DNA of 64,000 nt from a virus. Lineage: Duplodnaviria; Caudoviricetes. The notes beneath the pieces are model-generated. The model saw nothing but the letters and a program-made list of their open reading frames with translations. It did not search any database and was not told the origin of the DNA. The stretch spans positions 14,009 through 78,008 of IMG/VR virus record IMGVR_UViG_3300013947_000035. One strand, 5' to 3'. The translations under genes were made by a program, and so were the position numbers. Below, one piece after another: positions 1 through 64,000 of this stretch (position 1 is its first letter; each line of letters starts with the position of its first letter).

Positions 1-191
1 CCCTAATTTTTGGTTTACCACAACTATACTTTTGGCTTAATATCACTATACCTTACCGCTCGTTTTTCGGTTTAATATCACTATACAACAAGTTTAGAAT
101 TACTATACTTTCGCCGTTTCACTCCGACTCCGAATCCGTCTCTGGTCTTGGTCTGACCTCATCCCCACATAAACTATTTACCCTACCGCCC

Positions 192-220
192 TTGACACCG
201 CTTTGTTACTGTGTTATACT
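192..220 (+). promoter_or_regulatory. sigmaA-type promoter for the portal operon
   Basis: TTGACA(192-197)-17 bp-TATACT(215-220), with TG just upstream of the -10. Confidence 0.75.
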
Positions 221-252
221 TTCTTTATTATTATAAAGGAGGCGTTTTTTAT

Positions 253-834
253 ATGCTTTTGGATGCGCTCAATAGGGAAATGGCGGCGTCCACAGAAACA
301 GACACCTTCTACGCGCGCATGTTGGTCAGAACAGACGAAAATCTTGTCCTTGATTACTGCAATCCGATGTATAATAAAGACTATTTAGAGATAACTGCAG
401 GCAAATTTTTGCTGATGTACAGACCAAGAAATGACCGTCCGAAATATCAAGGAAAACCGTACGTATTGGTAATGCCGACGGGCATTACGGTGCGAAGACG
501 GTATGTAGATTGGGCAGATTTTTGTTCCGAATGCGAGCGCGAACCGCAGTTGAGATGGCTAAAGAAGTGGAGCAATTTGAATGAACAGTTTTTTGCGATG
601 GCTAAGCGAAATATTGGGTTGCTATTCCCGATTCTGATACATCTTTTGGAATACGAACAACATTTACAAGAAGTATATCGAGAGCGATTCGGAGAAGACC
701 CAGGCGAGAAAGCGTTGTTGTGTTCGCCTTATGAAGGCGAGGCAAGCGCCATTGTCGAAGACAACTATAATAATCAGTTATACCAAAACAATAAAGAAAC
801 AAAGTTATCCAAAAATAAAAAAGGAGACAAATAA
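253..834 (+). CDS. hypothetical phage protein upstream of portal
   Basis: ORF 211..834; AAGGAGG RBS favours ATG at 253; abuts portal start. Confidence 0.7.
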   Translation: MLLDALNREMAASTETDTFYARMLVRTDENLVLDYCNPMYNKDYLEITAGKFLLMYRPRNDRPKYQGKPYVLVMPTGITVRRRYVDWADFCSECEREPQLRWLKKWSNLNEQFFAMAKRNIGLLFPILIHLLEYEQHLQEVYRERFGEDPGEKALLCSPYEGEASAIVEDNYNNQLYQNNKETKLSKNKKGDK

Positions 835-2517
835 ATGACGATATTAGAATGGCTGCGCGCGCGCGTACGTAACGTAGCGGGTTCGGTCGTAAAAACGAAG
901 CGACCCGACGATGAGCGAATGACGTTCATTAACGATAACGAAGCTATGGGGCGAATGAAGCTGAAAGAGTACGACGTGTGGTACGACGGCGACGGCGACG
1001 AGTTATTGAACTTTTACACAAGGCAGAACTATATCGGCTTCAATTACGAACCGTTTTATGCCCGCAACAAGAAGAATTATTTTTGGGCGATATCGAGTAC
1101 AGAAGCGCAGATAAAGCGAACGCATAGCGGACAGCCGCGAAACATAGTCGATACGTTGGTGAACATAATGCCGTTTCCTTTGGTGTCGTGTTCGGAATCG
1201 GACAAGTTGAAAGCGGTGATAACCGAGAGCGGATTGGAACAAGTATATAAAGACGAACAGTTGCCGCTGACGTTGGTCGAGGGCTGGGGCTGTTGGAAGA
1301 TAAATTGGGACAAAGACATAAGCGACTATCCGAGCGTCGAGTATGTATCGGCAGAGAACGTCGACTTCATATATAAGAACGGGAAAGTGATAGGGATTGT
1401 GTTCAAGAACTATTACACAAGCGAGAAGAAACGATACGTGCTGATGGAAACGAGGAGTATCGAATGGAAGCCGAAAGACGAAACTCTCACGCGCGCGCGT
1501 ACGCATGCGTACAATATATATAATGGCGGGGGTGAAGGAGAGAGAGTGTTGGTAATCACGAACGAATTGTTCGAATTGCCTGCGAACATGTCAACGGACG
1601 ATAATACGCCGCTGAAGAAAGTCGAGTTAGGAACTGTTTCAGCGCTGGCAGACGTCGAAGAAAGAATCGAAATCGGACCGTTTGATAAGTTGTTCGCCGT
1701 TCCTTGCATATTGTTAGGTAATACGAGCAAGCAGTGGGGTTATGGACGAAGCATATTCACAGGGAAAGTTGACTTGTTTGACGATTTGGACCAAGCGTTG
1801 TCACAGTCGTCGAATGCGGTAAGGTTGTCGACGCCGATAGAATACATAGACGAAGAATATCTTGACCGCGATAAGAACGGGTTGCCGAAGAAGCCACAAT
1901 CATATGACAGAAAGTACGTTATGATGAAAGGACAGAGGAACGGAGACGGAACGACGACAGGACAGCCCGTACAAGTGACACAGCCGAGTGTAGATTTTTC
2001 TCGATATAGCGACCACGCGATACAGATATTGTTGCAGATACTGAACGGCATATTGTCACCCGCGACGTTGGGAATCGACATAGCAAAGAAAGACAATGCC
2101 GCCGCCCAGCGTGAGAAAGAAAAGGTGACGATATTCACACGAAACGCGTTGATAAGCGGCGAAGAACGGATACTGCGTTCGCTTATGGAACAGTTGCTGA
2201 TGGCGAAAGAGTTTATGGATACGGGAGCGGTAAGTGTTCATTCGTATGACATCTCGGTAAAGTTCAACGAGTTTGCGGACGACAGCTTCGAGAACAAGTT
2301 GGAAGCGTTGGGGAAAGCATACGATATGGAAGAAATATCGACGGATATGTATCTGAACAAGTTGTATGGCGACACATTGAGCGACGAAGAACGGGCGGCG
2401 GAAAAAGAGTTTTTGGAATCGGCTCGTCAAGCGCGAACGGAAGCGTACTCGAACGCAGACGGCGGCGGGGCGAATACACAAGGGATGATAGACAACATCT
2501 TCGACAGAAAGAGGTGA
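835..2517 (+). CDS. portal protein (SPP1/A118-like)
   Basis: 560 aa; YGRSIF, DDLDQALS, ILNGILSPATLG and AAQREKEKVTIFTR resemble Firmicutes-phage portal motifs. Confidence 0.85.
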   Translation: MTILEWLRARVRNVAGSVVKTKRPDDERMTFINDNEAMGRMKLKEYDVWYDGDGDELLNFYTRQNYIGFNYEPFYARNKKNYFWAISSTEAQIKRTHSGQPRNIVDTLVNIMPFPLVSCSESDKLKAVITESGLEQVYKDEQLPLTLVEGWGCWKINWDKDISDYPSVEYVSAENVDFIYKNGKVIGIVFKNYYTSEKKRYVLMETRSIEWKPKDETLTRARTHAYNIYNGGGEGERVLVITNELFELPANMSTDDNTPLKKVELGTVSALADVEERIEIGPFDKLFAVPCILLGNTSKQWGYGRSIFTGKVDLFDDLDQALSQSSNAVRLSTPIEYIDEEYLDRDKNGLPKKPQSYDRKYVMMKGQRNGDGTTTGQPVQVTQPSVDFSRYSDHAIQILLQILNGILSPATLGIDIAKKDNAAAQREKEKVTIFTRNALISGEERILRSLMEQLLMAKEFMDTGAVSVHSYDISVKFNEFADDSFENKLEALGKAYDMEEISTDMYLNKLYGDTLSDEERAAEKEFLESARQARTEAYSNADGGGANTQGMIDNIFDRKR

Positions 2518-2534
2518 AAAGAAAGGCGAAAAAG

Positions 2535-2564
2535 AAAAGGTTGCGCTTGCAACCTTTTTCTTTT
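2535..2564. terminator. bidirectional intrinsic terminator
   Basis: AAAAGGTTGC-GCTT-GCAACCTTTT hairpin flanked by A and T tracts, right after the portal stop. Confidence 0.8.
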
Positions 2565-3122
2565 GCCGTCTTTCCTTTTACCATATTCATTACCGTGCTG
2601 GGGTTCGGGTCGGATAGGGAGTACCGTGCTAATGCGGGGATAAGAAAAGAAGGAAGCACAACGGCTTCCTTCTTATATATTTGCGGCGGGCGGGTGGGTG
2701 ATTGATGAGTTTAGAAGGGATACCGCTCGCCGCGATATTGGGGTGCAAAAGGAGTGCAAAAAGGCGATAAGGAAATACGAAGTATCACCGACAGCTGTTT
2801 TGTGGGGGATGGGGTACGGCTGGGTGTCAGCGTCGCCTAAATCCCTATCGCGATTTTGTAAGATAATTATAGCATAAACGGCGGCGGCTGTAAAGGGGGT
2901 TAGAGCAAAAATTTACGTCTACAAAATATCTACAAATGTATATTTATGCAGTATTTATGTATAATTATACATTAAGTACCGTGCCATATTCACCCCTATA
3001 CCGTGCTCGAATATATACCCGAAAAGGCGCGATTCCGATACCGTGCTAACATCATAAAAGAAAACAGCCGCCCTCGTGGACGACCGTTTTCCCTTTTAGG
3101 AGATATGCCAATGAATGAGCAA

Positions 3123-3308
3123 TCAGATGAATACGACGCGCGCCATTCCGTTCTCGCGATAGAACAGGACCTCGCCCGTTTCCGCGTCGATAATGTCAAC
3201 GACAGCGGGGTCGGATATGAGCGCGTAATAGATTGATTTCGTGTGTTCGATGTACCCGTCGCGATTCTTGAATCGGACCAGGATATTGTTGCTTTTGTTA
3301 GTAGCCAT
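3123..3308 (-). CDS. small early hypothetical protein
   Basis: 61 aa; AAAGGAGG RBS; own promoter. Confidence 0.75.
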   Translation of the reverse strand: MATNKSNNILVRFKNRDGYIEHTKSIYYALISDPAVVDIIDAETGEVLFYRENGMARVVFI

Positions 3309-3556
3309 AATGCCGCCAACCTCCTTTCGTATCTTTATTATACCATAATTATACCACGCAAGCCCGACGCTGTAAAGGGGGTTAGCGAAAATAATTGAGA
3401 TAAAAATCGGCTATCTATGGGGTATTTTATTACCGTGCTATATATACAGCAAGTTACGAGCAAGTACGATTTCGGTATTCTAACCGTGCTAATTTGGCAA
3501 AAAGAAAAGCGACGGCAAGTAATCGTGCCGCCGCCGTTCTCGTTTCGCGATTGCCT

Positions 3557-3829
3557 TCATCTCAGACTATTCGCGAGTTCGAAGCCTCTTGCGTGTCCGC
3601 AGTAGAAAATGTCGAGAAGTGTTTGCCACATTTCGTACGCGCTTCTGAAGTCGTTCGCGTTTCCGACGAATGTCGCTTCGGGGTTGTCGTCGGTATCGGT
3701 TTCATACTTCGTCAGGGTAAAGTAGAACGTTTCTGTGCCGTCGCCTGCCTTCTTCATTTCAAGAACGTTTCTGTGCCCCTTTAAGAGTCCGAGGTCTTTT
3801 GCTGCAATGATTTCATTTGGTTTGAACAT
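3557..3829 (-). CDS. early hypothetical protein
   Basis: 90 aa; AAGGAG RBS; own promoter and terminator. Confidence 0.8.
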   Translation of the reverse strand: MFKPNEIIAAKDLGLLKGHRNVLEMKKAGDGTETFYFTLTKYETDTDDNPEATFVGNANDFRSAYEMWQTLLDIFYCGHARGFELANSLR

Positions 3830-4058
3830 AGTGATGTTCTCCTTTGGTTTGATTTTGTACTCTCATTATATCATAATATCAAGCCGTTGTAAAGAGGGTT
3901 AGCAAAAATATTTCATACAATTTTTATACATTTTTTATACATATATGCACCGTGCAAAATATGCACATTGCTTCGGGCGCGATATAGTACCGTGCTATGT
4001 TTTTGGATATGGAAAAGCGACAGATTCAATTCTGTCGCTCTCTCGTCATATGAAATCC

Positions 4059-4346
4059 TTAATACGGCAATCCATAACCGCAAAGCAATGTTTGAGCGTT
4101 TGCGATTTGCTCAATATGCTCAATAAAGTTTCTTGAAATAGCAAAATCAACGGGGATTCTTGCGCTTCCGATATGCGTATTCCAGTCGAAATCCGCTTTG
4201 GAATTGACTTTCACACAAGCAGTGAAAACGTTTTTGTTGACTTCGATATAAACGGTTTTGCGTCCGACTTTGGCTTCAAAACGAGTTCTGCCAGAATCAA
4301 GTCCGTCGATATACAGTTGACCATAATTGAAATTGTGTTGCTTCAT
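4059..4346 (-). CDS. early hypothetical protein
   Basis: 95 aa; AAAGGA RBS; consensus promoter at 4382-4410. Confidence 0.8.
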   Translation of the reverse strand: MKQHNFNYGQLYIDGLDSGRTRFEAKVGRKTVYIEVNKNVFTACVKVNSKADFDWNTHIGSARIPVDFAISRNFIEHIEQIANAQTLLCGYGLPY

Positions 4347-4535
4347 AAAAAGTATATCCTTTTGTTTCTTTTGATACTCTTATTATACTACAACAACAAA
4401 TCGTTGTCAATAGATTTATAAAAAGAAAATTCGGAATTTTCGAATTATCTTATACCGCTACCGTGCTACTATGCCGTATCCGCCACGAGAGCGGATACGG
4501 AAAGCGACGGATTCTTGTTCCGCCGCCTTTTGATT

Positions 4536-4865
4536 TTAGTCTTTCCACGAGATTGAAGCAAAATCGATACTGCCGTCGCTGTTTAGTATCCGATAGACTT
4601 CTGCGTGTTCTCTGATGTCCGCGATTTGTTCCGCGATAATCTCGTTCACGCGTTCGAGTCCGATTTTGTCCTCGTACTCTTCGATATATGCTTCGTACTT
4701 ATATGAGTCTTTTCCGAGGTCGGATTCGTCGCCGTACGCGATAATTGAGTTTATCATTTGTCGCAGATACATTTCGTCCCTCAATCTGTATATTTCGGGG
4801 GTGCGCTCGTGTTTTGGCAAGCGAAAGGTCGATTTTAATTTTTCTTGAATTTGTTTGTCTGTCAT
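4536..4865 (-). CDS. early hypothetical protein
   Basis: 109 aa; GAGGTGG RBS. Confidence 0.8.
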   Translation of the reverse strand: MTDKQIQEKLKSTFRLPKHERTPEIYRLRDEMYLRQMINSIIAYGDESDLGKDSYKYEAYIEEYEDKIGLERVNEIIAEQIADIREHAEVYRILNSDGSIDFASISWKD

Positions 4866-4880
4866 AATACCACCTCTCTT

Positions 4881-5345
4881 TTATACAGATAGAACGTGAT
4901 ATGTTCCGAATTTTGCATAGAAAAAGTTCGTTTGCGTTATAATAAACTCTTTCAGTTCTTCTTCGGACATATTTCGCAATGTTTCGGCATCTTCTTTGCT
5001 GAATGCGTCACTGCTTGCAAGTTCTTCTATAAGGTCATATATGTTTTTGCTTGCCTTGCAATAATCGAATCCGATACAATCGAAAACTTCGTCGATGGTC
5101 TTGCATTTTTTGATAACGTCGATAACGTATTTTTCAAAGTCGTCGTCATCGAATACGTCTTTGTCGATATAGTCAACGTATATGCCGTTTACCCATATAA
5201 AGCAACCATATTCGTCAAGCGGTCTTAAAACTTTATTATAACTGTTTCTGCCTTGTTTTACAAGATAATTGAATTCGTTTTCGGTGTTGTCTTGCGGTTC
5301 GCTGATAACGACATCGAGGTCGTCGCTGATTTTAATTTGTTTCAT
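4881..5345 (-). CDS. acidic early hypothetical protein
   Basis: ORF 4881..5432; AAGGAG RBS favours start at 5345 (MKQIKISDD); upstream extension overlaps the promoter. Confidence 0.8.
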   Translation of the reverse strand: MKQIKISDDLDVVISEPQDNTENEFNYLVKQGRNSYNKVLRPLDEYGCFIWVNGIYVDYIDKDVFDDDDFEKYVIDVIKKCKTIDEVFDCIGFDYCKASKNIYDLIEELASSDAFSKEDAETLRNMSEEELKEFIITQTNFFYAKFGTYHVLSV

Positions 5346-5518
5346 AATCGTATCTCCTTTTGTTTCGGGGTTATCCCCTTTGATTGTCTTCATTATATCA
5401 TAATAGAAAACGCTTGTCAATAGGTTTATCAAAATTGTTTCGCAGATTTTCTCGGATAATATGTTACCGTGCTAAAAGGGTATAAGAAAAGAACGGCTTG
5501 CCGTCGCCGTTCTCGTTC

Positions 5519-5974
5519 TTAGTCTTCATATTCTTCGACTACTTGATTTTCAAATCCCCACTTACCAAAATACAAATTGTCTGCTCGTGGGGCTACAACT
5601 CGATTGTCCTCGTCGAGCATTGATTCCCATTCTGCGTACATATTCCAAATTGAAAACGCTCTCGATACATATCTTTGTCCTTTGCTGTTCGTATCATACA
5701 ATCCAACACAAACGGAAGCGGGGCAGATTGCTCTATCTTTGCCGTACTTGTTCTTAATCCAGCGTACGCAACGTCCAAACTCGATTCTGCAGCTGTCGCC
5801 AACGATGTCGTTGAATTCTTTGTTGATTTTCGCAAGCGTTTTTTCACCGCATTTCTTGCCGTCGTATTTCTTCAATACAAACTCGATAATAGGCGCAAGC
5901 TTGTGGAAGGTCGTCAAGTAAATAAGCGGGACTTCTTGGGTGCCATAGGATGCTGTGATTTCGTTCTTAATCAT
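5519..5974 (-). CDS. early hypothetical protein
   Basis: 151 aa; AAGGAG RBS; own promoter. Confidence 0.8.
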   Translation of the reverse strand: MIKNEITASYGTQEVPLIYLTTFHKLAPIIEFVLKKYDGKKCGEKTLAKINKEFNDIVGDSCRIEFGRCVRWIKNKYGKDRAICPASVCVGLYDTNSKGQRYVSRAFSIWNMYAEWESMLDEDNRVVAPRADNLYFGKWGFENQVVEEYED

Positions 5975-6175
5975 AATGGTTATCTCCTTTTGTTACGAGG
6001 TTTTCTTAACCTCTTTACATTTACAATTATAATACAATATCAAATGTTTGTCAATGGATTTTTATAAAGTTTTCAAAAAAATCGAGATTGTTTCGTCGTC
6101 GTTTCGTCGTCGTTTCGTCACCGTGCTATATGCGGCAGAGAAAACGGCGGGAGTTTTGTCCCGCCGCCGCCGTTC

Positions 6176-6415
6176 TCAAAATATTGCACCTGTCGCAAAC
6201 TTGTATGCGAGGTCTTCGATTTCGATTTCGTTATCGCCCACGTTCACAAACTCGTCAAAGCACCTGATGGCTTTCTGATGGTTGTGCCCAAAGCGTTCTA
6301 TCCATTCGCCCGTTCTCGGGGAATAACGCGTTACGATTGCGTTGCCGTTCTTGATGTCGACTTCGTACCTTACGTTGACTTTGGTTGCTTCGTCATAGCT
6401 TACTTTGATTATCAT
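6176..6415 (-). CDS. early hypothetical protein
   Basis: 79 aa; AGGAGG RBS; second gene of a two-gene cassette. Confidence 0.75.
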   Translation of the reverse strand: MIIKVSYDEATKVNVRYEVDIKNGNAIVTRYSPRTGEWIERFGHNHQKAIRCFDEFVNVGDNEIEIEDLAYKFATGAIF

Positions 6416-6418
6416 TGC

Positions 6419-6802
6419 TTACGCCTCCTTTGCGGTAATATTTACTGTCGCTACCCAACACACACTTCTAAACATAGCGTCGAGGTTGAGGCGGGGCTTG
6501 TTGATGTTCTTACGCACCCATTCGTACCATACCGATTTCGGCGTTTCGGTGTGCATTCTATAAAGCTTCGAGTCAAAGAATTCGTCGAGGTCTTCAAGAT
6601 TGCGCTTCAATTCGCCAATCTTGCGCCCGCTACGATTTGTCTTTTTAAGCTCTTTTGCGAGGTCGTAAGAAAAGTTGTAAAGGTCTTTGACGGATTGCAT
6701 TAGAATTGCGCCGTAAAGCGTCTCAGCGGCTTTGTCGTCTACGATATAGCTGCCGAAGCTTTGGTCGTCTTGTTCGATTGCTTGCGTTGTGATGTCTTTC
6801 AT
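6419..6802 (-). CDS. early hypothetical protein
   Basis: 127 aa; AAGGAG RBS; promoter at 6857-6885. Confidence 0.8.
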   Translation of the reverse strand: MKDITTQAIEQDDQSFGSYIVDDKAAETLYGAILMQSVKDLYNFSYDLAKELKKTNRSGRKIGELKRNLEDLDEFFDSKLYRMHTETPKSVWYEWVRKNINKPRLNLDAMFRSVCWVATVNITAKEA

Positions 6803-6988
6803 AAGTTATATCTCCTTCCGATTTCGGGCTTCGTTCGTTCCCTTATCTTCCCCTCCATTGTAATACCATACAAAATAATTGTCAAGCGATTTTTACAAAG
6901 TTTTTTTGCGATTTTGAAAATTTCTTTTTCGGCGGCGGGACAGTGATATTAATAGCACGGTGGCAGGATGAAAAGAAAAGCGGATGGC

Positions 6989-7381
6989 TTATACCTCCGC
7001 TTTCTCGTCTTCGTCTTCCTCGTCGTCAAGGATTTCTCTTATTTCGCTTCTTCCGAAGTCCTCGTCGTATTCAACTGCGTATTCGGCGATTTCACAAGCG
7101 AACCATCCGTCTGCATTGTCGGGGAAGTCGCTCGATACGACGTTGCCGTAACCATTGAACCAGAACCACATATGGTACGGATTGTAGTCACCGAACGCAA
7201 CCATATTCGCAATTTCGCTGGGCGTTTTCCCCGTCATAAGTTCGTCGAAGTCGTCTGTTGAATAGATATATTTCTCACCATTCACACTCTCTTGATATGC
7301 GTTGTTGACGTCTACGAGTTCGTTGTCGCTGAGTTCGTCGAGGATTGCTTCAATTGCTTTCATTTTTGTTTCTTGTGTCAT
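6989..7381 (-). CDS. highly acidic early protein (DNA-mimic candidate)
   Basis: 130 aa, about 35 D/E vs 7 K/R; contains F-x-F-N-G-Y-G-N motif seen in phage hypothetical proteins. Confidence 0.8.
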   Translation of the reverse strand: MTQETKMKAIEAILDELSDNELVDVNNAYQESVNGEKYIYSTDDFDELMTGKTPSEIANMVAFGDYNPYHMWFWFNGYGNVVSSDFPDNADGWFACEIAEYAVEYDEDFGRSEIREILDDEEDEDEKAEV

Positions 7382-7553
7382 AATAATAACTCCTTTTGTT
7401 TCGGTTGCTGTTTCTCAACCTCTTTACACTTAGGATTATATCACCATAGCAAACCGTTGTCAAGGGGTTTAGTAAAAATATTTTAGATTTTTTGAAAATT
7501 ATTCCGAAGCCACTAAACGCGATTTAAGCACGGTTACGGTTAAATTCGATAAC

Positions 7554-8003
7554 TTATTCGGAATCGATGCCAAAACCGCCTTGCTGTCGCTTACATTCGT
7601 TTCCCGAGTATGTTCCGATGATTGACAAGAACTCTTTCGTATAATTCGCTACGATTGTCTTCACTGCGTCTCTGTAAATTTCTTCAAGGTCAAGCATATT
7701 GCAAGAATGAGCAAGGTAAACGCAAATCATATTCCAAATCACCGCACCCGTAAACAGCACACCAAAAAAAACAGCGAATACGATTCCGCCAATGCGTTCG
7801 CCTTTGATAAAAAACAATGCCGATATACCTGCGACTACAAGCATAAACACGAGCCACTCTATCCAAACTCTAACGATGACTTTTCTACGTTGCTTTTTCA
7901 TACCGTGCTGGATTATGTCGTATTTGATTGCAGCTGCCGCCAATTCGTCTTTGAACTTCTGCGTTGCGATTCTGCATAAAATATCTTTTGCTGTCGTTTC
8001 CAT
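7554..8003 (-). CDS. two-TM membrane protein, near-leaderless
   Basis: Two hydrophobic segments (IEWLVFMLVVAGISALFF; IGGIVFAVFFGVLFTGAVIW); ATG 9 nt after the -10 box. Confidence 0.75.
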   Translation of the reverse strand: METTAKDILCRIATQKFKDELAAAAIKYDIIQHGMKKQRRKVIVRVWIEWLVFMLVVAGISALFFIKGERIGGIVFAVFFGVLFTGAVIWNMICVYLAHSCNMLDLEEIYRDAVKTIVANYTKEFLSIIGTYSGNECKRQQGGFGIDSE

Positions 8004-8108
8004 AGTGCTGATATTATACCACAAAGCCGCCGCCTTGTAAATAGGGTTAGCACGGTAACTTATATAAAAAAAGAACGGCTCGTCGCCGTTCTCGTTTTTT
8101 TGTTGTTA

Positions 8109-8357
8109 TTATTCAAGCGATATTGTTCTGATTTCGATTTCAATGGTTTCGTCATTGAATCCTTCTTCTGCCGTCCAATAAAAATACCTGTCGTTATTGT
8201 CTTCGATAACGCCGCTGTTGCCGCAACCATAATCGTTGATATACGTCTTTTTCATCGTTTCAAAAAACGCTTTCGCTTTCTCTTCCGTCGTAAATGCGTT
8301 TATGGTTGTGTTGCTTGTTCCGTCCGTTTCTGTTATCACTATGGCGTAAATGTCCAT
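8109..8357 (-). CDS. acidic early hypothetical protein
   Basis: 82 aa; AAGGAG RBS; own promoter. Confidence 0.8.
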   Translation of the reverse strand: MDIYAIVITETDGTSNTTINAFTTEEKAKAFFETMKKTYINDYGCGNSGVIEDNNDRYFYWTAEEGFNDETIEIEIRTISLE

Positions 8358-8533
8358 TGTTATTTCTCCTTTTGTTTCGGGGACTCTTGTTCCCCTTTGA
8401 ACAATTATATATTACCATAATATCAAATCATTGTCAAGCATATTTTGAAAATATTTTAGAATTTCTCAAAAACTTTTTGCCGCTCTCGATTCATAGCACG
8501 GCTGATAGGCAAAAAGAAAAGCGGCGACTTTCG

Positions 8534-9064
8534 TCAACCGCCTATCGATATGAGATTGTCAAGCCAAACGGTGATAAGTGTCGGCGCACCCGATTTCGAT
8601 TGCTTGCCAACCACTTTCTCGATGTCGTCTTTGTTGGTGAACTCCGCACCATTCACAAACCATTTCGATTTCGTCTTCGTTGCCGTTTTGCTGTTGAACA
8701 ACTTCACCTTGTACTTAATCTCGCCCTCTTTCTCGTTCTTGATAAGCAAGTTTTCGTAACCGCTCAATGGTGTGTCATATGCGCTCGTTCTCGATGGTGT
8801 GTCCTTATCCGCCGCCACAACTCTTGTGAGATAGTCCGATGTGTGTCTATAATCGATTCCAAGCCTTGCCACGCACTCGCTATACTTCTCAACCATTGTT
8901 GCCCCGTTCTCTTTCTCGTATCCTTTCAAAGCCCTTTTCTCGCTCTTGTACGCAACCTTAACATATGCGCCTTTCTTGATTTCGTTGCTATCAAACATCG
9001 ATTTAATGGTGTTCAATCTCTCGTCTGCGGTCATTCCGTCAAAAACAACTTTTTTCATAATCAT
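8534..9064 (-). CDS. basic early hypothetical protein
   Basis: 176 aa, Lys-rich; AAGAGG RBS; own promoter. Confidence 0.8.
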   Translation of the reverse strand: MIMKKVVFDGMTADERLNTIKSMFDSNEIKKGAYVKVAYKSEKRALKGYEKENGATMVEKYSECVARLGIDYRHTSDYLTRVVAADKDTPSRTSAYDTPLSGYENLLIKNEKEGEIKYKVKLFNSKTATKTKSKWFVNGAEFTNKDDIEKVVGKQSKSGAPTLITVWLDNLISIGG

Positions 9065-9260
9065 ACCTCTTTTGTTTTATTCCGTTGTCGGTCTTTCAAC
9101 CTCTAACACTTACGATTATAATACCATAACAAATAAATGTCAAGCATATTTCGCAATTATTTTAGACAATTTCATTTTTACCCCTACTGATGGGTAAAAT
9201 CGATTCATAGCACGGCTACTATTATAAAAAGAAGAACGGCTTGCTACCGTTCCTCTTATA

Positions 9261-9587
9261 TCAATCTGTTGTTCTCAAATAGTATTTTATATCTTCGCCT
9301 TTGAGATTGTTCATACACCATTCGTCAATGCGTTCCCATAGTTCGTTATAAACTCTTGCCAGTTTTTCGTTTCTTTCGTAGTGTTCCCAAATCTTCCAGT
9401 TCGTTGCCATTGACAATTCGGTCACATACACAACATTGTCTTTCCAGCTCTCGAACGCTCTCTCGAACGTTTCTTTTACCGCTTCGATACCAAATCTTTC
9501 CGCTATCGAAAAGTCCATATAAAAAGTCGTTTGCGGTTTGTAGCCTGTCATTTCTTCGATGTTCCAGTTCTTAAAAGCTTGTAGCAT
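9261..9587 (-). CDS. conserved phage hypothetical protein (TTFYxDFSIA...NWKIWEHY type)
   Basis: AAGGAG RBS favours start at 9587; motif recalled from gut-phage proteins of unknown function. Confidence 0.8.
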   Translation of the reverse strand: MLQAFKNWNIEEMTGYKPQTTFYMDFSIAERFGIEAVKETFERAFESWKDNVVYVTELSMATNWKIWEHYERNEKLARVYNELWERIDEWCMNNLKGEDIKYYLRTTD

Positions 9588-10028
9588 AATTTTAACTCCT
9601 TTCGTTTCGAGGTTCTTATGTCCTCTTTGATTGTTTTTATTATAACATAGTATCAAGTCGTTGTCAATAGATTTTGATAAAATATTTTTACAATTTCATT
9701 TTTGTGTCCTGCCGATACAAGCACGGTTGCCGCCACTGTATCCGCCGCCGAACAAAGAAAGAGGACGGTCACCTTTCGATGCCGTCCTGCCTTTCGTTGA
9801 CTTGTTGATTCCAGCGGTCTGACTCGCTGCGGATGGGTGTCAACTGTCCTCGCCTGTCCATTGAGTCGTAACAATTTCTTTCTTTTTCCCTTTGCTACGT
9901 CTATATATTATCACAACAACCAACCATTGTCAAGCGGATTAACAAAGTTTTTAATTTATTTTAATTCTTTTTAATTCGTTTTAATTTTTGGCTCGTTTTT
10001 AAGAAAATACTCTCTTTTGAATCTCACA

Positions 10029-10800
10029 AAAGAACCAAAAGAACAATAGAAAGAAAACGTGTACGTAGTACACGCAAAAGAAAGAACATAAGAAAAGGTA
10101 CAAATAACCATATTGACAAACGCTAAACGCTATCGACAAATGATTGATATGCCCTGCGCTGAATCCGTTCTCATACCCACTTACACTATATATAAGTAAT
10201 ATCTACTACTATGCACGGTTTCACAAAATCTCTATCCGCAAGAAAAGGTGCCCCAAAAGAATCAAAAGAACAATAGAAAGAAAAAGGTATACGTAGTATA
10301 CCTACAAAGAAAGAACATAAGAAAAGTTATGAAACATTTTTTCAAAAGGCAAAGTTATATACTACGTATATAAAAGCAAAATTTCCAAAACATCTTCCGA
10401 GTTCTTTTTTTGATTATTAATTGAAAAAAGTAAATATTATATACTACGTATATATTATTTACATTTTTCAGTTAATTTCGGCACGTTTTGTAAACTGTCC
10501 GCGCGTAAAGGAGCTTCTTTTTTTTATCTTCCCTCACGATTTTTCTTCCTTGCGCGTAGATAATTTATAAAAACACTAAAAATTAACTGAAAAATGTAAA
10601 TAATATATACGTAGTATATAATATTTACTTTTTTCAATTAATAACCGAAAAAAATTCTCGGAAGATGTCGGTTTTATCAAATCCTTTATATACAAAGTAT
10701 ATAATCCGAAAATCTGTCAAGTAGGTTTAGCACTCTTCTTATGTTCTTTCTTTTGAGGACGATACATAGTATCGTCCTTTTTCTTTCTATTGTTCTTCTG
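10029..10800. repeat. AT-rich nested direct/inverted repeat region (origin-like)
   Basis: Three ~70-bp AAGAACAATAGAAAGAAAA-[hairpin]-AAAGAAAGAACATAAGAA units (10029 and 10256 direct; ~10733-10800 inverted) flank a perfect 65-bp inverted repeat (10414-10478 / 10580-10644). Confidence 0.9.
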
Positions 10801-10924
10801 CTTCTTTTGTTGTTATCTTTTCTTGCAACAGTCTTTTTGTGAAACATTGCACGGCTGCCTCAAAACATAAAAAACGACGACGGATTCATTCCCGTCGCCG
10901 CTTCCGATTCTTGCTTGTGTTTGA

Positions 10925-11353
10925 TTAGTATTCAAGCAAATCTTCTAACTCGTATTCGAACCAATGCGCTATTGTCGCCATTGCAAACTCGAACTGCCAT
11001 TGCGCCAACCTTATCTTGTTAAATGCGCCGTAACACAATGGGTCATTCTTGTCCATTCCGTCAATGTCCATAGGATTGATTCCGCCGTCGTCTGCGAGGT
11101 TATCGTTAATTTCAAGACGATGCTTCTCAAAGTAGTCGATTGCGAACTTGATGTCACCATACATTTCTGTTCTGACTTTTTTACCATTCGCACTATCGAC
11201 AATGAGTTGTGTCAAATCGTCAAGGTTGTGTTCGATTGCCTCATTGTTCAAATACAAAACTGCTTCCGATACTGCATCGTCGCACAAAATGGAATCGTAA
11301 CCATTGCCGTTTGCTGTTGCGTTAAGTTGTTCTCTGCTGATTTTTTTCGCCAT
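10925..11353 (-). CDS. acidic early hypothetical protein
   Basis: 142 aa; GAGG RBS; own promoter. Confidence 0.8.
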   Translation of the reverse strand: MAKKISREQLNATANGNGYDSILCDDAVSEAVLYLNNEAIEHNLDDLTQLIVDSANGKKVRTEMYGDIKFAIDYFEKHRLEINDNLADDGGINPMDIDGMDKNDPLCYGAFNKIRLAQWQFEFAMATIAHWFEYELEDLLEY

Positions 11354-11507
11354 ATGGCATTTCCTCTGCGTTCGTGGGCTTCATTCGTTCCCTTTGAACA
11401 ATTCTATATTATCACCATATCAAATAATTGTCAACTACTTTTTTGTCATTTTCGTAAACTTTTTTCAAAATATTGTATTTCGGCGGCGGCTATGGTAAAA
11501 TACTCGT

Positions 11508-12278
11508 ATGAAAAAGCAAACTTACACCCCAACCAAAGCAACCACACAACTGATGGCGACCATAGCAAAAGGCGTAAACGAGAACCGCCGCCTGTCCGAT
11601 ATTGACGATGCGATACGCACGGTCGTGAACTCGTATACGGGATTGAATCGTCGCGAACGCTCTCGTCTGATGCATAATGCGTTCGATATGGCTCGTCGCG
11701 TTAAGGCTAACGGCATTGACGAACTCGCTTCCCGAACTGCTTACGACTCGTTTATGGCTACTTCTCGAAAGGTTATGGCTACGGCTGACACTCGGAATAA
11801 AATGGTTACGCTCTCGTCCGATATTGCTGACTTCGAAAACGAAAGAGGCTATGAACCGATATTCTTTGCTTGCTCGTATCATTCGAACTGCTCTTGCGGT
11901 CACGACGATTATCAAGGCAAAATCTACGTCGATAGGTTTTGGCGTACAAAAGTCAATGGCACGGATTATTATCGCGTACTCTCGTATATCAAGAATCGCA
12001 ATATCAAAACCGTTCAATCCGTCGTCAAGTCGCCGATATGGCTGACGACTCGTCCATACTGCCGCCATTACTTCGTCCCTGTTTCGACTGCTGATGTTCT
12101 CGGCTCGTCTCCGAAAAAGATACTCCACGACTACAACGCTTACCATTACACACCCGACTACTACACCAACGATGAATACTTCCGCATTCGTTCTGATGTG
12201 TATACTGAACTGAACCGACTCGTTCCTGCACCTGAATTCAAGACGATGATAGAACGCAGTCGCCGCCGCAGACATTAA
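11508..12278 (+). CDS. minor capsid / head morphogenesis protein (gp7/MuF-like)
   Basis: CSYH-x-C-x-C-x-H..YQGKIY and TRPYCRHYF metal-binding motifs typical of minor capsid protein 2 / gp7 C-terminal domains. Confidence 0.7.
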   Translation: MKKQTYTPTKATTQLMATIAKGVNENRRLSDIDDAIRTVVNSYTGLNRRERSRLMHNAFDMARRVKANGIDELASRTAYDSFMATSRKVMATADTRNKMVTLSSDIADFENERGYEPIFFACSYHSNCSCGHDDYQGKIYVDRFWRTKVNGTDYYRVLSYIKNRNIKTVQSVVKSPIWLTTRPYCRHYFVPVSTADVLGSSPKKILHDYNAYHYTPDYYTNDEYFRIRSDVYTELNRLVPAPEFKTMIERSRRRRH

Positions 12279-12331
12279 GCACGGCTGACGACGTAAAAGA
12301 AAAGCGACGGATTTGCTGCCGTCGCTCTTTT

Positions 12332-12583
12332 TTATTCCTCATCATCCTCCTCGTCTTCGTCCTCGTTGCCGATTCCCAACCATTCGTAAACAGTTTCGGA
12401 ATCGAACCTTAGTAAGTCGTTCAACTCTGTTTCGGTGATTCCGTCGGGATACATTTCTTCGAGAATGTTTTCGAGTTGTTCCCAACCGTCTTCGCCCTTT
12501 TCTTCCCAAATACGATTTGCCGTATCGACTGCGCCGCTCCAAAACTTAAAATTCGCCAAACTTGTTTCGCTGATAATTTTCAT
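12332..12583 (-). CDS. highly acidic early protein (DNA-mimic candidate)
   Basis: 83 aa, 27 D/E vs 5 K/R; F-x-FWSGA and TELNDLLRF motifs. Confidence 0.8.
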   Translation of the reverse strand: MKIISETSLANFKFWSGAVDTANRIWEEKGEDGWEQLENILEEMYPDGITETELNDLLRFDSETVYEWLGIGNEDEDEEDDEE

Positions 12584-12881
12584 AATGATTTTCTCCTTTC
12601 GTTTCGGGACTCTTTCGTTCCCTTTGAACGATTATATATTATCATAATACCAAACCGTTGTCAAGAGGTTTTTGAAAATATTTTAGATAATTTCATTTTT
12701 GCCCATTCAACGGGTAAAAATCACTTGTCGCTTTCGACAACGCTTTGCACGGGGCTTGTTTTCCAGCGACAAATTTTTTTTTGATGCGCGTTTCCAGCGA
12801 CAAGGGTTTTGCACGGTTGCGTTTTTCAAAGACAAAAAAAATAGCGGTCGATTTTCTCAACCGCTACTTCCTATTGTTTTT

Positions 12882-13181
12882 TTATGCAAGCAATGCAATT
12901 TGCGCTTCCGCTTTCTTCGATGTCATTATGCAACCTTTACCAAACACAACTTCGCCCGCTTTCTTTGCTTTTTCGATGTTCCCAACGAGTTCAAGAGGTA
13001 CGATTCCGTAAACCTCATAATCGCCAACACCCTCAACCCAAAAGCCCATATTAGTTTTGTTGTCGTAACATCTTCCGAGTTTGCAACCCCATTGAATTGC
13101 CCATACGTTATAAAGTCTTGAATCGATAACCATTGTGATGTCACCTTTGAAAAATCCTTTGTTACTTGTGATTGATGTCAT
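12882..13181 (-). CDS. early hypothetical protein
   Basis: AAGGAG RBS favours start at 13181 (MTSITSNKGFF); first cassette of the leftward array. Confidence 0.8.
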   Translation of the reverse strand: MTSITSNKGFFKGDITMVIDSRLYNVWAIQWGCKLGRCYDNKTNMGFWVEGVGDYEVYGIVPLELVGNIEKAKKAGEVVFGKGCIMTSKKAEAQIALLA

Positions 13182-13476
13182 AATCGTATCTCCTTTCGCT
13201 TCGGTTGCTGATTCCCTCAACCTCTTTACATTTACAATTATATCACCATAGCAAATATTTGTAAAGCGATTTTAGCATATTAAATCAAAAAAAATAATTT
13301 TTTTTCGAGCCCGTATCTGCGCCCGATTCCGCCGACGCACTCAAAGCCGATTCCTTGCACGGTAGCCGTTGAGACGAACACTTTATCTATGCCACGCCGA
13401 CACTGCCCTAATGCTCGCTACAAGCCGTTATATGCCCACACAAGCCCACAAGCGCAAGACCAAATAAGGACCGATA

Positions 13477-13553
13477 GGGGGTAGGGGTAGCAAGGGGTTT
13501 CGAGAGGGGGGGTGGGTATCATATAATGCTTCCCCGTCCCCGACCCCACCCCC
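13477..13553. other. paired G-quadruplex-forming tracts on opposite strands
   Basis: G5-TA-G4-N6-G4-N8-G7-T-G3 (13477-13516) followed by C4-GT-C4-GA-C4-A-C5 (13532-13553). Confidence 0.7.
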
Positions 13554-13838
13554 GCGAACGGATTTGACACACAGAGGGTATGCGTCAGCGTACTCTCTTG
13601 GATTCAGCTCACCCCGTCTCGAAAATTTTGCAGGTCGGGAATGAGAACGAATTTGACCCAAAGGCGCAAGTGCAACGAAGCGGGAAAATATACAAAAATG
13701 GGGCATAAATATACACGAAGCCAAAAAAGTTTGAAAAAAGTATTGCGTTTTTGAGATTAGTGTGTTAGGATTGAGGGTAGACAGGACCGAAGTCGTAAAA
13801 ATCGGGTATAACTCTAAATTTTAACGAGGTGTAGCAGA

Positions 13839-14597
13839 ATGAACGAAGAAGAAAAGAAGAGACTGAGTGACACTGAAGTCGATAGTGGCGAGAACGCGAA
13901 TGGCGCGGAATCGTCAGTAGCGAGTTCAGAAGTTGCGAACGGACAACCCGAACCGCAAGCAGAAACGGAAACGGAACCCACAACGGAACCCGAAGCGGAA
14001 GCGGCGTCAGTCTCAGATGATAGCGTTGACGGAAGCGAGAACGGACAACCCGAACCCGAACAGGAACAGCAACCGACGGAAAAGATGCTTACTCAGAGCC
14101 AAGTGAACGAACTTGTAGGCAGGGCGAGGCAAGAGGGGAGAGAGAGTGCCTTGAAAGAGCTATATGGACGTTATGGTGTAAGCGACGATACGGAGTTGAA
14201 TGACGTGTTTGGACGTGGACAAGCGTATATGTCTTTGGATGACGATTACAAAGTACAGCAAAGCAGCAACAAAGCGTTGTTGGCAGAGAATGCGTTATTG
14301 AAGACGAAAGTCGACGAGAGCAGGTGGGAAGATATAAAAGCAATCCTCGGCAGCAAGAATTTGGACATCACGCCTGAGAACATTGAAGCTGAAATCCCGA
14401 CGCACCCCGAATGGCGACAAGGCAATAGTGTCAATGTGGTGCAAGATTCACAACAGCAAGCAGTACCGCAACAGCAGCAACAGCAACAGCAAGCGGTATT
14501 GAGAAAGCTTGGAAGCGAATCGACGACAAACGGCGACGGTAGCGAAGAAGAGGAAGAACAAGAACGAGCATTTAGATTGTTCGGCTTTAATAAATAA
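13839..14597 (+). CDS. capsid scaffolding protein
   Basis: Acidic disordered N-terminus; KMLTQSQVNELV motif; coiled coil; just upstream of the capsid gene. Confidence 0.8.
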   Translation: MNEEEKKRLSDTEVDSGENANGAESSVASSEVANGQPEPQAETETEPTTEPEAEAASVSDDSVDGSENGQPEPEQEQQPTEKMLTQSQVNELVGRARQEGRESALKELYGRYGVSDDTELNDVFGRGQAYMSLDDDYKVQQSSNKALLAENALLKTKVDESRWEDIKAILGSKNLDITPENIEAEIPTHPEWRQGNSVNVVQDSQQQAVPQQQQQQQQAVLRKLGSESTTNGDGSEEEEEQERAFRLFGFNK

Positions 14598-14619
14598 GAG
14601 AAGAAGGAGAAAGCGAATT

Positions 14620-14982
14620 ATGACTCTTGAAGAAGCGAAAGCGGCTATCGAGGATTTGAAAGCTCAAGGCGAAACCGAAGACGATATACTCAAAGTTTTG
14701 TATCTTATGTTCACAAAAGGTGAATATGATGTCGAGACATTGAGAGCGCTTATCGGCATTTTGGGCTACGAGTTCACAGACGAATTCGAGGCTATGTCGG
14801 ACGACGACAAGAAGACGAAAGGCTGGGAAAAAGACGATAAGCCCGCAGAAGGCGTTGACAAAGAAGACGTTGAAAAGGCGAAAGAGTTCGGTGACGACAA
14901 AGGCGAAACGGCTGACTCGAATCCGAAGCTGTCCGAAGACGACGAAAGAGAAAAAGCAAAGAAATTGTTCGGACTTGCATAA
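14620..14982 (+). CDS. acidic head-associated protein ending in KAKKLFGLA
   Basis: AAGGAG RBS favours 14620; lies between scaffold and major capsid. Confidence 0.75.
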   Translation: MTLEEAKAAIEDLKAQGETEDDILKVLYLMFTKGEYDVETLRALIGILGYEFTDEFEAMSDDDKKTKGWEKDDKPAEGVDKEDVEKAKEFGDDKGETADSNPKLSEDDEREKAKKLFGLA

Positions 14983-15083
14983 GCCCGATAAAAGATAAAG
15001 GGAAAATACGGCACATAGAAGACGCAGACCTCGTGACAAGATAAAATCAATATAAAATAAAATAAAAAAACGAGGTAAACTTT

Positions 15084-16346
15084 ATGCCTAACAGCAACAT
15101 TGAACTTGTAACCAAGTATAGCACTGAGGCTTGGGATACTGTGTATAAACAAGAATCCGTTACGAGCCTTTTGGACACAAACCCCGCACTTGTCAGATTT
15201 ACTGGCGCAAAGACAGTTAAAGTCGGCAAATATCAAAACGGTGGTTTGAGCAACTATTACAGAAACAACAACGCAGGCGGTCTCGGCGACACCAGAATTC
15301 CGCAACCCGCAGGCACAGAAAAATTCGTAGGCGCATCCGACTTTGGTTATCAAAAGAGCGGTATGAGACTTGTCTGGGAAGAGTTCACGCTCAGATGTGA
15401 CCGCGCGGCGGCATTTGAAGTTGAGCAATTCGATAACGAGGAAAGCGGCGGCGAGCTTGTTGGTCTCGGCGTAACCGAAATCAGCAGAACGACAATCGTT
15501 CCCGAAGTCGACGCATATTGTTTGAGTACAATCGCAGGTTATGCACTTCCGAGCGCAGTCGTATCTGGCGATTATTCGGCAGACGGCGCGACGCCGTTGA
15601 AAGCATTGAACGCGGCGTTCCAATATTTTGAGGAACACGAAGTCCCCGCAGACGACCAAATCGTTTTTGCATCACCCGCGTATATGAACGCACTTCGTAA
15701 CACGAAGGAAGTCACGAAATTCCTCGCGCAAGAAGACTTCACCGCAAACAAGGATATCCGCTTCAAGATTGAAAAATATGAAGGCAGAACAATCGTTACG
15801 GTTTCCCCGCAAAGACTTCGTACGGATATTCATCTTTATGACGGCGGTTATGAATGGGAATCTGGTTCGAAAGCAATCAACTTCATCATCTGCGCAAAGA
15901 GTGCGATTATGCACGTTGTCAAATATGAGAAAGTGAAAGTTATCGGCGGCGATACCAACCTTGCGGCACGTGGCTTCGACGGCTATACCATCTTTGCAAG
16001 AATTTATCACGACGTATTCGTACCCGACAACAAGAGAGTTGCGATTTACGTCAATACCGTTTCTGAGGAGGCTGCGGCACCTGGTATGGAACTCAATATC
16101 CAACTCACGAAGGAAAACAAGATTAAGTCGATTACGACCGTTCCTGGCAATGAACTTTGCTTCGTTGGTAAATCCACCGACACGAAGTCTGACGGCGGTA
16201 GCGGTACGACCACAAAAGATGTTGGTGATACTCTCAGCAACTTCACTTTGGCACATATCGGCGACGCGGTTTCGGCAACGACCAAATTCTACGCAATCGA
16301 TAGCAGCAAGAAAGTCTTGGCGACCTACACTGTTACTATCGGCTAA
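15084..16346 (+). CDS. major capsid protein (HK97 fold) with C-terminal extension domain
   Basis: TGAKTVKV, TL..DRA..FEV..FDNEE and IVPEVDAY motifs; ~90-aa beta-rich C-terminal tail. Confidence 0.85.
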   Translation: MPNSNIELVTKYSTEAWDTVYKQESVTSLLDTNPALVRFTGAKTVKVGKYQNGGLSNYYRNNNAGGLGDTRIPQPAGTEKFVGASDFGYQKSGMRLVWEEFTLRCDRAAAFEVEQFDNEESGGELVGLGVTEISRTTIVPEVDAYCLSTIAGYALPSAVVSGDYSADGATPLKALNAAFQYFEEHEVPADDQIVFASPAYMNALRNTKEVTKFLAQEDFTANKDIRFKIEKYEGRTIVTVSPQRLRTDIHLYDGGYEWESGSKAINFIICAKSAIMHVVKYEKVKVIGGDTNLAARGFDGYTIFARIYHDVFVPDNKRVAIYVNTVSEEAAAPGMELNIQLTKENKIKSITTVPGNELCFVGKSTDTKSDGGSGTTTKDVGDTLSNFTLAHIGDAVSATTKFYAIDSSKKVLATYTVTIG

Positions 16347-16376
16347 TAACCAAATAGCGGCGTAAACTAATCGCTT

Positions 16377-16408
16377 GGGGCGAATTCGATAAAGGGTTCG
16401 CCCCTTTG
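16377..16408 (+). terminator. intrinsic terminator after the capsid gene
   Basis: GGGGCGAAT...GTTCGCCCC-TTTG. Confidence 0.7.
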
Positions 16409-16436
16409 ATTAAAAAGACGGCAAAGGAGCGCAAAT

Positions 16437-17339
16437 ATGGCGACAGAAAAAAAGATTTGGAAAGATGTCCATTCGTCCTCGGCAAAGGAAAGAAAGACAC
16501 CTGAAATAGGTCAATTTGAAGAAGCGGCGGGTGGTGGTACTCCGATGGCGAAAGGTCAAAAAATTGACCACGTAGCAGATTCGCCGAAAGAAGCTGCTGA
16601 ATATAGAGCGCATCATCCTGGTGCGTTGGTGAGAGTGAAACAACCGCGTGATACGGACGGACAATTCACATATAATTCTGCGAATAAGCGTGAACTCGAA
16701 TACGGACCGTCACGAGGAAAGACGACGCCTCCGTTCTTGACTGGTTTCAAGGTCACGTTTGCGAAGAAGTCGGGCAAAGGCGTTGTTATCACACCAGACA
16801 ATAAAATGTTCAAAATGCCCGATAGTATTAAGAGCAAAGACGATTTTGAAAGGGCATACATGGAATATCGCAAAAAAGGCGATAAGTTCATGGGCGTTAG
16901 TAAGGAAGGCAAGGAAATTGAAGCAGGTTCTTTGGAAGATAGAGCCATAGGACGTGGCGGAAAAGCGGGCAAGGACGTAAGAGAGGTCACTCGTGGACGT
17001 CTCGAATCGTATGTTGAATCGGCGAAGAAGATGAAGATGGCTAAGAACTTCCGCAAAAAAGCAGAAAGCACTACGCCAGCACCGACGCCGACGCCGACAT
17101 CGGCAACAACACCGTCTCCGACACCGAAAACAGAATCCACATCGCCTAAAGGCAGTGTCGATTATTCGTTGGCAAAATCCGACCCCGATAGATTCATTGA
17201 AGAAAATATGGGCGAAATCGATAAGCTTATTCAAGAAGCGGACGCGGCTGGATACGAACTCGATGCAGACGCTATGGTTGACGCGATTGCGAGCGGCGAA
17301 TTCAAAGACTTTGACGCAATTAGGGCGACTCTCAAATAA
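16437..17339 (+). CDS. putative virion-associated protein with PRDxxGQF motif and Pro/Thr linker
   Basis: QPRDTDGQFT; TPAPTPTPTSATTPSPTP linker; acidic C-terminal domain. Confidence 0.75.
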   Translation: MATEKKIWKDVHSSSAKERKTPEIGQFEEAAGGGTPMAKGQKIDHVADSPKEAAEYRAHHPGALVRVKQPRDTDGQFTYNSANKRELEYGPSRGKTTPPFLTGFKVTFAKKSGKGVVITPDNKMFKMPDSIKSKDDFERAYMEYRKKGDKFMGVSKEGKEIEAGSLEDRAIGRGGKAGKDVREVTRGRLESYVESAKKMKMAKNFRKKAESTTPAPTPTPTSATTPSPTPKTESTSPKGSVDYSLAKSDPDRFIEENMGEIDKLIQEADAAGYELDADAMVDAIASGEFKDFDAIRATLK

Positions 17340-17405
17340 TGGGGTGAGGACGATAGAGAGGCGAGCAATACTGTGTTTGCCTCTTTATTTTTTCAAAGGT
17401 GAGTT

Positions 17406-18605
17406 ATGGCAGAAAACAAAGACATAAAAGACGTGACCGAAGAAGTTATTAAATCGGATAATGAGAAAGGTAATCCATATCACAAGGGCAAAGGTTCACC
17501 CGAAGGCGGTCAATTCACATCAAAAGATAGTGCGGATTCGGGTAGTAGAGACGGGAAAACATTGCCTTCATTTTTGAAAAAGAAAGGTGAGGCTGTCGCT
17601 TCGGACAGCGATAAAACTCTTCCGAGTTTCTTGAAGGAAAAAGCAAAAGACGGGGAAAAGAAAAAAAGCAGACTCGACATTATTCGAGAAAGAACACAGG
17701 CACCGTCGCTTAAGAACTTCTTAAAATATAGGCAACAACGGCTCGAAAAGATGCGTAAACGGGGCGATTTTAATGCCCGCGTAGACGAACACACAGAAAA
17801 ACTTGTCAACGAAAAAATTACAGAACTTGCAAAATCGTCGAGATTATGCTCAAATGTAAAATTGGAAAGTTTGGATTCGGTTTTGAAAACGGGGCTTAAA
17901 AATCAATTTGAGATTCAATCAAGTCGCGGTATGTATAGACCGACGGAAAGAATGAAGGCTACAAATTTGCTGTTCGGGACAGATAAGATTCAGGTTTTTG
18001 AAGACGGCGATGAAAAACACATGGGTTGGTTTGATTCTGGAACAGGGAAAATCAATCCTGAAACATTCGCATTTGAAAAGTATGGGAATCTTGAAGCCGC
18101 AGACCTAAAAACTGCTATAAAAAACACGTCTTGTTCTCATTATGGTGAAACAAAAGTCTTTTTTAAGGATTATATTAGAGATAGGACCACATTTACTCTT
18201 AATGATTCATTGAATGAAAAAGACGAATCTCAGCCAGGTTATTTGAATAGCCCCGCAGATATAGGCGTCTGGGGGGGCGCGTGGATGAAAAACGATAAAT
18301 TGGATAGAATCAAAAAATGTAAGACATTGCACGAAGCGGCGAGCATTATGGGGTCGAGTGCTGGCTATGACGAAGCTCAAATTCACGGCGTATTAAAGCC
18401 CGAAGATGTTGCCTATGTAAGTTTTATGTATGAGAGTGATATGAGTACATATAACGGCGTTAGGGCTATAAAAACGGCGACGGATATGGGGATACCTGTT
18501 CTGTTCTGCGACAGTGAAGGGCAGGTAAAACGAGTAACAAACGGAAGCGAACTGACAGAGTTTTATCGCCAAATCGAGAGCGAACCATATGAAGAACAAA
18601 AATAA
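17406..18605 (+). CDS. DUF3626-like protein (putative ADP-ribosyltransferase-fold effector) with N-terminal NPYH..GGQF motif
   Basis: LKNQFE..SSRG, R...LLFG, EKYGNL, HYGE, RTTFTLNDSL and YDEAQIHG match the DUF3626 motif order as recalled. Confidence 0.6.
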   Translation: MAENKDIKDVTEEVIKSDNEKGNPYHKGKGSPEGGQFTSKDSADSGSRDGKTLPSFLKKKGEAVASDSDKTLPSFLKEKAKDGEKKKSRLDIIRERTQAPSLKNFLKYRQQRLEKMRKRGDFNARVDEHTEKLVNEKITELAKSSRLCSNVKLESLDSVLKTGLKNQFEIQSSRGMYRPTERMKATNLLFGTDKIQVFEDGDEKHMGWFDSGTGKINPETFAFEKYGNLEAADLKTAIKNTSCSHYGETKVFFKDYIRDRTTFTLNDSLNEKDESQPGYLNSPADIGVWGGAWMKNDKLDRIKKCKTLHEAASIMGSSAGYDEAQIHGVLKPEDVAYVSFMYESDMSTYNGVRAIKTATDMGIPVLFCDSEGQVKRVTNGSELTEFYRQIESEPYEEQK

Positions 18606-18612
18606 AAATCTT

Positions 18613-18649
18613 AACCCCATTGACAGCAATCAGTGGGGTTTGATATTAT
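18613..18649 (+). promoter_or_regulatory. promoter embedded in an inverted repeat (operator and/or terminator)
   Basis: AACCCCATTG-N8-CAGTGGGGTT contains TTGACA(18620); TGnTATTAT(18644). Confidence 0.75.
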
Positions 18650-18681
18650 AAAAAAACAAAAAACAGAAATGGAGGCAGAAA

Positions 18682-19008
18682 ATGAACGATTTGAAACTTG
18701 AATACGCATCGCAGGGCGAGCCTGGTAATTATAAAAATTACGTTTTTAAGACTCGTTTCGGCGATTATTATATGGCAATGAGAGCAGAAGGTAATGTTAT
18801 GTTCTTGGGTAAAGAAATTTTTATAAAAGTTATGGACACTCTCACGCCTGTTACAGACGAAGATTATAACGAAAACGCAAAAGAAGCAGAAAGACTTTTG
18901 GTCGATGTTATATCAAAAAAAGATATGAAAAGAATTAAAGTGATTGTCGTGAGTAGTTTGTACCCGAATTATCAGGGTGACAAAGACAATCTTTTGTTTA
19001 GAATCTAA
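18682..19008 (+). CDS. hypothetical protein, possible immunity/antidote
   Basis: 108 aa; GGAGG RBS; between the putative toxin and the ADP-ribosylhydrolase. Confidence 0.75.
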   Translation: MNDLKLEYASQGEPGNYKNYVFKTRFGDYYMAMRAEGNVMFLGKEIFIKVMDTLTPVTDEDYNENAKEAERLLVDVISKKDMKRIKVIVVSSLYPNYQGDKDNLLFRI

Positions 19009-19031
19009 AGTAAAGGAAGGGAAAACACAAT

Positions 19032-19826
19032 ATGTTAGGAGCAATTATCGGCGATATTGTGGGTTCAAGATTCGAATTCCACAATATAAAAACAAAAAAA
19101 TTTAAGTTATTCACAAAAGATTCGCGTCCTACTGACGATTCAATTATGACGGCGGCAGTTGACGATTGTTTGCTCAGAGGTTATCAAAACAATCCCGCAG
19201 ACATTGTAAACACGCTGAAGGAATGGGGCGAGGGATATCCGAATGCAGGATATGGTGCACGTTTCTATTACTGGGTGCTTGGCGATGAGACAGAGCCGTA
19301 TTATAGCTACGGTAACGGAGCGGCAATGCGCGTGAGCGGTGTCGGCTGGTTCGCAAAATCTGAAGAAGAAGTAAAAATGTTGTCGAAAGCGGTTACGGAA
19401 GTGACTCATAATCATCCCGAAGGTTTGAAGGGTGCGGAAGTGACAGCTATGTGTGTATATTATGCACGAATCGGAAAGAGTAAAGAGTTCATCCGCGATT
19501 ATATTTATTCGCAATATCCCGAAACGGCGACGCTCGATTATGAAGAATTGAGAAGAACGTATTATCACGGTGAAGAAATTTGTCAGAATACGGTCCCGCA
19601 AGCATTGTTTTGCTTCTTGATTTCGGACTCGTTTGAAGATTGTTTGAGAACGACTATATCTATTGGCGGCGACTGCGATACGACGGCGGCGATTTCGTGC
19701 GCGGTTGCGGAAGCGTTTTACGGGATTCCGCGAGATATTGTAGACGAAGCTTGGGAATATATTCCGCAAGATATAAGAAAATTGCTGACTGTTTGTTATT
19801 GGAATTATCGTACTATAAGAAAGTAA
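19032..19826 (+). CDS. ADP-ribosylglycohydrolase (DraG/ARH family)
   Basis: MLGAIIGDIVGS, TDDSIMT, SYGNGAAMR, TH.HPEG and GGDCDTTAAI canonical motifs. Confidence 0.95.
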   Translation: MLGAIIGDIVGSRFEFHNIKTKKFKLFTKDSRPTDDSIMTAAVDDCLLRGYQNNPADIVNTLKEWGEGYPNAGYGARFYYWVLGDETEPYYSYGNGAAMRVSGVGWFAKSEEEVKMLSKAVTEVTHNHPEGLKGAEVTAMCVYYARIGKSKEFIRDYIYSQYPETATLDYEELRRTYYHGEEICQNTVPQALFCFLISDSFEDCLRTTISIGGDCDTTAAISCAVAEAFYGIPRDIVDEAWEYIPQDIRKLLTVCYWNYRTIRK

Positions 19827-19830
19827 GAGA

Positions 19831-19859
19831 TTGACAATCGATTTTGCCTTTTGTATAAT
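19831..19859 (+). promoter_or_regulatory. perfect sigmaA promoter
   Basis: TTGACA-17 bp-TATAAT. Confidence 0.85.
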
Positions 19860-19890
19860 AATCATATAAAATATTCACGAGGAATAGTAT

Positions 19891-20505
19891 ATGATTTCAA
19901 GCAATACAGAAGGCAATCGTTATCACGACGAAGATGGGAAATTTGCGAGCGCACCGAATGGCGGGGCGAAAACAGACGATAAAAAGATAAAAGCTAATAC
20001 AGCGTTCAAGAAGATTGTTACGCCCTCTACGTCGACATCGCAATCGGGAACGGTAACGGCGGCAACCAACGGTCCGAGAAAAGAAAATCCCGAACTAAAA
20101 GCAAAATTGAAAGGCACGATAAATATGCTCGAAGGTTATCGTGGCAAGCCCGAAGGTACATATAATTTGTTGACGGGTGAAATGGTGAACTTGTCTGACG
20201 GTTTTATGGTGACATTTCACCAAAATGAAGCCGACGAAAACGGACATTATAAGAGCCATTTCGGAAGATATACAAGCGATGAGTATGACCAAACCGCATA
20301 TGATTTTGCTATGGATAACGATGCAGAAGTTTTCGTGGGTGTTTTTGATAATGAACCCGAAATCAGTTTCAAAGTAAAAACAAAAGCGCAAGCAAAAGCA
20401 CTTGCAGAAAAGTATCACCAAGACAGTTATTGGGATAATGCGGCGGGGAAACTTAAAAAGAATAAAAAACGCGATATAAGAAAAAATCCAATGCAAGGAG
20501 AATAA
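19891..20505 (+). CDS. protein with N-terminal YHDxxGKF motif and SAM-lyase-like C-terminal domain
   Basis: GNRYHDEDGKF; VGVF...EISFKV..KAQAKALAEKYHQDSYW resembles the phage SAM lyase G-x-aromatic / E-x-S/T / Q-D pattern. Confidence 0.5.
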   Translation: MISSNTEGNRYHDEDGKFASAPNGGAKTDDKKIKANTAFKKIVTPSTSTSQSGTVTAATNGPRKENPELKAKLKGTINMLEGYRGKPEGTYNLLTGEMVNLSDGFMVTFHQNEADENGHYKSHFGRYTSDEYDQTAYDFAMDNDAEVFVGVFDNEPEISFKVKTKAQAKALAEKYHQDSYWDNAAGKLKKNKKRDIRKNPMQGE

Positions 20506-20509
20506 AAAA

Positions 20510-20767
20510 ATGGACGCATATGAAAGATATCTTGAATATGAAGATAAAATATATGAACTCGAAGACGCAGAGAGGTGGGATGAAGCAAAGAAACTCGAAG
20601 ACGAACAACTTGCCATTCGCAACAATGAATTCACAAGAAAAGATTGGGAACGTTTGATTGACGACGCAAAATTCGATAAGCGTGCTAAATTCGAATATAC
20701 CAAAATGATGAACGCAAAATTCCCCGAAGAAGATGAGGCAATGCGTTTGTTCGGATTCAAGAAATAA
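20510..20767 (+). CDS. small acidic protein ending in EAMRLFGFKK
   Basis: 85 aa; AAGGAG RBS; C-terminus resembles the scaffold C-terminus. Confidence 0.75.
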   Translation: MDAYERYLEYEDKIYELEDAERWDEAKKLEDEQLAIRNNEFTRKDWERLIDDAKFDKRAKFEYTKMMNAKFPEEDEAMRLFGFKK

Positions 20768-20806
20768 GTTCTTGACAGCGTTTTGTGTTTGGTCTATACT
20801 TGAATT

Positions 20807-20980
20807 ATGGACGAAATGACAACGACAACAGAATCGACCTCGAACTCGACTTCGAATCATATTGATTTAATTTCGGCTCATTTGGCGAAATTGAAGAAAA
20901 CCACAGATAGTATGCCCGAGAACGTATTAAAGTTGTTCGGGCTTTTGCCTAAAAAGAAATCAGATAAGGAAGATAAGTAA
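20807..20980 (+). CDS. 57-aa leaderless ORF containing VLKLFGL (absent from ORF track)
   Basis: TTGACA(20772)-17-TATACT(20795), ATG 6 nt later; translates MDEMTTTT...ENVLKLFGLLPKKKSDKEDK. Confidence 0.6.
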   Translation: MDEMTTTTESTSNSTSNHIDLISAHLAKLKKTTDSMPENVLKLFGLLPKKKSDKEDK

Positions 20981-20982
20981 CG

Positions 20983-21888
20983 ATGCCTTTCATTGACAAT
21001 ATTAAGTTTAACGAAATCTTGAATGCGTCTCGTAACGGCAACGAGAAAGCGATGGCTATAATGCAGAGTATGCGCAAAGGCGGCACGCAAGACGACATAG
21101 ACCGCCTTGTAAACGCTTATTACGACATTTCGACCGTTCCTGAACAACAACAGCAACAAGCTGTTGTTGCCGCTGGAGACGAGTCTCAACCGAGCGTAGA
21201 AGCCGTTATGGACGACGTAGCGCCCCTTATACCCGAAGGCGAAGAAAACACGGGTGAAATTGACGAGTCGCTCGTGACCGAAAATGATGTAGAAGCGGAT
21301 ACGCAAGAAGTCGATATTTCGGATATACTCGGTAAAGAGACTGAAGGCTTGTTTGATGAAGACGAATACGAAAACGTGTCCTTTGGCGATTTCTTGAAGA
21401 ATAAGAGGTCGGACGCGAACAGAGCGGTAAAGAACGCAGATTATTTCAAAGCGTTCGATATGGACGGCAGGAATAAATATGCGGACGGACTTATCGACAC
21501 TTATCGTCACAAGTTCGACGGCAATCTTCGCGACATCGAAAGAGATTACGCTGACAAGAATCAAGCGATTGCGGGATATACACAATCCGTGAACGATATG
21601 CTCGACGACGATATCGAATTTGCGTCGGATTCGGCAACGAAAGCGTACAATGATTTGATTGACAACGACTCGGCAATGAGTGCTTTCGGTCGCTATTGGG
21701 ATTCTGACGACACCAGCGCGGTTTTAAGCACACTTCAAGAGTTGGTAGGTCAATACGGTAAGGCAAACGTTATCGCGGCTCTAAACGTCATTAAAGGCGA
21801 TAACGACGCGCATAGGGATTATCTCAACAACTCGGTCGACGCGAATATAAGCAAGTATTCGAAAGCGGTCGATAAAATACTTCGGTGA
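20983..21888 (+). CDS. acidic hypothetical protein, possible internal virion/ejection protein
   Basis: 301 aa, D/E-rich, helical, in the morphogenesis region. Confidence 0.7.
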   Translation: MPFIDNIKFNEILNASRNGNEKAMAIMQSMRKGGTQDDIDRLVNAYYDISTVPEQQQQQAVVAAGDESQPSVEAVMDDVAPLIPEGEENTGEIDESLVTENDVEADTQEVDISDILGKETEGLFDEDEYENVSFGDFLKNKRSDANRAVKNADYFKAFDMDGRNKYADGLIDTYRHKFDGNLRDIERDYADKNQAIAGYTQSVNDMLDDDIEFASDSATKAYNDLIDNDSAMSAFGRYWDSDDTSAVLSTLQELVGQYGKANVIAALNVIKGDNDAHRDYLNNSVDANISKYSKAVDKILR

Positions 21889-22168
21889 AAATTTGGCTTT
21901 TGGGTGTTTTTAAGCCATAGTGGTATACTCCTCCTGGAAAAACTCACAATATGTTGTGGGTTTTTTCATTTTTTGCTTGATTTTTCCACAAATGTATACT
22001 ATTATAATGATAGCAGGTATGCGCATTCTTGTGTATATTTGTGTTTTCCCTTTGCGTGCGGGCTTGGTTAATATCCGAGTCCGTGCTATTTTTTTAGGAA
22101 GTTTTTGATAAAGGGTTGAAATTTGCGGATTAGTATTGTACAATTATGTTTATAAGCGAGGTGCGAAT

Positions 22169-22573
22169 TTGGCGAACGTGAGTTTATTGCCAGCAAGTCT
22201 CGAATCTTCGAGCAATGATGTAGGCATTGAAAGTCTAAAACAGAGTTTGGCAAGAATCTTGGCAGACGAATTTCGTAATGAATTCAGGACCATACATTTT
22301 TCGGGTCAGTTGCTAAAAAGCATAAAGGTATCGAGAGATGATTCGGGCAATTATATGATTAGAATACCCCCTCAGATATACGATATCGCGTTTTATCGCA
22401 GGTATAAAGTCATAAAAAACATAAGCACTGACAGCTATGCGATTGACGTAAATCTTGGGGGCGGATTCAGTGGATTGCATAAAGACTACATACAAAAGTG
22501 CCTTAGCATTGCAATACAAAAATGGGCGGCACAAAACAATATAAAATATAAAATAGACGCAAAGGTGAATTAA
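22169..22573 (+). CDS. putative neck/tail-completion protein (HK97 gp10-like)
   Basis: SGQLLKSI resembles the TGxLxxSI motif; GAGGTG RBS favours TTG at 22169. Confidence 0.5.
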   Translation: MANVSLLPASLESSSNDVGIESLKQSLARILADEFRNEFRTIHFSGQLLKSIKVSRDDSGNYMIRIPPQIYDIAFYRRYKVIKNISTDSYAIDVNLGGGFSGLHKDYIQKCLSIAIQKWAAQNNIKYKIDAKVN

Positions 22574-22574
22574 T

Positions 22575-23708
22575 ATGGCAACAGACGACGTGCAAAAACT
22601 AAATCTCGACGATATTTTGACTTTGATTCAAGGTCAGTTGCTCGAATATATGAATTCGGAAGAAAATTATGAGACTTACAAGAATCTCAAAATATACTTA
22701 TCGAAAGAGCAACAATTCATAAAGTTAAAAGATAAGGACCCGAACGCATTATATATTGTGGTCCGTTTCGGCGCGGCAGATGTCATATTCGGACAAACGG
22801 TATTGCCCGCGAGTATAATTGCACTCGGTCCTCAAAATAAGCTTGATATTGTGCAATCATTGTTCTTTGAGTATGTGCAAAAATATAATCAGGCGCGTGC
22901 TTTGAATGATACAGTACAACAATTTTACGATTCGCCTGAGATTCTGGAAAACTTCAACCAATTATATGAAGGCTATCGCAATACGCTTTCGATGTCGGCT
23001 GCATTCGTTATCGGCACGAATGCGAATAATTATACCGTTTATTATTATTATAATGAGAACGGTCATACTTATGCGGACGAAGTGCCTATCATTTCGACTT
23101 CCTTTGCTTATGTGGCGAATCCAGATACGCAAGCGTTTTATAATTCAAACGATTTTACCAAGAGCGTTATAGGTTTTGGTGGTGTTACCGTAGGATTCTC
23201 GACTTTTGTTTTGTCCGATAACAGACTAATAAACGATATCTTGGATGTGTTCGGTTGCGTAGACGGTAGCGAAAACGCGCCTTATGTTTATCTTTTGGGC
23301 GATTACACATCTAAATTCCAACTTGATAAAGGTATATATCCAACAGACACGGCTATAAGGGAAACTCTCAAAGCTCAAAAAAACGAAAAAGGAGAAGCTT
23401 TGTATCCTGAAAGTATGTGGGATAATTTGTCGGTAATAGCCCAAAAAGATGATACGCTTTGGCGATATGAAGACAAAATATGGGTTGAAAAAAATCAACT
23501 AAAAAAAGTCCCGACACTTAGCAAATATCCAGAAACGAATCAAGATGCAAAGAAGAATGTCGAATCACCTGTTGATAAGACATTCCGACTTGGAATCAAA
23601 TTTAGAGACGGGAAGCACGCAAGAATGGGGAATTATAAACTTGTGAATATGACGAGTTCACAAGAATTAGAACAAATACCTACAATAGCAGTAGCATTCG
23701 TGGAGTAA
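22575..23708 (+). CDS. structural protein, possible tail terminator/tube-like
   Basis: 377 aa; position after the neck-like gene; no unambiguous motif. Confidence 0.5.
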   Translation: MATDDVQKLNLDDILTLIQGQLLEYMNSEENYETYKNLKIYLSKEQQFIKLKDKDPNALYIVVRFGAADVIFGQTVLPASIIALGPQNKLDIVQSLFFEYVQKYNQARALNDTVQQFYDSPEILENFNQLYEGYRNTLSMSAAFVIGTNANNYTVYYYYNENGHTYADEVPIISTSFAYVANPDTQAFYNSNDFTKSVIGFGGVTVGFSTFVLSDNRLINDILDVFGCVDGSENAPYVYLLGDYTSKFQLDKGIYPTDTAIRETLKAQKNEKGEALYPESMWDNLSVIAQKDDTLWRYEDKIWVEKNQLKKVPTLSKYPETNQDAKKNVESPVDKTFRLGIKFRDGKHARMGNYKLVNMTSSQELEQIPTIAVAFVE

Positions 23709-23711
23709 TAT

Positions 23712-24332
23712 ATGGCAAACGGCGATATTAAAATAACAATTATCGGCGGCGGTGACGGAAGTGGCGGCAGTGACGGCGGTGGGCGTAAGAAAAAAGAAAA
23801 AACGTCTGCTGATATGATGCTCGACAGTATCAAAAAACTTCTGCACCCCGTCCAAACTGCAAAATCAGTTGCAGAAGAATCGGCGATAAATGTTCTTGGC
23901 GGTAGTGGGAAATCTGCAATGGTTGTCGGATTAAGCGCCAAAATTGTTGCTGATGTCGCGCAAGAAGCATATTCTATTGCGATGATGGAACACAATAGAT
24001 ATTTTACACTTCGTGAAGATTATATCGGTCAAAACAAAATGAATGCGATTCAAACGCAGATAGGTACGGCGAAATCTTTGTTGTCTTCTATCGTAGGAGG
24101 AGCAATAGCAGGCGCAGCTATTGGAACATCGTCAGCAAATCCTTTGGGTGTTGCAGTTGGCGCCGTCGTAGGTGGTGTTACAAGCGGTGTAAAAGCTGGT
24201 CTGAATCTGAGAGTACAACGCGACCAAAAAATTGAACAATATAATATGCAACTTAATGCAACAAACGCGCAGACGCAGTTTATGGCTTCACGAGCGAGTC
24301 TCGTAAATGGTGGTAGAGGAACGGAATATTAA
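23712..24332 (+). CDS. Gly/Ala-rich membrane-segment protein (mini tape-measure or ejection-like)
   Basis: Glycine zipper IVGGAIAGAAIG...VAVGAVVGGVTSGV. Confidence 0.55.
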   Translation: MANGDIKITIIGGGDGSGGSDGGGRKKKEKTSADMMLDSIKKLLHPVQTAKSVAEESAINVLGGSGKSAMVVGLSAKIVADVAQEAYSIAMMEHNRYFTLREDYIGQNKMNAIQTQIGTAKSLLSSIVGGAIAGAAIGTSSANPLGVAVGAVVGGVTSGVKAGLNLRVQRDQKIEQYNMQLNATNAQTQFMASRASLVNGGRGTEY

Positions 24333-24333
24333 T

Positions 24334-27300
24334 ATGAATCTCACAGTTAGAATTCACGATAAAGAATATAAAGAAGAAGTTGCACAAGGTATAACTTTTT
24401 CAGAAGAATACAATGAAACGCTTGATAGCGGTACGGTTAGACTTACGCACGTTATAGGACAAATTAAGGACCTAAAACCTTATGATGATGTTTACATTTA
24501 TGATAGTGCTTATGATTTTGACGATAATATATCGCAATGGCGAATAGGCGGCAATTTGAAAGATGAACCGTTTTATCGGCATTTACTTGTAGACCAGTTT
24601 TCGGAAGAAATTATCAACCTTTCCGAAGGCATTTTCGCATACACAATCGAGCTTTTCAGCGAAACGAAAGGTCTCGAAACTGTACAATGCCCGAACATTT
24701 CGGTTACGCAACCGTTGAATGTCAAGAAAAAAGTCGATATTTATACATATTTGGTACGTTTTACTAATCTGTATTCGCCAAAATATAAAACACTGGACCG
24801 TAATAATGCTGGCTGTTGGGTATATGCTCAAAAATATACGATATCGCCCGAACTCGAAGAAGTTTTTAGCGGATTCTATTCGCAAGATTTTACATTATCG
24901 AATCCTAATTTGCGTGATATTTTGTCAACTTTGATGATAACAAAGGATATGATTCCATATGTCAAAGACAATGTGATTTACGCAAAAGATATATCTAAAC
25001 GTACAGACACATATGATATTGTCGAAGAACAAAATGCGGGCAGAGTTAACCGTATTGTTGGACAAATGTCAAGTGCTGATTATTGTGATGGTGTGCGTAG
25101 ACAGTATTCGGACGCATTGTCATCCGATGGCATTTGCAATTTTGTCGAATATTTGGGTTTCAGAAACAATGATAATGCTTTAATGACTTTGGACAACATG
25201 TGCGTAAATACTACAGGCAAAATTTATACTGTAGATGAGTTTTTAGCTTGCTATTATAAAAAAGGTCAAATTTATTATGCTGGGACTGGTGAATGGACAG
25301 ACGTTTATTTTTTGTGCGAACAAGATATTACGCCCTTGATAAAACTTGATACAGAATGGAATATGCTCAATCAAGATTGGAGAGAGCTGGAAGAGTCTGC
25401 TCCGCCTATCACAATAGAAGAGCTTTCAAGATATAAAATAGGGACTGTTTATTATTCTATAGGAAGTAATAAAATACTGGGATGGGGTACACGATACAAT
25501 AAATATAAAGCTAATGATTTAAGTGTCGTTGATATAACCAAAACATATATAGAAAACATTATTAGTTTTGTGGATAAATATAATCCGTTGGGTACATCTA
25601 CTCCAAATGGAATCATAGAAAACTATATTAAGACAAATAATTTAGATTGGGATTCAGAGCTGTGTAAATTCGCAGCTTCCAATGACATGTCAATATATGG
25701 TTTTAATAACTTAACATCGGTATCCAAATTAAAAACAATAGCTTTTAAGATAAAATATAAAGGTTTTTATGATGGGGCAATAGTGCATTCTCGTGATAAA
25801 GGGAAAGATATTTTTTATCAAAATGATAATGTGTCGTCCTCTTTAACACTACTTGAAAAAGATGGCATAAATCAAAAAGAAAAACTTAATCGTTTTGCGA
25901 ATAAAACGCATATTATAAACGGGCGTCTCGATGGCGTCAATTATAGCGTTAAGAATCTGCTTCAACTTGGTTATACAGGGTCGATTGGAGACGACGATGA
26001 TGTTATTATTTATCGCCGAGAGTATTCTTTTTATAACAATTACATTTCGGTTTCATATGCGGGGGTACAAGATTATGTGTTGAAAAATTTCTATACAAGC
26101 GTATACGCGAAATATAGAATTAATCAACTTATGTCTTATAATGAAAGCGTAAGCAGAGCAGAAAACAAAAAAATTATTTTGCTTTTATCTAAAAATAAAA
26201 AATACAAAGATGAACAAACTTTTTTTAAGATAATTGATGATAATGAGCAACGAGTTGAATCGAAAGAATTTTTTAGTGCTTTCGTAGGACAAAATGAGAG
26301 TTCTAATATCAATACTGTATTGATAAAGTCTGGCATGGGCAAACAATATTTTGTAGATGGCAAAACATTTACAAGCGGAAATAATCTTTGTTTCAATATG
26401 TTTATGCCAGACAATATATCTGGTGGCAATAGCATAACAAAATACATGTCTAACTATCAGCTTTTGTCTGAAAAACCAAGCGAGGATGGAGAATATTATG
26501 TCGGTTCTTTACAAGAATGGTATGATATAGTGGACGACAACGAAACAGGTTCCATAGCGGAGCTTTCTTTTGAGTTAAGCAATCGGAAAGTTTCTCCAAT
26601 AAAAGTAATTAGTGCCGATAACACTTCAAAAATTGATATATTCTATCAATATTCAATGAGTTTGCCGAAAAATGAAGTTGTTGTTTCTAATGAAACGAGA
26701 AATGTTATAAAAATTTCTTCTGAGAAATATTATAAAGACAATAAAGAACGCATCAATTTAACATTGCAAATAGAACCAATATCCATAGAAAAAAATGATA
26801 TTATCATGGGGAATTACTTTGTTAAGTTAAGTAATCTTATATTCCCATATGATAATGGTAAAAATGAGCAAGATATTGAAATACCTACCAAAGATGTAGA
26901 CGAAGGATATTCAATGAATGTTTATTTCTATTTTTTGGGATTAGGCGAAAGAGGAACTCAAATTTCAATAGCTGCGAGTCCTGACACTGCTGGAGACGAG
27001 GATGCAGATGATGAATTTTATCAAAGTTTATTGGGATTGATTTGGTCGAATACGATAAGTGGCGACCCTCAATATGTATACAGGATTCCATTCGAAGCAA
27101 ATATAACGTTCACTGGAAATAATAATAGTAGGTTTACTTTTAATGCAACACATATTGGCTATATTGATGCCGATGGTAAGGGCGTTGAGCCATCTCCTGG
27201 TCCTGGTTATCCTATATACCTTTGGGGAAATGGTATGGACGGTGGAACTCCTATCGGAGGGTCACCTGCTATCCGTTTTACAACTATTTCTTCTCCATCG

Positions 27301-28698
27301 ACTGATGGCGGTCATGCTTATTATCGTTATACTGCAAGCAATGTTCCGAATGAGGCAGATGCAGACATTCCCTATCAAGAAGAAATTGTTTCTAAACAAA
27401 CTACTTCGACATATCAGACTATAACTAAAAATATGTTTTTAGAATATAATACCGATTATATAAACACGAATAAAGAATCGGAAATTTTGCCATTAAACAC
27501 GCATAAAATTTTCAGTGATAAAAAGGTGTCCGATGTATTTTTTATTATAGGCGGCGGAGATGAATCTATACTTAGAATTGATGTCACAGACATTACGAGT
27601 ATTAATAATGGTGGCAATGTTGAAATTTTGGACGGTATAAAATCAATCAATTATTGGTATTTTGATTTTAATGCTGCATATAAAAAGGATTATTCTGAAA
27701 GAAACGACATAGTATATACCTACATGCCTGAAAAATCAGGATATCATTTTGTGTTCGGAATTAATATCTACACAAAAGATATAAAGAAAGAAGGTGACAA
27801 ACGTTATATAGATATTTATATCACAAAAATGACAAACAGAGATGAACGCATATTTGATAATATGGGAAGGCAGATTGGAATTATACATAATTGTATAGAT
27901 TCAAATGGCAAATATTCTGTTCCAACAAAACAAAAATATGACGAGATATTGGAAATCCCTATCGATTATGATAGAGCTAATTTTATTACTTTTGGCGGAG
28001 ACAAAAATGTATTTATAGAAGCAAAAAGAATCGATTCCCCAAATAAGCATGCGCCAACAGGGATATTGGAAGACGGAACAAAAATATATTATGGGGACAC
28101 AATAGAGCTAAATATTACACCCCAAAATCCACAATATTTATTAGGGTATGTCGAAATTAATAATGTAATAGAGGCACAAGATGCTTTGAGATACACAACC
28201 ACAATTAATATTGTAGGCTCTGTAGATATAAAAGTATATTCTGATAAAATGACATTAATTGGATGGAAGACAGTGTTTATTGGTTCGCAGACAAAAACGG
28301 TAAACATGGAACTTATAAACGACCCGTTAACGCAGGAAATGCCGACAGTAGGCACAACTTCAGCTGATATTCTACTTTCAGATTTTGGCATCGATAAAAA
28401 CGTTATAACAAATCCCATAAGAATAACAGGTATTATTTCTATCGGTGTCGGTGGGGCTGAAATTAACAAGACAGAAGATATTGCATTGTCGGAATCTGAA
28501 TTGACTAATGAATATGTTCTAAAAACAAATAAAGTAACAACAACAGTAGGAATCAATAATTATAGCGTAGGAGCGTCCATAAGCATGAAAGCGGTCGATG
28601 GGAAATTAAGTATACGACTTAATATGAACAAAGCAAGAAATCTTACAATCGCAAACAGCTCTGCGGAAATCATGATAACCAAAGTTGAGCAAATCTAA
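24334..28698 (+). CDS. large baseplate hub / tail tip protein
   Basis: ~1454 aa; GAGG RBS favours 24334; beta-rich; AT-richer distal two thirds. Confidence 0.6.
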   Translation: MNLTVRIHDKEYKEEVAQGITFSEEYNETLDSGTVRLTHVIGQIKDLKPYDDVYIYDSAYDFDDNISQWRIGGNLKDEPFYRHLLVDQFSEEIINLSEGIFAYTIELFSETKGLETVQCPNISVTQPLNVKKKVDIYTYLVRFTNLYSPKYKTLDRNNAGCWVYAQKYTISPELEEVFSGFYSQDFTLSNPNLRDILSTLMITKDMIPYVKDNVIYAKDISKRTDTYDIVEEQNAGRVNRIVGQMSSADYCDGVRRQYSDALSSDGICNFVEYLGFRNNDNALMTLDNMCVNTTGKIYTVDEFLACYYKKGQIYYAGTGEWTDVYFLCEQDITPLIKLDTEWNMLNQDWRELEESAPPITIEELSRYKIGTVYYSIGSNKILGWGTRYNKYKANDLSVVDITKTYIENIISFVDKYNPLGTSTPNGIIENYIKTNNLDWDSELCKFAASNDMSIYGFNNLTSVSKLKTIAFKIKYKGFYDGAIVHSRDKGKDIFYQNDNVSSSLTLLEKDGINQKEKLNRFANKTHIINGRLDGVNYSVKNLLQLGYTGSIGDDDDVIIYRREYSFYNNYISVSYAGVQDYVLKNFYTSVYAKYRINQLMSYNESVSRAENKKIILLLSKNKKYKDEQTFFKIIDDNEQRVESKEFFSAFVGQNESSNINTVLIKSGMGKQYFVDGKTFTSGNNLCFNMFMPDNISGGNSITKYMSNYQLLSEKPSEDGEYYVGSLQEWYDIVDDNETGSIAELSFELSNRKVSPIKVISADNTSKIDIFYQYSMSLPKNEVVVSNETRNVIKISSEKYYKDNKERINLTLQIEPISIEKNDIIMGNYFVKLSNLIFPYDNGKNEQDIEIPTKDVDEGYSMNVYFYFLGLGERGTQISIAASPDTAGDEDADDEFYQSLLGLIWSNTISGDPQYVYRIPFEANITFTGNNNSRFTFNATHIGYIDADGKGVEPSPGPGYPIYLWGNGMDGGTPIGGSPAIRFTTISSPSTDGGHAYYRYTASNVPNEADADIPYQEEIVSKQTTSTYQTITKNMFLEYNTDYINTNKESEILPLNTHKIFSDKKVSDVFFIIGGGDESILRIDVTDITSINNGGNVEILDGIKSINYWYFDFNAAYKKDYSERNDIVYTYMPEKSGYHFVFGINIYTKDIKKEGDKRYIDIYITKMTNRDERIFDNMGRQIGIIHNCIDSNGKYSVPTKQKYDEILEIPIDYDRANFITFGGDKNVFIEAKRIDSPNKHAPTGILEDGTKIYYGDTIELNITPQNPQYLLGYVEINNVIEAQDALRYTTTINIVGSVDIKVYSDKMTLIGWKTVFIGSQTKTVNMELINDPLTQEMPTVGTTSADILLSDFGIDKNVITNPIRITGIISIGVGGAEINKTEDIALSESELTNEYVLKTNKVTTTVGINNYSVGASISMKAVDGKLSIRLNMNKARNLTIANSSAEIMITKVEQI

Positions 28699-28753
28699 AC
28701 TAACACTTGCAATCCGCGCCCCATTGTGTTAGACTTAAAGCGAGGTATAGATA

Positions 28754-29191
28754 ATGGGACAAGTTCTAACAAAATACATAACACCAGACGAGTTCAGGGA
28801 CTATTTCGGAATCGATTTAGCCCTTGAACTTCCTGACGATACGAATCCGAGTAACAAAGCGATGGCGTTTTTGAAGCGAATCGAAGATAGGGTCGAAGCG
28901 ATAGTAGATACAGAATGCTTCAGACAAGTCAATCGCGAGTACCCGAATTTTTCCGATTACCAAAAAATACACTATAAGAGAGCATTGTTGGAACAGGCTA
29001 TTTATGTATTTCAAAACGGTGACATTTCGGTTGATAGCGGCTACGACCCCGAAAAAGGAATCGTTATCGACAGAACGAAAGTTCAAGAATTGTCTCTTGC
29101 ACCGAACGCAAAGCGCGAACTTCAACTTTGCGGGCTTTGGTGCAAAAAAATCAGAATGAGCGATTGGGCTAATTCAGGGCTTTGGTGGTAA
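28754..29191 (+). CDS. head-tail adaptor (gp15/gp6-like)
   Basis: KYIT..EF..YFG, ALLEQAIY and L..CGLW motifs. Confidence 0.7.
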   Translation: MGQVLTKYITPDEFRDYFGIDLALELPDDTNPSNKAMAFLKRIEDRVEAIVDTECFRQVNREYPNFSDYQKIHYKRALLEQAIYVFQNGDISVDSGYDPEKGIVIDRTKVQELSLAPNAKRELQLCGLWCKKIRMSDWANSGLWW

Positions 29192-29194
29192 AAT

Positions 29195-29569
29195 ATGGCG
29201 TCGGGAATCAATATTTATCATTCGAGACGAATCAATTATAATCGTTGCATATATTGGGAAAGAGACGAAGATGGCGTCGGAAACGAAGAAAACCTCATCT
29301 ACCAAAAGAAACCCGCAGGAATTTTTTATGCAACCGAAAGCAATGCAGAAACGAATAGCGCAAATATGCTCGCAGGCGTTTTTATGACTGAGCAATATGA
29401 CATTCTTCTCGAAAGTACGGATTGGCTTGACGGGTTGCACAAAGATTGCCTCGTAAAATACAACGACCAACTCTGGCGCGTAAACGAAGTGCAAAAGAGA
29501 CCGTATAAAAAAGAGAGCGCATTCAGGAATAAAAAGACCTATAAATGGTTCATAGGTTTGATAAGGTAA
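29195..29569 (+). CDS. head closure/stopper protein
   Basis: 124 aa, follows the adaptor; V.Y...WRV pattern. Confidence 0.6.
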   Translation: MASGINIYHSRRINYNRCIYWERDEDGVGNEENLIYQKKPAGIFYATESNAETNSANMLAGVFMTEQYDILLESTDWLDGLHKDCLVKYNDQLWRVNEVQKRPYKKESAFRNKKTYKWFIGLIR

Positions 29570-29573
29570 TAAA

Positions 29574-30779
29574 ATGTATCTGTATTTCGATAACAAAGGG
29601 GTCTTACTCGAAATCATAAATGATGAAGCGTTAAGACAATATAATCACCAAGTAAATACGATGTATGTATACATCGAAAATACGCCTACGACAGAATTTC
29701 CAAAGGGGTTAAACAAACTACAATATTGGTTTGAGCGTCCTAACGGCGATGTTACGGCTGTATACGATGCGTTGTCACATCCTGGTGATGTTGTTGTTAC
29801 CGAGACGATTCCGTTCGATATTAAGCGTGACGTAAGAAAATTTCAATATGGCGTCAAATATAAGATGTTCAAGATTGAAATTCCGAGTGGGCGCATTATC
29901 GGTCAAGACAAAAGCGGCAACTCCGTTTATGAATACAATATCTTTAAAGATGACGGACTCGTACAGCTTACGATAAAAGCTATTTTCATTGACGGCGCGA
30001 AGGAATTGACGCTTGGAAAAGTTGTATTCACAATCGAAAAAGAAGTCGTAATTCCTTCGGACTCGATTTCGGTTTCGCAGTTTGAATATATCTTGCGAGC
30101 AATAGACGCGTTGACATTCACAGTCGGTAAAGTGACTACGGAAACGCTCGACCCGACTGCGGAAGCGGCAGTAAAAGTAACGCAAGACAAATCGAGTACG
30201 GAATTGAAGAATTATCCTGTCGATTTCGAGTTCGGGATTCCGAGAGGTGCGACTTTTACACCGTCCGTAGACGAAAACGGTAATTTATCGTGGACCAATG
30301 ACGGCGAATTGGAGAATCCCGAAACAGTCAATATCAAAGGTGAAACGGGTGCGACGCCGAATATAGAAGCGAACGCGACCGTAAACGATACTGTCGGCAC
30401 ACCCGAAGTCGAGGTTGTAAAAACGGGAACAGCTGAAAATCCTACGCTCACGTTCAATTTTAGGAACTTACGTGGTAAAGATGCCGTAATACCTTCGGAC
30501 TTGACGGACCACCTTACGGATTATAATAACCCGCATAAGACTACGGCAAAGCAAGTAGGTGCAGTACCCGTTGATTTCAGGTCGTTTTCGGTTGCTCCGA
30601 CGGCTACAAAGAGTTTTAGACAATCTGCCGAGGTATTTGTCGGTAACAATGGCAACGGTTTTAGAATGACGTTACAAGACGTTAAAAATATGGGGACAAA
30701 AATAGTTAGTATAAAAAACAAAAATGATGTAGATTCCAGTCAACTTGATATTGGCGACTACATATTTAGCGAGGATTAA
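29574..30779 (+). CDS. BppU-like baseplate/fibre adaptor with collagen-like segment
   Basis: [28 protein letters not shown] and HLTDYNNPH motifs. Confidence 0.65.
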   Translation: MYLYFDNKGVLLEIINDEALRQYNHQVNTMYVYIENTPTTEFPKGLNKLQYWFERPNGDVTAVYDALSHPGDVVVTETIPFDIKRDVRKFQYGVKYKMFKIEIPSGRIIGQDKSGNSVYEYNIFKDDGLVQLTIKAIFIDGAKELTLGKVVFTIEKEVVIPSDSISVSQFEYILRAIDALTFTVGKVTTETLDPTAEAAVKVTQDKSSTELKNYPVDFEFGIPRGATFTPSVDENGNLSWTNDGELENPETVNIKGETGATPNIEANATVNDTVGTPEVEVVKTGTAENPTLTFNFRNLRGKDAVIPSDLTDHLTDYNNPHKTTAKQVGAVPVDFRSFSVAPTATKSFRQSAEVFVGNNGNGFRMTLQDVKNMGTKIVSIKNKNDVDSSQLDIGDYIFSED

Positions 30780-30782
30780 TAT

Positions 30783-32141
30783 ATGGCAACAGAAAAAAGA
30801 CGTATATGGCGTGTTACAGATGTAGACGGGAACGTAGTACAAGTTCTTCCTGAAACTTCAGCCGAGCAAGTTACTATTGCTGACGCAGGGGATAAGTTTA
30901 CTTCTGGCAATGTAGAAGGCGCGTTGCAAGAGTTGGCGCAAGGCATTGCTGGTGCAGGTAAAGTTGATGACGTCGTAAATGCGGACGGGTCTTCTATCGT
31001 AGACGAAAATAAAAAGGCACAACTTAAAGACGCTGTTGTAAAAGAGGCAGGAAAAGTTACACAAAAGTTGCGTATGGTAGGCACGCTCGAAGGTGGCGGT
31101 CTAACATCTGTTCCTTATGACGGGTCCAAAGACACTTCGGTCACAATGAGCGGTGACGATTTCACAATGGGCGGTGATTCTGCAAACGGGTCGCAATCCG
31201 TATCGTATTCGCTTAAAAAGACAGGTGTAACCGCGGGCACATATCAAGGCATCACCGTTGATGAAAAAGGACGCGTTACTGCCGCAGAAGATAAAGCGTA
31301 TGCGACTAAACAAGAGTTGCAAGAAGCGGTCGCTGGCAAGACGGAAACTATGGTATATGACAATTATCAAGCTTTTGTTACGGCTACGGACGCATTGGCA
31401 AAAGCGGCTATGGGTGTTAACTGGAACGTTCTTATCCGCGCGTTGGGTGTTCCTGATATGTGGGTAACCCGTGTTAATGATGTAAGCACTCAATATGTAT
31501 ATACAAACGACCAAGCAATAGTTGACGCACTCAATTCGCAATATGGCTTGACTGTCGGTTATTTCACTTTTTCACAGTTGGAAACGACAAAAGTTGATTT
31601 GTCGGAATATCAGAAGAAAACCGATGACGGTCTTCTTACCGATGATAAAACCGTTGTTGGCGGTATAAACGAAGTCAGAAGTAAAGCAAGCGACGCGTTG
31701 TCAAAATCGATTGCTAACGAAACTGCAATTTCAAATATTGAGGACGGTACAACGGTTGTTCCTAAAGCTACAAATGCCGCTGAAGCTTCAAAAGTCGCAA
31801 ATAAAATTTTGATAACGACTCCAGATGAATCAGATAAAAATGCAATAACGCATAATGCCTATGACGGTTCCGAGAAAAAAGTATTAGCATTTGATAAAGA
31901 CGATTTCTATGGCGCGCCCGTATCCGACAATACTTATGACGATTCAGAATATACTGGCGTGAATATGGCATTGCGCCCGACGGGTGTTGCAGCAGGTCAA
32001 TATAGCGCAGTGAACGTAGACTCAAAAGGTCGTGTTACAGCAGGAGGCAAGTCGATTGAGTGGGGGACAAGCGGGCAGACAGAACCGAGTGATGATTTAA
32101 TGGTTGGCGGTTTCTTTATGGAATTTATATCACAATCGTGA
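30783..32141 (+). CDS. tail fibre protein
   Basis: PETSAEQV N-terminus; two GVxAGxY..VxVDxKGRVTA repeats. Confidence 0.75.
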   Translation: MATEKRRIWRVTDVDGNVVQVLPETSAEQVTIADAGDKFTSGNVEGALQELAQGIAGAGKVDDVVNADGSSIVDENKKAQLKDAVVKEAGKVTQKLRMVGTLEGGGLTSVPYDGSKDTSVTMSGDDFTMGGDSANGSQSVSYSLKKTGVTAGTYQGITVDEKGRVTAAEDKAYATKQELQEAVAGKTETMVYDNYQAFVTATDALAKAAMGVNWNVLIRALGVPDMWVTRVNDVSTQYVYTNDQAIVDALNSQYGLTVGYFTFSQLETTKVDLSEYQKKTDDGLLTDDKTVVGGINEVRSKASDALSKSIANETAISNIEDGTTVVPKATNAAEASKVANKILITTPDESDKNAITHNAYDGSEKKVLAFDKDDFYGAPVSDNTYDDSEYTGVNMALRPTGVAAGQYSAVNVDSKGRVTAGGKSIEWGTSGQTEPSDDLMVGGFFMEFISQS

Positions 32142-32153
32142 GAGGAAAGTATA

Positions 32154-34541
32154 ATGTTACTATATAGACCAAAACAAAAGATAAGTACAACTGAGAGCGA
32201 GGAAGTAAAATTCCCCGCTTCTTCTATTGACGGCTTAGCTTCCGTTGCGACTTCGGGCTCATATAATGATTTAACGGATAAGCCAACAGTACCAGGTGTG
32301 CCAGATGTCGTTCAAACAACAGGCACATCAACAACATCAGTAATGAGCCAAAAGGCAACGACTGACGCTGTTAATAGCAGATTAAGCAAAACAGATAATA
32401 CAGATATAGAAGTTCTTGGCACTAAAAAAGCAACTACCACTTTAGGCGGGAACCAATTATATTCTCCTAACGGAATGATTTTTGGCGGTACAGCTGCAGC
32501 TGCAGGATTAGTAACCAGAGGTATTTGTGGTGTGTCTACGCCATCAGCTGGTGGTGCTTGTTCAAAGGATAACGTGTATGTAAACTATGACGGTAATAAT
32601 GATTTTAACGCGAATCGCCAAATAGTCCTTAACGCAGGTACACCAGGTAGCCATTTAGGTTCAAACATGTACCAGTATGCAGTCCCTCGTGGTGATGTTG
32701 TCAAGAATTGGGTTGAAGCTAAAGATTACGTAACAAGCGTTAAAGTCAATGGCAATACGGTTGCGTCGTCAGGTGGTGTTGTCGATATCGGCACGGTTGT
32801 TACAGATGTTTCGGGTAAACAAGACAAAATCACGTCAAGCAATAAGTTGGCTGCGTCGTTAGTCAGCGGTTTGTCGACGGTAGCGACATCGGGTTCGTAC
32901 AATGATTTGAGCAATAAACCGACGGACTATGTAACAACGGCTGATAAGGCACAAACAGTAAACGGTGTTAAAACGTTTGTGCAAGATATAGTTCGCAAAT
33001 CAAGCAATATTGACATAAGTAAAGACCCGACTAAAGCACAGTATGCTTATATAGACTTCTGGGATAAAAACGATAAACGCATAGCGGTGATTGGTTCTCA
33101 TCACGCGGAAGGTAAATATAGTGGTGCTTATTTGCAAGCAAAAAATGTATCCTCAATGGGTATTATGGCAGATGACAAAGACAACGTGAAAACATTTGCC
33201 CCAACACCGCCAGATACCGATAGTTCAACTCAACTTGCAACAACAGAGTGGGTGAGACGTTTTGCGAATCCTGCCTATTTAAGAGGAGCGGATAGCAATA
33301 CTACTTATAAGGGGTATTACAAAATAGCAGAAGCAACTCTAAATGAGTGGTACAGAACTTCGGTCGCAAGAATATTTGTACAAGACGTCGATTCCACCGA
33401 AAATGGCGTTCTTAATGTTAGCGTCTATGCGGGCGGCGATGGTAAGACACCTCCCACATCGGTCACTACCGTGAATATGGGCTTTTTAGAGGGTATTAAT
33501 CCGAATGCTTATTTTGGGGATTTCTTTGTTGTTGTTAGAAAAAAGAGTTTGACAGTAAGAGGCTCAATGAAAATTGAATTATGGTATCGTCAACCAAACG
33601 AATGGGGTCGGATATCTTTTTCGTTCCTTACCGATATTCCAGATTCAAGAAACGTTTCCGTTACAAACAAATGGACAAAATTCTCCCGAACATCAGCACA
33701 AGAACGCGCCTATATTAGCAAAAATGTGGTTGATTTGGATAATGGCTTCATTCCATATGACAGTTTCAATGAATCTGCTTTCACGACGGAAGACTATCCT
33801 GTTGCCGAAATTTACGATAATTCGACTAACCAAGCACAATTCTCTGCTGGTGCTCTAAGAATAGCAAACAGTGAATATGCGAGAAGCGACAAGCCTACAA
33901 CAGCGTCCAAACGAAATATTATATTCACAGATAAAAATAATGCGTCGATTGCTACTATTCAATCCTCTGTTGGTAGCACTTGGAATGGCTTAAATTTTCT
34001 CTTGACAAACAAAAGCGGTGGCGGCAATAGTATCGAGTTTGTACACGATACAAACAGAAGCGTTTGGCGTTTTAACCCAGCGTCGTCAAGTTTACCTATC
34101 GAGTTAGGAGAACCAAATAGACCGTGGAACAACGCCTACATAAAGAACATCGTTGCAGATAGTGTGACGGCTGACAACCTACTAACATCCGATGACCTAC
34201 CGTTTACTTCCGACGGCTTGTCAACAGGCACGCTCGGTAGCACTGGACTTTCACTCGGCAGAGATTATTATATCGAGAAAACAGTCGGTTCAAGCCTTAT
34301 TTCGTGTGTAATTAGGACGTATACACAACAAGGGTCAAGTATATCCACCTCAATTCCCAGTATATATAATACGGTTGTTCCTGTTATTATAAGCAACACA
34401 TTGTATTTTGTTGTAGTTAAAGGTCTTGGAGACGTAGGTGGTAACACCGTTCCAGTTACATTTTCGCTTAAAAACACAAGCGGTGGAACTGTAACTAACA
34501 CAACTGTAACGTCTGGCACATTCAAGTATAAGCGCATTTAA
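32154..34541 (+). CDS. tail fibre / receptor-binding protein
   Basis: Two VATSGSYNDL..KP repeats; STQLATTEWV. Confidence 0.8.
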   Translation: MLLYRPKQKISTTESEEVKFPASSIDGLASVATSGSYNDLTDKPTVPGVPDVVQTTGTSTTSVMSQKATTDAVNSRLSKTDNTDIEVLGTKKATTTLGGNQLYSPNGMIFGGTAAAAGLVTRGICGVSTPSAGGACSKDNVYVNYDGNNDFNANRQIVLNAGTPGSHLGSNMYQYAVPRGDVVKNWVEAKDYVTSVKVNGNTVASSGGVVDIGTVVTDVSGKQDKITSSNKLAASLVSGLSTVATSGSYNDLSNKPTDYVTTADKAQTVNGVKTFVQDIVRKSSNIDISKDPTKAQYAYIDFWDKNDKRIAVIGSHHAEGKYSGAYLQAKNVSSMGIMADDKDNVKTFAPTPPDTDSSTQLATTEWVRRFANPAYLRGADSNTTYKGYYKIAEATLNEWYRTSVARIFVQDVDSTENGVLNVSVYAGGDGKTPPTSVTTVNMGFLEGINPNAYFGDFFVVVRKKSLTVRGSMKIELWYRQPNEWGRISFSFLTDIPDSRNVSVTNKWTKFSRTSAQERAYISKNVVDLDNGFIPYDSFNESAFTTEDYPVAEIYDNSTNQAQFSAGALRIANSEYARSDKPTTASKRNIIFTDKNNASIATIQSSVGSTWNGLNFLLTNKSGGGNSIEFVHDTNRSVWRFNPASSSLPIELGEPNRPWNNAYIKNIVADSVTADNLLTSDDLPFTSDGLSTGTLGSTGLSLGRDYYIEKTVGSSLISCVIRTYTQQGSSISTSIPSIYNTVVPVIISNTLYFVVVKGLGDVGGNTVPVTFSLKNTSGGTVTNTTVTSGTFKYKRI

Positions 34542-34553
34542 GGAGGGTATACT

Positions 34554-35063
34554 ATGTATTTTAACTATATAACCAACTCGTTTTCACCAAGTCCGAAAGA
34601 AAAGACGAGAGAAGAAACAGTCATTGAAACCGTGAAAGAACTCGTAACCGAAAACGAAATAGACGAGGACGGCAACGAACACGAAGTTCAAAAAGAAGTT
34701 GAGAAAGAGGTTGAAAAAACTGTAACGGTAGAAATTCCCATACCCGAAGATTGTGTTGAAGTTGATGATGAATTGTGCGAAACAATGTTTAACGAGGTAG
34801 ACACAAGCACGACACCGAAAGCGATTTTCGCCAACGAATACACGCATTATCCCGAAGTTCGAGAACTTGAAATCGTGGTTGACCCGATTGCAGAAAAACA
34901 AGCACGCATTGCCGAACTCAAAAGCAAACTTGACGAAACCGATTATCAAGCAATAAAGTGGGCGGAGGGCTTCATAAGCGAAACCGACTATGCGCCGATT
35001 AAGGCACAACGACAAGCGTATCGTGACGAAATCAACCAACTCGAACTTGAAATCGGCGAATAA
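34554..35063 (+). CDS. tail fibre assembly chaperone-like protein
   Basis: RIAELK..L..TDY..IK..EG and RQAYRDEINQLE C-terminal motif. Confidence 0.7.
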   Translation: MYFNYITNSFSPSPKEKTREETVIETVKELVTENEIDEDGNEHEVQKEVEKEVEKTVTVEIPIPEDCVEVDDELCETMFNEVDTSTTPKAIFANEYTHYPEVRELEIVVDPIAEKQARIAELKSKLDETDYQAIKWAEGFISETDYAPIKAQRQAYRDEINQLELEIGE

Positions 35064-35132
35064 AACTTTTTCAAAGAAATTTGGCATAAAGTATTGACTT
35101 TCTCGGGCAAAGGGTATAATATCGTATCATAA

Positions 35133-35240
35133 CCTCGTATTATTGAGTAGTGCCGATAATTCGAGAAATACTAATAATGCGAGGGCAATCCTCTAATCAA
35201 GACCACGCACTACAATAGGTCAAGATTGGAGGATTTTTTT
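35133..35240 (+). promoter_or_regulatory. structured leader (two long hairpins) upstream of tnpB
   Basis: CCTCGTATTATT/AATAATGCGAGG (35133-35184); AATCCTCTAATC/GATTGGAGGATT (35187-35235) covers the GGAGG RBS. Confidence 0.7.
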
Positions 35241-36308
35241 ATGAAAGCATTCAAGACCAGAATATACCCAAATGCGGAACAAACCGTTTTAATCGAAAAG
35301 ACTTTCGGTTGTTGTCGCTTTGTCTATAATAATGGTCTTGAATGTAAAATTGATGCCTATAAGAAAGATAAAACGAACCTATCTGCTTATGATTTGATAA
35401 AAAGAATCACAACTCTTAAAAAAGAATTCGAGTGGTTGAAAGAAGTCGAATTGCACACATTGCAGCAGTCGATTCTTGATTTAGAAAAAGCATATAAGAA
35501 CTTTTTTAGAGAACATAAGGGATTCCCTAAATTCAAGAAGAAAGGCGACAAAGATAGTTTTAGGACGTTTAATATGCGTTTTGTATCACGTCATTTCATT
35601 TATCTTCCGAAAATTGGAGCGGTAAAAATTGCCGAAAAGATAAAAAAGAAGTGGAGCATACATAATGCGACTATAAGCAAAAGAGCAGGGAAGTATTTTA
35701 TCTCGCTATTAATCGATTACGAATCACCAAAAGTCCAAAAGACAGGTGAAGTTGTCGGAATCGATTTAGGCATTAAGACATTTGCGACCTTGTCAGATGG
35801 AACTAAATATGAGAACCCAAAGACATTAAGCAAATACGAGGACAAGATTGCAAGATATCAACGACAATTAAGTCGAACTCAAAAAGGAAGTAACAATCGC
35901 AAAAAGGTTAAAGAGAAATTAGCCCGATTGCATTTGAAAGTATCTAACATTCGGCAAGACTATTTGCATAAAATGAGCCGCGAGATAGCCAATCGTTACT
36001 CGTTTGTTGCGATAGAGGATTTAAATATTGCAGGAATGGTTAAGAATCACAATTTAGCCAAGAGCATATCCGATTGCAGTTGGGGCGAATTCGTCCGTAT
36101 GCTCGAATATAAATGCTCGTGGTATGGTTGTGAACTGCGTAAAATCGGTCGATTTGAACCCAGTAGCAAGTTGTGTTCAAATTGCGGATATAAGATGAAC
36201 GAAATTCCGTTAAATATCCGAAAATGGACTTGTCCTAATTGCGGGACGCACCACGACCGAGACGTAAACGCCGCAATAAATATTTTGAATATAGCACAAG
36301 AAAAATAA
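35241..36308 (+). CDS. tnpB: RNA-guided endonuclease TnpB (IS200/IS605/IS607 family), no tnpA
   Basis: HTH N-terminus (KTRIYP, FGCCRFVYN); RuvC residues GIDLG / IEDL / DRDVNAA intact; CxxC..CxxC zinc finger. Confidence 0.95.
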   Translation: MKAFKTRIYPNAEQTVLIEKTFGCCRFVYNNGLECKIDAYKKDKTNLSAYDLIKRITTLKKEFEWLKEVELHTLQQSILDLEKAYKNFFREHKGFPKFKKKGDKDSFRTFNMRFVSRHFIYLPKIGAVKIAEKIKKKWSIHNATISKRAGKYFISLLIDYESPKVQKTGEVVGIDLGIKTFATLSDGTKYENPKTLSKYEDKIARYQRQLSRTQKGSNNRKKVKEKLARLHLKVSNIRQDYLHKMSREIANRYSFVAIEDLNIAGMVKNHNLAKSISDCSWGEFVRMLEYKCSWYGCELRKIGRFEPSSKLCSNCGYKMNEIPLNIRKWTCPNCGTHHDRDVNAAINILNIAQEK

Positions 36309-36333
36309 TCTTTTTATAAAATTAAAAAAAGCC

Positions 36334-36361
36334 TTGACATTATGGATTATTGTGCTACAAT
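36334..36361 (+). promoter_or_regulatory. promoter between the tnpB stop and the omegaRNA scaffold
   Basis: TTGACA(36334)-16-TACAAT(36356) with extended TG. Confidence 0.7.
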
Positions 36362-36366
36362 AAAAA

Positions 36367-36480
36367 TTGAAAAGAAGAATGACATAGCACTCTCAGGTAG
36401 AGAGGAAGAGCCTGTTGATACTGTGGACATTAGTTCACTTGAGCAGGAAAATCTTGAATAGGTTACGACCGAAAGAGAAC
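36367..36480 (+). ncRNA. putative TnpB omegaRNA
   Basis: CTCTC-AGGTA-GAGAG hairpin, GAGCCTGTTGA, GTGGAC/GTTCAC hairpin and GAGCAGGAA resemble TnpB right-end RNAs; 3' guide boundary uncertain. Confidence 0.6.
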
Positions 36481-36501
36481 CTTAATATATTGAGGTATAT
36501 C

Positions 36502-37209
36502 GTGACAAATTTTGACGAAATCGAGAAAGAGCAAGAGCAAAAAACCGAAAGCGAGAAATCGTTGACGGCGAAAACTGCTAACGTTCCCGAACTCGCAACC
36601 GAAAAGCGAACGGCTGAATCTGTCATCGAAGCACAACGCCAAATCAACTACGAGAAGATTTCCGAAAACAAGGACTTCCAAGAACGCTCGGCAGTAATCG
36701 ATACTCGTGCTGTCGGCGCAAAACTTGACAAGGCTGACAACGAAACCTACCAACAGGAACTCGAAAACCAGTACGCTCGATACGAACTCGACAAAAAGAA
36801 AGAGGCTCTTGACTACCGAATGAAACTCGAACGCAAGACGACCAAAGAAAAGGTCAAAGCGGACGTGGCAGAGGTCAAGAGAACGATTGCGCTTCAACGC
36901 TATGGCTACCTTTACAAGCCCACAAAAAAAGAAGTGTTGGACGCGGACGGTAACACTGTCAAAGACGAGAACGGAAACGTAGTGTACCAAGAGATACCCG
37001 CAAAAGACTTCACGCCCAGCAAATTCATAAACTGGACGAAAGAGTTTGCGAACTGGTACGGGAACTTGTCAAAATCAATGCAAAACGTAATCAAAACCAC
37101 ACTCAAAATTCTGTTTTTCGGTGGAATTGCGGCACTGCTCGTTTGGGGTGCTGTATCTGGAATCAAATGGCTCATCGATAGCGGAATCTTGGTCGGAATT
37201 GCTAAATAA
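36502..37209 (+). CDS. coiled-coil protein with C-terminal TM anchor
   Basis: GAGGT RBS favours GTG at 36502; ILFFGGIAALLVWGAV TM. Confidence 0.75.
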   Translation: MTNFDEIEKEQEQKTESEKSLTAKTANVPELATEKRTAESVIEAQRQINYEKISENKDFQERSAVIDTRAVGAKLDKADNETYQQELENQYARYELDKKKEALDYRMKLERKTTKEKVKADVAEVKRTIALQRYGYLYKPTKKEVLDADGNTVKDENGNVVYQEIPAKDFTPSKFINWTKEFANWYGNLSKSMQNVIKTTLKILFFGGIAALLVWGAVSGIKWLIDSGILVGIAK

Positions 37210-37232
37210 AATATAATTAGGAGATGAGATAT

Positions 37233-37553
37233 ATGGAAAACGTAAACAGCGTAGAGATTGTCGACTTTGACGAACGTATGCGAATCAAGCTTGCGGAATG
37301 TGACAAGTTCTTCAACGGCAAAGATGCCGCTATTGAAAGAGTCGAACAAGCACGAACTGAACTTGAAGCCGCAGAAAATGCGCTCGCAGAGTATGATAAT
37401 GTCGAATATGTAGAAAAACTCACAGCATATCGTGCTGATTTGGCTCGTAAACTCGGCGTAGTAGAACCCGAAGTCGTAGCGGAGGCGTGTGATGAACAAG
37501 TTGTCGAACAAGAACCCGCACCCGTCATCGAATCTGTGGCACCGCTTTTCTAA
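37233..37553 (+). CDS. acidic coiled-coil hypothetical protein
   Basis: AGGAG RBS 9 nt upstream of ATG 37233. Confidence 0.75.
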   Translation: MENVNSVEIVDFDERMRIKLAECDKFFNGKDAAIERVEQARTELEAAENALAEYDNVEYVEKLTAYRADLARKLGVVEPEVVAEACDEQVVEQEPAPVIESVAPLF

Positions 37554-38490
37554 TACACATCATCAAAACAGGGGAAGTTTTAGTTCTTGGCTAAAAACAT
37601 TTTGTAAGGGATTCGGATTACTTCTGACTTACGAAATCATAGAGGAACTTCTCGAAGAAGCAATAGCCTACACTATAACAGCCATCATCGCGAAAGCGGT
37701 ATCATTTTTGTTAGTGGTATTGCTAACGCAAACAGTAAAAATAACAGCAAAGGGAATAGCAAAGGGAATCACAATAGCACTTAAACCTGCGGTTAAACAG
37801 CTTACCTACAAAGAAGGTAACGACAAAATAACTAAAATATTGAGGTTTATAAATATGTGTAAGGAAAAAATCAAGGAAAATAAATTCTTGAACTTTTTGA
37901 AGAGAAATCCCAAATCGATTTTGGGTATTATTTCTGGTTTTATTGCTTCTCTTGCAGCTGGCGCAGGCACAACTTGCGGTCTCGTTATCGGTAATGTTGA
38001 ACTTCCGCTTTGGGCAAATATTTGCTTCGGCGTTATCGTTTGGCTCGTATTGTTTATTGTCACCGCAATCGGCGTAAAAAATGCAGGTTTTGAAGGCGTT
38101 GCAAAATATCGGTTGAGAAAACTTGCCGAAAAACTTGGTTTTGGCAAAGCGGCAGAAGAACTCGAAAAAGTCGAAAAAGCAATCGAAGCCGAAGATGAGG
38201 CAAAAGCAGAACAAGAAAAACTCGCTCTCGAACAAGCAAAAGCGAAATATCAAGAAGCTTGGAGAATCGACATTACAAGCAAAAAAATTGATATAAACGT
38301 TTCGCTTGAAGATTATATCGCCCAAAGACAAGCCGAAGAAAAAGAAGCGGCTGAAAAAGCAGAGCAAGAGAAACTCGAAGCCGAAGCAGAGCAAGAGAAA
38401 CTCGCAGTCGAAAACGCGTTCTTGGCGGCAGTTTCAAACGGATATGCGGGCTCGTTCGATACTTGGAAAGCAGAGCAAGTAACTAAATAA
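37492..38490 (+). CDS. multi-TM protein with C-terminal coiled coil (holin-like candidate)
   Basis: GGAGG RBS at 37481; several TM segments; second in-frame RBS/ATG at 37855. Confidence 0.65.
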   Translation: MNKLSNKNPHPSSNLWHRFSNTHHQNRGSFSSWLKTFCKGFGLLLTYEIIEELLEEAIAYTITAIIAKAVSFLLVVLLTQTVKITAKGIAKGITIALKPAVKQLTYKEGNDKITKILRFINMCKEKIKENKFLNFLKRNPKSILGIISGFIASLAAGAGTTCGLVIGNVELPLWANICFGVIVWLVLFIVTAIGVKNAGFEGVAKYRLRKLAEKLGFGKAAEELEKVEKAIEAEDEAKAEQEKLALEQAKAKYQEAWRIDITSKKIDINVSLEDYIAQRQAEEKEAAEKAEQEKLEAEAEQEKLAVENAFLAAVSNGYAGSFDTWKAEQVTK

Positions 38491-38568
38491 GATACCAAAC
38501 CTAATCCCCTAATGATGAAATCTCGCAGATAGATTCGTTAGGGGATTTTCATAACCAAAAGGGAAAAT

Positions 38569-39303
38569 ATGAATAAGAAAGTTTTGCATACGATGATAAT
38601 CCTCTGCTGGGTGTTTCTTGGCGCATATGCGTTATTAAAATTAATCCCGCAGTTGGCTGATAAATTTGTGATTGCTGTCAATAACGAGCGTATAGTTGAG
38701 GCGGGTAATTTTGTTGACGAACACGTTTGGTTACAACAAATCGTATATGGACTGACGACATTGCTTACATATCATTTCTATTTATGCGCTTGTTGTCATA
38801 AATGGCGTTTGTCTTGGAAACAATACATCGTACTTATTGTTGCCATTATTGCCGCAAACACATTGAAATATTATGTCTCTGAAATCGCTGTCCAAGTAAA
38901 TGTATTAATAATGGTAATTTATCCGTTCTTATTGAAAAGCGATTATAGAACATTTATAATTATATTCATAACACATTCTGTTGGGCAATTATTGATTAGT
39001 TTTATTCGAGGGGCAGAAATGTCGCTTGCAGACTGCAATACATTGACGTGCCTAATATGTTGTTTAGATATGTATGTATGGCTATTGCTATACTACTTAT
39101 ATGCAAATCTATATAAAGGAGAAAAATTTATGGGTAACGTTGCGCCTCCGTTTTGGGGCAAAATGAACAAAGAAATCGACGCAGAAATTGCGTCTCTCGA
39201 CAAAAAGATTGCCGAGTGCAAGGACACAGAACAACGCAAGAAATACGAAGCTAAAAGGGCTGAATATGAAGAAATGCGCGTTAAAACTTCTGACGAGAAG
39301 TAA
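38569..39303 (+). CDS. polytopic membrane protein (sensor-like) with charged C-tail
   Basis: ~6-7 hydrophobic segments; strong internal AAGGAG-N8-ATG at 39130. Confidence 0.75.
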   Translation: MNKKVLHTMIILCWVFLGAYALLKLIPQLADKFVIAVNNERIVEAGNFVDEHVWLQQIVYGLTTLLTYHFYLCACCHKWRLSWKQYIVLIVAIIAANTLKYYVSEIAVQVNVLIMVIYPFLLKSDYRTFIIIFITHSVGQLLISFIRGAEMSLADCNTLTCLICCLDMYVWLLLYYLYANLYKGEKFMGNVAPPFWGKMNKEIDAEIASLDKKIAECKDTEQRKKYEAKRAEYEEMRVKTSDEK

Positions 39304-39916
39304 AATCGTTATAAAGCACGCCCTGCACTGGTTATCGGTGCAGGGTAAACTTTATTTGCGAGGGATTCCACAATTATTCTTGGTAACAATATTGTTGATT
39401 CCTGCCGCATATTTTACAGGCAAATATATCGAAGCAATTTTCCAAATTATTGCGTTGTTTGCGCTTCGGTATAAATTCCCTAAAACTTATCACGCCGATA
39501 CGACTATGAAATGTACTTTTGTGACGTTAAGTATCGGGTATCTTGCAATTCCGAGAGTTTTGCCTACGAACGTTGCTTTGTTTAGCGCGATATTTGTCAG
39601 TTTCGTTATCGCATTTCTCTCGTGGTTGGCACAAGAATTTATCGACCGAAAGAAACGCATAGCCGAACTCGAAGCCGCGCCTGTTTCCGAGCCATTATCG
39701 TTCACAACTTGTTCGCGAGAAGAATTCGATATGTTGTGTGTAAATAACGGAATCAAGTCAAGCCGCATAGAATATGTTTGGGATTTACTTCGAGGCAAAT
39801 TATCAACATCTGAAATGATGGACAAATATTGCGTAGCCGAAAAAACAATTAGTCAAGACCGTTGGCGATACAGAAAAAGATTTTCTAACCCTATTGACAA
39901 CGGCGAATTGAAATGA
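39266..39916 (+). CDS. AgrB-like membrane cysteine peptidase fused to a C-terminal HTH
   Basis: FALRYKFPKTYHADTTMKC has the AgrB LR...H-x6-C signature; C-terminal LSTSEMMDKYCVAEKTISQDRWRYRKRF is HTH-like. Confidence 0.6.
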   Translation: MKKCALKLLTRSKIVIKHALHWLSVQGKLYLRGIPQLFLVTILLIPAAYFTGKYIEAIFQIIALFALRYKFPKTYHADTTMKCTFVTLSIGYLAIPRVLPTNVALFSAIFVSFVIAFLSWLAQEFIDRKKRIAELEAAPVSEPLSFTTCSREEFDMLCVNNGIKSSRIEYVWDLLRGKLSTSEMMDKYCVAEKTISQDRWRYRKRFSNPIDNGELK

Positions 39917-39922
39917 TATTAT
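39894..39922 (+). promoter_or_regulatory. promoter driving the ncRNA island
   Basis: TTGACA(39894)-17-TATTAT(39917). Confidence 0.75.
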
Positions 39923-39926
39923 AAAC

Positions 39927-39982
39927 GTGTCGAAAGCGCAATACGAGGTCTTCTAAAAGTTCTCCCCAGCCTCGTTCGACGC
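39927..39982 (+). ncRNA. hairpin small RNA with C-rich loop
   Basis: GTGTCGAA/TTCGACGC outer stem; ACGAGG/CCTCGT inner stem; loop contains TTCTCCCCAG; begins at the predicted TSS. Confidence 0.45.
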
Positions 39983-40000
39983 AAAAAAAATTGCGCGTAT

Positions 40001-40056
40001 CGGCGACTCGCATCTTGTAGTGCGAATTGTAGGGGCAGTACCTACGTTGCCGACCA
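40001..40056 (+). ncRNA. 56-nt D-armless tRNA-like RNA with encoded ACCA
   Basis: CGGCGAC/GTTGCCG acceptor stem + ACCA; GTAGG/CCTAC T-arm with 7-nt loop; TCGCA/TGCGA hairpin. Confidence 0.6.
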
Positions 40057-40223
40057 GTAACCCTGCGGGTAGTGCGCATACCCGTTGTCCGAAGCTATTG
40101 GCGGATAGAGTTTAATATGGCATCGTGTTCGCGACCGATGCTATGACCACGCAAGCAGTTTTGTACTATGCACTATATGTAACATAGCCTGAACGGTTCT
40201 CGACAAAAAGTAAGCTTGCATTT

Positions 40224-40304
40224 GGGGTTGAGAATGGTTTCGATTGCACATAAAGCCGAAGCGCACTGTGCAAGAAACGAGTTCGATTCTCGTCAACTCC
40301 ACCA
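40224..40304 (+). ncRNA. 81-nt tmRNA tRNA-like-domain-only RNA (no mRNA-like domain)
   Basis: GGGGTTG/CAACTCC-ACCA with G3.U70; 13-nt AGAATGGTTTCGA D-loop; 7-bp TTGCACA/TGTGCAA helix; GAA linker; ACGAG-TTCGATT-CTCGT T-arm. Confidence 0.8.
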
Positions 40305-40494
40305 GCGGGTTTTTCACTGTTTCCAAGCCGTCAAAAAAACAGCGCGGGGCGTATTGATGTTTGCGCTCTGTAAAATAACATCATCGCACTTTGTCCGTTT
40401 CGGCGAATAAATGTGATAACGGAACGAAGCGCGAGGGGCGACGATAGCCCTGCAGTATCGCGTATAGAAAGGTGACACGCTATTCCTTTCAAAT

Positions 40495-40570
40495 GCAGGT
40501 ATGGCGCAATCGGCAGCGCAACTGATTTGTAATCAGTCGGTTGTCTGTTCGAGTCAGACTTCCAGCACCA
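40495..40570 (+). tRNA. trnT: tRNA-Thr (anticodon TGT), CCA encoded
   Basis: 76-nt cloverleaf; ACTGA-TTTGTAA-TCAGT anticodon arm; GTCTG-TTCGAGT-CAGAC T-arm; two acceptor-stem mismatches. Confidence 0.85.
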
Positions 40571-40802
40571 CCACTTTCACAATTCGAGAGAGCCGACTGT
40601 TTTTCGAAAAATTTTGGTCGATTTTCTCATTTCTATTGATTTATTTATGAATTTGTGTTAATATAAGTTTGTGTGAAGTGCTTATCAAGTATAAACCGTG
40701 CCGCCATTGCAGTGGCGACCAAAACACACTGTACTATGCACTATATGGGAGCATAGCCGAACAGACTGCACCTTGCGCTAAATATTAGTGAAGGTCAAGA
40801 TA

Positions 40803-40835
40803 AACCTGACACTATATGTGTCGGGTTTTTCTTTT
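40803..40835 (+). terminator. intrinsic terminator ending the ncRNA island
   Basis: AACCTGACAC-TATAT-GTGTCGGGTT-TTT. Confidence 0.75.
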
Positions 40836-40947
40836 TTTATACTTTTTGTAGATTATTTTTGCCGTTTGTAGACCTTTTGTAGGTAAACATTCGGCATTTT
40901 TTTCTTTTATCATCAAATTAGCAAAAAACGATAAGGCGGTGTGCTTT

Positions 40948-41061
40948 ATGGATATTTTTGAAGAATTAGGTCTAATCCAAGTCGAGCCGAATTCAATATA
41001 TATCGTGCTTGATGACGATGAACATATATTTCTAATTTTGGAGGAAAACTCAAATGGTTAA
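40948..41061 (+). CDS. 37-aa acidic small ORF
   Basis: AAGGCGG RBS; stop overlaps the next gene start; below ORF-track cut-off. Confidence 0.45.
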   Translation: MDIFEELGLIQVEPNSIYIVLDDDEHIFLILEENSNG

Positions 41062-41530
41062 TTTCGGAAACAATTACGGTTTTGGTAACACGATGCCGAC
41101 AGCAACTCAGCCATATGGATATCCGTTCAGTATGGCACAACAGCCTTCAATGCAACCGCAAATCAACACAAATAAAACATATGTCAGTGGCATTGAAGAC
41201 GTGAGAATGCGTCCGCTTCCGCCCAATAGTGAATTTATATTTTTGGACAACGAAAAATCACTTTTATATCAAAAGAAAGTCGACGCAAACGGTCAGTTCG
41301 AAGTCAAGGCTTACGAAATAACCGAATACAACGCCGATACCGCGCCAACAGCTCAACCGCAAGTGGATTTGTCAGGATATGTGCCAAGAGCTGAATTTGA
41401 GGCATTACAGAGCGAAATTAAGGCTTTGAGCGACAAAATATCAAATATAAGGAGCGTAGCACAAAATGGAACAGCAACTGGAACTGGAACAACAACAGCC
41501 CAAGCAAAGCCCGCAACAAACAGCATATAA
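41054..41530 (+). CDS. conserved Firmicutes-phage hypothetical protein (Gln/Pro-rich N-terminus)
   Basis: YVSG.E....P.PPNS..F.D......Y.K.VD.NG motif; first gene of a recurrent module. Confidence 0.8.
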   Translation: MVNFGNNYGFGNTMPTATQPYGYPFSMAQQPSMQPQINTNKTYVSGIEDVRMRPLPPNSEFIFLDNEKSLLYQKKVDANGQFEVKAYEITEYNADTAPTAQPQVDLSGYVPRAEFEALQSEIKALSDKISNIRSVAQNGTATGTGTTTAQAKPATNSI

Positions 41531-41633
41531 GCGAGTCGTTGCCGAAAACAAACGCTTGAAAGAACGCGTTGAAGAACTCGAACGCGAACTCGAAATACTC
41601 AAAACTTTTGTCGGTATAGGAGATAAAAAATGA
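41466..41633 (+). CDS. 55-aa leucine-zipper ORF (absent from ORF track)
   Basis: AAGGAG RBS; ENKRLKERVEELERELEILK heptads; stop overlaps the next start. Confidence 0.55.
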   Translation: MEQQLELEQQQPKQSPQQTAYKRVVAENKRLKERVEELERELEILKTFVGIGDKK

Positions 41634-41875
41634 ACATTCTCGGTAACGGTGGCGGCGGCGGATTGCCCCCACAATTAATGCAAAGTATACAGCAAGTCAA
41701 AGGGATTATGGGAATGGCAAGAGGCGGAAATCCTATGTCTATGCTTCAAAATGACCCAAGATTCGCTCAAGTTATGCAAATGTGCAAAGGGCAGAACCCG
41801 CAAATGGTTTTGGAAAATATGTGCAGACAGCAAGGTATTAATCCACAAGATTTGATAAATGCACTGAAACAATGA
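41630..41875 (+). CDS. Met/Gln-rich small protein
   Basis: NPMSMLQN.P..Q....KGQNPQ motif; AGGAG RBS. Confidence 0.75.
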   Translation: MNILGNGGGGGLPPQLMQSIQQVKGIMGMARGGNPMSMLQNDPRFAQVMQMCKGQNPQMVLENMCRQQGINPQDLINALKQ

Positions 41876-41939
41876 TACAACTCGGCAAATGACGTCTATG
41901 CCTTGTGTATAAAATAAAATTAAAAAGGAGAAACAAACA

Positions 41940-42491
41940 ATGGAAGGTAATGGCATTCAACCTGTTATGAGTATGAATCCTGGTTACGGCTACGGCAATG
42001 GCGGAATCTTTGGCGACGGAGCCTTCGCGATATTTGCTATACTTGCTCTTATGTGGGGCGGCAACGGCTTCTTCGGTCGTGGCGCAGACGGCAGATGTGC
42101 AACAGTTGAGGATTTGAACAACAGCGCAAACTTCACCAGACTCGAAAGCCAAGTTATGAACAACGGTAACGTGGTCGAACGCAAGACGGACGCGATTCAA
42201 AACGGACTTTGCAGCCTCGGCTACGAGATGGCACAGCAATTCGGCTCGACCTATTCTCGTATCGACCAATCCACCGCGCTCATCAATGCGAACGTCACGG
42301 CGCAAACTCAAAAGATTCTCGACAGACTCTCTGAGGACAAGATTAGCGCATTGCAAGGCAAAATCAGCCAACTCGAATTGCAACAAGCACTGTCTGGCGT
42401 AGTCCGCTATCCGCAAGCGATTACATACAACGCGGGTGCATCCCCGTTCTGTAGCGGTTGCGGCTGTGGCTACGGTTACGGCACAATCTGA
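41940..42491 (+). CDS. Gly-rich conserved phage protein (spore-coat-like annotation class)
   Basis: GNGGIFG..., WGGNGFFG, ATVEDLNN, coiled coil, C-terminal CSGCGCG. Confidence 0.8.
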   Translation: MEGNGIQPVMSMNPGYGYGNGGIFGDGAFAIFAILALMWGGNGFFGRGADGRCATVEDLNNSANFTRLESQVMNNGNVVERKTDAIQNGLCSLGYEMAQQFGSTYSRIDQSTALINANVTAQTQKILDRLSEDKISALQGKISQLELQQALSGVVRYPQAITYNAGASPFCSGCGCGYGYGTI

Positions 42492-42592
42492 TTTGGGTCT
42501 AAAACTGAATTAAGGCTCTGTTAGCCGATTGTATAAGAGGGGCAGGGCATAACCTGCCTCTCTTTCTAAAAAAAATATAGGAGAAATAAAAT

Positions 42593-43009
42593 ATGTCTTG
42601 TAATTCATTGATTGATGTTGCAACAACGACTTCGACGTCGGTATTGGCAAATGCGGCGATTCCGTTCAATACGATTGTGCGCAGACGTGGCAGAGAGATA
42701 GGTCAATCGGGTACAGCCGTTGCTATTAGCGATTGCGGTTCCAACTTCTATCTCGTGAACGTTACGGTTGCATTCACGGCACCTGCGGCGGGTACGGTTA
42801 CGGTCGCGCTTCAACAAAACGGAGCGGCAGTCGTTGGCGGTACTGCGAGTACAACGATTACTACGGCAACGACAGAAGTTCGTAGCTTGTCGTTCTCGGC
42901 GATTGTCAGAACGTACAACAGCCAAAACATCGTCGACACGCTTACGCTCTTGAACAGCGGCGTTGCGATTACGGTCTCGAACGCAGATATGACCGTTGTA
43001 AAGCTCTAA
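42593..43009 (+). CDS. beta-sandwich protein (BclA C-terminal-like)
   Basis: G.Y.V.V.V.F, V.V.LQQNG..V.G, LTL.N.G. Confidence 0.65.
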   Translation: MSCNSLIDVATTTSTSVLANAAIPFNTIVRRRGREIGQSGTAVAISDCGSNFYLVNVTVAFTAPAAGTVTVALQQNGAAVVGGTASTTITTATTEVRSLSFSAIVRTYNSQNIVDTLTLLNSGVAITVSNADMTVVKL

Positions 43010-43029
43010 GTTCATAGGCGGTTGCCAGT

Positions 43030-43227
43030 ATGGATAACTGGAATTTAGATTTTTTAGACGTGATTACCGTATTGTCATTCGTGTTAGGGATTGAGAACCT
43101 AAGATTGAATCAGCAACAATCGGGCGACGTTATGGATGAACTCCGTAAGAACCAGAATGCTATGCTGGCAACCATCATAAAACAAAACGAGGAGATAATT
43201 AGGCTCCTAAGGGGACAAGAAAAATGA
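43030..43227 (+). CDS. small membrane/coiled-coil protein
   Basis: LDVITVLSFVLGIENL..N; 65 aa. Confidence 0.7.
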   Translation: MDNWNLDFLDVITVLSFVLGIENLRLNQQQSGDVMDELRKNQNAMLATIIKQNEEIIRLLRGQEK

Positions 43228-43673
43228 TGCTAAAAAACGATATTAGGCACATAATCGAACACGGTAAGCCCGAAGATATGTACAAACTCGAAGAATTGTT
43301 CAACGACGTAGTAGAAGATTTGCGTGAAAGCGATAAGGATGAGTATTGCGAAATCGTTTACAAAGTTCACAAAATCGCTCACGGCGGACATCTCGGCGAA
43401 GAACTCGCAAAGAAGTGGGTCGATTCTATGGAAAACAAAGACGGCACACACGGTGCGCATTGGTCGTGGGATGAAGTCGATAAAGTACGCAAACAATATG
43501 CGCCCGAAGCAGACGAAGGCGATTTCTACGCCGCAATTTCGATGATGTATTCGGATTACTATAATTCACGTTTCGATACGGCAACATACGCACAACTCGC
43601 GAAAGACTGGCTCGACGACAAAGACGTCGGCAGTTGCAAAACGCTCAAATACTATATGAAGGTTGTTAAATAA
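43224..43673 (+). CDS. conserved acidic phage protein
   Basis: G.HWSWDEV, FYAA.SMMYSDY and LAKDWLDDKD..KT.KYY motifs. Confidence 0.8.
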   Translation: MMLKNDIRHIIEHGKPEDMYKLEELFNDVVEDLRESDKDEYCEIVYKVHKIAHGGHLGEELAKKWVDSMENKDGTHGAHWSWDEVDKVRKQYAPEADEGDFYAAISMMYSDYYNSRFDTATYAQLAKDWLDDKDVGSCKTLKYYMKVVK

Positions 43674-43740
43674 AGGGGTTGACTTCTTGTTGTGTTTGAG
43701 ATAAAATAAAATTGTAGTTTGGGATATATACTACGTTTAT

Positions 43741-43850
43741 GTTACGGCGAGCGAGTTATCTAATCTTGCCACGAAACCGTAACAAGCCGCTCTGTTCGAA
43801 GTAGGTCGCTCGCTTTCCGAGCCGCCAATGACTTCGGCGGGGCGGTTTTT
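43741..43850 (+). ncRNA. putative pseudoknotted small RNA with terminator
   Basis: Promoter TTGACT(43679)-17-TAAAAT; GTTACGG/CCGTAAC and GCGAGCGA/TCGCTCGC interleaved; CCGCC/GGCGG hairpin + T-tract. Confidence 0.5.
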
Positions 43851-43919
43851 GTTTTCTTATTGACTTTATGTGCCGTTTGTTTTATACTTAAAGTCGATAA
43901 AAATCTGAGGTGCAATATT

Positions 43920-46388
43920 ATGTATTTGTATTTTGATTATAAAGGCACATTGCTCGAAATCATAAACGATGAAGCGCTTAGACAATATAACAAAGGCGTG
44001 AATATGGTTAATATCTATATCGAGAGTGCGCCCGATTCCGTAACTGGTATCGTTCCCGATGACGGGAAGATTCCGAGTTATATTACTGGCATACAATATT
44101 GGTTCCAACTCGCGAACGGTGATAAACTCAACGACAAAGTATATGATACTTCGAGTAAAATCAAAAAAACGATTCCTTTTGATAGAAATCGCGATTTGAG
44201 ACATTTCAGATACGGGAAAAGTTATGAGTTTTTCTCGTTTCAAGTTCCGAGCGGCGATTATAAAAAAGAAAAAAATGATAATGTAATCGATTTTGTAGGT
44301 GAAGGCGATGTTTTTAAGAGTAGCGGACTTGTTTTGATGACAGTTCAAGCGCGGACTGCGGGAACAAACGCTGACGGAACCCCGAAAGATGGTGCGCTTT
44401 CTCTTGAACGCGTTGCGTTTACTGTTGAAGACGCAGTTATTCTTCCTGATGATATAGTAAATACTTCCGAATTTAACTGGCTTTTGCAACAGTATGCGTT
44501 CGGTGATTATCTGCGTGCGCAACTTGTTTATATGAAAGTCGATAAGATTACGGCTTCGCACGCGTTTACTATCGATGGCGATAAATATAGTATTGACCTC
44601 GATACGAATTTGTTTAATCGCATTCCTAAAATCGGGGACGCTTTCTTGTACGTGTACGAAAACGGCGCCGATAAAGAAAGCAACATAACAATGGCTGTTG
44701 TCGATAAAATTACAGGTGATGTTACTGAGTGCTCGTTCTCAATATCGAATACGATTTCGATTAAGGGCGAAAAAGGCGATACAGGTTTAACACCTAATAT
44801 AACCGCAACTGCGACGGTCGACGAGAATGTAGGGACACCAGAAGTTTCGGTGTCGAGAACGGGCACAAATGAGAATCCGAATTTTGCATTTGCGTTCAAA
44901 AATCTGAAAGGTGCGGCTTTTAAGCCGTCCGTAGATGGAAACGGGAATTTATCGTGGACCAATGACGGTGAATTGGATAATCCCGAAACAGTCAATATCA
45001 AAGGTCCAATAGGAATTACCCCTAATATAATTGCAACTGCGACTGTAAACGATAATGTTGGTACACCTACAGTATTAGTTTCAAAAACAGGTACAAATGA
45101 GAACCCAAATTTTGCATTTGCGTTCAAAAATTTGAAAGGTAGACCTGGAGATATGCCTGAAATAAGCGCAGTAGCGACAATAGACCACAATATAGGTGTT
45201 CCAGATGTTTCGGTATCGATATTAGGAACAGTTGCTAATCCAGAGCTTAAATTCGACTTTAAGAATCTAAAAGGCGCAACGGGAACTGCAGGCGCAGATG
45301 CTCTTTTTGCAGATAGAGCAGACCTTGTAGCAGATATTCCGCCACAAATAGGTAGCACATATAATTTTGAGTTCTCACATTTCAACAGAACACCAATACA
45401 GGGTGAAAAGGTATGGCAATATTTTTCTTCACCAGAAGTTAATCGCCGCTCTCTGTATGCTTGTAATTGTACAGTAAGTGCTATCCATCAAGGCACATCT
45501 GCTACATCATATGCAATACTTCGCGTCGATATGGTGTATTCTCTAAAAGGCGAAAAAGGTTATACGGGCGACAAGGGAGACGATGGCGAAACAATAAATT
45601 CAATCGAAACAGGTGTTTCCACGCAGGAAGGGGCTTATACAAAAACAAATATCAATGTAACCACAAACAAAAAAACCGTTACTTTTGAAGTTTCGGCAAA
45701 AAATGGTGCCGATGGTAAGCAAGGTCCAAGAGGCAATGATGTTCTTATGTGTTCACGTATGTTATCATATATGTTACCCGAAACATTATCTCTTGGAATC
45801 AGTATTTTTAACAGAGAACCAACAACAGGAGATTATTGTGTTTTTTATAGTGAGCAAGGTCAATATGCAAATTATCGATTTTCCCATAGAGACGGAGAAT
45901 ACGATGTTTACTCGTATGTTTTTACCATAGCCTCTTCTATTGTAACTACAAAAGGACCAACAGGTGACAGAGGGGTAGGCATTTTGGACGCGGGTATAAA
46001 ATCGACATCGGAAACGGAAGAATATACGTCCACGACAGTAAGTTTTGCCAAGACGGATTCTACCACGTCCGAAGTCGTGATTAAGGCTAAAAACGGAATC
46101 AATCCGAATACGGTATCGTTCATAGGAACGGTAGCGGTCAGTGATTGGCAAGATTCAATAGCATATTCGGCATATGGTTATAAATACAGTGCATTAATGC
46201 CGTTTACAGGCGGTGTATATGCTACTGATACATATGTTCCCGACGTCGTGCCATCAGCAGTTGCAGACGTCGTTAGCGGCAACTTTGCACCGTTTGCGAA
46301 TTCGCTTTCGACGGGTGTCCAAATATATGCAAAGACAAAACCGACAGAGACTACGAATTTTAATGTATCATTGTCACACGTGCAATAA
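43920..46388 (+). CDS. second BppU-like baseplate/fibre protein with collagen-like repeats
   Basis: N-terminus nearly identical to the 29574 protein ([24 protein letters not shown]); G-x-x repeats; own promoter TTGACT(43859)-17-TATACT. Confidence 0.75.
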
Positions 46389-46399
46389 GGAGAAGTGCG

Positions 46400-47710
46400 A
46401 TGTTAGGTAAACTATTATCTATGGTAGTAACGAGTGGAGCAAATAATCCATGGAGACCTACGAACCAAGAACAATTTGACGAAATGGTTGCTGATAAAGA
46501 TAAGGCTGGCAACTATATTGAATATGCAGGCGGTACATATCGAGTTGAGCCAGAAGAATACAAGGGTAAGATTGCGGTTGGCGATGTATTGGCTGGATTT
46601 TATTTTGATATTTCAAAAACGCCGAAGTCATCCTATTCGCCCACATTCGACGTACCAAGAATCCATCTTTATACGTCTTCAGATGGAACTGTTGTTACTG
46701 TAAAATCTCAATATCTAATGGTAAAAGACGAGACAGCTCTTGTCGGCACCACAAATGATAAAACAACCGTAAGACAAGGTTTGCAAATATGGCAGTCAAA
46801 TAGCAGTAACGCATATGCTATTGTGTGGGTAATAGGTGACGGTGAACTCGACGCCTTGTATGACCATGGGCTGATAGCATATCCCGACAAGTGGTTGATT
46901 GGAACAAATTATGTGCAAAACTCTATTGGTTTCATTCCTACATATGTTCTTGAAGATAACAATAGTAGTTATGGTAGATGGAATGGCGTAGGAGGTTTCA
47001 TTTGTTCCACTCTGGCGCCTCAATATGCGAAAAGATATTATGCTTTATCTTCGTTGACAAACCCTGCGTCAAGTAGAGATATTGCAAATGGGAAAGTGGC
47101 ATATGGCGATACAGGGTATAGAATTGAAGGGACATATCAAAAAGAACCGAATCCGTTAAACCCTACAACCGAAGCCCAATATAATAAACTACTTATACCA
47201 GATAATATCGGAAAATTTATTGATTATAATAATAAATTTTGGAGAATCGAAAATATTTCGTTTTCGGGAACATTTTCGGCAAATGATTCAATTTCTGCAG
47301 TTTATTTTGATACAACAAAAACGCCGACTATTCCTGATTTTACTACCGAATATGAAGAATATGAAGGGGTTAAATTAAAATATTTATTTAAGACTGCAGA
47401 AGACGCGGTAGAAGGAATGCCGTCTGCTGGATTGTTTTTTATGCACGACGATTCGGAAGATAATAGTGGCGAGATTCTATGCTTTCTTTCTGGCAAATCT
47501 TTTTATTCTGTATGGTCTAATGTATTAATTGAGGGGTCAATAGGCTGGGTTTTAGATGAATTTGGTGGTAACGATACAACCGCTTGTAGCCTTACATTGC
47601 CAGAAGCAAAAACTGTTTCGTCAATAAATGCTAATGATAACTGGAATGGCGTATATGTATTCAAAAATAGAGAAGTTCAAATCGATGAATATATTAAAGC
47701 CACAAATTAA
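46400..47710 (+). CDS. receptor-binding / fibre-associated protein with internal duplication
   Basis: Two NP..PT...Q....G.YI.Y...R.E...YFD..KTP units. Confidence 0.6.
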   Translation: MLGKLLSMVVTSGANNPWRPTNQEQFDEMVADKDKAGNYIEYAGGTYRVEPEEYKGKIAVGDVLAGFYFDISKTPKSSYSPTFDVPRIHLYTSSDGTVVTVKSQYLMVKDETALVGTTNDKTTVRQGLQIWQSNSSNAYAIVWVIGDGELDALYDHGLIAYPDKWLIGTNYVQNSIGFIPTYVLEDNNSSYGRWNGVGGFICSTLAPQYAKRYYALSSLTNPASSRDIANGKVAYGDTGYRIEGTYQKEPNPLNPTTEAQYNKLLIPDNIGKFIDYNNKFWRIENISFSGTFSANDSISAVYFDTTKTPTIPDFTTEYEEYEGVKLKYLFKTAEDAVEGMPSAGLFFMHDDSEDNSGEILCFLSGKSFYSVWSNVLIEGSIGWVLDEFGGNDTTACSLTLPEAKTVSSINANDNWNGVYVFKNREVQIDEYIKATN

Positions 47711-47743
47711 AACAAATTCAAAAAAATTCAAATTTATTATGCT

Positions 47744-47780
47744 AACCCCATTGACAGTAGTCGGTGGGGTTTGGTATTAT
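47744..47780 (+). promoter_or_regulatory. promoter in an AACCCCATTG inverted repeat
   Basis: AACCCCATTG-N8-CGGTGGGGTT; TTGACA(47751)-18-TATTAT. Confidence 0.75.
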
Positions 47781-47810
47781 ATAGGCACCGAAAACGAAAG
47801 GAGAATGAAG

Positions 47811-48047
47811 ATGAAAACAACAATCGAATGGTTCACACCCAAAGAGAAAACACCCAGAAACGGAGAAGTGCTCGCTTTGTGCACGCCAGGTTATATTACT
47901 ACGTTGAATGTCTATGACGGGCATTTCAACTGCTCGTGCGGTGATAGTTTCGAAACCGAAATCGAAGTCGTAGTGTGGGCGTATACTCCAAAAAAACTCG
48001 AAGATATCGCAAACGTGAGATGGATGGTGAAATACGATGAAAACTGA
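47811..48047 (+). CDS. DUF551-like small protein
   Basis: W.....K.P...VL...V.WAY.P; AAGGAG RBS favours 47811. Confidence 0.65.
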   Translation: MKTTIEWFTPKEKTPRNGEVLALCTPGYITTLNVYDGHFNCSCGDSFETEIEVVVWAYTPKKLEDIANVRWMVKYDEN

Positions 48048-48339
48048 ACAAGCGATAGCAGAGATTATCAAGGCAAAATATAAGGAATGGCTCGACACGA
48101 CAGGCGTTATTCCCGAAGGCACAACTTATTATGCAGAATGCTTGAGTGTTGGTGACGACTGCGCCGAAATCATTATCGATACCGTTTACGATGTCATTAT
48201 AAAACAAGCGCAAATCGAAGTGCTGAATAGGTTGAAAAAACGCAGTTATTGTGATAACGATTTTATGGACGGCAAGTGGCATAGATATGTGTTTGTTGAA
48301 GATATCGATAAACTCATCGAAGAGGTGCAAGAACAATGA
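48037..48339 (+). CDS. hypothetical protein
   Basis: 100 aa; overlapping start/stop chain. Confidence 0.7.
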   Translation: MKTEQAIAEIIKAKYKEWLDTTGVIPEGTTYYAECLSVGDDCAEIIIDTVYDVIIKQAQIEVLNRLKKRSYCDNDFMDGKWHRYVFVEDIDKLIEEVQEQ

Positions 48340-48572
48340 TACGTCATCTTAGTCTTAGTATCGAAGGCGCGCTCAAAAACGCAAAAGATTTCGTCGGCTG
48401 TATCGAAACCGAAGACGGCAAGACCCTGAATACGGTTGCGGAAGTGAAAGCGTTTTTCAAAGAGCAACTGGATATGGGCAGAAAATATCTCCCTTACGGC
48501 GAATGTGATAATTTCGATTATCAACACGGTTGCAAAGGACACCCAAGCGAGAAAAAGGAAACGGGGCAATGA
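48336..48572 (+). CDS. conserved phage hypothetical protein
   Basis: G...LP.GECDNFDY..GC.GH motif. Confidence 0.75.
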   Translation: MIRHLSLSIEGALKNAKDFVGCIETEDGKTLNTVAEVKAFFKEQLDMGRKYLPYGECDNFDYQHGCKGHPSEKKETGQ

Positions 48573-48817
48573 ACGCGAAGAAGATAATGGATTTCGCCGA
48601 ACAACACGCAAGCGATGAGAATATGTTCAATGATTTGGAAGAAGAATTGGACCAAGAAAAGTATGATGTACTTCTCGAACTCGAATCGGACCCAAACAAC
48701 AAAACGCTTAATAGACAATATGTGGATATCTGCGAAAAGCAGAGAATGGTCCATATAATGAGACAGCAAAGACTCGAATTGTTTTTGCAGGCTCAAAAAC
48801 ACGGAATAATAAATTAA
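48569..48817 (+). CDS. hypothetical protein
   Basis: ATGA overlap with the previous stop favours 48569. Confidence 0.7.
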   Translation: MNAKKIMDFAEQHASDENMFNDLEEELDQEKYDVLLELESDPNNKTLNRQYVDICEKQRMVHIMRQQRLELFLQAQKHGIIN

Positions 48818-48841
48818 CGGAATTAAAAAGGAAAAAAAACT

Positions 48842-49375
48842 ATGAAAAAACAAAATGACAATCTTACACCTGCTCAATTTTTGACGGTAATAAAAACCGA
48901 ACCCAATCGAAATTGGAACGAATATGTATTCATTATTTTGGGGAAATCGGGTCCGACGGGCAAAACTTGGTTAAAGGAACAGATTACGAAATTGGGTTTT
49001 AAGGCTTTCGAAATAACAGACTCCCTCTATCCCTTTGTCGGATATCACGATAGCCAAAATCATTATACTGTTGATGAGCCAGAAAAACAAGTAACCATTA
49101 TTCTGAATGAAACACTTGCTCAATATCGCCCGAAATTCAACGGTTCAAGTAGAGTTCGTGTTAAAAGTTGGGAAGAAGTGGGCAAAATGTATGGCGGCGA
49201 AAATAGCGAAGAATTTTTGGGCGAATCAGACCGTCTATATGCGGTAATTAAACCTATTTGCGGCAAAAGCGGAGAAATTATGGAAGAGCTTGGACGCCAT
49301 TATCGCATCAAATTTGACGGTTCTTCTTCCGAATATAAATGGTACATTGATAAAGATTTGTTGATAGAGGAATAA
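48842..49375 (+). CDS. hypothetical protein with P-loop-like motif
   Basis: ILGKSGPTGKTW; possible SH3-like C-terminus. Confidence 0.65.
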   Translation: MKKQNDNLTPAQFLTVIKTEPNRNWNEYVFIILGKSGPTGKTWLKEQITKLGFKAFEITDSLYPFVGYHDSQNHYTVDEPEKQVTIILNETLAQYRPKFNGSSRVRVKSWEEVGKMYGGENSEEFLGESDRLYAVIKPICGKSGEIMEELGRHYRIKFDGSSSEYKWYIDKDLLIEE

Positions 49376-49376
49376 T

Positions 49377-49727
49377 ATGATACGCAAAAAAGACATAAAC
49401 GAAATCAATTCCAAACTCGACGCGCTTTCGGGACAAGTTATTAAAAAAGCGACAGCATACGATAGGGAACACGATTTCTTGAAAGAAATCAAAGTCAATA
49501 TCGCAAAATGTTCGGTCATTTTCGATGAAAAGTCAATTCGATATGCAGTCAAAATCGAATACGATTTCGCCCCGACAATACTTTATATCGAAGACGACGG
49601 CGAGGCTACGCTCAACGAAAGATTGCGAGCGATAAACGAATTGAGATTGATTCCGACAAATCAACTCGACCAAATTCAATTTGCAATCGAGAGGGCAAAA
49701 AAATTAAATGCAGGAGGAACAGAGTGA
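49377..49727 (+). CDS. hypothetical protein
   Basis: 116 aa; GAGG RBS. Confidence 0.7.
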   Translation: MIRKKDINEINSKLDALSGQVIKKATAYDREHDFLKEIKVNIAKCSVIFDEKSIRYAVKIEYDFAPTILYIEDDGEATLNERLRAINELRLIPTNQLDQIQFAIERAKKLNAGGTE

Positions 49728-49975
49728 ACGCGAAAAAATTTGGAACATATGTCAAGTCGAATCGATTTGCAAAAGGTTTTTCTTTGGCAGACGCGGCTGA
49801 CAAGATAGGGCTTTCGCAACAGCAACTTATCAACATTGAGAAAGGAACGAATAGCCCGCAACCTGCCACTTTTATGAAGATTGTGAACGGACTCGGCTTG
49901 AATTTGAGAGAAGCGATAATAATGTTGGAGGACGAAGGCGATGACGCCGTTGACAAAAGAGAATTACAGAACTAA
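49724..49975 (+). CDS. XRE/Cro-family HTH regulator
   Basis: SLADAADKIGLSQQQLINIEKG..SP. Confidence 0.85.
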   Translation: MNAKKFGTYVKSNRFAKGFSLADAADKIGLSQQQLINIEKGTNSPQPATFMKIVNGLGLNLREAIIMLEDEGDDAVDKRELQN

Positions 49976-50753
49976 TCACGATTATATGTCGTATTCGAGA
50001 TTTTGTAGATTTCTTGAATGCGAAGCGAGCGCGGCAGCAAATTACCACCAACCGTCGACAGAATCGCAACTTGTAGGCTCATATGTCGACGCACATTTCA
50101 GTCACGAAATAGACGAATTCAAAGCCGAACACTCCGAAATTTTCTTGAAATCGGGCGAATTAAAAGCGAATTTCAAAAAAGCGGACGATTTGATTGAACG
50201 AATCAATCAAGATTCCGAAATGGTACGTCTTTTGAGCGGTGAAAATCAAGCAATAATGACAGGCGAAATCGACGGCGTGCCTTTCAAAATCAAAATGGAC
50301 TCATATCTCAAAGACGAAGCCATAGTCGATTTGAAAGTTATGAAAGATTTTAACCGAGTATGGTCTGACGCTTTCGGCGGATATACCAACTTCGCAATCG
50401 CATACAACTACGACATCGAACTTGCAATCTTCCAAGAAATCGTATATCAAAATACGGGCAATCGCCTTCCCTGCTATCTTGTGTGTGTAACGAAAGAAAC
50501 ACCTTCGGATGTAGGTATATTCGAAATCCCGCAAGAGGACCTCGACAAGGCATTGACTATCGTAAAACATAATTTGCCTCGAATAAAAGGCATACTCGAC
50601 GGCGAGATTGCACCGCAAAGATGTGAAAAGTGTGCATATTGCAGAGAAACAAAAAAAGCAACAATAATCGATTTTAATTACATCGGCGCAACAGGCGACC
50701 AACTCAGAGAAGCGGGTTATGAATGCGTCGACGAAAAAATAAAGAAGGAGTAA
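49941..50753 (+). CDS. PD-(D/E)XK exonuclease-like protein (DUF3799/RecE-like)
   Basis: YMSYS.F, K.K.DSY, IVDLKVM, YDI.LAIFQ. Confidence 0.8.
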   Translation: MTPLTKENYRTNHDYMSYSRFCRFLECEASAAANYHQPSTESQLVGSYVDAHFSHEIDEFKAEHSEIFLKSGELKANFKKADDLIERINQDSEMVRLLSGENQAIMTGEIDGVPFKIKMDSYLKDEAIVDLKVMKDFNRVWSDAFGGYTNFAIAYNYDIELAIFQEIVYQNTGNRLPCYLVCVTKETPSDVGIFEIPQEDLDKALTIVKHNLPRIKGILDGEIAPQRCEKCAYCRETKKATIIDFNYIGATGDQLREAGYECVDEKIKKE

Positions 50754-50758
50754 TAACT

Positions 50759-51268
50759 ATGGCTCATTGGAAACAACTTGCCGATTATAATTATATGGGC
50801 GCATTCTCGCTCGACGGCATAGCAAAAGAAGTGGTAGTAACAATTAAAAGTGTTGCCCAAGAACTCGTAACGGGTCCGAACGGTAAACAAGACCCTTGCA
50901 TTGTGGCTCACTTCGCAGAAGAACACGTAAACGGCGTTGAAATCAAACCGATGATTCTCAATAAGACAAACTGTAAGGCGATTGAGAAAGCACTCGGCAC
51001 AGGTGATATAGATGGCTGGATTGGCAAACAAGTCGTGGTTTATGCAACGACAACAAAATATCAAAGGGATATGGTGCCTTGCCTCAGAATCAAAGATACG
51101 CCCGCCCCGAAGCAACTCAAAAAATCGCAATTCTTTTGCAGTGTCTGCGGCAAAGAAATCAATAAAAATACTTACGACGCAAGCGTAGCAAAATACGGTG
51201 TGGCATTGTGTTCGGCTGAATGCAAAGCAAAACACGACGACCAACCAAGCCAAAACGAAAACAAATAA
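50759..51268 (+). CDS. putative ssDNA-binding/recombination accessory protein with C-terminal Zn finger
   Basis: KPMILNKTN..AI....W.GK.V; C..CG...C..C; AAGGAG RBS favours 50759. Confidence 0.55.
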   Translation: MAHWKQLADYNYMGAFSLDGIAKEVVVTIKSVAQELVTGPNGKQDPCIVAHFAEEHVNGVEIKPMILNKTNCKAIEKALGTGDIDGWIGKQVVVYATTTKYQRDMVPCLRIKDTPAPKQLKKSQFFCSVCGKEINKNTYDASVAKYGVALCSAECKAKHDDQPSQNENK

Positions 51269-51286
51269 GAAGGAGAATAAAACAAT

Positions 51287-51778
51287 ATGGCACTTAATTT
51301 TTCAGGCAAAGTCGATTCCGATTACGAACTTATCGAAAAAGGCGATTATGAAGTAACGCTTAATTGCGATTACAAGAAGACGAACGCAGGTACATTGTAT
51401 ATCAACTGCAAATTTGCAATCAGAAAAGACGTTGAGCAATCTTTCGGCGGCAGATACATTTTTGACGCAATTTACAAAACACAAGGCACCGACGATTATA
51501 ACAAAACCAAAATCAACGCAATCTTGGCGGCGATTCCGAATGCGAAACTCGATTTTGAAAATTATGACGAACTCGTTCAATATCTCAACGGTCAAAATAT
51601 GATTATTTCGGTTGACGTAGAACCTGCGAATCAATATCATCAAAACGATAAAAATATCGTCAAATATCTTTCTTACAGACCGTCGGAAGTCGGCGCGGAT
51701 GATAGCGATACAACAGCAAGTGCAACGACCGACGAAGCGGGAAGTTGGGAACCTGTCGATGGCGACCTTCCGTTCTAA
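51287..51778 (+). CDS. DUF669-like phage SSB
   Basis: LIEKGDYEV, R.IFD; acidic tail ending DGDLPF. Confidence 0.75.
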   Translation: MALNFSGKVDSDYELIEKGDYEVTLNCDYKKTNAGTLYINCKFAIRKDVEQSFGGRYIFDAIYKTQGTDDYNKTKINAILAAIPNAKLDFENYDELVQYLNGQNMIISVDVEPANQYHQNDKNIVKYLSYRPSEVGADDSDTTASATTDEAGSWEPVDGDLPF

Positions 51779-51800
51779 AAAAAATAAAAATTCAAGCACT

Positions 51801-51837
51801 AACCCCATTGACAACTTCAATGGGGTTTTGCTATCAT
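51801..51837 (+). promoter_or_regulatory. promoter in a perfect AACCCCATTG inverted repeat
   Basis: AACCCCATTG-N7-CAATGGGGTT; TTGACA(51808)-18-TATCAT. Confidence 0.75.
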
Positions 51838-51869
51838 AAAAACACTCAACAAAAAGGTCAAAGGGAAAA

Positions 51870-54374
51870 ATGACAACGACAGAATTAAACAAAAGATACC
51901 AAAATATTCCACAAGAATTAAAATCATTAAAAAGGTGGGTAGGCTATAAAGTCGAAACTCTTGCAAGCGGAAAGCAAACGAAGCGCCCGTACAATGCGCT
52001 TTCGGGAATGTTGGCAAGAGTAAACGATTCTATTACGTGGTCTACCTTTAATCTTGCTCTTTCAGGCTGTGAAAAATTTAATTTTGACGGAATCGGTTTC
52101 GTTCTTGGTGACGGAATCTTCGGCGTTGATTTGGATAATCATACGGACGAGAATACGCCCGAAGAAGAAATTGCAGAATTCAAACGTCTTGCAAATGAAT
52201 TCGTTGCGACTTTGAACTCGTATACAGAATGGTCTCAAAGCGGAAAAGGTATTCACATTATCTGCAAAGGGAAACTTCCCGAAGGCTCTCGCAGAAAAGG
52301 TTGCGTTGAAATGTACGACGAAAATAGATTCTTTGCTTTTACGGGGAAAGCGATTCGCAATATTCCTCTACAAGACCGCCAAGAAGAAATTAAGCCGCTT
52401 TGGAATAAATATGTATACACACCAGTGATACAGCCACAACCGCAGTATAACAGGGCAAATAACGGTTTGTACGAGACCTTAAAACTTTCGGACCAAGAAA
52501 TTCTCGAAAACGTTGCGAATTCGAGACAGAGCGAAGTGTTTTTCCGTTATTATGATAACGGCGATATTAGTCTTCAAGGCGGCGACGCTTCCAAAGCCGA
52601 TATGGCTTTTTGTAGTATGCTCGCGTTTTGGTGCAATAAAGATGTCGTTCAAATGGACAGAATTTTCCGTAACAGTGGTTTAATGCGTCCGAAATGGGAC
52701 GAACATCGCGGCGCAAAAACATATGGACAGATTACACTTGACGTTGCGTGTAGGAATGTCGGCGAAACTTACGTTAAAAAGGAACTCATAGATAAGGTTA
52801 ATATCGGCAAAAAGACGGTTGTAATTGAAACGACAGCCAAATCTACTGAAGGTGAAGACGGCAAATCTGAATCGCCCGAAACGAATTATATACCGAGTTT
52901 AGACGAAAACGGTGAGCCGATATTCAGAATAAAGAAGGTTTACGGGTCTTATTCATATTCAGATACGGGCAATGCGCTGAAATTCTATGACTATTTCGGA
53001 GATTTGTTCAAATATAACGTCACCGATAAAATATTTATGTTTTGGACGGGCAAAACTTGGATAAGAGACTACAAAAATGTAGTTCGTAAATATGCCAATA
53101 AACTCATTGAGATAATGAAAGAAGACGACCAAGCGATGGTAGAAAAAATCGAAGCCCTTTCAAGTGAGGGGCGAGTAGACGAATCAAAGCGCTTGGAAAA
53201 GATTCTCGAAGCGTCCAAAAAAAATACTGCTCGTGTTGCAAACAAAGCGGGAAAGGACGCAATGTTGGCAGAATTCCAAACGCTTAAAGACATTCCCGTA
53301 ACGAATGATATTTTTGATAAATACGACTATTTGTTGAATACGGAATCGGGCATTGTCGATTTGAGAACGGGGGCGATTTCGTCTTTCGATAAGACAAAAC
53401 TATTATCAAAGAACACACATACAAAAGTATCATTTGAACGGTCGGAAGTGTGGGAAAAATTCCTTTGGAGTATCTTTGATAACGGAAATATTGCGGACAC
53501 GCAAGAGATAATAGATTCGTTGCAAACCTGTATCGGTTATTCGCTTTCAGGGTCGACCGAAGAACAATGTATGTTCTTGCTTTATGGTGACGGTTCGAAT
53601 GGCAAATCAACACTTGTTGAAACGATTTCAAACGTTATCGGCGATTATGGAACGAGTATGGATTCAAAACTTCTTGTTACGCAAAAGGGGCAAACAAATT
53701 CACCCGCCGAATATGCGATTGCAAAATTGCAAAAAGTTAGATTTGTAACCACAGGTGAAACTGACGAGGGCGGACGCTTGTCAGAGGCTCAAACCAAAAT
53801 TTTGACGGGTAGTGACCCTGTTAACGCTCGTTTTCCGTATGGCAATCCGTTCACGTTTATTCCAAACTTCAAGATTTGGATGTCGTCGAACTATTTGCCA
53901 AATATTCGCGGTAAAGATTTTGGTATTTGGCGACGTATTTTCTTGTTTATTTTCTGTAACATATTTACGGAAGAACAAAAAGATAAGTCGTTGCCGTCAA
54001 AACTACGTATGGAAGCAGATAAGATTCTTGGTTGGTGCATAAAAGGCTTTTTGATGTATCAAGAACATAAAGAACTTATCAAATCAAAACAAACACTAAC
54101 GGCGACAGCCGATTTCAAGAAAAAGAACGACCAAGTTCTGCAATTTATCGACGAAAAATGTATCATCGATTCGCATTCAAACATTGAATGTACTGAATTG
54201 TATGAAGCATACAAGGTTTGGGCGCAAAACAATACCGACTTCGTTAAGAAAGAGAGCCAATTTAGCTCTGAACTCACGGCAAAAGACGGTATCAGACGTG
54301 AAAGAAACGGCGTTAAGGCTTGGTGCTATTACGGCATAAGGCTCAACGGTGTAAATATTAGAAAAAAGGATTAA
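51870..54374 (+). CDS. primase-polymerase (NrS-1-like AEP) fused to D5/P4-type SF3 helicase
   Basis: GVDLD, YTE.S.SGKG.HII, EMY...RFF..TG; HBD S.AD.A....LAFW; D5_N; Walker A GDGSNGKST. Confidence 0.9.
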   Translation: MTTTELNKRYQNIPQELKSLKRWVGYKVETLASGKQTKRPYNALSGMLARVNDSITWSTFNLALSGCEKFNFDGIGFVLGDGIFGVDLDNHTDENTPEEEIAEFKRLANEFVATLNSYTEWSQSGKGIHIICKGKLPEGSRRKGCVEMYDENRFFAFTGKAIRNIPLQDRQEEIKPLWNKYVYTPVIQPQPQYNRANNGLYETLKLSDQEILENVANSRQSEVFFRYYDNGDISLQGGDASKADMAFCSMLAFWCNKDVVQMDRIFRNSGLMRPKWDEHRGAKTYGQITLDVACRNVGETYVKKELIDKVNIGKKTVVIETTAKSTEGEDGKSESPETNYIPSLDENGEPIFRIKKVYGSYSYSDTGNALKFYDYFGDLFKYNVTDKIFMFWTGKTWIRDYKNVVRKYANKLIEIMKEDDQAMVEKIEALSSEGRVDESKRLEKILEASKKNTARVANKAGKDAMLAEFQTLKDIPVTNDIFDKYDYLLNTESGIVDLRTGAISSFDKTKLLSKNTHTKVSFERSEVWEKFLWSIFDNGNIADTQEIIDSLQTCIGYSLSGSTEEQCMFLLYGDGSNGKSTLVETISNVIGDYGTSMDSKLLVTQKGQTNSPAEYAIAKLQKVRFVTTGETDEGGRLSEAQTKILTGSDPVNARFPYGNPFTFIPNFKIWMSSNYLPNIRGKDFGIWRRIFLFIFCNIFTEEQKDKSLPSKLRMEADKILGWCIKGFLMYQEHKELIKSKQTLTATADFKKKNDQVLQFIDEKCIIDSHSNIECTELYEAYKVWAQNNTDFVKKESQFSSELTAKDGIRRERNGVKAWCYYGIRLNGVNIRKKD

Positions 54375-54377
54375 GAT

Positions 54378-54785
54378 ATGGGAAAAATACAAGGCGACTG
54401 CGGCAAGCAAACTGAACAAGAACTCGCACTATTTCTTCGGGGTTTAGGCTATTGGGCGTATATAATTCCGAAAAAAGTCGGTGGACAACCCTTTGACGTT
54501 ATTGCGTGTAAAAAGAAAAAGGTGTGGCTTCTCGATGCCAAACACCTCGAAGCGGCGGAAGCGTCCTTTTCTCTCGACAGAATCGAGCCGAATCAATGGA
54601 CATCTATGGAATATGCAAAAACGCTCGCCGATGTTGAGAACATGGGATTTGCAATCTATTGGGAAAGAAAACACGAGTTTTACTTTCTGCACTACAACGA
54701 CGCGATTTTTTTCAAACAAAACGGCATCAAATCAGTTAAGATTGACGAACTTCCATTGCTGTTGTACGAGGAAACAATAAGATGA
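54378..54785 (+). CDS. Holliday junction resolvase-like PD-(D/E)XK nuclease
   Basis: G...E..LA..L, QPFDVIA, LLDAK. Confidence 0.75.
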   Translation: MGKIQGDCGKQTEQELALFLRGLGYWAYIIPKKVGGQPFDVIACKKKKVWLLDAKHLEAAEASFSLDRIEPNQWTSMEYAKTLADVENMGFAIYWERKHEFYFLHYNDAIFFKQNGIKSVKIDELPLLLYEETIR

Positions 54786-56200
54786 GAGCGATACTTTCAA
54801 ATGAAATCCGAATCGAAGACGCTTCGCCAGAAATTATAGCGTGGTGCAAACGATTTTTGGTTTATAACAATCCCGAATATCAGCAATTGATGAGAATGGG
54901 CAAAGAAGATTATATCCGTTGGAAACACATTCCAGAGAAGATTCAGCTTCATTATATGGACGGAAATATTCTCGTGGTGCCATTTGGCTGTCTGTACGCC
55001 CTTTTACCAATGTTGGAGCAAAACAGTTGCACAATCTATCAAAAATTCAACGACAACGCTGAAATCTCGTTTAAGGACGCCAAAGTGCAAGGCATTGACA
55101 GTTTTTTCGATTATCAAGAGGACGCAATCACCGCCGCAATAAAAGCAAAAGGCGGCGTAATCGTCGCTGGGTGCGGTTCTGGCAAAACCTACACAGGCAT
55201 GGAATTAATCCATAGAATCGGCAAGAGAGCGCTTTGGTTATGCCATACAGGCGATTTGTTGCGGCAAGCGCGAGATGACCTTCTTAAGCTTTATCCGACA
55301 GCAAAAATCGGACTTACAACCGAAGGTAAACTCGATATAGGCGAAGATATCACGATTTCAACAGTGCAAACTATGTGCAAAATCGACCCGAACTTGTACA
55401 AAGATAAATTTGATGTTATAATATGTGACGAAGCTGCTCACGTTTGCGGAACGCCTACAAAACTAAAAATGTTCACGAGCGTATTGTCAAAGATTCCTGC
55501 TCGTTATAAATTCGGTCTTACAGCCACGCCCACGCGCGCTGACGGGCTTATAAACGCAATGTACGCTTATGTCGGAATGAATCCTAATGGAACGTTCTCG
55601 CCTGCGTATAAGGTCGAAAGAGAGCGCGTAAACACAATGGAAGCGCAACATATCCGAATCGACATCGATAATCAACTCACAATAGTGGATAAAATGCAGT
55701 TCCTGGATACAGCAGGTATGACGGACTATATGAAATTGGTTGCGTTTCTATGCGAAAGACAATCTCGAAATGCAATTATTGTTGATAATATCGTCAAATG
55801 CGCGCAAGAAGGTCGCAAACAAATCGTCCTTTCATTGCGTATCGAACATTGTAAAATTCTGGTTCAGATGTTACAAGAACGCGGCGTCAATGCGGTATTG
55901 TGTATAGGCGAAACTTCGGCAAAAAAACGTGAAGCAATATTAAAACAACAAGTTGATTGGGACGTTATTGTCGCAACCTATTCGCTTCTAAAAGAAGGCG
56001 TTTCGATTAAAGAACTCGACACATTGCATTTTTGCTCGCCCGCAAAAGAAAAGGGTTTGATTGTACAATGTGCAGGGCGTATCGAACGCTATCTCGAAGG
56101 CAAAAAACAACCGCTCATATATGATTATGTCGATATAGACATTCCATATTGTGAAAGAGCATATAAACAAAGAAAATCGGCATTAAAAAGGAGGTTCTAA
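54782..56200 (+). CDS. SF2 DEAD/DEAH-box helicase
   Basis: GCGSGKT, DEAAH, TAT, QCAGRIER. Confidence 0.9.
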   Translation: MRAILSNEIRIEDASPEIIAWCKRFLVYNNPEYQQLMRMGKEDYIRWKHIPEKIQLHYMDGNILVVPFGCLYALLPMLEQNSCTIYQKFNDNAEISFKDAKVQGIDSFFDYQEDAITAAIKAKGGVIVAGCGSGKTYTGMELIHRIGKRALWLCHTGDLLRQARDDLLKLYPTAKIGLTTEGKLDIGEDITISTVQTMCKIDPNLYKDKFDVIICDEAAHVCGTPTKLKMFTSVLSKIPARYKFGLTATPTRADGLINAMYAYVGMNPNGTFSPAYKVERERVNTMEAQHIRIDIDNQLTIVDKMQFLDTAGMTDYMKLVAFLCERQSRNAIIVDNIVKCAQEGRKQIVLSLRIEHCKILVQMLQERGVNAVLCIGETSAKKREAILKQQVDWDVIVATYSLLKEGVSIKELDTLHFCSPAKEKGLIVQCAGRIERYLEGKKQPLIYDYVDIDIPYCERAYKQRKSALKRRF

Positions 56201-56700
56201 TGGTAGAAAAAGGAACAGTATATAAAATCAAAGAAGGCGCGGACCTTAACAAATTCGCAGAAAAGGATTATGAAATCGTTCAGGTGGGGTCTTATCCCGT
56301 TATGATAAAAATTATCCCGCAAGATTTCGACGGCGAACTCGTACAAGGAACGCTTAAAAATATTTATAATAATAACGAGTGGCGCAAAAAAATCTATTCA
56401 TATCATAAAAAAATGATAAAAGAAGCACTCGATTTGGATTATAAGCGCGGAAAAGCCGTTATCACCGAGAAATTCAGACACGTTTTGACCGATTGGCGAA
56501 TTCAAATCGAACTTTTCGGCGACGCTTGGCTCGGATTCAAGAGCATGGATAAGTTCGAACAAAAAATCTATTACAATAGTTGTTATCTCGATAAATATTG
56601 TGCAGACGAAATCAAAGACCTTCTTGCCGACGATTTAATTGAAATTGTCGAAATCGAACAAGAAGTACCCGATAAACAGAACGAAGAAGAACAAAAATGA
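56200..56700 (+). CDS. hypothetical protein
   Basis: 166 aa; AGGAGG RBS. Confidence 0.7.
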   Translation: MVEKGTVYKIKEGADLNKFAEKDYEIVQVGSYPVMIKIIPQDFDGELVQGTLKNIYNNNEWRKKIYSYHKKMIKEALDLDYKRGKAVITEKFRHVLTDWRIQIELFGDAWLGFKSMDKFEQKIYYNSCYLDKYCADEIKDLLADDLIEIVEIEQEVPDKQNEEEQK

Positions 56701-58238
56701 GAGATGATATTTTTTTGCCGAACGGCGAAATGTCTTTACGCAAACTCATAGGAGACGGATATACAAAGGCGTGGTTTATGAATAATACCTGCCGTTACCG
56801 TCTCTTTTGTGGCGCTCGTTCAACCAAAAAATCTAAAAACATTATCGGTTATGAGCCGATTATGAAGATAATATCGGACCAACGTCGAAACGTTCTTATC
56901 GCGCGTCAAAATGATAGCGATAATAGACAATCCACTTTCGAGAACGTATGTGGCTGTATTGTCGATTTAGGGCTTGAAGACGCTTTCAAAATCTCGAAGA
57001 ATCCGCTTGTAATTGAATATAAACCGACAGGACAACAAATAATTTTTCGTGGTTTGAATAATCCCACGTCTCTAAATGGTATCACCTTTTCAAAGGGATA
57101 TTTTACAGACGCTTACATCGACGAAGCATTCGAGGTCCCGTCTTATGAGGACTTTCGTAAAATCGACGGTTCATTGCGTGGTAAGTTACCACCAGGACTA
57201 ACTTTTCAAATCACAATGTGTTTTAACGCGTGGGACGGCGATTCGTGGCTCAATCAAGAGTTTTTCAAAAACAGACTCGAAGACGATTACGCAAAACTTG
57301 ACCGTGATGACGTAACGTATTTGGATTATTACGACCCCGATTTTATTGGACCTTACGGCAAAGGATTATATCTACACAAATCCACATACAAAATCAACGA
57401 GTTCCGTGATAAAGATTCATATGACGCGGCAGCGCTCGAAATGCGGCGTAAAGCACCCGAAATTTATAAGGTCGAGTTTTTGGGAATGTTCGGCAACACG
57501 ACTGCGGCAGTTTATCCCGAATGGAATGACGCGCTTGTTGTTCCGCTTCCGACACTGCTTAAACTAAACGAACCGAATCGTCAACAATGGGCAGATTTTT
57601 CTATCGGCGTCGATACTGGTCTTTCTGACGGTGGCGGTCACGTTCTTAAAGTCGGCAAGAACGAAAATGCGGATTTGAAAGTGCGCGCAGCAACTACTAT
57701 GTCATTGTGCGCAATTACATCAGATTTGCAAAAAGTTGCTACAATCGACGAATATTTCCATAGCAATAATAAAGCCGATAATTATATGAATACAGACGAC
57801 CGCGAGAGTATAGGATTGCCCGAACAAGCAGATAGACTCATTCGCAAAATTATCGAATGGATGCAATATTACGGCAGTATGGGAACGATTCTTATGTGCG
57901 GAACAATAAATGTTTTCGTAGATAGCGCCGACGTCGGTTTTAGGCAAACTCTCGAAGTAAAAGCACACGAATATGGATTGTATAATCTGCGGTTCATTGC
58001 ATCGACAAAGCTTTCGATTCAGACTCGTGTTGACTTCGACCGACTTTTGATGGCATATGGCGATTTCCTCGTGTCTGATAAGTGCAAGAATCTCGTCCGT
58101 GAAATCAAAAACGCACGTAGAGGCAAAAAAGGCGAAGCGCGTGAAGACGGCAACGACCATATGTTAACTTGTGTAGAATATGCGAAAGCGCCGTTATTGT
58201 CGTCGCTAAGAAGATGGAAAACTTTCAAAGTACATTAA
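56697..58238 (+). CDS. terL: terminase large subunit (PBSX family)
   Basis: YRLFCGARSTKKS Walker A; IIFRGL; IDEA Walker B; nuclease GVD..., DSAD and D.NDH..T..EYA. Confidence 0.85.
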   Translation: MRDDIFLPNGEMSLRKLIGDGYTKAWFMNNTCRYRLFCGARSTKKSKNIIGYEPIMKIISDQRRNVLIARQNDSDNRQSTFENVCGCIVDLGLEDAFKISKNPLVIEYKPTGQQIIFRGLNNPTSLNGITFSKGYFTDAYIDEAFEVPSYEDFRKIDGSLRGKLPPGLTFQITMCFNAWDGDSWLNQEFFKNRLEDDYAKLDRDDVTYLDYYDPDFIGPYGKGLYLHKSTYKINEFRDKDSYDAAALEMRRKAPEIYKVEFLGMFGNTTAAVYPEWNDALVVPLPTLLKLNEPNRQQWADFSIGVDTGLSDGGGHVLKVGKNENADLKVRAATTMSLCAITSDLQKVATIDEYFHSNNKADNYMNTDDRESIGLPEQADRLIRKIIEWMQYYGSMGTILMCGTINVFVDSADVGFRQTLEVKAHEYGLYNLRFIASTKLSIQTRVDFDRLLMAYGDFLVSDKCKNLVREIKNARRGKKGEAREDGNDHMLTCVEYAKAPLLSSLRRWKTFKVH

Positions 58239-58347
58239 AAGAGAAAGCTCGAATTCGGGCTTTTTCTTTTTCTAACCCTATTGACAGCCGATTTATATTT
58301 TGCTACAATGTGAGTACAAAATTCAAACGAAAGGAGACAAAATTTTT

Positions 58348-58950
58348 ATGAACACAGTAGCATTGAAAGGCATTGTAAAATCTACCCCTGAAAAAAACAC
58401 GAAAGACTATTACGAATTCGAACTCGGAATCAAACGTTATTCTGGTTGCGAAGATATGATTAAAGTCATTTTCAAGAACAAAGAATTCTTGGATTACATC
58501 AATATGGGCGAATCGGTCGCGGTTTTGGGTAGCATTATAACTTATTCCGAGTACGATGTGTACGCAAGAAAGACACGAACTCTTGTAAGAGTAAATGCGC
58601 GGTCGATTACGAGCGGAATCGAAATCGAGGACGAATATGTTAACGAGGTTTCGATAATTGACAACACGTTCCTTACCGAGCCTGAAATAAGAAGCACCCC
58701 TAAAAAATTTACAATTACCGACTTCGTACTCTTAAACAAAGAGGGCGATATTGTAACCGCGCATATACCTTGTATTGCTTGGAACGGTGTTGCCCGCAAA
58801 TTGGCAGCGATTGGTAGTTGGGGCAAGTTTTCAGCTATCGGAAGATTGCAATCCCGTGAGTATACGAAACGATATGAAGACGAAACAATGGAAATCAGAA
58901 CCGCTTACGAAGTGTCTATTTCTTCGTTCTCGTTCTCGGCGGAGGACTGA
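58348..58950 (+). CDS. ssb: single-stranded DNA-binding protein (two OB folds)
   Basis: KRYSG..D.I; HIPCIAW..AR; GRLQSREY.K; AYEVSI; AAGGAG RBS. Confidence 0.85.
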   Translation: MNTVALKGIVKSTPEKNTKDYYEFELGIKRYSGCEDMIKVIFKNKEFLDYINMGESVAVLGSIITYSEYDVYARKTRTLVRVNARSITSGIEIEDEYVNEVSIIDNTFLTEPEIRSTPKKFTITDFVLLNKEGDIVTAHIPCIAWNGVARKLAAIGSWGKFSAIGRLQSREYTKRYEDETMEIRTAYEVSISSFSFSAED

Positions 58951-58952
58951 TT

Positions 58953-59111
58953 ATGGCAATTTTCAAAGACCCAGAGCAAGCCGAACTCGGAACGTACACA
59001 TATCGGTGCAAAGGCTGTAACGGAAAAGGTTGCAGATGGTGCTGTTTTGGCGATATGTGGGAATCAGAAGATAAAAAGGAGAATGAAGATGAAAACACAC
59101 GGACATTATAA
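58953..59111 (+). CDS. 52-aa Cys-rich Zn-finger ORF (absent from ORF track)
   Basis: GGAGG RBS; CKGCNGKGCRWCC. Confidence 0.55.
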   Translation: MAIFKDPEQAELGTYTYRCKGCNGKGCRWCCFGDMWESEDKKENEDENTRTL

Positions 59112-59262
59112 AACAATAGCCGCAATCAAGCAACAGGCAGCAATTATAGAGAGTGCGGTTAAGGGGAAGAAAGTAAAAAGCAAGAAATTAAAGCAAATGA
59201 TTATTCGAGATATGAAACAAGAATATCGCTTGTCAAGACCAAAGAAAACGAGGATGTTATGA
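59089..59262 (+). CDS. small basic protein
   Basis: AAGGAG RBS favours 59089. Confidence 0.6.
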   Translation: MKTHGHYKTIAAIKQQAAIIESAVKGKKVKSKKLKQMIIRDMKQEYRLSRPKKTRML

Positions 59263-59265
59263 CTT

Positions 59266-59751
59266 ATGAAAACTAAACAAGAACAAATCGAAGAAATACA
59301 AGAAATCATTGGCGATAGTTACGAGTATGATTCTATCAGTGCGGAACTTGGTAGCGGTGATGGGTATATAAACACCGAAGAAGCCGCAAAAGCAATTGTT
59401 GAGGCAGGCTACGGCGATGTGTCCGAGTACAAAAACAGATTCGAGGTCGCAGACAAGGTTTTGACCGAAACGCGAGCGAAACTCACGAAAGCAGAACACG
59501 ACCGCGATAGGTACAAAGCCGAGATTGAACGGCTCACGCACATTATTGAGTATTGTGAAAACGAAGAACTTGTTAAATCAAAAGTCAAGCAAGCACAAAT
59601 CGATGTGCTGAATAAAGCGAAAGAGAGACTCAAAGTTGTTTCAAGAGAACTGGGCGATGAATATGACCTATGCGGCGTATCTGCGGTATGTAGTTGTAGA
59701 TGTGAAATCGACGAACTCATCAAGGAGGTGCAAAATGAGCAAAAAGGCTGA
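59266..59751 (+). CDS. coiled-coil hypothetical protein
   Basis: 161 aa; GAGG RBS. Confidence 0.7.
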   Translation: MKTKQEQIEEIQEIIGDSYEYDSISAELGSGDGYINTEEAAKAIVEAGYGDVSEYKNRFEVADKVLTETRAKLTKAEHDRDRYKAEIERLTHIIEYCENEELVKSKVKQAQIDVLNKAKERLKVVSRELGDEYDLCGVSAVCSCRCEIDELIKEVQNEQKG

Positions 59752-59905
59752 TAACCCGAAACAAAAGAAGTGGAAATTCTTGTTGGTTGAGGACGGTTCT
59801 ATCGATGTTGACGACTTGCAACAGTTTTTCGATGAACAAGATATGAAGATAAAAATAGTCATATATAGACAAGGCGCATATAAGCCTGAATTGAAAGAAT
59901 TTTAA
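59735..59905 (+). CDS. small hypothetical protein
   Basis: AGGAGG RBS; KFLLVEDGS.D motif. Confidence 0.65.
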   Translation: MSKKADNPKQKKWKFLLVEDGSIDVDDLQQFFDEQDMKIKIVIYRQGAYKPELKEF

Positions 59906-59916
59906 GGATGTGGAAG

Positions 59917-60144
59917 ATGGCGGAAATAATGGTTAATTTAGATGTACAAATAGAAACAAAAGGTAAATATTGTGGTCGTTGCAGATTTTATGATTCGGGA
60001 CTATCGCGTTGTATTCTTTTCCGCAAAGAATTAAGAGATTATATAGTTGGAAGTTTCGAGTGGGCATTACCAGTAATATGCGATGCTTATCGTTGCGAGG
60101 AGTGTATTCAATCGGAGGTGGAAGATGGCGAAGATAAGAGTTGA
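59917..60144 (+). CDS. Cys-rich small protein (paralog 1)
   Basis: C..C..D....C.LF.....C..C.Q.EVEDG. Confidence 0.7.
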   Translation: MAEIMVNLDVQIETKGKYCGRCRFYDSGLSRCILFRKELRDYIVGSFEWALPVICDAYRCEECIQSEVEDGEDKS

Positions 60145-60310
60145 AATCGAAGTGCCGAAAAATTGTAAAAAGTGTATGATGTTTGATGACGAGTATAGAT
60201 ACTGTGTGTTATTTGGCAAATATATACCTTTTGATGTGCATAATAACATTTTTAACCCTTGTGACGAGTGTAAACAAGCGGAGGTGGAAGATGAGCAATG
60301 TAACAGTTGA
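60125..60310 (+). CDS. Cys-rich small protein (paralog 2)
   Basis: Same Cys pattern; GGAGG RBS. Confidence 0.7.
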   Translation: MAKIRVEIEVPKNCKKCMMFDDEYRYCVLFGKYIPFDVHNNIFNPCDECKQAEVEDEQCNS

Positions 60311-60617
60311 ATTTCTCAAAGACAGCGTGCAAAAGGCTTACAATAACGGATTCAAAGACGGTATGGAAACGAGTATGCACTACTACCTCGTAAAAGTAAG
60401 GGGATACAGCAACGATTGGGTCGATTTCATTGTAAAGACCGACAGCAAAAAGAAAGCGATTGACATTGCGTATAAACAGGTTGTGCGTGAATACACACCC
60501 AATTATATGAAGTTGCGCTTGTATGAGCCGTACCACAAAAAAGACATAACCGCACTACGCATTGACAAGTTAATGTTCAACGAAGAGGGCATTACGGACT
60601 TATACCCAATAGATTAA
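60291..60617 (+). CDS. hypothetical protein
   Basis: GGAGG RBS favours 60291. Confidence 0.7.
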   Translation: MSNVTVEFLKDSVQKAYNNGFKDGMETSMHYYLVKVRGYSNDWVDFIVKTDSKKKAIDIAYKQVVREYTPNYMKLRLYEPYHKKDITALRIDKLMFNEEGITDLYPID

Positions 60618-60630
60618 AGGATGACAAAAA

Positions 60631-60888
60631 ATGACAAACAGAGAAAAAATATTGTCAAATGTGGGCGACAATTTGGTAGCAGACCAACTTATAGATTGTG
60701 TTCAAGCATACCGCACAAAGGACGAATTGAGGTCACATAACCCACACATAGAGTATAAGTTTAATAATGCGGTGTACAAAACGTATGAAGAAGCATTTGC
60801 GGCAATGGGGAAGTGGCTCGACAAAGAGGCTCAACCAATCACGGAAGAAGACAAAACGATAGTAATACAGTCGAACGAGGTAATATAA
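60631..60888 (+). CDS. hypothetical protein
   Basis: 85 aa; AAGGA RBS. Confidence 0.7.
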   Translation: MTNREKILSNVGDNLVADQLIDCVQAYRTKDELRSHNPHIEYKFNNAVYKTYEEAFAAMGKWLDKEAQPITEEDKTIVIQSNEVI

Positions 60889-60889
60889 A

Positions 60890-61477
60890 ATGAGATATTT
60901 GAGTGTATTCAAAGACGACGGAGAAGTTCTAAAAGCAATTAGCGATATACATTTGCGCGGCAAATGGTTTGACCTCGATTGCACATATAGTAAAGGTGTT
61001 TTTTATAATAAAATACCTCAGCCCAAAATTAAGAGCGATATTTTGCCCTTATTCGATGATGTGCTTATGGTGGATTCGACAAAAATGGATATATTTACAA
61101 ATAATTCATTGAATTCAATCGTATTTGACCCGCCATTTTTGTTTAGAAAACGTAAATCAGATAATAACGATAAAATGTCTACCAGATTCTCATACTTTAA
61201 TAGTTATGATGATTTGACCGATATGTACAGCAATAGTCTTTTGCAATTCTACCGAGTCTTAAATAAAGGTGGGTATCTGTGCTTCAAGTGCCAAGATATG
61301 ACAGATGGCAAATTTTATTGCACACATAATTTTATCATCAACAAAGCACAGAAAATCGGTTTTGAATTGAAAGATATAATTATAAAAGCAACCAATTTGA
61401 AACTGCAACGTGACGCAAAACAACAGAATTGCGTTGCAAAAGTGCATAGTTATTGGCTTGTGTTTAAGAAGAAATAA
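60890..61477 (+). CDS. DNA amino-methyltransferase-like protein
   Basis: DLDCTYSKG.FY SAM-binding-like motif; IVFDPPF catalytic motif; YRVL..GG...FKCQD. Confidence 0.8.
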   Translation: MRYLSVFKDDGEVLKAISDIHLRGKWFDLDCTYSKGVFYNKIPQPKIKSDILPLFDDVLMVDSTKMDIFTNNSLNSIVFDPPFLFRKRKSDNNDKMSTRFSYFNSYDDLTDMYSNSLLQFYRVLNKGGYLCFKCQDMTDGKFYCTHNFIINKAQKIGFELKDIIIKATNLKLQRDAKQQNCVAKVHSYWLVFKKK

Positions 61478-61721
61478 AAAGGACGGTAAAACAATGAACA
61501 TTTTAGCAATACTGTTATCAATTTTGAGCCTGCTCGGATTGACTTGGCTCTTTGGATGTGGACTGAAATGAAATATACTTGTAAAATTTGCAGCAATGCC
61601 AAACAAGCCAAAATGGCAGAGCGGAGAGGAAGTGTTCGATTGGTGGGTGTACCACATAGACGACACGAAAAACGATGAGAATCAACTCTCAATAGACGAT
61701 ATCGAATAGGAGAAAGCAACA

Positions 61722-61973
61722 ATGATTTTTTTAGGGAATTTAACAGTTGAACAAATCGAAAGAGAATATAGTGTAAATTTTTCCGCCGAGGATAAACAAT
61801 GGCTGATGAAACACCATCAAGACCAAGCCAATGGAATCGAAAAAGACAAGTGGCACTTCTTCGATATGCCGAGAATTATGGTTGCAGGTAGTAAAGAGTT
61901 TATGCAAGAACTCTACGATAGACTAATCAAATATACGTTTATCGGACAATTCAGAATAGGAGTCGAGCAATGA
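61722..61973 (+). CDS. conserved phage hypothetical protein
   Basis: IFLG.LT..Q.E...WH.FD.P motif. Confidence 0.75.
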   Translation: MIFLGNLTVEQIEREYSVNFSAEDKQWLMKHHQDQANGIEKDKWHFFDMPRIMVAGSKEFMQELYDRLIKYTFIGQFRIGVEQ

Positions 61974-62587
61974 AAGCAGTTTTAATATCGATTCAACCGA
62001 AATGGGTTGAGAAAATAGCAAACGAAGAAAAGACTATCGAAGTGCGCAAGACCGCACCGAAACAAGTGCCGTTCAAGTGCTATATCTATTGCACGAAAGG
62101 CAAGCCCGATAATTCATTGCTTATAGACAAAGACGGGCATCACGTCATTATTGGCGATTATAGAAATGCTTTTAATCACGACGTAAATGGCAACGTGGAC
62201 TGGAATATCGGCAATAACAAGGTTATCGGCGAGTTTATATGCGATAAGATTGAAGAGTTTAGTGTCGGAAGTTTGCGAAGCGATGACATTGAAAACCTTG
62301 CTTGCTTATCATACAGTGAGATGATTAACTATTTTTACAAACCCGAAGAACTCGACGGAAAAACGGTGAAACACGGTTACGCTTGGCATATCTCCAACTT
62401 GAAGATATACGATAAGCCAAAAGAGTTGAGCGAGTTTTATCGTCCTTGTAGTTATAGCGGTATTTGCTATTCGTGTAATAGATTTAGACCAAACGGCACA
62501 TCGAATGATAAACCGAATGATTTCTGCGATAGTACGATAACTCGTGCGTCGCAATCGTGGCAATATGTACAGGAGTTGGAAGAATGA
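61970..62587 (+). CDS. ASCH-domain protein
   Basis: VLISI.P.W..KI..G/EEKTIEVRK; VIGEFIC; YAWHIS.L..YD.P. Confidence 0.85.
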   Translation: MKAVLISIQPKWVEKIANEEKTIEVRKTAPKQVPFKCYIYCTKGKPDNSLLIDKDGHHVIIGDYRNAFNHDVNGNVDWNIGNNKVIGEFICDKIEEFSVGSLRSDDIENLACLSYSEMINYFYKPEELDGKTVKHGYAWHISNLKIYDKPKELSEFYRPCSYSGICYSCNRFRPNGTSNDKPNDFCDSTITRASQSWQYVQELEE

Positions 62588-62895
62588 AATATAAAAGACT
62601 AACGACAACGCAAGTTGTAAACGGCAGAAACATAAAAACAGTTACGAGCAAAGGCAAGGTTACACTTCAAGACCTAATCGACAGACTTTATGACATCGAA
62701 GAAAAAATCGAGAACGGAACGCTCATTGAGTTACCCTGTGTTCGCAAATTGAACTTTAGCGGTATAGAGTGCGTTGAAGCCGTTTATATTCAACACAATG
62801 GAACTGTTGGCGAATGTGTATGCCTAAACGAAACCGAAGCCGAAAAGATGTTGGAGGAGATAAGAAATGGAAATAACGACAGGCTGTCCGACTAA
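62584..62895 (+). CDS. hypothetical protein (RL..ED/IEE..ENG.LIELPC type)
   Basis: GGAG RBS; motif recalled from Firmicutes phage proteins. Confidence 0.7.
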   Translation: MKYKRLTTTQVVNGRNIKTVTSKGKVTLQDLIDRLYDIEEKIENGTLIELPCVRKLNFSGIECVEAVYIQHNGTVGECVCLNETEAEKMLEEIRNGNNDRLSD

Positions 62896-63058
62896 CTGCA
62901 AGTACATTCACGGCAATAAGTGCATTGCTACCGAATGTAAAAGAGAAACAAGTACAACATATATAATACATAAGTGTGATGAAGAATATTGTTTTTATCC
63001 CGAAATCACAAAAGGAAATGAAGTCTGCGATGAGTGCAGAAAAAGGAGTAAAAGATGA
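62867..63058 (+). CDS. Cys-rich small protein
   Basis: 63 aa; multiple Cys pairs; GGAGG RBS. Confidence 0.65.
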   Translation: MEITTGCPTNCKYIHGNKCIATECKRETSTTYIIHKCDEEYCFYPEITKGNEVCDECRKRSKR

Positions 63059-63837
63059 AAATAACTAAAGAATGCCCAAAAGATTGTAGATATATTTATG
63101 ACGGCGATTGGTGTATTTGCGGCACCGAATGCCCCAAACTGCCGCATAATCTTATCAAGTGTCCAGAATGTGGCACACTCGTTAAAGTAGACACGCGCAG
63201 CCCCCTACCAAATTCGTGCCATCCATGGACCTGTCCTCAATGTGGCAATACTGGTATTACCGATATTAATCCTTGCCGCATCTTTTATCAATGTAAAAAA
63301 TATTATTATCAAACAGAAAATGCGGCTTTGGGCAGACAATATGCAAATTACAGAGGAAAGCGAGTCGCAGACGGGACATGGGTATATGGCTATTACGCCC
63401 TATTCGCGAGCAATAAGGGACTAAAACCTGCAATCTATACCGAGAACAACAATAACGGTGCCCTTACCGCGAATGAGGTCGTTCCCGAGACTGTTACGCA
63501 ATCGACAATGTTGCTCGATAAAGACGGTAAAGAAATATACGAAGGCGATATTGTTGTATTTGACAAAGGTACATCAAACGAATCATATCCCTATCTGATA
63601 AGGTATAACCCGCGGCGTTGTGCTTATGAAAGATATGAGTTCGGCAGAGATAGTTCGCTTCGTGACGGAAGACCAATCGAACGCGATATAATGAATGTTT
63701 GCACTCTTGTCGGGAATTTCTGGGATAATCTCGAGCTGTTGGGCACAGAGAAGTGGGTAAGAGAACATACGAAACCCGTAAAAGATAACAAAAAAAAGAA
63801 AAAGACGGAAAAGGTTGAGCAGGAGAGCTTTTTATGA
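63055..63837 (+). CDS. YopX-family protein with N-terminal Zn ribbon
   Basis: YRGKR..DG.WVYG, V.PETV.QST...DKDGKEIYEGDIV, VGNF.DN.ELL. Confidence 0.85.
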   Translation: MKITKECPKDCRYIYDGDWCICGTECPKLPHNLIKCPECGTLVKVDTRSPLPNSCHPWTCPQCGNTGITDINPCRIFYQCKKYYYQTENAALGRQYANYRGKRVADGTWVYGYYALFASNKGLKPAIYTENNNNGALTANEVVPETVTQSTMLLDKDGKEIYEGDIVVFDKGTSNESYPYLIRYNPRRCAYERYEFGRDSSLRDGRPIERDIMNVCTLVGNFWDNLELLGTEKWVREHTKPVKDNKKKKKTEKVEQESFL

Positions 63838-64000
63838 CATACGAACCAAACAACATATACAACGTCGATTCATATCAGGCAATCGAAGCCATCCCCGATA
63901 ACAGTATCGACCTCGTTATCATCGACCCGCCGTACGATATTCCGCATACTACGGGGGGGGGGGGGGAGTTTTGAAAAAAAAGGAACCCAAAACGGTTCCA
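63834..64000 (+). pseudogene. N4/N6 DNA methyltransferase 5' end, out of frame at a G14 tract (runs off window)
   Basis: IY..DS...I..IPDNSIDLVIIDPPY; G14 at 63953-63966 leads to TGA at 63972-63974. Confidence 0.75.

Follow-up and report, generated by a model that had tools for sequence, protein, structure and literature searches.

A phage gene module in which a protein with a truncated AgrB-like membrane core and a putative helix-turn-helix domain is accompanied by a 6-TM protein and a 57-aa peptide

To our knowledge, AgrB has been described only as a stand-alone enzyme making cyclic autoinducing peptides, and we know of no experimental structure of an AgrB protein. In the FsrB/FsrD pair of Enterococcus faecalis the signal peptide lies in frame with the AgrB homolog itself and has an internal translation start. 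Tethered factors controlled by proteolysis are represented by the anti-sigma/sigma RIP systems and by pro-sigmaE/SpoIIGA, which involve site-2, rhomboid or aspartic proteases, and the phi29 protein p16.7 organises phage replication or packaging at the membrane. The characterised AgrB enzymes all process an adjacent small precursor, and their active site has been described as accessible from the cytosol (PMC10482373). A phage-borne cassette, agrB-agrD-agrC, has been reported in the Clostridioides difficile phage phiCDHM1 (HG531805) (PMC3901668).

The window analysed here is a 64,000-nt stretch of the 78-kb genome (CheckV completeness 100%) of a gut phage belonging to Caudoviricetes. It contains a three-part module, A-B-C, with all the components on the + strand, which is kept together across relatives, A-B-C synteny being found in all the loci examined. 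A + strand ORF of 244 aa (38569-39303) spans component A, a 6-TM membrane domain (38569-39129) delimited from the ORF, its homologs and hydropathy, and component B, a 57-aa peptide in frame with A (39130-39303) whose SD and ATG are kept in relatives. The mechanical ORF for component C occupies positions 39188-39916 of the same strand, the likely start being the ATG at 39266 and not position 39188, since it is preceded by AAAAGGG at 39253-39259 and the homologs begin with MKKC. The resulting product (P0001; 39266-39916) is 216 aa long, is supported by the ORF, homologs and an AlphaFold2 model, and its gene runs over the last 38 nt of A-B in the +1 frame.

We describe three nucleotide-level elements on the + strand in and around the module. 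An intergenic hairpin followed by UUUUCAU lies upstream of A (38503-38547) and is terminator-like, with a predicted folding energy of -21.3 kcal/mol and a z-score of -3.49, none of 200 shuffled sequences folding as well. An 11-bp hairpin within codons 19-27 of C (39320-39346) starts 17 nt past the A-B stop codon and is present in seven of the seven close loci; in three of its 11 pairs one side has changed while the pairing is kept, with no compensatory double changes, and it is possibly an attenuator or a stoichiometry element. A programmed +1 frameshift at the stop codon, stimulated by this hairpin and fusing A-B to C, was considered and rejected because the sequence GAG-AAG-TAA-A offers no slippery or re-pairing site and C is started from a conserved SD and ATG of its own. 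The third element is a promoter-like site, TTGACA-17-TATTAT with an upstream TG (39894-39922), which matches the consensus at 11 of 12 positions in a consensus scan, overlaps the stop codon of C, an overlap with the end of this gene having been pointed out from the sequence, and faces the ncRNA/tRNA island downstream. Promoter-like sites were also noted at 36334 and 38932. The likeness to the agr/RNAIII layout that had been drawn from this arrangement found no support; the island is present in some close relatives only and absent in distant ones.

The membrane core of C (residues 30-125; 39353-39640) contains four TM helices, as delimited by PF04647, hhalign and the model. C matches the Pfam AgrB family PF04647 with 25.3 bits (gathering cut-off 23; E 1.1e-5), the match linking residues 36-117 with profile positions 31-116 of 185 only, so the region is shorter than the "AgrB-sized" one described from the sequence alone. 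Among the close homologs of C, of which 33 were found, 29 out of 30 also match Pfam AgrB (E<=0.1). When 87 diverse members of the C family were compared with six bona fide AgrBs using hhalign, residues 30-109 were aligned with a probability of 96.8% and an E-value of 2.8e-10, and E56, R68, H76 and C83 of C fell on the corresponding AgrB residues. The segment LRYKFPKTYHADTTMKC (residues 67-83 of C) thus carries His76 and Cys83 in the same H-x6-C spacing as AgrB His77/Cys84, and this correspondence, noticed in the sequence-only reading, is real. The putative active-site loop Arg68...His76...Cys83 (39467-39514), delimited by the AgrB alignment, conservation and topology, is predicted to be cytoplasmic by the positive-inside rule, as are the N-terminus and the C-terminal domain, which agrees with the cytosol-accessible active site of AgrB (PMC10482373).

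The C family comprises 270 clusters at 50% identity. Conservation was counted over 150 cluster representatives sharing no more than 50% identity, with pairwise identity among clusters falling to about 20%: His76 is kept in 141 of 143 non-gap rows, Cys83 in 142 of 143 and Arg68 in 134 of 141. Both the AgrB-like core and the C-terminal HTH are present in 134 of the 150 representatives, 130 of which keep the R/K-H-C set. Of the two outcomes that the sequence-only reading had named as speaking against it, a lack of AgrB similarity and a His/Cys pair not conserved among homologs, neither was found, the AgrB similarity being detected by sequence profile.

An ordinary hydrophobic phage membrane protein resembling AgrB and HTH proteins only by chance might be suspected from the modest single-sequence scores, namely 25 bits for Pfam and E above 0.1 for the Foldseek search of the C model against the PDB, which gave no match at E<=0.001. 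Such an explanation is extremely improbable given the hhalign result with the catalytic motif exactly in register, the many consistent sigma4/LuxR matches on one segment described below, the BFVD relative annotated as AgrB (E 1.2e-7) and the reciprocal search, in which the C-family profile run on bacterial genomes recovered canonical AgrBs as its best partial matches. The Pfam score above the cut-off, the matches in 29 of 30 homologs and the R/H/C conservation place the resemblance beyond chance. As judged by these sequence comparisons, the membrane core of C is confirmed as a homolog of the N-terminal two-thirds of AgrB. Other searches with C gave no usable match in ESM Atlas and nothing in NCBIfam and PADLOC, and AgrB of phiCDHM1 itself, compared with the PDB by sequence, matched no AgrB structure and hit only an unrelated ECF transporter (E 0.32).

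The full six-TM AgrB body is absent in C. The alignment stops at residue 109, around AgrB position 112, TM5-6 are missing together with the conserved Pro, the GG before His is replaced, and the canonical AgrB invariants G71, G72 and P122 have no counterpart. With the C-terminal third of AgrB missing and GG replaced, catalysis may have been lost or altered in C. This truncation and the loss of the GG motif would suit an inert anchor, that is, a non-catalytic AgrB-like core through which C, together with A, tethers DNA, or a complex bound to it, to the membrane, for instance in replication or packaging or to block superinfecting DNA. The layout of the model (a TM domain, a long helix 107-137 and a small DNA-binding domain), the position of the gene just upstream of replication/recombination genes in L011 and L003, and the analogy with phi29 p16.7 are also in line with such a role. 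A mere anchor is nevertheless disfavoured, as it hardly accounts for the near-invariance of Arg/His/Cys over 150 clusters with pairwise identities as low as about 20% and leaves the obligatory A and B partners unexplained, and we consider it fairly unlikely.

The retained active site also raises the question of host targets. The AgrB-like core could bind or cleave AgrD-type propeptides of the host, or another host membrane-associated protein, and so silence the quorum sensing of the host or sense it; agrBD is frequent in Clostridia, and at least five of the 401 Bacillota genomes sampled contained a canonical AgrB. At only 20-25% identity to bacterial AgrBs over about 80 residues, the C family looks like a long-established phage lineage rather than a recent acquisition; moreover, the C-terminal half of AgrB is missing in C and the conserved phage-encoded B would have no explanation, so that interference with host signalling appears very unlikely. 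In the putative host, a Ruminococcus MAG carrying a related phage contig, no canonical AgrB was found, the MAG being incomplete.

The AlphaFold2 model of C, calculated from an alignment of 87 sequences, has a pLDDT of 93.2 and a pTM of 0.70 and was used instead of the poor model from an earlier 30-sequence alignment (pLDDT 67). Behind the TM domain and the long helix it contains a small HTH domain of four helices predicted to be cytoplasmic (residues 148-207; 39707-39886), with a pLDDT of about 95 over residues 150-207. The HTH-like tail proposed earlier is borne out, the stretch quoted corresponding to helices 3-4 of this LuxR/GerE/sigma region 4-like domain. VIA-align matched it to SigR r4 (Z 5.3) and SigF r4 (Z 5.2, rmsd 2.6, 57/57 residues), with further matches to SigH, CnrH, SigA domain 4, DosR and DesR; these Z values do not reach 8, which is normal for a domain of 60 residues, and therefore indicate fold likeness only. 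The C-family profile searched against the PDB hit EvgA (E 0.005), VraR/DevR/GerE (E 0.01-0.05) and NarL, all on one segment, residues 142-188, and BFVD gave weak sigma-factor matches. All these scores are individually marginal (E 0.005-0.1, Z about 5), and the Pfam matches to Sigma70_r4_2, DUF1492 and HTH_23 are below the cut-off and confined to distant members, so membership in the sigma-70 region 4/LuxR family is not established. Taken together, the model and the profile matches place at the C-terminus of C a predicted four-helix HTH resembling sigma-70 region 4 and LuxR/GerE, and in the 150-cluster alignment its recognition helix is strongly basic. No DNA target of the domain was identified. 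A reading of C as part of a split sigma factor was ruled out, since sigma region 2 (PF04542) gave no match in the phage genome at E<=0.1.

Component A has six predicted TM helices with both termini inside according to hydropathy and positive-inside analysis, so the earlier description of the upstream gene as polytopic and lacking a kinase domain is correct. Its invariant polar residues include C73, H136, R147 and D167, and 77 homologs were found. It belongs to no family in Pfam, NCBIfam or PADLOC, matches nothing in the PDB, and in ESM Atlas gave only unnamed clusters below 0.9. Profile comparison revealed no relation of A to AgrB, to C or to the AgrC sensor of phiCDHM1 (probability <=2%). The fused protein P0134 has an N-terminal half that is a homolog of A (31% identity, E 6e-30).

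Component B has its own Shine-Dalgarno sequence, AAAGGAG at 39115-39121, and both the SD and the ATG are conserved in all related loci. The peptide begins with a conserved motif, M-G-x3-P-P-x-[WFY]-G-K, followed by a charged helix, and is predicted to be cytoplasmic by the positive-inside rule. In L011 and L012, two independent assemblies, it is encoded in a different frame as an ORF of its own; in the distant relatives L027 and L028 it is a separate 46-47-aa gene, and it is missing from the A homologs of 183-184 aa. The peptide at 39130 singled out in the sequence-only reading is strengthened by the conserved SD and by the separate genes; B is produced as the tail of A and probably also by itself from the internal SD site. 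No cleavage-site motif could be defined.

A phage agr-like communication system might be envisaged here, in which B is an AgrD analogue cut by the core of C, possibly cyclised and exported as an extracellular signal, which the HTH of C would turn into transcription, as in arbitrium or quorum sensing. The in-frame position of B and its internal start presumably recall FsrB/FsrD of Enterococcus. AgrB enzymes process a neighbouring precursor (PMC10482373), C always has beside it a conserved gene for a 46-57-aa peptide provided with an SD of its own, and a phage-borne agrBDC is known from phiCDHM1 (PMC3901668). Against this, B has no conserved Cys or Ser core for a thiolactone or lactone ring, is predicted to stay in the cytoplasm, becomes an internal linker with a degenerate motif in fused proteins, and does not match Pfam AgrD, in a low-power test where even the positive control, AgrD of phiCDHM1, reached only E 0.21. 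A is unlike the AgrC sensor, and no LytTR or AgrC-type HATPase_c_5 domain, and so no AgrC or AgrA, was found in the 78-kb genome, as had been stated from the sequence. The genome also has no detectable AgrD and no integrase, the lack of which leaves no lysis-lysogeny decision that such a system would obviously control. Communication of this kind is unlikely, as is the role of exporter, second protease or sensor that it would assign to A, and a secreted-signal role for the module is possible but unsupported.

In a related, phage-only version, B (46-57 aa) would be cut by the core of C and possibly cyclised head to tail, A would be a second protease, exporter or sensor, and the HTH of C would turn processing or peptide occupancy into transcription. 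Such a peptide maturation-and-response device is distinctly unlikely; if true, it would represent a one-protein "agr-like arbitrium" by which virulent gut phages communicate. In this device the features of interest are the invariant Gly2 and the P-P-x-aromatic-G-K motif of B, and the invariant Cys/His/Asp residues of A, which could be a second catalytic centre. The module is not a canonical agr system. Of the earlier interpretation, the architecture stands: an AgrB-like core with a conserved His/Cys pair is fused to an HTH and lies beside a polytopic partner, AgrC and AgrA being absent. Quorum sensing or the processing of host AgrD found no support, B having no AgrD-like Cys/Ser core and A no likeness to the AgrC sensor.

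The link between the three components is visible in fused A-B-C proteins of about 430 aa (P0134, P0203, P0226, P0230, P0186, P0251, P0252 and P0249), to which BFVD entry A0A8S5R960 (429 aa) also belongs. Longer fused forms were looked for with a word-index search and none scored, which is weak evidence. In L013, a relative with a fused form, the gene directly follows the endolysin gene. When C and three distant members were compared by tblastn with GenBank phages, no match was obtained in 50,697 records, and in the 401 Bacillota genomes a contig of phage-like character gave the sole full-length match; the family appears to be restricted to uncultivated phages of Bacillota. Nothing relevant was found in the literature on AgrB-HTH fusions.

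That C consists of a truncated AgrB-type core and an HTH and is linked with A and B is very probable. It is reasonable to suggest that C is an inner-membrane protein in which TM1-4 would form a cysteine-peptidase core with Arg68/His76/Cys83 on the cytoplasmic face, acting as one unit with the 6-TM A and the 57-aa B. The Cys/His site would cut B (or the A-B tail) or the linker of C itself (residues 138-150) at the membrane-cytoplasm interface, and the cut would free or unmask the HTH, which would then act on phage or host DNA. As a mechanism, a DNA-binding regulator tethered to the membrane and controlled by proteolysis of the AgrB type is the favoured but tentative reading, its chances falling somewhat below even, and the explanation as a whole, anatomy and mechanism together, we regard as evenly balanced. 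If the core is active, C would be the first AgrB-type peptidase whose own polypeptide also carries an output through transcription or DNA binding, and would offer a new route of regulated membrane proteolysis or new phage peptide signalling. For AgrB enzymology, the family provides a minimal catalytic core with a deep, diverse alignment yielding a confident model (pLDDT 93), and a gene trio recurring as "hypothetical" in gut viromes receives an annotation.

Compared with AgrB (PF04647), C shares the TM1-TM4 core, the Arg/His/Cys register with H-x6-C, the loop predicted on the cytoplasmic face and an adjoining small peptide gene. Unlike AgrB, it has no TM5-6, conserved Pro or GG before His, ends in an HTH, comes with an obligatory 6-TM partner that falls into no known family, and is accompanied by a peptide which is encoded upstream and has no Cys/Ser core, with neither AgrC nor AgrA. 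The arrangement of FsrB/FsrD likewise puts a product of signal-peptide size in frame with a membrane protein encoded before it and gives it an internal start, whereas B is in frame with the non-AgrB partner A. Both phiCDHM1 and the present phages carry an AgrB homolog after structural genes, the fused form of L013 lying just past the endolysin gene as in phiCDHM1. The AgrB of that temperate phage is full-length and canonical (197 aa) and comes with a recognisable AgrD and an AgrC kinase recently derived from bacteria, whereas C is divergent, truncated, HTH-fused and without a kinase, in a phage that apparently lacks an integrase. Like sigma-70 region 4 and LuxR/GerE domains, among them the small late activators of phages (DUF1492/ArpU type), the HTH of C has four helices, in which a scaffold helix precedes a basic recognition helix with K-K-L at its end, and its best structural matches are sigma4 domains; unlike them, it is attached covalently to the core of a membrane enzyme, in a phage with no sigma region 2. 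By analogy with RIP systems, SpoIIGA and phi29 p16.7, a DNA-binding or sigma-like domain would be held at the membrane next to protease activity, whereas here, with no sequence relationship to any of them, a protease-type core, which is of the AgrB type, and the DNA-binding domain form one polypeptide. An AgrB core cut to four helices, wired to a sigma-like HTH and joined by two new partners, thus appears, as far as sequence comparison indicates, to be a previously uncharacterised family.

The module is made up of two overlapping genes. The first was called as an ORF of 244 aa at 38569-39303 (+), whose product, P0002, comprises a membrane part (A, 38569-39129) and, in frame with it, a peptide of 57 aa (B, 39130-39303). 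The mechanical ORF call for the second gene, C, spans 39188-39916 (+), its real start almost certainly being the ATG at 39266, as suggested by the AAAAGGG sequence 7 nt upstream and by the homologs beginning with MKKC; the putative product is the 216-aa protein P0001, and the C start overlaps the end of the P0002 gene by 38 nt. All the features listed in the sequence-only reading are present in the sequence, the His/Cys motif corresponding to residues 67-83 of P0001 including His76 and Cys83. An 11-bp hairpin at 39320-39346 lies within codons 19-27 of gene C, 17 nt past the stop codon of the upstream gene; it is kept in 7/7 close loci, with three variable pairs carrying one-sided changes and still paired, and may set the A-B:C ratio or be an attenuator or a processing site. 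Another stable hairpin (38503-38547, z -3.5 vs shuffles), followed by UUUUCAU and located between the gene of a 333-aa membrane protein and A, looks like a terminator, so transcription of A-B-C may depend on read-through or start at an internal promoter-like site (38932-38960).

P0001 scored 25.3 bits against Pfam AgrB (cut-off 23 bits), with residues 36-117 aligned to profile positions 31-116 of 185, and 29 of its 30 close homologs matched the same family. A whole-library profile search (E ≤ 1e-3) yielded 270 representative clusters of the C family. An alignment of 87 family members with a mean identity of 26% was compared with two references, namely the phiCDHM1 phage AgrB (probability 89%, E 2e-6) and an alignment of six canonical AgrBs, each a full match to Pfam AgrB (E 3.4e-36 at best, 1.3e-31 for the first member). 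The latter comparison (probability 96.8%, E 2.8e-10, 79 columns, P0001 residues 30-109 on AgrB 29-112), together with the Pfam score, bears out the AgrB similarity proposed initially. In both comparisons Arg68, His76 and Cys83 of P0001 coincide with the Arg, His and Cys of AgrB, where the catalytic dyad His77/Cys84 is invariant and Arg70 makes contact with AgrD (PMC10482373). Among the non-gap rows of 150 representatives, His is kept in 141/143, Cys in 142/143 and Arg in 134/141, so the His/Cys pair is indeed conserved among homologs; both the core and the HTH are present in 134/150, of which 130 keep R/K-H-C. Chance resemblance to AgrB is a highly improbable explanation for such matches.

The AlphaFold2 model of C built from a deep alignment (pLDDT 93.2, pTM 0.70) consists of a long N-terminal helix (2-51), the first 30 residues of which are basic and amphipathic, membrane helices 54-68, 80-97 and 107-125, the last one extending into the cytoplasm up to residue 137, a coil (138-150) and four helices (151-160, 165-176, 181-188 and 192-207). 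Hydropathy together with positive-inside analysis predicts a cytoplasmic location for the N-terminus, the loop at 68-83 and the HTH. The AgrB-type Arg/His/Cys constellation is conserved on the cytoplasmic face of the predicted four-helix membrane core, to which a sigma4-like HTH is covalently attached. VIA-align matched residues 148-214 to sigma region 4 of SigR (Z 5.3) and SigF (Z 5.2, rmsd 2.6, 57/57 residues), as well as to SigH, CnrH, SigA domain 4, SigD4 and SigW, and to the LuxR-type proteins DosR and DesR. For the same segment, the C-family profile matches EvgA, VraR, DevR, GerE and NarL (E 0.005-0.1), and distant members give sub-threshold Sigma70_r4_2, DUF1492 and HTH_23 matches. Since these individually modest scores agree, the HTH-like tail noticed earlier is confirmed and, as modelled, adopts a tetrahelical sigma4/LuxR-like HTH fold whose recognition helix is very basic. 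The phage has no sigma region 2, which rules out C as one half of a split sigma factor. A weak second Sigma70_r4_2-like HTH (E 4.8e-4, below the cut-off; G000:C1:10559-10639, L029) lies outside the window, where it belongs to an ORF of 224 aa within the genome's first 14 kb.

Six TM helices (N-in, C-in) are predicted for P0002, in agreement with the earlier description of a polytopic membrane protein, and its 57-residue tail is charged. P0002 has 77 homologs, belongs to no known family and shows no detectable relation to AgrB, C or the AgrC sensor. B starts at the in-frame ATG 39130 preceded by AAAGGAG, both kept in every related locus; its N-terminal motif M-G-x3-P-P-x-aromatic-G-K is also kept and precedes a charged, variable helix. 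L011 and L012, two independent assemblies, carry the B tail as an ORF of its own in a different frame, and in two more distant phages (L027, L028) a 183-aa membrane protein is followed by a distinct gene of 46-47 aa that has an SD of its own and by an overlapping third gene of ~200 aa with the same R-x7-H-x6-C motif and an HTH. In at least eight representative clusters the product is one protein of ~350-436 aa, with an A homolog as the N-terminal half and a C homolog as the C-terminal half, the former sharing 31% identity with A in the fused protein P0134 (E 6e-30). C is obligatorily associated with the six-TM protein and the small cytoplasmic peptide, and A, B and C are, judging by the conserved linkage, the separate-gene forms and the fused A-B-C proteins, an obligate functional unit. 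A few kb downstream, at 43224-43673, there is a gene coding for a DUF7841 protein (Pfam E 2.3e-19), also found downstream of the module in L003 (11347-11793), L027 (7561-8277) and L028 (7850-8552). Rare proteins combine DUF7841 with an A-like part (P0102) or with a fragment resembling the C core (P0212), hinting at either a functional link or assembly chimeras.

As Arg, His and Cys are near-invariant, the C core has probably retained catalysis; that it is an inert membrane anchor tethering DNA is unlikely. By analogy with AgrB/AgrD, the most parsimonious substrate would be the adjacent peptide B or the tail of A-B, the alternative being C's own disordered 138-150 linker. The AgrB reaction on either would release a C-terminal fragment, which suits a switch freeing or unmasking the HTH, and for this reason a protease-gated, membrane-tethered DNA-binding regulator is tentatively favoured, at slightly less than even chances.

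The 78,008-bp virus record, of which bases 14009-78008 make up the window, is rated complete by CheckV, and every large gene from ~13.8 kb on is located on the plus strand. In order, there are genes for the portal, major head and tail proteins, IS605-type TnpB and several membrane/coiled-coil proteins, then the two module genes, an ncRNA/tRNA island and small genes, and finally those for replication and the large terminase. The full-length TnpB (35226-36308; OrfB_IS605, Cas12f1-like TNB domain, HTH; PHROG transposase E 7e-139) sits after the tail genes and before the membrane-protein operon and is followed by a strong promoter-like site, TTGACA-16-TACAAT with TG (36334-36361). The genes at 36415-38490, syntenic in relatives (L011: 2401-3473), code for a coiled-coil protein with a C-terminal anchor, another coiled-coil protein (109 aa) and a multi-TM/coiled-coil protein of 333 aa, none of a known family. 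No endolysin was recognised within the window; in L013 the fused A-B-C gene is preceded by an Amidase_2-SPOR endolysin gene together with two small genes. Neither a tyrosine nor a serine integrase was found in the genome, so the phage is probably virulent. Its closest relatives are IMG/VR contigs from one sample and a contig of 40 kb assigned by binning to an uncultured Ruminococcus MAG, making Clostridia the likely host. Four C-family queries matched nothing in 50,697 GenBank phage records, and among 401 sampled Bacillota genomes a full-length member was found only on the Ruminococcus MAG contig, the remaining matches being canonical AgrBs or unrelated HTH domains.

As had been noticed, agr partners are missing: the phage genome contains neither an AgrC-type kinase nor a LytTR regulator. 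B, in contrast to AgrD, lacks the Cys/Ser ring-forming core and did not match the AgrD profile, for which the positive control was itself weak. A secreted-signal system appears quite unlikely, and interference with host AgrD is slightly less probable still. The suggested agr/RNAIII-like layout did not hold up, since among relatives the downstream tRNA/ncRNA island is confined to some close ones (L003, L006) and missing in L008, L010, L027 and L028; by this comparison, such a layout is not a property of the module. The island includes an 81-nt Rfam tmRNA match (40224-40304; 56.3 bits, cut-off 47), covering the model's tRNA-like ends but not its mRNA-like part, and an adjoining tRNA-Thr(TGT) at 40495-40570. 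Most of it is flanked by a perfect 18-nt direct repeat, TGTACTATGCACTATATG, at 40162-40179 and 40730-40747 (starts 568 nt apart).

Compared with canonical AgrB, the alignment of C ends before TM5-6, and C has no counterpart of the GG preceding His or of the invariant Pro in the C-terminal half; with Arg, His and Cys aligned, C thus shares AgrB's catalytic core but is not a full-length AgrB. Its predicted cytoplasmic 68-83 loop agrees with the proposed cytosol-accessible active site of AgrB (PMC10482373). Our literature search turned up neither a fusion of an AgrB core with an HTH nor a report of the A-B-C module. Phage-borne agr genes have been reported, e.g., in phiCDHM1 (PMC3901668), and the only strong BFVD match, the fused-type protein A0A8S5R960 (429 aa, E 1.2e-7), already bears the automatic name 'Accessory gene regulator B'.

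Follow-up and report, generated by a model that had tools for sequence, protein, structure and literature searches.

A phage gene for the tRNA-like domain of tmRNA without an mRNA-like domain, and its relatives

Sequence comparison identifies positions 40224–40304 (+ strand) of a tailed-phage genome as a real, conserved gene for tmRNA's tRNA-like domain (TLD) without the mRNA-like domain, here called the mini-tmRNA gene. The window is the whole stretch of 64,000 nt that was analysed (positions 14,009 to 78,008 of IMG/VR record IMGVR_UViG_3300013947_000035). The TLD-only type and the lead hypothesis on its action date from 2009 and are not new in kind. The breadth of the phage family is absent from searchable papers, and what was published as a curiosity of one phage turns out to be a large, almost unannotated family of phage RNAs.

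Anatomy of the mini-tmRNA gene

The gene and its parts are as follows.

40224–40304, +: mini-tmRNA gene (Rfam RF00023), TLD only, standard order, long class, 81 nt with encoded CCA
40224–40230, +: 5' strand of the acceptor stem, with G1, G2 and G3 of the alanine identity (from the sequence)
40231–40243, +: stemless D-loop of 13 nt, as in E. coli (compared with NC_000913.3)
40244–40273, +: helix 2a, 7 bp (strands 40244–40250 and 40267–40273), with a cap at 40251–40266
40274–40276, +: connector of 3 nt, G-A-A (E. coli: G333-A334-C335)
40277–40293, +: T-arm, with a 5-bp stem and a canonical 7-nt loop
40294–40304, +: 3' strand of the acceptor stem with U70, discriminator A73 and encoded CCA (from the sequence)

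An earlier note on this DNA had proposed a TLD-only tmRNA, an 81-nt RNA with a 7-bp acceptor stem, G3.U70, A73 and an encoded CCA, a stemless 13-nt D-loop, a canonical T-arm and a 7-bp helix, and we found every one of these elements in place. The acceptor stem pairs 40224–40230 with 40294–40300 (G1:C72, G2:C71, G3.U70), A73 lies at 40301 and the CCA at 40302–40304, and all TLD parts follow in the standard order (acceptor 5' strand, D-loop, helix 2a, connector, T-arm, acceptor 3' strand). The Rfam model RF00023 matches the RNA end to end with 56.3 bits (E 2e-19; gathering cut-off 47), 14 nt standing in for 308 model positions, and our family model R2, which includes the mini-tmRNA sequence itself, gives 80.4 bits; ARAGORN does not call the gene. 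Between the two strands of helix 2 there is no tag reading frame and no pseudoknot ring, and neither the Rfam alignment nor a frame search yielded a resume codon, tag or stop. The mRNA-like domain is thus missing, as the note had said; set against the 363 nt of E. coli tmRNA, about 280 nt are absent, rather than the 250 nt or so that had been estimated.

The same 81 nt are found in four independent assemblies (L272, L273, L276 and L277), so the gene is no assembly artefact. The protein-free minimum-energy fold is an alternative rod at -26.6 kcal/mol, 4.7 lower than the TLD fold (-21.9), and the TLD fold therefore rests on covariation and comparison, not on folding energy.

The D-loop keeps U17, C18, G19 and A20, the face turned to SmpB, with U in place of A at position 15. 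Structures of E. coli tmRNA name 15, U17, C18, G19 and A334 as bases in contact with SmpB, and A334 as part of the pocket for SmpB Trp122 (PMC8363625). The mini-tmRNA retains U17, C18, G19 and A334, and A15 -> U is the common state of the family. Together with G3.U70, these bases support the prediction that the RNA is charged and binds SmpB.

The helix had been thought to close on a plain 16-nt loop, which did not hold. Positions 40251–40266 instead form a conserved A-rich internal loop with a short hairpin, which together take the position of the entire mRNA-like domain. Long-class caps consist of an A-rich run followed by a small loop that is closed by the pairing of two C with two G. The mini-tmRNA cap is of a subtype that counts 29 sequences and shows covariation at the outer cap pair (GC 16, CG 6, UA 2, AU 1, unpaired 4). 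By eye it resembles the helix 2a/2b junction of E. coli tmRNA, and for this reason helix 2b is probably retained at its start in the long class and closed off there by the cap.

Three other identities were considered and rejected. A tRNA-Ala would need a D-stem and a 7-nt anticodon loop, both absent here; ARAGORN makes no call and the Rfam clan prefers tmRNA. A permuted two-piece tmRNA (an acceptor piece before a coding piece, with an intervening segment) shares TLD elements with our RNA, but its model RF04321 gives 16.6 bits against a cut-off of 47, the order is standard, as the note had argued, and there is no coding piece. An ssrA attachment-site remnant is at odds with the presence of both gene ends and with a genome in which neither a tyrosine nor a serine recombinase (PF00589, PF00239) was found.

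A family of phage RNAs and its known counterparts

Two IMG/VR pattern scans (at least 119 matches each), a genome scan, the kin loci and DS6A together gave at least 183 distinct relatives, a few of the genome hits being doubtful; 157 are 76 nt or longer and 26 are shorter. One pattern met no more than 26 stretches among 185,579 prokaryote genomes, mainly in genome bins; in four bacterial genome bins the mini gene is accompanied by a full tmRNA elsewhere. BLAST against cultured phages returned T-arm matches only. The 2025 tmRNA database of Nawrocki et al. lists 9 "standard, no CDS" entries among 97,179 sequences (PMC11915505); the DS6A-type RNA is far commoner in phages than catalogued. Phages of many habitats seem to have been selected to meddle with trans-translation.

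The first scan fixed G3.U70 by its pattern, and a later one left the acceptor stem free, with A73 imposed. In the resulting test, G1:C72 and G2:C71 occur in 90 of 90 sequences and G3.U70 in 89 of 90 (75 of the 90 were not preselected), while pair 4 varies. Covariation among phage homologues had been named in the earlier note as a check, and helix 2a and the T-stem do covary strongly. Across 63 long-class sequences, 92.5% of cells are paired, compared with less than 50% in slid registers. Helix 2a is 93% paired with two-sided changes at all 7 pairs, and the T-stem is 100% paired with covariation at 4 of 5 pairs. Two-sided changes fill 304 cells as compared to 93 in shuffles, none of 500 shuffles being as high.

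SmpB was not found in the source phage or in 50 other carriers (51 in all), so the SmpB partner must be that of the host.

The closest known system is the TLD-only tmRNA of Mycobacterium phage DS6A, whose reported effect is inhibition of E. coli tmRNA, perhaps through titration of SmpB (Mao et al. 2009, as relayed in PMC4131195 and PMC11915505). The mechanism that the earlier note put first, sequestration of SmpB to block trans-translation, is therefore already published for this RNA. We located it at JN698994 28478–28560 (tmRNA Website tmID 11587). Model R2, which was built without DS6A, gives it 52.3 bits (E 7e-13), whereas full tmRNA ends reach at most 33. Both RNAs are phage-borne, of standard order and about 81–83 nt long, with G3.U70, A73, a stemless D-loop and a helix 2a capped with an A-rich internal loop plus short hairpin, and both phages are without SmpB. 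They differ in sequence (about 64% identity), in cap subtype and in the encoded CCA, present in the source-phage RNA and absent in that of DS6A. Unlike DS6A, the source phage is from the gut, has no integrase and probably infects Bacillota, and its gene sits in an exchangeable island of tRNA-like RNAs. The searched literature, which left most subscription journals outside its reach, holds no described phage mini-tmRNA family beyond DS6A.

With standard tmRNA (RF00023) the mini-tmRNA shares the whole TLD, the alanine identity and the SmpB-contacting bases, and it differs in that pseudoknots, a resume codon, a tag frame and a stop codon are all missing from it. A TLD without a tag frame is also found in the CDS-less organellar tmRNAs, namely the mitochondrial RF02544 and the plastid tmRNAs of Mallomonadaceae of about 65 nt, which are conserved together with SmpB (PMC11915505). 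These are the only tmRNA of their compartment and mostly permuted, whereas the mini-tmRNA is viral and comes in addition to a full host tmRNA (the full copy being seen for four other carriers).

The RNA island and its exchange among kin

The source record is a 78-kb tailed phage with portal, capsid, terminase and primase genes. Its kin come from human gut assemblies, its capsid matches stay below 30%, and a Bacillota host is likely. The mini-tmRNA lies in a non-coding island of about 0.9 kb (0.9–0.95), between a promoter and a terminator and after an AgrB-like gene. The main features around it are listed here.

39894–39922, +: predicted sigma70/sigmaA-type promoter, 11/12 consensus, extended -10
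40001–40056, +: 56-nt D-armless tRNA-like RNA with an ACCA end, C1:G72 start and atypical T-loop
40305–40490, +: run of five short pseudoknot-like or hairpin units of about 27–41 nt each
40495–40570, +: tRNA-Thr(UGU), called by ARAGORN and Rfam
40802–40838, +: intrinsic terminator-like site closing the island, with a similar hairpin in L121 and L122
L278, 3342–4855 (L279 likewise): cassette of an AlwI-like endonuclease and a D12-class methyltransferase

The promoter is also present in kin L001, L121–L125 and L266–L270, and it probably drives the RNA island. The 56-nt D-armless RNA shows pair-keeping changes in L121, L122, L266–L268 and L270; it has no Rfam match, its pattern occurs only twice in IMG/VR, and its C1:G72/A73 acceptor end resembles that of tRNA-Pro. 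Of the units in the 40305–40490 run, four were drawn as pseudoknots of the H type and the fifth as a nested hairpin. They have compensatory changes in L122, L265 and L271 and no Rfam match, and the run moves independently of the mini-tmRNA. The unit size recalls that of type III antitoxin pseudoknots, and the units may possibly be antitoxin mimics.

ACCA sites are dense in the island, with six in 0.95 kb compared with about 2.7 per kb genome-wide. The whole + strand has six strong stems closed by such a site, and three of these are in the island.

The island is built in a very modular way, and the mini gene occurs in related and unrelated genomes. In L123 it is 93% identical with sharp ends, the flanking genes being about 80% identical. 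L121, L122 and L266, with flanks at 85–88%, carry a different allele with three T-loop versions; that of L121 and L122 is about 60–64% identical to the source mini-tmRNA, and in all three loci D-loop G13 -> A goes with T-loop U55 -> G. The gene is absent in L124–L126 and L269. In L278 and L279 the upstream flanks are 99.9% identical and 39942–40334 is replaced by the endonuclease–methyltransferase cassette. The unrelated phage L265 has the mini gene together with the pseudoknot run and tRNA-Thr, its mini gene bearing an A1:C72 mismatch and C18 -> U. Because kin carry other alleles, no gene or a restriction–modification cassette, the mini gene is accessory, exchanged among phages and placed in a slot for host-conflict genes. 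The locus thus offers natural experiments: strains with the RNA, without it, with divergent alleles or with a restriction–modification cassette instead.

Several further elements were observed on the + strand of the locus. A leader hairpin at 39929–39981, at the probable transcription start, is conserved in L121, L122 and L266. Two more ACCA-ended hairpins lie at 40115–40149 (a minihelix with a T-loop-like loop) and 40702–40721 (a microhelix). An exact direct repeat of 18 nt (40162–40179 and 40730–40747) opens a small hairpin at each copy, and one copy is kept in the distant kin L269. Just before the terminator, a conserved structured motif (40750–40800) has covarying stems in L121, L122, L124 and L125 and no Rfam match. 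Directly upstream of the island, 38569–39916 holds a membrane protein gene overlapping the AgrB-like gene (PF04647, 25 bits, cut-off 23), and a TnpB/IS605 OrfB-type gene lies at 35226–36308 among tail and membrane genes. Among kin, another D-armless tRNA-like RNA, with an 8-bp stem, a small hairpin and a canonical T-loop, follows the mini-tmRNA in L121 (after 2550), L122, L266–L268 and L270; in L001 its place is taken by an upstream tRNA-like RNA whose anticodon loop has 17 nt.

Possible roles in infection

Our preferred reading, which we hold with slightly better than even confidence, is that the mini-tmRNA acts as an alanine-charged competitor for host SmpB and stalled ribosomes, with a net block of tagging. 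Host tRNA-processing enzymes would cut a discrete 81-nt RNA from the island transcript. As the conserved determinants suggest, host alanyl-tRNA synthetase would charge this RNA, which would bind host SmpB and EF-Tu like the head of tmRNA. It would then vie with host tmRNA over SmpB and over access to non-stop ribosomes with an empty A site. The nascent chain would be accepted onto the alanine, and with no reading frame to resume, no ssrA degradation tag would follow, release being left to host back-up routes. The RNA would thus be a phage-borne dominant-negative on tagging, and phage products would be spared proteolysis.

A charged complex with host SmpB and EF-Tu very probably forms, because the alanine identity and the SmpB face are kept in a phage that has no SmpB. 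In accounts given in PMC3929946 and PMC8363625, TLD fragments bind SmpB and are functional on the ribosome in vitro. Competition is favoured because inhibition is the only in vivo effect reported for the DS6A type. Inhibition under over-expression in E. coli may not reflect the natural role, and blocked rescue could trap ribosomes that the phage needs. The gene is dispensable, being absent from near-identical strains.

The charged RNA may instead perform rescue without a tag, a role that we consider rather unlikely. Together with host SmpB it would enter non-stop ribosomes, take the chain, translocate and eject the broken mRNA, in a single round or in repeated rounds that would add a short alanine tail. 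Ribosomes would be recycled faster, which would be useful when defences cut mRNAs or the long host tmRNA, so that translation would be aided rather than hindered, as with the CDS-less tmRNAs of some mitochondria and plastids. Such a role explains the near-invariant alanine identity, and the strict G3.U70 in particular, better than competition does. The joint change of G13 -> A and U55 -> G fits a kept tRNA elbow, the pairing of D-loop and T-loop at the elbow being an established part of tRNA structure. SmpB with a TLD fragment gave template-free polyalanine in vitro (Shimizu and Ueda 2006, as relayed in PMC3929946), and the conservation of CDS-less organellar tmRNAs with SmpB points the same way (PMC11915505). 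However, the sole in vivo report for this type, as summarised in PMC11915505, is of inhibition, and in the absence of a stop codon the peptide would stay unreleased, so that a second factor would be needed.

It is more doubtful that the RNA is chiefly a decoy for host defences that recognise tRNA or tmRNA, any effect on tagging being incidental. Its targets would be toxins acting on CCA ends or charged tRNA, nucleases of the T-loop or acceptor stem, or proteins with an SmpB-like fold; CoCoNuT defence systems, for example, are predicted to have SmpB-like domains (PMC11090510). The island with its six ACCA sites in 0.95 kb, three closing strong stems, the three T-loop versions among close kin (L121, L122 and L266), and the restriction–modification cassette that replaces the segment next to 99.9% identical upstream flanks all agree with a decoy. 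A generic decoy, however, would have no need of an alanine identity together with an SmpB face, and both are kept in nearly all members, in unrelated phages; only about a quarter of carriers (26/104) have a tRNA within 1 kb.

A broader synthesis, which we offer tentatively as a minority view, is that the mini-tmRNA is more than an SmpB sponge and, once charged, forms the core of a widespread phage route that clears non-stop ribosomes with host SmpB and adds no degradation tag (or a template-free alanine tail), and that phages exchange it, along with other mimics of tRNA, as a cassette that counters RNA-cutting immunity. The 81-nt RNA itself is a ready natural tool for the action of a message-less tmRNA on the ribosome, in phages and in organelles.

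That the mini-tmRNA is half of a two-piece tmRNA, with the 40305–40490 run as coding piece, is highly improbable. The units stand directly 3' of the CCA both here and in the unrelated phage L265, and tandem pseudoknots recall the tmRNA ring. A separate coding piece, which the earlier note had named as a possible refutation, was sought and none was found, the run being the sole candidate: the window has no single-stranded gap or tag-like frame, and such frames lie near 3 of 178 carriers, as compared with 5 in shuffles. L278–L280 have the units but no mini gene, L001 and L121 have the mini gene but no units, and L122 no longer has a 6-nt complementarity to the cap. That the modules occur independently already largely refutes this reading.

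Equally improbable is a decayed tmRNA or attachment-site remnant without function, to which the accessory nature of the gene and the two substitutions in L265 might point, given the excess of two-sided changes over all 500 shuffles, the intact gene ends, the missing recombinases in the source genome, a tyrosine integrase in just 1 of the 19 carriers that are near-complete, and the L123 RNA that is better conserved than its flanking genes.

A minor observation concerns L168, a Christensenella bin contig that also carries a mini-tmRNA: at G001:C5:7181-7424 it has two 120-nt tRNA-like genes with very long anticodon-arm inserts.
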